Below, piece after piece: positions 1-20,000 of a stretch of DNA of 20,000 nt. The DNA is from an uncultured virus (IMG/VR IMGVR_UViG_3300032246_002559). Taxonomy: Duplodnaviria; Heunggongvirae; Uroviricota; Caudoviricetes. How positions within the stretch are numbered: position 1 is the stretch's first letter; each line of letters begins with the position of its first letter. The notes under the pieces are model-generated. The model saw only the letters and a program-made list of their open reading frames with translations. It was not told where the DNA came from and ran no database searches. The translations under genes were made by a program, and so were the position numbers. Location of the stretch: IMG/VR virus record IMGVR_UViG_3300032246_002559; one strand, 5' to 3'.

Positions 1-632
1 TGTTGGTCGACCAGATGGAGTGACTCATCACAGAACTTATATTTCTCAAGGAACTGGTTCTCGGGAAGCTTTTTTTCGTAATCTTCTTCGAGGTTATAGA
101 GAATGCGTGCGAGGGCGCCAGCAGCCAGGCCAGTGGCGGGATCCTCTTCCCGACTCATATAGTCTTCATAGGACTTATAGTAGGGCTTGCCGTCGCCGGA
201 ATGAAGCGTGCAGGAAGACACGAAGAAGTTGAACTGGGCGTTGTCGGCCTGAGCTTCAGCAGAGTTGTTGTCGAGACTACTCCGTTCGGAATTAAGGCCT
301 CGAAGCTCAGCTCGATCCCGACGCAACTGAATGGCTAGATCTCGGGCGTCCGACAACTTAATGCCACCAGAACGAATCTTGCGTTCCGAATCGGAAATCT
401 TGCTTTGTAGCTTGCGGAGTTCAGCCTCTTTATTGTCGTCCCAGAGCTTCTGCTCGCGCATCACGCTCTCGATCTTTGCCCTTAGAATTGCGCCAGACTC
501 AACCGCCTCACGGAAAGCCTTATTGTAGACCTTCTGTGCTTCCTGACGCTGTTTTGCATTAGGCCTCATGACAGCAAGTTCGATTTCCTTGTCGCCGTTC
601 TTAACCTTGATAACTTTCTTATTCGTACTCAC
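1..632 (-). CDS. Tail assembly chaperone-like protein, partial (runs off the window); paralog of 1006..2049
   Basis: Not in the ORF track. Manual translation from GTG at 632 (GTGA overlap with the stop of 629..994) is open for 210 codons to the window edge: MSTNKKVIKVKNGDKEIELAVMRPNAKQRQEAQKVYNKAFREAVESGAILRAKIESVMREQKLWDDNKEAELRKLQ...YEKKLPENQFLEKYKFCDESLHLVDQ. Function is inferred from its position downstream of the tail tube. Confidence 0.75.
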   Translation of the reverse strand, partial: MSTNKKVIKVKNGDKEIELAVMRPNAKQRQEAQKVYNKAFREAVESGAILRAKIESVMREQKLWDDNKEAELRKLQSKISDSERKIRSGGIKLSDARDLAIQLRRDRAELRGLNSERSSLDNNSAEAQADNAQFNFFVSSCTLHSGDGKPYYKSYEDYMSREEDPATGLAAGALARILYNLEEDYEKKLPENQFLEKYKFCDESLHLVDQ

Positions 633-994
633 GATTCATCCTCCACGGATAGGGTCTTCTGACATCGGTTCCAGTTGACCGTATATTGGGTCAACTCGTT
701 CTCAACGGCACGCAATTGAGCGTTGCCGTTATTCAAAATCGTTCCGCGACATGCCTCCCAGACCTGTCGCCATTTCTCCTGCTTCGTGTCGCGTTGGCCG
801 GGCGAGTTGTATCCCCACAGCTCGCCAAAGGCCTGTTCTACGGCGCTCAAGGCGCCGATAAACGCGGTACGCATTTTGGTAGTAAGAACCCTTTGAAGAC
901 GAACACGACTTTGGCGCTCGTAGTTCCTACGGTTCTCCTCTTCGATTTTCCGTGCTGCATCGGCAGCAGCCTCCACTTGGTCATAACCATCCAC
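629..994 (-). CDS. Hypothetical phage protein (helical, tail assembly region)
   Basis: 121 aa ORF with a GTG start, TAAGGAGG RBS upstream, and coupling to the next gene by GTGA. Confidence 0.7.
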   Translation of the reverse strand: MDGYDQVEAAADAARKIEEENRRNYERQSRVRLQRVLTTKMRTAFIGALSAVEQAFGELWGYNSPGQRDTKQEKWRQVWEACRGTILNNGNAQLRAVENELTQYTVNWNRCQKTLSVEDES

Positions 995-1005
995 AGCAGC
1001 CCTCC

Positions 1006-2049
1006 TTACTTACCCGGTGTCGCGCGGTTGGCCATCATATGGATTTCTCTACGCGAGTCGGGCATGTGCTGTTCCTCGACCTCGCCCTTGTTCGCAATAT
1101 AGGCGAGTCTCTCTTTCTTAATCGCCTGAGCCTGGGGTCCGTTCAGAGCCTCGATATTCTGAAGGTCCTCGTCCGTCTCGGCGACAAGGAAAATCTCCCC
1201 AGAATCGGGCAGCTTTAGACCAGACAGGGCGGTCTCAGCAGTGGCCTCGCGGCGCTGGCGTTCTCTCTCTCGCCTCTGAATGATCAGCCAACCATCGAAA
1301 GCGTCGTCGTCCCGAATCAGCTCATCTCCTGGCGGGGAGGGGTGTTCTTGAAGTGATTCGTAGAGAAGGGACCACGACACAAGATGTCGCTGCTCATCAG
1401 TCAAATCAGCGGCCGAACAGCCAAAAACGTCAGGGCAAACCTTTCTCGTGTTCCAGACCATCTGCCATGAATCAGAACGGGCTACGGCCCTCATGGTCAC
1501 GTCAGCAACCTGAGCTTCCGAATAAGCCTCGACAGCAGCATCCAAAAGCACACTGTCTTGTCGGTAAAAGTCATCGCCCTTCCAGACACGCTTGCCTTTA
1601 TCATCAAGAAGTCCACTCCCCACCAGATAGCGGGTGCGTGCGACCTGAGCGTAGCCCGTGGTGCCCATATGGGAGTAAGAGTTCTTGCGAATTAAGAGTC
1701 GGTCCAACTCGGACCTGGCGATGTGAAGGGCTGTCCGGGTAGCTTCTCTGTCTCGTGACTTAAAAAAAGATTTGAATAGTCCGACCTTAAGTTCTTCAAC
1801 ATCTTTTCTGAGTGTCTTAACAGCTTTATCGTCGTCATCGGACCACAGGCCCTGAGAGCGCATCATGAGGACGATTTCGTCGTCAGTCAGTAGCCCTTCG
1901 GTACCGCCTTCCTGACAAGCTTCAAAATAGACTTGCTGGGCCTTATAACGACGGAGACGCCGCGGCTGGCGGACAAGAAATGACCGTCCGTCGAAGTTGA
2001 AGCGTAAACAACCCGCAACAACGCGGGCGATAACAAGTTCCGGTTCCAA
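1006..2049 (-). CDS. Putative tail assembly chaperone
   Basis: Long charged/helical ORF directly after the tail tube gene. The start is reassigned from 2094 to TTG at 2049 (MEPELVIARVVAG...) because GGAGG sits 5 nt upstream and the longer start would span the terminator hairpin. Confidence 0.65.
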   Translation of the reverse strand: MEPELVIARVVAGCLRFNFDGRSFLVRQPRRLRRYKAQQVYFEACQEGGTEGLLTDDEIVLMMRSQGLWSDDDDKAVKTLRKDVEELKVGLFKSFFKSRDREATRTALHIARSELDRLLIRKNSYSHMGTTGYAQVARTRYLVGSGLLDDKGKRVWKGDDFYRQDSVLLDAAVEAYSEAQVADVTMRAVARSDSWQMVWNTRKVCPDVFGCSAADLTDEQRHLVSWSLLYESLQEHPSPPGDELIRDDDAFDGWLIIQRRERERQRREATAETALSGLKLPDSGEIFLVAETDEDLQNIEALNGPQAQAIKKERLAYIANKGEVEEQHMPDSRREIHMMANRATPGK

Positions 2050-2064
2050 GGCGTCCTCCACGGG

Positions 2065-2085
2065 AAAAGGGGCCTCGAGGCCCCT
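2065..2085 (-). terminator. Probable rho-independent terminator/attenuator after the tail tube gene
   Basis: Minus strand reads AGGGGCC-TCGA-GGCCCCT-TTT, a perfect palindrome at 2068-2085 with only a short U tract. Confidence 0.6.
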
Positions 2086-2115
2086 CTCCGTCATCCTTTT
2101 CTAACCATCAGATGG

Positions 2116-3099
2116 TCAGGACTTGGCTACACTCATGTCGTTGAAAGTACGGAAGCTATAGGTCACCGTGCGGTTCCCACCGTCGGTACCGCCACCGTTG
2201 TAGTTGGCCGACTGAAGTTTGTTGCGGGTACCAAGGTCAACCGTGGTGCCATCCGCGAAAGCCACAATGATTGTTTCGTCGATGAGCTGATCGGCGTTGC
2301 CATCATTGGCCTGGGCGAAGTCACCAGAAGTCGTGAGAACCTCGAACTCCGTTGTCACTTCCACGGGAAACTTAACGTAGCGGAAGAACGGGCCTTTGCG
2401 ACCCAACTCCATCAGTTGTTCGCGACCCAAATTGCAGTTAACCGACAACGACTGGATGTGGGAGCTGAATCCAGATCCTGCGATATCTGTAAGTTTGCCG
2501 GAGGAGTTAACGCCGGGGATAACTTTAGGGAATGTGCAGCTATCGACCACCAAATGCTGGCGACGAACGATACCGGAAGCTGCCGTTGGGGACTCGGAAG
2601 CTGGAGCATTGGGAGTCCAGTAGTTCTGGCCGCTAGCCCAGATCTTGTTGTTACCGACCAGAGTCATGGCCTCCGTAGCGTTGCCATCCATGGCCAGCTT
2701 GTAGCTGATGGCCGAAGCGTAGGCGCCGGAGACGAGGCACTGGGCAACAGGAGTTCCGGAAGCAGACACCGCTGTGTCGTCGTGAACCGACAGAACCAGG
2801 TTGCAGCGGCTGTTCGATCGACCGATCAGGCTGCCGTTCGCCCGGCCCGAAGTAGCCAAGTCGAACATAAGAGGAGTACCGTCAAGCACTCGCTCAAGCT
2901 GAACTTCAATTTGGGGAACGCCTTCAATGTTCTGATACAGACTGAGCATGCCCAACTCGTAGGCAGCTTCCAGATTGTAGTTGGTGGTAATGGTGGCGGA
3001 TTGCAAGCCACGCACTCGGGTATAGGATCCAGCGTTGGCGCCAGTGTGAGCGCCGATACCAACCGCAGTGACTGCGTAGAATACACGATTATTGGCCAC
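2116..3099 (-). CDS. Major tail (tube) protein
   Basis: 327 aa, MANNRVFYAV... start, beta-rich. Tube-like motifs GLQSATITTNYNLEAAYELG and SLSVNCNLGREQLMELG occur as two similar halves. AGGAGAG RBS, followed by a terminator, in the canonical position after the tail-completion gene. Confidence 0.7.
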   Translation of the reverse strand: MANNRVFYAVTAVGIGAHTGANAGSYTRVRGLQSATITTNYNLEAAYELGMLSLYQNIEGVPQIEVQLERVLDGTPLMFDLATSGRANGSLIGRSNSRCNLVLSVHDDTAVSASGTPVAQCLVSGAYASAISYKLAMDGNATEAMTLVGNNKIWASGQNYWTPNAPASESPTAASGIVRRQHLVVDSCTFPKVIPGVNSSGKLTDIAGSGFSSHIQSLSVNCNLGREQLMELGRKGPFFRYVKFPVEVTTEFEVLTTSGDFAQANDGNADQLIDETIIVAFADGTTVDLGTRNKLQSANYNGGGTDGGNRTVTYSFRTFNDMSVAKS

Positions 3100-3145
3100 G
3101 TCTCTCTCCTTGTACTAATAATGCCCATTCAGGGCTGTCAGAAGG

Positions 3146-3155
3146 ATTTACACCG
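3146..3155 (-). promoter_or_regulatory. CGGTGTAAAT motif, copy upstream of the tail tube gene
   Basis: An identical 10-mer lies in the intergenic region at 19667-19676. Confidence 0.45.
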
Positions 3156-3178
3156 CAGCGATGATCAAATCGGCGATC

Positions 3179-4162
3179 TTAGGGGAGGTCCACATAGATT
3201 GTGGCCTTAACGGAAGCGCGAAATAGAGGCGGCTTAGCGGGGACTTCATTTGAACGAATTTGGTCGAATGTCATTTTCCGCCAACGGTAAAGGCCAGATC
3301 CCGCTGCTGTGTCAACCATCTGGGGATAGGACAATCCGGATGGATTGAGAGTACCGTCGTACGCGAGAGGGAATCTTCCTTCCTGAGCCAGCTTCTTTTT
3401 ATCGACGCCCTCGATGCGGCGCTCCCAATGTGAGACAACAATGTCATGTAGCTGTTTGAGGTCAAACTTTGTTTCGGCTACAATATGAAACATCACATCT
3501 TGGTAATGCACTCTCGACAGGTTTCCAAGCTGCAATCCCTCCATAGCGACTCGAGGAACAGCGCTTATTACAATAGCTGGTAGTTGGACGCGATTGGCAG
3601 ACAACACATCCCAGGCCCCTGATCCGTTGGGAGATTGGAATTGGGGGTCCGCAGGATTCATGCTGTCAAATTGAACGGCTTTGAACCAGGGGGCGTCATC
3701 CATATCAAGCCGGACATTCTTAAAAGAGTAGGCGCACCGCACCACGCTACCAGTGGCTACCGGGGTGTTAAATAAAATTCGCCCCTCTGGATAATTAACA
3801 CGATATCCTGAGGGTCCGGAAGGAGAATTGCTCCGATACGTATCATTGACAAATAGGCCACTGATGGGAATTGCTTGACGTGAGTATTCGATACCAGACT
3901 CGTAAACCCAGTTGGAGCGGAACCCCTCCCAAATCTGCCCAGCCGTATAGCGCGGATCCCTAGCTGGACGAAGGGCAGATGGATCGTAGGCATGCGAACC
4001 GATACCGGAAGGGTAAGCTCCAGATGGGATGGTGACGTTAGTGAATGCGCCAACTCCGAGAAGGCCCCAGTTAAAAAATTGATAGCACGAAAATTCTAGT
4101 AAGTCGCTAACTAGCGGATCGCCATACTGCGAGGTGCCTGACAACTTGGTTAAGTCGCTCAC
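3179..4162 (-). CDS. Tail completion/terminator-like structural protein
   Basis: 327 aa, GTG start overlapping the upstream TGA. Contains VQLPAIVI...GLQLG...QDVMFHIVAET (tail-terminator-like pattern) and YRVNYPEGRILF. Lies immediately upstream of the tube gene. Confidence 0.6.
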   Translation of the reverse strand: MSDLTKLSGTSQYGDPLVSDLLEFSCYQFFNWGLLGVGAFTNVTIPSGAYPSGIGSHAYDPSALRPARDPRYTAGQIWEGFRSNWVYESGIEYSRQAIPISGLFVNDTYRSNSPSGPSGYRVNYPEGRILFNTPVATGSVVRCAYSFKNVRLDMDDAPWFKAVQFDSMNPADPQFQSPNGSGAWDVLSANRVQLPAIVISAVPRVAMEGLQLGNLSRVHYQDVMFHIVAETKFDLKQLHDIVVSHWERRIEGVDKKKLAQEGRFPLAYDGTLNPSGLSYPQMVDTAAGSGLYRWRKMTFDQIRSNEVPAKPPLFRASVKATIYVDLP

Positions 4163-4848
4163 GACAGTTCCCTTCTGACCGCCTCTTGCATGGCGGCGGC
4201 GATGTTCATCAGTGCATCTAATCCCGCGCGCGTGATCCAGTTATTGCCTTGGACACCCGCATAATATTGTTTGATGCGGAAATTCTTGCCGCTTCCCCCC
4301 GACGGCACCATGATTGCGTCTCCTGTGCGAGACGCTTGAGAATTAGTTCCATAGAGCACGTAGAAATCATCGATAACTACGCTCGAGCCACTTTCAAGCA
4401 ACCAAGTCAACCAGGGAACTTCATATCCGCTATTGCTTACAAAGCTAGCGTAAGAAGATTGGGTCAGAAAGGACAGCTCAGAGGGAACGATCAAGGCCTG
4501 AAGTCCGCCAAAGTCAGTAACCCGACCGACTCCTAGCCAGTTCGCTTTCACTGGTAGGGGTTTGATAACCAGAGCGTTGACGGCTAAGTCGACAATGCTG
4601 TCTGCCTGGCTACCTGGATTAGCAAGACCCAATTCACCCTGTAGACCAATGGCGCTGGGAGTATGGACGATCTGAAAAAGAGCCTGGTATTCGAGACGAC
4701 GAGTGAGCGCCCGACGAAAATGAGCACGAGCATCTCGTTGAGCAATTTTTGCTGCGCGATCAAGACTGGATCGAATTTGACTTGCCCAAGCTCGGACCAA
4801 GCCAGGACCGAACTGAGCCGCGTCAACAGTGACGTTCGCTCCGATCAT
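4159..4848 (-). CDS. Neck/minor tail (HK97 gp10-position) protein
   Basis: Likely start is ATG at 4848 (ATGA overlap with the upstream stop). Contains VPWLTWLLESG and a C-terminal GNNWITRA. Positioned between head-closure and tail-completion genes. Confidence 0.55.
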   Translation of the reverse strand: MIGANVTVDAAQFGPGLVRAWASQIRSSLDRAAKIAQRDARAHFRRALTRRLEYQALFQIVHTPSAIGLQGELGLANPGSQADSIVDLAVNALVIKPLPVKANWLGVGRVTDFGGLQALIVPSELSFLTQSSYASFVSNSGYEVPWLTWLLESGSSVVIDDFYVLYGTNSQASRTGDAIMVPSGGSGKNFRIKQYYAGVQGNNWITRAGLDALMNIAAAMQEAVRRELS

Positions 4849-5366
4849 GCCCCCACCCTCGTCCAGGTGGCATTCCAAAACTTACCCTGAGCGATATTGT
4901 TCGTATCCACAGGTTCTCCGTATAGCTCATAAGTCAATCTAACGGCGAGGGATATTTCTGTTTGAACGATAATCTTGCGCGTCTGGAGGATGTCGGGGAG
5001 ATCCTGCATTTTGCCCTTGGTGGTAATTACTCCGTCCGGAACCTGGTAGCGCGTTGGCATCCCCCCTAGGAATCTGCCGGGAACGGTCGATACCAGAAGC
5101 TTGACAGTGCGCGTGATTTCCCGAGCGTGAAGACCTTGTCCGTTGCATGATGGGCATACCGATCCATTGGGGAATGGGAGAGGGCCACCCCCCCTCCAGT
5201 GATTAGATGATTTTTGACCAATCTCGTCATATAGACAATTTACGCAAGGTTCCCAGGTGGGTGGGTAAACCAGGAGACAATTTTTACCAAGATTGTCGAT
5301 GAGATCCGTAATCGCCTGCTGGGCGACATCACGGATCTCTTGCTCGACTGAAAAGAGTGGCGGCAT
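4845..5366 (-). CDS. Head closure/stopper-like protein with Cys4 (Zn-finger-like) insert
   Basis: 173 aa, TAATG-coupled. Contains CVNC...CPSCNGQG. Lies in the head-tail joining block. Confidence 0.55.
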   Translation of the reverse strand: MPPLFSVEQEIRDVAQQAITDLIDNLGKNCLLVYPPTWEPCVNCLYDEIGQKSSNHWRGGGPLPFPNGSVCPSCNGQGLHAREITRTVKLLVSTVPGRFLGGMPTRYQVPDGVITTKGKMQDLPDILQTRKIIVQTEISLAVRLTYELYGEPVDTNNIAQGKFWNATWTRVGA

Positions 5367-5881
5367 TATTCTACCCGACGGCCAATGATGTTGAGATCGC
5401 CGACCACGCCCGAACCTCCGCCGGCTAGAGTGATGATCATGGCAGTGTTAGAACTACCGATCTTTGGCGGGTAAAAGTTAATGGTGTTGCTACCGCCTGA
5501 GGAGATGGGAGCCTTGAAAACCACGACGCCCGATCCGTCTTCAATCTTAACACTACCCGAAGTAGGTGTTGAGGAATATCCGCAAGCGATACCAGTCACA
5601 ACGTGGTTACGGCCCGGGCCAGCGGCGGGCAAATTGATTACTGCGGCGGCATTAGTGCCAGTCGCGTAGTCTCCAGAGGCAACGGGTATATTGATAACCT
5701 GGCGCCCTTCCCAGGCAAGATAGCGTTGATCCAAGGAGGTAGAAACCTTCCCGCTCTCAAATCCGGACACGACATTGGCCCTACGATCGAAAGTAGTGAC
5801 AAGGCCCGATGGGGCGCTTTGAGGTACTGCGATCACAACTGCCCCGTCGAGGACATTACCGCTAGTGTAGGCGACACTCAT
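5366..5881 (-). CDS. Hypothetical virion structural protein (beta-rich, Ser/Gly-rich)
   Basis: Likely start is ATG at 5881 (AAGGAGA RBS; ATGA overlap with 5878..6087), giving 171 aa. Confidence 0.65.
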   Translation of the reverse strand: MSVAYTSGNVLDGAVVIAVPQSAPSGLVTTFDRRANVVSGFESGKVSTSLDQRYLAWEGRQVINIPVASGDYATGTNAAAVINLPAAGPGRNHVVTGIACGYSSTPTSGSVKIEDGSGVVVFKAPISSGGSNTINFYPPKIGSSNTAMIITLAGGGSGVVGDLNIIGRRVE

Positions 5882-6087
5882 GATTTCTCCTTGATAGACT
5901 GTGGCCAAAATAAATGACCGGAGAGGATACCAAATGCAAAAGGAAGGACTGGCGCCCGACGCGACCAGTCTAAAATGACCATGCTAACTGAGGCGTCGTA
6001 TCCCGACGTGATAATCGCATAAACGTCGTAAGCTCCCAGTAAAGCAGCCACTACAAGGAGAATGGCCTGCGTAAGAAGTCTGAACAT
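5878..6087 (-). CDS. Small membrane protein, holin-like
   Basis: 69 aa with hydrophobic segments LLTQAILLVVAALLGAYDVYAII and PVLPFAFGILSGHLFW and a charged C-terminus IKEKS. AGGAGAG RBS. Confidence 0.55.
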   Translation of the reverse strand: MFRLLTQAILLVVAALLGAYDVYAIITSGYDASVSMVILDWSRRAPVLPFAFGILSGHLFWPQSIKEKS

Positions 6088-6098
6088 ACCTACTCTCC

Positions 6099-6632
6099 TT
6101 AGCGAATAAACGTCTGACGGCCTTCGGGAACTGGATAATAGTTTTGGTCGCCATAGCCTGCAAATATTCGGAAAGGCGTCATGATTGCGGCACCCGCTAC
6201 GACACCGAACCTTCCCGTCTTGTAATCCATCTTGACGTCTTCATAGACCTTGCAGTAACCATCCTTTAGAAGCTTGAGCCGCCCCTCAAGAGGGCCACGC
6301 AAGTCGATGGCTGAACTTCCATCGCGAATGGAAATACCCTGGCGCACAGCATTGCGAGCCTCACCCCTCTCGGCAATACATGCGGCCTTTAGGCATACAA
6401 GATTGATGAAATTGTCATCGCGAGTATTCTCTTCGCGATCAGTAGGGTCGGGAGTGATCGTCAATCCTTGAAGATCAGCTATAAACACTTGAAAAAATTG
6501 CAATTCTGACAACACAAGCTGCGCAGCAGCCGTAATCGTCTGAGACAGCCTTTGATCGCTGAATCGGTACGGTACAATGAGATCGTCGAGAAGAACCCTC
6601 ATGAGGGTCCCCATTTCAGCTTGCCATGCCAT
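6099..6632 (-). CDS. Head-tail adaptor/connector protein
   Basis: 177 aa with an adaptor-like N-terminus MRVLLDDLIVPYRFSDQRLSQTI. GGGAGGT RBS. First gene of the neck block. Confidence 0.6.
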   Translation of the reverse strand: MAWQAEMGTLMRVLLDDLIVPYRFSDQRLSQTITAAAQLVLSELQFFQVFIADLQGLTITPDPTDREENTRDDNFINLVCLKAACIAERGEARNAVRQGISIRDGSSAIDLRGPLEGRLKLLKDGYCKVYEDVKMDYKTGRFGVVAGAAIMTPFRIFAGYGDQNYYPVPEGRQTFIR

Positions 6633-6644
6633 TGTACACCTCCC

Positions 6645-6947
6645 TTACAGGAGATACACCGACAACCGACCAGTCACAGGCGTCAGAACGTGACCGTTGG
6701 CTAGCACGAGGCGTATTTCAAATGGATGAAATCCATTACCGAGATAATACATAGTTGCTCTGGCGATAAAGAGACGCACTTGACCGTCGACGTAGGTAAC
6801 ACTCATTGACAAACCGCCCCTAAATAATGCTTCTGCCGTTGAGAAGGGGGGGGAATACGCAGTAATCACAAGCGGGTCAGTCCAACGATCCACCAGGAGT
6901 TCATACTCTAGATGGGGAACGCGAAAGTCTGGCAATTGAATTAGCAT
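6645..6947 (-). CDS. Hypothetical structural protein, BppU-N-like beta sandwich (tentative)
   Basis: 100 aa, TAATG-coupled. C-terminus FHPFEIRLVLANGHVLTPVTGRLSV resembles the end of the upstream protein. Confidence 0.55.
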   Translation of the reverse strand: MLIQLPDFRVPHLEYELLVDRWTDPLVITAYSPPFSTAEALFRGGLSMSVTYVDGQVRLFIARATMYYLGNGFHPFEIRLVLANGHVLTPVTGRLSVYLL

Positions 6948-7588
6948 TAGCCTGTAAAGGGACTGCGTACGTTGAAGTATCCGGTCAGCAACGTCAGGTT
7001 GTGGTTGTTGGTCAAGGTCGTGGAAATCTCAAAGGACCATCTGCCAACGCCTATCTCATTAAGTTCGGCCCTTGAGAATTCAATGCGGATGATGTTTCCC
7101 GCCAGAACAGGAAGCACCTCCCTAAATCCACCCCTCCTGCTATTAATAGACAATCGAACAATCGATTCGGCTAGCGATGGCCATGTGTCATTAGTCACAT
7201 CGATGGCTCGCCCCTCAGCGGCGAAATAGTCATCAGTCACACGAAGTTCTACGGGTGTCCCCTCGTCAGCAGCAGTTGGTATGCTGAATGTGGGAACCTT
7301 GATGGCAGACGTGAGACGAGAAGAAATGGGGGCGTCGACATACTCCAAAAGTTCTGGATTCACGGTGACGAAAGCCATAAGGCTGCCAGCACTAAGGAAT
7401 TTGACACCGCCCCTGAAATTCTGTGGGAATTGCTCGTAAGTCCACATGTAGTTGCCAACACCAATCTCTACGAAGCCCCCCGTAATCAAAGAGCCTGTAT
7501 TAGATCCGTTCTGTGCCACCAACTGTGCTGATAAGGTAAGCCCAGTCTTAGATGTTCCAAGAACGACACCGATCGTAGCCTTGTACAT
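6947..7588 (-). CDS. Hypothetical two-domain structural protein
   Basis: 213 aa. N-terminal FVEIGVGNYMW module, VDAPISSRL linker, and C-terminal GRWSFEISTTLTNNHNLTLLTGYFNV. Confidence 0.65.
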   Translation of the reverse strand: MYKATIGVVLGTSKTGLTLSAQLVAQNGSNTGSLITGGFVEIGVGNYMWTYEQFPQNFRGGVKFLSAGSLMAFVTVNPELLEYVDAPISSRLTSAIKVPTFSIPTAADEGTPVELRVTDDYFAAEGRAIDVTNDTWPSLAESIVRLSINSRRGGFREVLPVLAGNIIRIEFSRAELNEIGVGRWSFEISTTLTNNHNLTLLTGYFNVRSPFTG

Positions 7589-7597
7589 GATTGCCCC

Positions 7598-7984
7598 TTA
7601 AGACAGTGCTGCGTCAACCTCAGCCTGACTCAGAAGGCCAGCATCCCTCATCGCGTGAAGTCCAGCAATCAAACGCGTATTGTTGAGGTCAACAGAACCA
7701 CTCGCCAGTAGGCGATCATACCACAGGCGAACAACAGGATTGGACTGCGCAGCCGTGACAATTGCCAACTGCGTGGCGTCCGAAAAACGATCCATAAAGT
7801 CTAGCGACCAAACGAGCCTTGCGGGTGGTGGCTCTACCCAGTTGTCCACAATAGACTGGGCTGCTGCTCGTTGCTCAGGGGTTGACGCAGAATCAAACTG
7901 AATCTCGTAGCTGCCATCCTGAAATAGCGAAATGCCCTGAATTGGGCAGACTAATTCTACGGCATTGTGAATGTTTGTTAGCAT
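7598..7984 (-). CDS. Fibre-associated/assembly chaperone-like protein
   Basis: 128 aa, overlapping the end of the fibre gene. Contains STPEQRAAAQSIVD and LDFMDRFSDATQLAI...VDLNNTRLIAGL, patterns typical of small proteins that follow fibre genes. Confidence 0.55.
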   Translation of the reverse strand: MLTNIHNAVELVCPIQGISLFQDGSYEIQFDSASTPEQRAAAQSIVDNWVEPPPARLVWSLDFMDRFSDATQLAIVTAAQSNPVVRLWYDRLLASGSVDLNNTRLIAGLHAMRDAGLLSQAEVDAALS

Positions 7985-10308
7985 ACTATGAACCCAGTGA
8001 TGCCTGCTACAGATGATGAGTAGTAAGTAGTCGTTCCTGTTCCGGTGGAAATCTCATTCCAAGAACAATAATGATAACCAATTGTTGGATAGCCAATATT
8101 CGTGCTCGTTCCAGAGACGACAGCGCTGGCTGATCCAGATCTAACAGTTGCCTGACGAAATGTTCCGTTCGGCATCGGTGTTGAATCAGTCGTAGTGTCA
8201 TATCCAACAGCAGCTATGCCGCCCTGATTCGCTGTTGAATTTGACAAAATCACATTGACTGCCAGATGAGCAAAAGTGTCGGCAATACCTACAACAAAAT
8301 CGACTTGATTAGTTGTGGTTGCTCGAGCCTGCCTCCACGATGCTGTGCTATAGGTCCACGACGATGTTGAGTCTGTGCATGCCAACATTCTTGGCATCCT
8401 ATTGTAATAGTTCCACACAAATCTTGAGGCTATCGAATCTTCAAGATAAGAGTCTAAACCTACATATTTTGCTCGTATTGTTCCAACGTAGCGTCTGGTA
8501 GTATCACCAGATTTAACATATACTCCATCCTGAAGAACTAAAGCTGTTGCACGAGCCGTATCGCTTGTCCAGTTTGGCCCCAGCTCAAGTGTTGGAACAC
8601 CAGAATTTGAGTAAATGAAAACATCTTTTGGCCTTTGATTTGTAAGAGTGTTTGCTGGCACAGAGACAGACAATTGAGAAAACAAAAAAGGAACCCAAGC
8701 TGTTCCATTATACAAGTCAATTTTGTTTGACACAAATGGCGTGTAGTAGAGCGTGGTTGCTGATGTAACGTCTGCTGTTGTGACTGGCGTACCAGAAGTA
8801 AGGGTTAGACGACCGCCAGGACTATCTATGGCTGAAGCACCGCCATAGTAGGTCCATGTGGGTACTCCAGCCCCAGAACTGGTCAAGATCTGGCCGCTGG
8901 CACCAACCGCAGTTAGAGCGATTGCTGAAGACGACGAGTACGCCACGGCACCATTGGCCGCAGTCAGAGACGCATTGGTCCCCCCCTTGTTGAGGGCAAT
9001 ATTGTCGGCAGACCAGGTTCCTGCTGTTACTGTGCCTAGCGATGTGATCGAATTCCAGGCCAGCGCTCCCGAACCATTAGTGTTTAAGTATTGGCCGCTG
9101 CTTCCGTCTGCAGAAGGCAGAGTCCATATTTTGTTAGATGCGATTGAGTCCGGAGCCTTAAATCCAACATAGTTAACTCCGTTAGTCGCAAGTTCTAAAA
9201 AACGCAGCTCATTGGTATTGCCTGTGCCCGAGGTGCGCGGGGCGAGGGCAAGTGTTCCGCTTGCGTCGAGATAGGCCAGGGCGTCGCCTGAGCTATTTTG
9301 CCACTCATGAAGATTCGCAGATTGAGAGGCTGCGCCTTTAACGACTAGTGCTTTGTCTGTCGCCGCCTGAGCACTACTTGTCAGAATTGTTCCAGAGGCA
9401 GCATAAGCCAGACCAGATGCTCCTGCCAAATAGTTATTGTTGTTGTATTGGAGCAATCCCGAGCTTCCGCGAGGGAGTATCGCCTCCCAACCGGTGCCAT
9501 TGTAGCGCCACATCCTATTGCTATATGTGTATGTTTGTCCAGAAGTAGGCACCGAAGGGAATGTGACTGCCGTCGGCGCAGCCGTCGTGGTCGGCGCAGC
9601 CGTCGTGGTCGGCGCAGCCGTCGTGGTCGGCGCAGCCGTCGTAGTTGTCGGCGCAGCCGTCGTAGTCGTCCCGCCACCGCTATCAGATTGAGTTCCCGAG
9701 CCACTGTTGTAAAGGAATGTGACTTCTGTGGAATCAATTGCTGTATCATAGACTCTAAGATCATCTATGGCATAACCGCCGCCGCTCGCTTCGGTAACTA
9801 TCTCAAAACGAGTGCTAGAATTATAAGTTGCAGAGTTTGGTGTAAAATTAGTGCCGTATTGGGTGGGTACGGATCCGTTGCGATAAATAGTCCAAGTGGT
9901 TCCGCTCCAGATAAAAGCAAGGTGGTGCCAAGAAACATTATCAAAAGCACTGTAAACAGTTTTTGTGGTAAAAGAGGGTGTGGTTTGCTGCACGCCAAAT
10001 TCACTATTTTTTCCATATCCAATAAAAGACAAGCCCGTTGATCCAAGCCTAATAGCTGGGCCACCGTTGCTTCCGCTATTATACGACTTAATCCAAAAAG
10101 CTACAGAAAATGCACCGGACGCTGGAAGTATATTGGCGCTGGTGTATGCGTTAACAGGGTCCATGAAATTGTAGCCAGCGGTCAGATAGCACTGATTAAC
10201 CACGCCTCCACTAGCAATTGAACCATAGACGTTGGTAAAGTTGGACGATCCTGTGGCGTCGTTGTACGTTCCCGCAGTATCAAACAAATAATGATGTGTT
10301 TGTGCCAT
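7978..10308 (-). CDS. Fibre/adhesin-like virion protein with N-terminal LamG (ConA-like) domain and Thr/Ala/Pro linker
   Basis: 776 aa. LamG hallmarks FSVAFWIK, WHHLAFIWSGTTWTIYRNG, IDDLRVYDTAI. TTTAAP repeats, then fibre modules FPSVPTSGQTYTY, YVGFKAP..WTLPSADG and GGRLTLTSGTPV. Confidence 0.8.
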   Translation of the reverse strand: MAQTHHYLFDTAGTYNDATGSSNFTNVYGSIASGGVVNQCYLTAGYNFMDPVNAYTSANILPASGAFSVAFWIKSYNSGSNGGPAIRLGSTGLSFIGYGKNSEFGVQQTTPSFTTKTVYSAFDNVSWHHLAFIWSGTTWTIYRNGSVPTQYGTNFTPNSATYNSSTRFEIVTEASGGGYAIDDLRVYDTAIDSTEVTFLYNSGSGTQSDSGGGTTTTAAPTTTTAAPTTTAAPTTTAAPTTTAAPTAVTFPSVPTSGQTYTYSNRMWRYNGTGWEAILPRGSSGLLQYNNNNYLAGASGLAYAASGTILTSSAQAATDKALVVKGAASQSANLHEWQNSSGDALAYLDASGTLALAPRTSGTGNTNELRFLELATNGVNYVGFKAPDSIASNKIWTLPSADGSSGQYLNTNGSGALAWNSITSLGTVTAGTWSADNIALNKGGTNASLTAANGAVAYSSSSAIALTAVGASGQILTSSGAGVPTWTYYGGASAIDSPGGRLTLTSGTPVTTADVTSATTLYYTPFVSNKIDLYNGTAWVPFLFSQLSVSVPANTLTNQRPKDVFIYSNSGVPTLELGPNWTSDTARATALVLQDGVYVKSGDTTRRYVGTIRAKYVGLDSYLEDSIASRFVWNYYNRMPRMLACTDSTSSWTYSTASWRQARATTTNQVDFVVGIADTFAHLAVNVILSNSTANQGGIAAVGYDTTTDSTPMPNGTFRQATVRSGSASAVVSGTSTNIGYPTIGYHYCSWNEISTGTGTTTYYSSSVAGITGFIVC
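9572..9664. repeat. 18-bp tandem repeat x5 (GTCGGCGCAGCCGTCGTR) encoding TTTAAP
   Basis: Units start at 9572, 9590, 9608, 9626 and 9647, with a 3-nt insert at 9644-9646. Confidence 0.95.
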
Positions 10309-10886
10309 TATACGCCTCCAAATTGACTGTGATTAGCGTCAATAAAATCCGTTGCGTCTTGGATATATGGCACATTTAACTTGGTACAAAGCATACGCAC
10401 CGTTTGCTCTGTATTTCCCAGTAACTCACTAAAGTCAACTATAATCTTCTTGTCTTCCCACGCATCGTAAACTGCTTGAGTTTTGATATATAAATTGTAT
10501 ATGTCTTGTGCGGCTGTTTGAAGGCCGCTCGTGGATGTGTAGCTGGCAATTGAGTTTTCAATCGGTCTGTGCGCCCACACCAGCCATGATTCTCGGTCTG
10601 TCGGAAAATTAGCTATGTATTCCTGAATGTTGTTGTTCGCGTACAAATTGTGATGCTTAGTACACCACCTATCATTTACGCCCTTAAGGGCAAAATATTC
10701 TTGCCAATTAATAATGAAGCCGCCACCGAGATATGAGTCTCTGTACGAACCCGTGGGATTAAAAGCCAAATTGTCAAGTTGTAGGTCTATAGCGTTTGAT
10801 TCAAAGCCTAGGCGATGTAAGACACCAGTTGTTGCACTAGTGCCTGACCGATAGGTTCCTAAAATGAGAATGCCCTTCTTATCCAT
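10308..10886 (-). CDS. Sulfotransferase-family (P-loop, PAPS-binding-like) protein
   Basis: 192 aa. N-terminal ILILGTYRSGTSATTGVLHRLG (5'-PSB-like GxxRSGTS), HRPIENSIASY (3'-PB-like), and IVDFSELLGNTEQTVRMLCTKL. TAAGGAGG RBS. Confidence 0.75.
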   Translation of the reverse strand: MDKKGILILGTYRSGTSATTGVLHRLGFESNAIDLQLDNLAFNPTGSYRDSYLGGGFIINWQEYFALKGVNDRWCTKHHNLYANNNIQEYIANFPTDRESWLVWAHRPIENSIASYTSTSGLQTAAQDIYNLYIKTQAVYDAWEDKKIIVDFSELLGNTEQTVRMLCTKLNVPYIQDATDFIDANHSQFGGV

Positions 10887-10898
10887 AATATCTCCTCC

Positions 10899-13436
10899 TT
10901 ACATTTCTAACCACTGAGTCCCGTCGTATGTGTAAAGGATTCCTAGACTGGTGTTCCACCACCGGGATCCAGCGGTTGGCGAAGAGGGTGCGGTGGTCGA
11001 CGAGGTGAAGTAGGTGCCGCCTGCGGCGGCCCAGGTGGGGGCGGAGCCGTTACTAGTAAGAACTTGACCAGAACTACCAACTCCCAGCTTAGTCAGAGCT
11101 GTCGTTCCTGAAGCATAAAGGAGATCTCCGGCCGTATATGCTGTCTGCCCCGTACCACCCTTGTTTGCTGCGATGGCAGTCGCTGACCAAGTTCCTGTCG
11201 CAATTGTCCCTAGGGTCGTAATGCTTGATGTGCCTGCCCATGTGGAAAGGGCGGTGTTTTCGACGTTGCCTAGCCCGACGTCGGAGTTTGATACTGTAGA
11301 CCATGAGGGGGCGGCGGAGACACTGCCCGTTCCAGTTTGACTGAGGAAGTTCTTGGTCGCAGTGGTGTTGCCCGCCAGACGAGTAGCGGCATTGGTGCCA
11401 CTGCCATAGACTAAATCACCCAAAGAGGTAATTGGCGTCAGCGCGTTGTATGCGGAAGCGGCTGTGGTCTGACCAGTGCCTCCGTAGGCAATGCCGATAG
11501 TTGTGGCATTCCATGTACCTGATGTAACTGTACCCAAGGACGTGATCGTGGGTAGATCGGAAGCAACCAAAGATCGGAAAGCTGGAGTTGTGGCTGCGCC
11601 GCCGGATGGACCCGCAAATACAAGATTTGCGTTTTGATTCGCTAGGGTTCCGGTCAGGGTGCCAGAAGACTGTACTGGTGAGCCAGAAACAGAAAAAATG
11701 TTAGGGAGAGACAGTCCGACACTTGTGACTGTTCCAGACCCACCAGAGGAAACGGTTGACCAAGAAAGCGTTCCAGATCCGTTGGTGGTTAAGACCTGAT
11801 TGTTAGATCCATCCGTAGTAGGATAAATGTAAGGATATGTCTCGCCGTGAACGCGCCACTTTGTCGAAGTTGCGTCGTATGTAGCCAGCACAATTCTGTT
11901 AGGCCCTAGGACTAGGTCGCCCGCTGTCGGAGTGATCAGTTGGTTGGCCGCCGTGCTGGTGACGCTGTGCTTGAGGGTTAAATTTGCCGTTCCAACATTG
12001 TGTAGCCATATGACTCTGCCGTCGACATGCGCACCGCTTGTTGTCGGCGCTATTCCTGTGATATTGGAGGCAGAGGTACAATTGATCCTTTGGAAAGCTG
12101 ATCCTGACAGAACGATATCGTTTTGGTTGGTCGAGACAGAGGTTGTCCCATTACCATAAGACAATGAGCCAAAGCCAGACTGACCGTCCGTCACCTTGAC
12201 GACGCCCCTTGTAGCGTAACCAAATCCCGCGTCGCCATTGGAGTTTGTTGCCCCGGCGAAGCTCCAGTTGATCGTGGCCGTATTGGACATCCTGATTCTT
12301 GAGCTGGTAGTCATGTCCGTGGGGAGCACGAACCCAGAGCCAGTACCATCTTCAAAACTATAGGTTCTGTCGCGAACGACGAGCCTGATTTTGACGCTTG
12401 ACGCGCCACCGCCACTCAGGTCGTAAGTGGTGCCAGAAGCTGTAACTTTTAATTCGTTGGTGCCTGCTGTGCCACCTGGAGCACGAATAATGACGGAGCC
12501 ATCACCACCCGTCGTCACCTGCTGTCCGGCCTGGAGGATAACGGAACCCCCAGCGCCGCTAGTGAACCCATTCGTGGCCTTAATCGTGATGTCGTTCCCG
12601 GCACCACTTGTTGTTCTCTGGAAAGGAATTATCGTTGCCGCACTACTTGAGCCTATTAGTTGCGTAGCACCATACAGGTGAGTCTGGGTCGTGCTAGTGT
12701 TACCAATAACAGTTGTGTTTGAGCCTTCGCCTTGAGCTGATCCGCCAATTACAATGCTGTTTGAATCGCTGACAGTTGAAGCCCTTGTTGAATATCCAAG
12801 AAAAACACAATCAGCAATTGCGTTTACATTATCTGAGGCTGCTGTGAAAGCACCAGCGCTGCGCCCCACAACAACATTATTTGATCCGTCCTGTAGAGAT
12901 GTGGCAGCTTGAAATCCGATCAATGTATTATTATTCGATGTGCTGACACTAGATCCTGCATCTGCTCCTACGACAGTATGACCAAAGCCAGTTGAACATT
13001 GATTCAATGCACTTTTGCCGACGCCCGTATTAGAATCGCCAGTCGTCATGTTTGATCCGGCACTGCTCCCGATCAAAGTATTGCTAGACGATGTGACTTT
13101 TTGTCCAGCCAAATAACCAACTAAAGTATTTCTAACCTGGGTAGTGATAAAAGCACCAGCAGAGTTTCCAATCGCAGTGTTTTGTCCGCCACTTGTGACT
13201 GCGTTCAACGCAGACACGCCCACCGCAGTATTAGTCGCCACTCCGCTGGCGCCGCGACCAACTGTCAATGTGTCAATAACAACCTTACCTGGACCACCAG
13301 TAACCGCTTGCGCTCCAGGCGTAATTGTGATATTTCCACCAGCACCAGATGTATTGCCAGATCCGGCATTAATCGTTAGGTCATCGCCAGCCCCAGATAC
13401 TTGCTTATCCTGGACGCCGATAATTTTAGTAGCCAT
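10899..13436 (-). CDS. Large fibre-like protein with YadA/Hep_Hag-like beta-roll repeats
   Basis: 845 aa. About 8 repeats of NT(A/L)(V/I)GxxA at 17-18 aa spacing, GGTG fibre repeats, and C-terminal APSSPTAGSRWWNT...YDGTQW. Confidence 0.75.
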   Translation of the reverse strand: MATKIIGVQDKQVSGAGDDLTINAGSGNTSGAGGNITITPGAQAVTGGPGKVVIDTLTVGRGASGVATNTAVGVSALNAVTSGGQNTAIGNSAGAFITTQVRNTLVGYLAGQKVTSSSNTLIGSSAGSNMTTGDSNTGVGKSALNQCSTGFGHTVVGADAGSSVSTSNNNTLIGFQAATSLQDGSNNVVVGRSAGAFTAASDNVNAIADCVFLGYSTRASTVSDSNSIVIGGSAQGEGSNTTVIGNTSTTQTHLYGATQLIGSSSAATIIPFQRTTSGAGNDITIKATNGFTSGAGGSVILQAGQQVTTGGDGSVIIRAPGGTAGTNELKVTASGTTYDLSGGGASSVKIRLVVRDRTYSFEDGTGSGFVLPTDMTTSSRIRMSNTATINWSFAGATNSNGDAGFGYATRGVVKVTDGQSGFGSLSYGNGTTSVSTNQNDIVLSGSAFQRINCTSASNITGIAPTTSGAHVDGRVIWLHNVGTANLTLKHSVTSTAANQLITPTAGDLVLGPNRIVLATYDATSTKWRVHGETYPYIYPTTDGSNNQVLTTNGSGTLSWSTVSSGGSGTVTSVGLSLPNIFSVSGSPVQSSGTLTGTLANQNANLVFAGPSGGAATTPAFRSLVASDLPTITSLGTVTSGTWNATTIGIAYGGTGQTTAASAYNALTPITSLGDLVYGSGTNAATRLAGNTTATKNFLSQTGTGSVSAAPSWSTVSNSDVGLGNVENTALSTWAGTSSITTLGTIATGTWSATAIAANKGGTGQTAYTAGDLLYASGTTALTKLGVGSSGQVLTSNGSAPTWAAAGGTYFTSSTTAPSSPTAGSRWWNTSLGILYTYDGTQWLEM

Positions 13437-13453
13437 TTAATAGCTTTTCCTAA

Positions 13454-15373
13454 TTAGAATTGGTTTCCTGTTGCCCCGGCACGAATCAAGGAGACCTTGG
13501 CTTGCCATAAGATAGTTTTGCTTGCCTCGCCAGTACATGTGATTTTTAGCGAGTTATTTGTGGCATCTGCTACTGCCGTGACAGTCCACGCTGCTGCTCC
13601 TGTGTCTCTAGTCTCAATGTCTTGAGATACAGCCCCTGTCATTGAAGTAGTCCCGCCCGAAGACCTTTTAATAGATCCTACTAATTTTACAGTGATAGTA
13701 TCCCCGACCGTTCCTGACGCACCACCAGTCTGAGTTCCTAAAATGTTGGCTTCAAACCTCCACACCTCGCTGGCAACCAGCGTCATGCGGGTGGTTGAGC
13801 CGTCGACAAATAGTTCTGTAGCAGTTCCGTTAGATGTAGTATTATATACAAAAACATCAGTGTAGCGACCATTGGTAGGAGTAAGATATGTATCAATCTG
13901 GCGGACTGGTGTTCCAGACGAACCAAATACTAGATAGTTATTTGCGCTAGCAGTAATAGTGGTTACTAGAATTCCACCAGAAAAGGTTTTCGCTCCAGAT
14001 ACAGTTTGAGCGCCAGACAAGGCAACATAGGTTGAAGATAAGTCAGGGATGTCACCTGAAGCTAGGGATGCGTAAGACAGGGTTGTCCCATTCCCCTTAA
14101 GGAAGCCTGTTCCGATAGAACTTAGACCAGTACCACCGTTAGCTCCAGCAAGAGTGCCAGTCACAGCAGAAGACTGAGAGATGTCGATTGCGCCAAACGC
14201 TGGCGCTCCTCCGCCCGAAGCAATTCGCAAAACTTGATAGGCTGTGCCAGCCGATGTTGCCGATATTGCAGAAGTACCATTGCCCAAAAGAACGCCAGCA
14301 GAAGTCAACGTGGTGGCGCCCGTACCGCCATTGCCAACGGGCAATGTTCCCGACAAATCTCCGACTGGAATGGATGCCGAAGCACTCAATGCGCTAGCAC
14401 CGTTGCCTTTGAGATAGCCAGTGAGGGTAGAAAAGATAGGCGCGGATGAGAAGGTCTTGGTGCCGCTAATAGTGACTGATCCAGACACGGCCACATAGCT
14501 GGAAGATAGGTCGGGAATATCTCCAGAGGAAAGAGACGCGTAGCTGAGGACAGTGCCGTTGCCCTTAAGGAATCCCGTCCCAATAGAACTCAGGCCAGTA
14601 CCGCCATTCGCTCCAGATACAGGCGTCGACAAGGAAATGGTGTTGCCCGCTTTGCTCAGGCCTGTTCCTGCTAAGATTTGACCCGTGCCTGAGAACTGAA
14701 CCCAAACCAAATCGCTCGTGCCTAATACATAGGTTCCCGCAGGCTTCTGCATCACAAAGCCAGCATTAGCGTCCGTGCCCTCCTCAACGAAAGCAAAAGC
14801 GCCCGCATTTAGCTCGGTTGTTGAGTCAGCATCTGTCGATCGGGTTAGGGCCGAGCCTGAGCCGTTAAAGATGTAGATGCCGTTCTGCGATACCGTCGTT
14901 TGATTCCTGACTAAGACGCGGTCTCCGCTTGTCAGAGTGATACCATCGATGACCGCTGTGCCAGGATTGGAGATTGTAATATTGGACTGGGTTGCTACTC
15001 TGACCGACGCTTTTGGGTCAATCCCAGAAGCTATTGCGTCCACATAAGATTTGGTGGCGGCGTCTTGTGCGCTGGTTGGGTCTAGCAGCGATGTTATTTT
15101 CTGACTGTTAAGAGACACAGATCCGGTAGGAGACGCCATCTGATCCAGTCGACTGGTGCGTACCTGGGTGTCAAAATCGGAAATCTTTGATGCTGTCAGG
15201 GTGGGGATATCTGCAGCAATAAGAGTGGTAAAACTTAAGACGCCAGAGGCGTCAGTAATCATCAGTTGACGACTGGTCCCGTCCGCCGAGGGAAGGGTGA
15301 AGACCACAGACCCTGTTGCTGGGGCCTTAAGCGTTACTGATCCGGCTGGACTCTTGTCAAAATTAAGTGGCAT
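13454..15373 (-). CDS. Fibre-like protein (COG5301-like domain, internal duplication, C-terminal beta domain)
   Basis: 639 aa. Contains DAATKSYVD, DPKASVRVAT, GDRVLVRNQT..QNGIY and GGTG repeats. Confidence 0.75.
   Translation of the reverse strand: MPLNFDKSPAGSVTLKAPATGSVVFTLPSADGTSRQLMITDASGVLSFTTLIAADIPTLTASKISDFDTQVRTSRLDQMASPTGSVSLNSQKITSLLDPTSAQDAATKSYVDAIASGIDPKASVRVATQSNITISNPGTAVIDGITLTSGDRVLVRNQTTVSQNGIYIFNGSGSALTRSTDADSTTELNAGAFAFVEEGTDANAGFVMQKPAGTYVLGTSDLVWVQFSGTGQILAGTGLSKAGNTISLSTPVSGANGGTGLSSIGTGFLKGNGTVLSYASLSSGDIPDLSSSYVAVSGSVTISGTKTFSSAPIFSTLTGYLKGNGASALSASASIPVGDLSGTLPVGNGGTGATTLTSAGVLLGNGTSAISATSAGTAYQVLRIASGGGAPAFGAIDISQSSAVTGTLAGANGGTGLSSIGTGFLKGNGTTLSYASLASGDIPDLSSTYVALSGAQTVSGAKTFSGGILVTTITASANNYLVFGSSGTPVRQIDTYLTPTNGRYTDVFVYNTTSNGTATELFVDGSTTRMTLVASEVWRFEANILGTQTGGASGTVGDTITVKLVGSIKRSSGGTTSMTGAVSQDIETRDTGAAAWTVTAVADATNNSLKITCTGEASKTILWQAKVSLIRAGATGNQF
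13979..14614 (-). repeat. Internal 56-aa duplication (14447-14614 and 13979-14146)
   Basis: GANGGTGLSSIGTGFLKGNGT(V/T)LSYASL(S/A)SGDIPDLSS(S/T)YVA(V/L)SG...KTFS occurs twice. Confidence 0.9.
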
Positions 15374-16928
15374 TCTGCACCTCTACTGTTTTTACTGCTG
15401 CCACCCAACGGATGGTTTTTCCTGTCTGGCCGGTCGCACGCACCGACATGGCGCCGCGAACTACGTCTGATTCGACCACAACATCCCAAGGCACAGAAGA
15501 TCTTGAAACAGTAGTCTTGCTCACTCCACCAATCAGGATGTCGACAGTGCCAGCTCCCGTGTTACGGAAAGCCACCCCTTCAAACCTGAAAGCAGCGCGT
15601 TCACCAACTACGTCCTCTCTCTGAGCACTAATAAGGATGTCGAAAAGATACGTTGAATTATTCGGAAGAACAATTTGATTGTGAGAGTTTAGCGCCTGGC
15701 CGTCTGTGGTTAGAGGTTCGGTTGTTGCCGAAAGCGTGACCTTAGAAAGGACATACAATCCGCAACGGCCATACGTCGAACCAGACAGGAACTTCCCCCG
15801 GACAAACAGATCACTCCCATTAGTAGATACACCTGAGGCTCCGGCCAAAACTCCAGATGAGGAGTATTGCAATGAGCCGCTTGGGCCAGCAGCACTATCG
15901 ACCCCAGATGTACCTCCAGATACACGAAAGTATCCCGAGGTAGCATCGTAGGTCATCTGGGCGGATCTTCCGGGTGCCACAGCAAGATCTGATCCAATCT
16001 GGGTATACAGGCGATTTCCCGAAGAGCTAAGTCCAGAAAGGTGCTTCAGCGTAAGGGTGCCACTACCAACATTAAAGAGAGAAAGCTGGCGACCATCGAT
16101 ATGTCCAGAACCAGTGGGTGACAAGCCAGTAAGATCGACGGATCCTGAAGGATTGATGCGTAGATGGGAGGCGGAGCCGACAGCAAGATTGTTGGTGGCA
16201 GCAGAAAGGGAGAAGGTAGAGGAGGGCGAGGAGAATGAGCCGCCGCCAGAAGATCCGTCAGTAATCCTCAGAATCCCCACTCCAGCGCGATCAAGTCCAA
16301 GATCTGGACTTCCAGAAAAGGCCCCAGACAGAGTCGTTACCTTGCGAGGCCACAAAAGTTTGGCGTTAACGACATCAAAAGCTGAAAAATCGCGCGAATA
16401 TAAACCATTCTTTGTCGAAGTAATAGTAGCTGATCCACCTATGACTAAGCCATCAAAGATGGCAGGACCGGAAACGGTGATAGCTGGTCCAGTTTCTATA
16501 GAGTCACCAATGTGGATCGTACAGATTGTACTTGTTCCGCTCTGAAGCAAAAGCGAACGGCCAACTCCGGCCTCACCCGCAGATAGGGTTACTTTCTCAT
16601 CGTCAAAGGCAAAATATGTATCTTCATTGGTGGGGGAGGGATTGCTTGTGACTAGATACACGCGACCCCAGTAGTCAGAGTAGTCCCCACTAGGACCGCC
16701 AGCCTTTTTGCCAGGCGTCAGAAGAATGTGCCCACCGACTCCGGAACTTGTGCGTTGTGGCCCGATAATTGACAGAGAATTGCCGCCAGTATCAACCGAT
16801 TGGTCGAGTCCATTCCGCACAAGCTGATAAAGTCTTGATCGACCAGCTATACCATTAGTAATGGTGGAAACAACCCAATCGTCATTGAGCGGCGTCCTAT
16901 TATCAAGCTGGTCGATTCTTTTTGGCAT
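15363..16928 (-). CDS. Fibre-like structural protein
   Basis: 521 aa, MPKRIDQL start. Shares a central domain with the 845-aa protein and a C-terminal domain with the 214- and 639-aa proteins. Confidence 0.7.
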   Translation of the reverse strand: MPKRIDQLDNRTPLNDDWVVSTITNGIAGRSRLYQLVRNGLDQSVDTGGNSLSIIGPQRTSSGVGGHILLTPGKKAGGPSGDYSDYWGRVYLVTSNPSPTNEDTYFAFDDEKVTLSAGEAGVGRSLLLQSGTSTICTIHIGDSIETGPAITVSGPAIFDGLVIGGSATITSTKNGLYSRDFSAFDVVNAKLLWPRKVTTLSGAFSGSPDLGLDRAGVGILRITDGSSGGGSFSSPSSTFSLSAATNNLAVGSASHLRINPSGSVDLTGLSPTGSGHIDGRQLSLFNVGSGTLTLKHLSGLSSSGNRLYTQIGSDLAVAPGRSAQMTYDATSGYFRVSGGTSGVDSAAGPSGSLQYSSSGVLAGASGVSTNGSDLFVRGKFLSGSTYGRCGLYVLSKVTLSATTEPLTTDGQALNSHNQIVLPNNSTYLFDILISAQREDVVGERAAFRFEGVAFRNTGAGTVDILIGGVSKTTVSRSSVPWDVVVESDVVRGAMSVRATGQTGKTIRWVAAVKTVEVQNAT

Positions 16929-17233
16929 CAGAGAACTCCGGCGGCAGTTGCTAGGCGCGTTAGGTTGCTAATGACTGCACTCATCGCAGATGCCACGGAA
17001 GCGTCTGTTTCAGCCAATAGCCAAACATCTTTGATGTGAAAGTTTCTCCGCTCTTCACCAAAAGCCCATCCTCCATCGGGAAGTCTGGCGGCGATCCTGA
17101 ACCACGCCTCTGCTTCTAGCTTTTGATTAATCCCGTCGCCGCTAAAAACTAATGACTCGACAACCCAAATGTCATAAACCATTTCTGAGGTCGCTGGCTT
17201 AACTACTGGTACTGAGGCAACGATATCCGCCAT
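16928..17233 (-). CDS. Small hypothetical fibre-associated protein
   Basis: 101 aa, AAGGAG RBS, TGATG-coupled to the next gene. Confidence 0.7.
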   Translation of the reverse strand: MADIVASVPVVKPATSEMVYDIWVVESLVFSGDGINQKLEAEAWFRIAARLPDGGWAFGEERRNFHIKDVWLLAETDASVASAMSAVISNLTRLATAAGVL

Positions 17234-17244
17234 AAGAAAACTCC

Positions 17245-17889
17245 TTAACAGGTTACTTCGGTAGTCTTAACAGTTGCAACCCAACGTATGGTCTTACCAT
17301 TCTCACCCGTTACGAAAATAGCAAGTCTACCATTGATAACATCTGCAGCAGCCCTAACATCCCAAAATACGCTAGTTTTGCCGACAATAATCTTATTAAA
17401 GTTGATCATGTTTGTTGACGCAGATCCAGAGTCCCTAGAAATGCATCCGGAAAGCGTAAATGCCGAACTGCCACCGACGGCGTCGGCTCGCCTTGCGACA
17501 ATATTTACGTCAAAAGCCATGGTCGCGTAGTTAGGTAACACAAATGCGTTGCTGTTTGAAGCACTCATGCCGTCTAGAGAAAGCTCTCTTTCTGTGCCGT
17601 CATTTGTCACCCCGCGAAGAATACCTGTCCTAGATTGAGCATCGCCTGCGGCGGAAAAAGATCCATTGGACTGAACGCTAACCTGGATGCCTCGAGCTGT
17701 TGCCCCAGTACCAACAATACTTTGGCCGTTCAAATCAAAAGCAGGCAAACGAACCACACTACCGGATTCATTCTTGGTAAATAACACTCCGTCTGCCGTA
17801 TTTATGGCGAGTTCGCCAGTAGAAAGCGCTTCTGCGGCAGGCATTGTGCCCGAAGATGTATTCCGCTTAAGTCGGATGGTATTGGCCAT
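17245..17889 (-). CDS. Mtd-N-like domain structural protein
   Basis: 214 aa. MANTIRLKR...LSTGELAINTADGVLF matches the major-tropism-determinant N-terminal pattern. C-terminal TGENGKTIRWVA domain. Confidence 0.75.
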   Translation of the reverse strand: MANTIRLKRNTSSGTMPAAEALSTGELAINTADGVLFTKNESGSVVRLPAFDLNGQSIVGTGATARGIQVSVQSNGSFSAAGDAQSRTGILRGVTNDGTERELSLDGMSASNSNAFVLPNYATMAFDVNIVARRADAVGGSSAFTLSGCISRDSGSASTNMINFNKIIVGKTSVFWDVRAAADVINGRLAIFVTGENGKTIRWVATVKTTEVTC

Positions 17890-19382
17890 CAGAATGTGCC
17901 GCCATCAACAGTGCTGGATGGATCTAGGTAGTCGGTTCCAGCAGATGCTGCCGAAAGTGCAGATGTTCCATTTCCCTTGAGAATGCCAGTGAGGGATGTC
18001 GCTCCAGTTCCACCGTTACTAACAGCCACAGTGCCAGTAACATTTGCTGCCTTGCCTGCAATGTCTCCATTAATGTCCGATCCAGGAATAGTTGATATTC
18101 CAGTAAAAGCACTTGTTCCATTGCCCTTCAGATAACCTGTCAGTGTGGTGGTACCAGTACCGCCATAAGCAACATTGATGACGGTACCATTCCAATTTCC
18201 CGTCGAAATGGTTCCTAGAGTTGTTATGGATGTCTGGCCGACATAAGTTGCTGCTATGTCAACTGAATCAGCATTGACGGTGATTCGACTGGAAGTGCCG
18301 ACGACGTTGAGTGTATTAGCAGACTTGGTTAGACCAGCCCCTGCAGCAATCTGACCCGCCCCAGAAAACTGAGCAAACGACAGTGCAGTGGAACCAAGCG
18401 TATAGGAACCAGTTGGCTTCTGCAAGACATAGCCGTTTGCTGCGTCGGTACCGTCCTCAACAAAGAAAAATGCCCCACCATTGAGCTTGGCCTCGGTATT
18501 GGCATCCAGTGCCCGAGTCATGGCCGACGAGGCACCATTAAACACGTAAATGCCATTCTGGGCAGATGTAGTCTGAGTCTTGACTAAGACTCTGTCACCC
18601 GACGACAGAGAAACGCCATCGATCGAGCTGCCAGGAGCGGAAATAGTGACATCCGCCTGAGTGGCAACCCGGACCGACTGTTTCGGATCAAGCCCTTGAC
18701 TGGTCGAGTCGACGTAAGCTTTGGTTGCGGCATCTTGTGAGTTAGATGGATCGGCTAGATTGGTAATCTTCTGACTGTTGAGGGTGACGGCATTGGTGGG
18801 GGACCCCATCTGGTCGAGTCGCGAGTTCCGTACAGCACTGTCGAAATCTGAGATCTTCGCCGACGAAAGCGTGGGGATGTCGCTCTCGACAATAGATCCT
18901 CCGACGGTAACCAGGCCTTTAGCGTTGACGGTGACCTTGGAGTAAGTGCCTGCAGTGACGCCAGAGTTCGCAAGCGTTGTTGTGATGGAGGTAGTGCCCG
19001 ACCCGGTGACGTCGCCGTAGACATTGATCGTCTGGTTGGCGGTCAAGTACCCCTGGTTCTTAACGAACTCGGTGGTGGCAATGCGGGTGGAATTGTCGGA
19101 GTAAAGGCCTGTGGTAGCGGTAGCCTGTGAACCAAGACTAACTGTGGATCCGAAAGTAAACGCGCGACTGATGGTAACGGCAGAATTGCCGCTCAGCGAC
19201 AAGAAGGCACCCTCACCACCAATAGGAATAATGGTGCCAGCAGTTCCGCCTACGCCACCAGTGCCGAATCCGTAATAGAGAACCTTATCGACCTCGTTGA
19301 AGGCCAGTTCTGCGTTGTAAAGACTCGGTGGGGCGCCGGAGCTTCCGGATGTGCGGCGCTTAATACGTATGATATTGGCCAT
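17889..19382 (-). CDS. Fibre-like protein with Mtd-N-like start and COG5301-like domain
   Basis: 497 aa. MANIIRIKRR...ELAFNEVDKVLYYG, RIATTEFV, GTYSKVTVNAKGLVT, DPKQSVRVAT, GDRVLVKTQT..QNGIY. Ends VDGGTF. Confidence 0.8.
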   Translation of the reverse strand: MANIIRIKRRTSGSSGAPPSLYNAELAFNEVDKVLYYGFGTGGVGGTAGTIIPIGGEGAFLSLSGNSAVTISRAFTFGSTVSLGSQATATTGLYSDNSTRIATTEFVKNQGYLTANQTINVYGDVTGSGTTSITTTLANSGVTAGTYSKVTVNAKGLVTVGGSIVESDIPTLSSAKISDFDSAVRNSRLDQMGSPTNAVTLNSQKITNLADPSNSQDAATKAYVDSTSQGLDPKQSVRVATQADVTISAPGSSIDGVSLSSGDRVLVKTQTTSAQNGIYVFNGASSAMTRALDANTEAKLNGGAFFFVEDGTDAANGYVLQKPTGSYTLGSTALSFAQFSGAGQIAAGAGLTKSANTLNVVGTSSRITVNADSVDIAATYVGQTSITTLGTISTGNWNGTVINVAYGGTGTTTLTGYLKGNGTSAFTGISTIPGSDINGDIAGKAANVTGTVAVSNGGTGATSLTGILKGNGTSALSAASAGTDYLDPSSTVDGGTF

Positions 19383-19649
19383 TTACCAGTTGCCTCCATC
19401 GACGATGTGGTCGTTGACCCACTTCTGGTCGACGGCCGAATAAACGAGTAGGTCAGTGGCCGCAGGGCTAGTGACCTGAACGTCCTGGAGACCGGCGAGC
19501 GTGCGGGTATTGAGAGGAAGCACGTTGGCCACGTCGGCCGGAACAAACTTCGCCTGAGCGGAGCTATAGACAACGACTTGGCCGGATTGGGGGACTCCGG
19601 AGAAGTCGTCCTGGTCCTGGATCCGTGTAACGATCCTGTAGGCATTCAT
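19383..19649 (-). CDS. Small fibre-module protein
   Basis: 88 aa, GGAGG RBS. Two copies of a (G/D)xxxVYxxxxxK(F/W)V module with LQDV. Ends VDGGNW. Confidence 0.7.
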   Translation of the reverse strand: MNAYRIVTRIQDQDDFSGVPQSGQVVVYSSAQAKFVPADVANVLPLNTRTLAGLQDVQVTSPAATDLLVYSAVDQKWVNDHIVDGGNW

Positions 19650-19666
19650 GTGCGGCCTCCACAGGA

Positions 19667-19676
19667 ATTTACACCG
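19667..19676 (-). promoter_or_regulatory. CGGTGTAAAT motif, copy upstream of the fibre cluster
   Basis: Identical to 3146-3155; both copies are intergenic and precede structural genes. Confidence 0.45.
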
Positions 19677-19686
19677 TGCAACACCG

Positions 19687-19721
19687 CTCGTCCCAGCGCA
19701 GATCGACCGATCTGCTGCGAG
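19687..19721 (-). promoter_or_regulatory. Candidate bacterial SECIS hairpin
   Basis: CUCG-CAG-CAGAUC-GGUC-GAUCUG-cg-CUG-gga-CGAG. The loop G is 22 nt downstream of the in-frame UGA at 19731-19733. Confidence 0.55.
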
Positions 19722-19724
19722 GTT

Positions 19725-19946
19725 CTATCGTCAAGTTGAGCAAGCAGGAGGACGGGGCACCATTTTAATCGTCGGACGATAATAAGTCCTCGTCGCAACT
19801 CGAGGCCTAGCAACTGCTGGCTGCGGTTTAGCAACCACTGGCTGTTTTTGGCCAACCACCCTGAAGTTGCTGCATGCACACGGATCGCAAGCGCAAGTTT
19901 CGCCACACGGACATGCCGATAAAGCTAAAATCAAAATCCAAATCAT
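19725..19946 (-). CDS. Small Cys-rich exported protein/lipoprotein, candidate selenoprotein with C-terminal CxxU
   Basis: ATG at 19946 after GAGGG: MIWILILALSACPCGETCACDPCACS...RPPACST-TGA-CGA-TAG. 71 aa if TGA is a stop (end 19731), 73 aa if it is read as Sec (end 19725). Confidence 0.6.
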
Positions 19947-19958
19947 AATATTGCCCTC

Positions 19959-19991
19959 AAAGAAAAAGGGGTGGCCACCAAAGGCCACCCC
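19959..19991 (-). terminator. Rho-independent terminator of an upstream gene outside the window
   Basis: Minus strand reads GGGGTGGCC-TTTGGT-GGCCACCCC-TTTTTCTTT: a 9-bp GC-rich stem plus U tract. Confidence 0.85.
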
Positions 19992-20000
19992 ATAACAGCG

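Follow-up and report, generated by a model that had tools for sequence, protein, structure and literature searches.

A small late gene of uncultured phages with a conserved TGA-Arg-TAG end and a bacterial SECIS-like hairpin: a candidate phage selenoprotein

Organization of the small gene and its surroundings

The window, meaning the whole 20,000-nt stretch of viral DNA analysed here (IMG/VR record IMGVR_UViG_3300032246_002559), covers the tail and tail-fibre block of an uncultured member of the Caudoviricetes. Close to its end, a small open reading frame (ORF) is located between a major-capsid-like gene and a gene of 88 amino acids (aa). The features of this cassette are listed in Table 1. The ORF and the hairpin behind it were described correctly in the original prediction, but the minus strand on which they lie was left unnamed. 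The end of the ORF had been given as TGC TCA ACT TGA CGA TAG, and this was confirmed by reading the letters.

Table 1. Positions of the small gene, its neighbours and the associated sequence elements in the window
Feature	Position	Strand	Remarks
Intrinsic terminator closing the major-capsid-like gene upstream	19991..19959	minus	9-bp GC-rich stem, then TTTTTCTTT; from terminator scan
Shine-Dalgarno sequence GAGGG	19958..19954	minus	7 nt 5′ of the ATG; GAGGAG or AGGGAG at the same place in relatives
Small ORF, codons 1-71	19946..19734	minus	ATG at 19946..19944; all 7 Cys kept across the 4 sequences
TGA, candidate selenocysteine codon 72	19733..19731	minus	Invariant in 5/5 contigs; last position of C-x-x-U
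CGA, Arg73	19730..19728	minus	AGG in the other two lineages
TAG, proposed true stop	19727..19725	minus	Invariant; sole TAG stop among the called genes of the window
Extended hairpin, candidate bacterial SECIS	19722..19692	minus	12 pairs, bulged A, C/U mismatch; minimum-free-energy fold
Upper 7-bp stem with GGUC apical loop	19715..19698	minus	Loop at 19708..19705
Conserved box ACGGTGTAAATTCCTGTGGAGG	19677..19656	minus	Precedes the 88-aa gene; common to 19 viral contigs
Downstream 88-aa gene	19649..19383	minus	Synteny anchor used to find relatives

The terminator of the upstream gene abuts the ribosome-binding site of the small gene, an arrangement also found in the related loci L006, L007 and L022. 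In the relatives, this upstream gene encodes a 339-aa capsid-like protein with the end ...RRVLLGAL. The small gene, the expression of which is predicted, thus sits right after a strong terminator, and this position was counted against the selenocysteine (Sec) reading. On its other side, the box ACGGTGTAAATTCCTGTGGAGG is probably the late promoter and ribosome-binding site of the 88-aa gene. The box lies outside the candidate selenocysteine insertion sequence (SECIS) and marks the boundary of the cassette. No conserved overlapping or antisense ORF was found at the small-gene locus.

The 71-codon product of the small gene reads MIWILILALSA-CPCGETCACDPCAC-SNFRVVG...RPPACST. Positions 1-11 are strongly hydrophobic, and a six-Cys cluster of the form CPCGxxCxCxPCxC occupies residues 12-25. 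A basic tail rich in Pro follows, with A-C-S-T at the C-terminus. The tail contains 9-11 Lys plus Arg and 6-10 Pro, and the end of the readthrough product is C-x-T-U-R. The AlphaFold model of the protein is poor (pLDDT 49), with a helix at residues 3-10 only. The small protein has no family match in PHROGs and no match above the cut-off in Pfam, and gene callers had missed the version of the gene in the window. The frame, the ribosome-binding site and the seven Cys are all kept among the relatives, and the differences in length are whole codons. By this comparison of sequences, the small ORF is a real gene.

Of the 21 complete genes in the window, 14 stop at TAA, seven at TGA and none at TAG. 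The other TGA-ended ORFs named in the original prediction, at 629, 2116, 4159, 4845, 5878, 16928 and 17889, all hold, and the TGA at 5878 ends a further 69-aa ORF. With seven other ORFs of the window stopping at TGA, this triplet is a normal stop here, so any recoding must be site-specific and not part of an alternative genetic code, as had been argued. Most of the other TGA stops lie within ATGA, GTGA or TGATG gene junctions, while free-standing stops are nearly all TAA. As the other TGAs mostly occur in overlaps, the free-standing TGA of the small gene is unusual.

Conservation of the gene end and of the hairpin

A synteny search with the 88-aa gene yielded 21 loci. The upstream region was read in 20 of these; L024, which has no upstream DNA, was left out. 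The small gene is present in five of the 20 loci, namely L002 and L005 (window type), L006 and L007 (second type) and L022 (third type). In the other 15, the terminator of the capsid-like gene is followed directly by the conserved box, with neither the small gene nor the hairpin. The five gene-carrying public viral contigs represent three lineages, with protein identities of 42-50%. The number of independent lineages, no more than three, counts against the Sec reading, and L006 and L022, both with AGG TAG, may have a common origin for this ending. The small protein of the window is 42% identical to that of L006, and the neighbouring 88-aa gene 95%. The low identity of the small protein (42-50%) against that of its neighbour suggests that the cassette is fast-evolving or mosaic. 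Against such fast divergence, the conserved end of the gene stands out.

The prediction of a recoded UGA carried the expectation that homologues would not end with TAA or TAG at this codon. No homologue of this kind was found, and TGA-Arg-TAG is kept in all five contigs and all three lineages. The gene ends of the three types are TGC TCA ACT TGA CGA TAG, TGC AAC ACT TGA AGG TAG and TGC TTT ACC TGA AGG TAG. The ending common to all five contigs is thus C-[S/N/F]-T-TGA-Arg-TAG. The Arg is kept across CGA and AGG, which differ by two substitutions, each synonymous, and this fits translation of the codon after the UGA. The in-frame continuation past the UGA comprises one Arg codon and then the TAG, and the support that it lends is thin but consistent.

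A column profile was taken over the three lineages. The last nine codons contain 14 invariant columns out of 27, and the TGA-Arg-TAG itself seven out of nine. The spacer from the TAG to the stem has none (0/10). Within the hairpin, 3/7 columns are invariant in the 5′ arm, 4/4 in the loop and 3/7 in the 3′ arm. The 33 columns after the hairpin include a single invariant one, and the box before the 88-aa gene has 24/29. Conservation extends through the TAG and halts; in the hairpin, it is confined to the loop and the two pairs that close it.

Conservation of the hairpin, the other expectation attached to the Sec interpretation, was borne out. The GGUC loop is invariant and the changes in the stem are compensatory across lineages. 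The stem occurs in the versions GCAGAUC/GAUCUGC, ACAGGUC/GAUCUGU and (U)CGUGUC/GACACG(C). Pairing is retained in 96.4% of 28 cells, with three of the seven pairs altered on both sides, while in registers shifted by 1-3 columns only 18-54% of cells are paired. The covariation score was reached by 2/500 shuffles, in a comparison of four sequences that has limited power. In the four sequences, the loop is placed 22, 23, 23 and 22 nt after the UGA. Both L006 and L007 contain a second hairpin directly behind the first.

The family appears to be small. The word-indexed protein search with the window protein returned nothing, and a four-sequence profile run against a set of 5.8 billion sequences returned only P0001, a 72-aa protein which is the product of L007 itself. 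An exhaustive phmmer search of 1.84 billion representatives gave P0001 and one 1375-aa repeat protein. The latter was rejected as a relative, being a chance Cys-rich match. Searches of IMG/VR by protein, by profile and by a degenerate DNA motif for CxCxPCxCxNF[KR]xVG recovered the same five contigs only, and the sole match among the JGI metagenome contigs was an identical contig of 6156 nt. In the GTDB genomes, a 16-residue Cys-motif match in a Bacteroidales MAG was found not to be a homologue. A homologue with Cys in place of Sec is the usual hallmark of selenoproteins. The protein, IMG/VR, metagenome and GTDB searches yielded no homologue in which Cys, or any other sense codon, takes the place of the UGA.

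The combination of gene end and hairpin was also looked for independently of the protein. A pattern scan of IMG/VR for TGA-Arg-TAG with TCGGTCGA found 114 places. A stem of at least six pairs occurs only in the five contigs of the family, and the stems at the other 109 places have 2-5 pairs. In the five group records and the L007 locus (approximately 234 kb; the record G003 carries L006), there are 22 other GGTC-loop hairpins with at least five pairs. None of the GGTC-loop hairpins outside the family in these 234 kb lies behind the in-frame TGA of a gene on the same strand.

The hairpin as a candidate SECIS element

The predicted hairpin GCAGAUC-GGUC-GAUCUGC was recovered as the upper stem and loop within the minimum-free-energy fold of the region. 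Its proposed extension by CUCG/CGAG pairs was not; in this fold the lower stem is formed by CCU/GGG and GC/GC pairs around a bulged A. The spacing of 22 nt from the UGA to the first G of the loop and the absence of a U tract after the hairpin are as originally described. The extended hairpin starts 8 nt past the TGA, and across the lineages the start of the upper stem is 15-17 nt away from the UGA. An intrinsic terminator was considered for this structure and rejected. The terminator scan makes no call here and no T run follows the hairpin in any lineage; given that the U tract is absent, the hairpin is not a terminator.

The folding z-scores of the four sequences against dinucleotide shuffles are -1.3, -1.5, -2.0 and +0.3, which is not above chance. 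The whole window has no Rfam match at the gathering threshold. At E ≤ 10, the stretch 19640-19800 has two spurious matches only, a snoRNA and a miRNA model. As the fold energies are within the range of the shuffles and Rfam has no match, the case rests on the comparison between sequences. Unlike the folding energy, the comparative pattern exceeds chance.

A published bacterial SECIS model (PMC13188914) specifies a loop of 3-9 nt, a stem of 4-16 bp and a minimum free energy of -7.5 kcal/mol or below. It further specifies a G within the first two positions of the loop and a UGA-to-loop distance of 16-37 nt (PMC13188914). The hairpin agrees with this model in all of these respects. The loop of 4 nt and the stems of 7, 7, 7 and 6 pairs are within range, the GGUC of all sequences agrees with the G[G|U] rule for the loop, and the spacing is 22-23 nt. 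The upper hairpin of the window has an energy of -9.4 kcal/mol, below the limit of -7.5; this value applies to the window only. When the 21 gene ends of the window were scanned by these rules, the end of the small gene was the one that matched (1/21).

The closest comparison is with the SECIS of the E. coli fdhF gene, in which the UGA is likewise followed by a near hairpin and the 4-nt GGUC loop is identical to that of ggttgcaggtctgcacc (PMC3834832). The G and U of the loop are read by E. coli SelB (PMC8659212; PMC3834832). The phage element differs from that of fdhF in that it is wholly behind the stop, untranslated and phage-borne. The distance from UGA to loop is 18 nt in fdhF and 22-23 nt in the phage element, which is 4-5 nt longer. 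E. coli SelB needs a bulged U17 on the 5′ side of the upper stem, and in the fdhF-type element 11 nt separate the UGA from the 17-nt stem-loop (PMC8659212). In the phage element, the upper stem is an unbroken run of 6-7 pairs, and a conserved counterpart of the bulged U is absent. The bulged A of the window sits seven pairs below the loop, and the other lineages have other irregularities there. From its sequence, the phage element is SECIS-like in general and is no copy of the fdhF element.

The position of the element behind the stop has a parallel in the rat TrxR1 constructs (pET-TRSTER), in which a penultimate Sec is followed by one codon, a stop and then the SECIS (PMC3834832). In these constructs, the 17-nt E. 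coli SECIS ggttgcaggtctgcacc works behind the Sec-Gly-stop, and the layout has been proven with E. coli SelA, SelB and SelC (PMC3834832). A SECIS located after the stop with a penultimate Sec is therefore mechanistically feasible. The constructs are man-made and carry Gly, whereas the phage version would be natural and conserved, with Arg and a TAG stop. A further parallel is the ‘hypothetical protein 1’ family of the Sargasso Sea, which has a CxxU motif, a small-loop hairpin after the UGA and no assigned function (PMC1088965). Families of that set were admitted because they had Cys homologues or several TGA sequences (PMC1088965). In comparison with this CxxU set, the phage family has three TGA lineages only and a C-terminal position of the candidate Sec, and sequence homology is not established.

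At the protein level, the Cys spacing C-x-C-G-x-x-C-x-C-x-P-C-x-C is shared over 15 positions with the plant Ec/PEC metallothioneins (PF02068; wheat Ec-1, PDB 2KAK). Residues 11-25 are the part that matches Ec metallothionein, and the 2KAK profile match, with an E value of 0.5, aligns all six Cys. The scores for PF02068 are 22.3, 22.3 and 16.8 bits, below the cut-off of 31.8 for membership. Unlike the phage protein, Ec metallothionein has no hydrophobic N-terminus, basic tail or CxxU end, and the match is short and cysteine-biased. The resemblance is a lead and not a membership.

The overall architecture may resemble that of the eukaryotic SELENOK and SELENOS. In these proteins, a membrane helix at the N-terminus is followed by a basic, disordered region rich in Pro and Gly, and Sec stands one to two residues before the C-terminus. 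They depend on a eukaryotic 3′-UTR SECIS and SBP2, function in ER-associated degradation and have no homology to the phage protein.

Decoding of the UGA codon

Codon 72 of the small gene is probably decoded as selenocysteine in a SelB- and SECIS-dependent manner, which would make Sec the penultimate residue in a CxxU-R end. The comparison of sequences establishes the anatomy of the locus, the conservation of UGA, Arg and UAG, the covariation of the stem and the fit to the bacterial SECIS model. For so small a family, this is good comparative evidence for recoding of the UGA with a bacterial-type SECIS. The earlier Sec interpretation is supported in part, by the comparative evidence from the UGA and the hairpin; the sel genes and tRNA-Sec sought in the fragments read, and the Cys homologue, were not found.

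In the proposed mechanism, the small late gene at 19946..19725 (minus strand) would give a product of 73 residues. Once the ribosome arrives at the UGA, the GGUC loop of the hairpin, 15-16 nt further on, would be presented to a SelB of the host loaded with GTP and Sec-tRNASec. In principle, the SelB factor could also come from the phage itself. Following insertion of Sec, one Arg codon would be read before termination at the UAG. Where selenium or SelB is lacking, release at the UGA would lead to a form of 71 residues without the terminal U-R. In the full product, a hydrophobic anchor at the N-terminus would be followed by six Cys clustered as in metallothioneins, a basic linker rich in Pro and, at the C-terminus, C-x-T-U-R. 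This end could make a selenenylsulfide or bind metal.

Sec machinery was sought in the window and in its relatives. The overlap of the record G005 with the window is limited to the final 98 nt, with 97% identity, so that G005 continues past the small gene towards the side with capsid, portal and terminase. Among its 44 ORFs are a terminase that carries an intein, a sigma factor and an ERCC4 nuclease, but no sel gene. The complete 149-kb relative G006, which is without the small gene, has one tRNA (Met) and no sel gene among the 135 ORFs scanned, the other 72 being outside the scan. A tRNA-Sec model gave no match above the cut-off in five related records. The completeness of the records with the small gene is 4-17%. 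One sub-threshold match to this model was discarded, as ARAGORN calls it a tRNA-Met. ARAGORN found that tRNA-Met only in G002, G003, G005 and G006, and no tRNA in the window.

The main alternative, possible but less likely, is that the TGA is an ordinary stop, with the TAG as a fail-safe tandem stop and the hairpin as a conserved 3′ element of the cassette with another job. The hairpin could stabilise or process the end of the transcript, bind a phage or host protein, or modulate how the 88-aa gene is expressed. With a terminator on one side of the cassette and the conserved box on the other, a hairpin that protects the 3′ end is plausible, and the second hairpin directly behind the first in L006 and L007 also fits this view. 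The same is true of the TGA that closes seven other ORFs of the window, of the Cys homologue not found in the protein searches, of the fragments scanned that contain no sel genes or tRNA-Sec, and of the unremarkable folding z-scores. An ordinary stop leaves unexplained, however, why Arg and TAG are kept through CGA and AGG while the next 10 nt are saturated, and why a SelB-type GGUC loop is fixed 22-23 nt from the UGA. The hairpin is no terminator, having no U tract, and the loci without the small gene (15 of the 20 read) are also without the hairpin.

Translation past the UGA might also proceed without Sec, through near-cognate Trp or Cys and perhaps aided by the hairpin, so that some of the protein would be longer by two residues. 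The Arg-TAG end does look translated, and UGA followed by C, as in the window, is a weak termination context. In the other lineages, however, the UGA is followed by A. It is hard to see what a two-residue extension would bring if the residue at the UGA were unimportant. This position completes the C-x-x-U, and the loop matches the SelB determinant. Sec-independent readthrough is very improbable. Double readthrough into the 88-aa gene was rejected: the frame, although open in the window, is interrupted in L006 and L007, and in L022 the two genes are not in the same frame. It is barely conceivable that the ORF is no gene and that its shared features are due to chance or a recombination artefact. 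The missing PHROGs and above-cut-off Pfam matches, the pLDDT of 49 and the oversight of the window version by gene callers agree with such a view. Against it, the ORF is open in three lineages with whole-codon differences in length, its seven Cys are invariant, its Shine-Dalgarno sequence is conserved and contigs with the window type are present in 20 runs from 18 studies.

The sequences slightly favour a natural family of phage micro-selenoproteins. Its members would be anchored in the membrane and would have a Cys cluster like that of metallothioneins, a CxxU-Arg end and a SECIS wholly in the 3′ untranslated region. The form of this fast-evolving late protein, 71 or 73 residues, would be tied to the selenium status of the freshwater host and to its SelB machinery. 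To our knowledge, selenoproteins of viruses have been proven for a few poxviruses only, and the layout with a SECIS behind the stop is otherwise known from engineered E. coli expression constructs only. No description of a phage selenoprotein was found in the literature covered, which excludes subscription journals and supplements. The selenoprotein and viral-recoding papers that were found all deal with viruses of eukaryotes. In a 2026 review of prokaryotic selenoproteomes, the words phage, virus and viral are absent.

If the Sec reading is true, the protein would be among the first selenoproteins known in a virus of bacteria, and the UGA-recoding machinery of the host would be exploited by phages for late proteins. 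A bacterial SECIS would then work naturally after a stop, and both gene finders and SECIS-based searches would have to allow for this. The compact element of 18-31 nt, with its natural variants, could be used for C-terminal Sec tagging of recombinant proteins, and the small gene could serve as a marker of selenocysteine use by the host. The reading is directly testable by an E. coli reporter.

By its sequences, the phage belongs to a lineage without a close isolated relative. The region has no blastn match to isolated phages, and the capsid-like and portal-like proteins have none either. The best match to an isolated phage is that of the tail-fibre-like protein to cyanophage P-SS2, with 53% over 31% of the length. 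The Pol III alpha of the related complete phage has matches of approximately 33% only. Two leads to the host were not relied on. Look-alikes of the small protein pointed to Planctomycetota with a score of 0.82, below the reliable level, and look-alikes of the lipid desaturase of G006 pointed weakly to Verrucomicrobiota.

None of the runs listed for the window stretch is an RNA data set. Contigs of four DNA runs have 13 variable places, none of which is within 19645-19834, a comparison with little power as these contigs are near-identical to the window. The runs with contigs of the window type are labelled as lake, freshwater, riverine or marine metagenomes.

The small gene as a probable hypervariable or recombining cassette

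The small Cys-rich gene and the adjoining 88-aa gene differ markedly in conservation. Between the window (19650-19946) and L006, a locus of the second small-gene sequence type, the protein of the small gene is 42% identical, whereas that of the adjacent 88-aa gene is 95% identical. The DNA similarity between the window and G003, the record holding L006, ends at window position 19680. Because of this disparity and the break in similarity, the sequence comparison points to the small gene being a hypervariable or recombining cassette.

The second-type loci, L006 and L007, carry a further hairpin behind the GGUC hairpin, which is confined to their lineage. Its stem shows compensatory changes between the two (GAGACGC/GCGTCTT versus GGGGCGC/GCGTCCC), and both hairpins are enclosed by a long-range helix, GUAGCAUC/GAUGCUAC.

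Flanking sequence and the sister-clade slot

A conserved box, ACGGTGTAAATTYCKGTGGAGG, lies directly 5′ of the 88-aa gene and is kept with or without the small gene. The AT-rich sister clade has a related counterpart, GGTGTATTTATCTTTGGAG. The box is probably a phage late promoter together with a ribosome-binding site; these phages encode sigma-factor-like proteins of their own.

The slot between the capsid-like and 88-aa-like genes, occupied by the small gene in the window, holds a different Cys-rich gene in this sister clade, the product of which reads ...CDTCPE...WTCTKCGCNLK...QDCPIKKWP and gives a weak match to DUF6171 (16.6 bits). The gene ends in TAA or TAG at all 35 loci, and the GGUC hairpin is absent from it at each of them. 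Small Cys-rich genes seem to accumulate in this slot.

Features of the window and of related loci and records
Feature	Location	Strand	Remarks
Tail-fibre-like paralogues	window 17245-19382 and 13454-15373	minus	
Conserved box	window 19656-19677	minus	19 IMG/VR contigs
Second hairpin	L006 and L007, about 2440-2475		directly 3′ of GGUC hairpin
Cys-rich gene, sister clade	about 315-563 in each of L187-L221		~83 aa
Large terminase	G005, L232:16682-19549		Intein_splicing + Terminase_6N
RecA-like gene	G006, L226:5005-7101		LAGLIDADG domain
Lipid desaturase	G006, L227:14489-15031		PF10520

Other gene content and stop codons

Across all called genes of the window, TAA is the stop in 14, TGA in seven and TAG in none. 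The TGA stops are mostly found within ATGA, GTGA or TGATG junctions overlapping the next start.

Among the genes of the window are several tail-fibre-like paralogues with a common MANxIRxKR motif at the N-terminus. They also share a domain labelled by PHROGs as head decoration or tail fibre, and the closest match in an isolate is to cyanophage P-SS2 (53% over 31% of the query).

An intein appears to lie within the large terminase of G005, the record overlapping the end of the window. G006, a complete 149-kb related phage, also codes for PhoH, ThyX, a split Pol III alpha and approximately eight glycosyltransferases. The Atlas look-alikes of its desaturase are chiefly viral, followed by a bacterial cluster dominated by Verrucomicrobiota.
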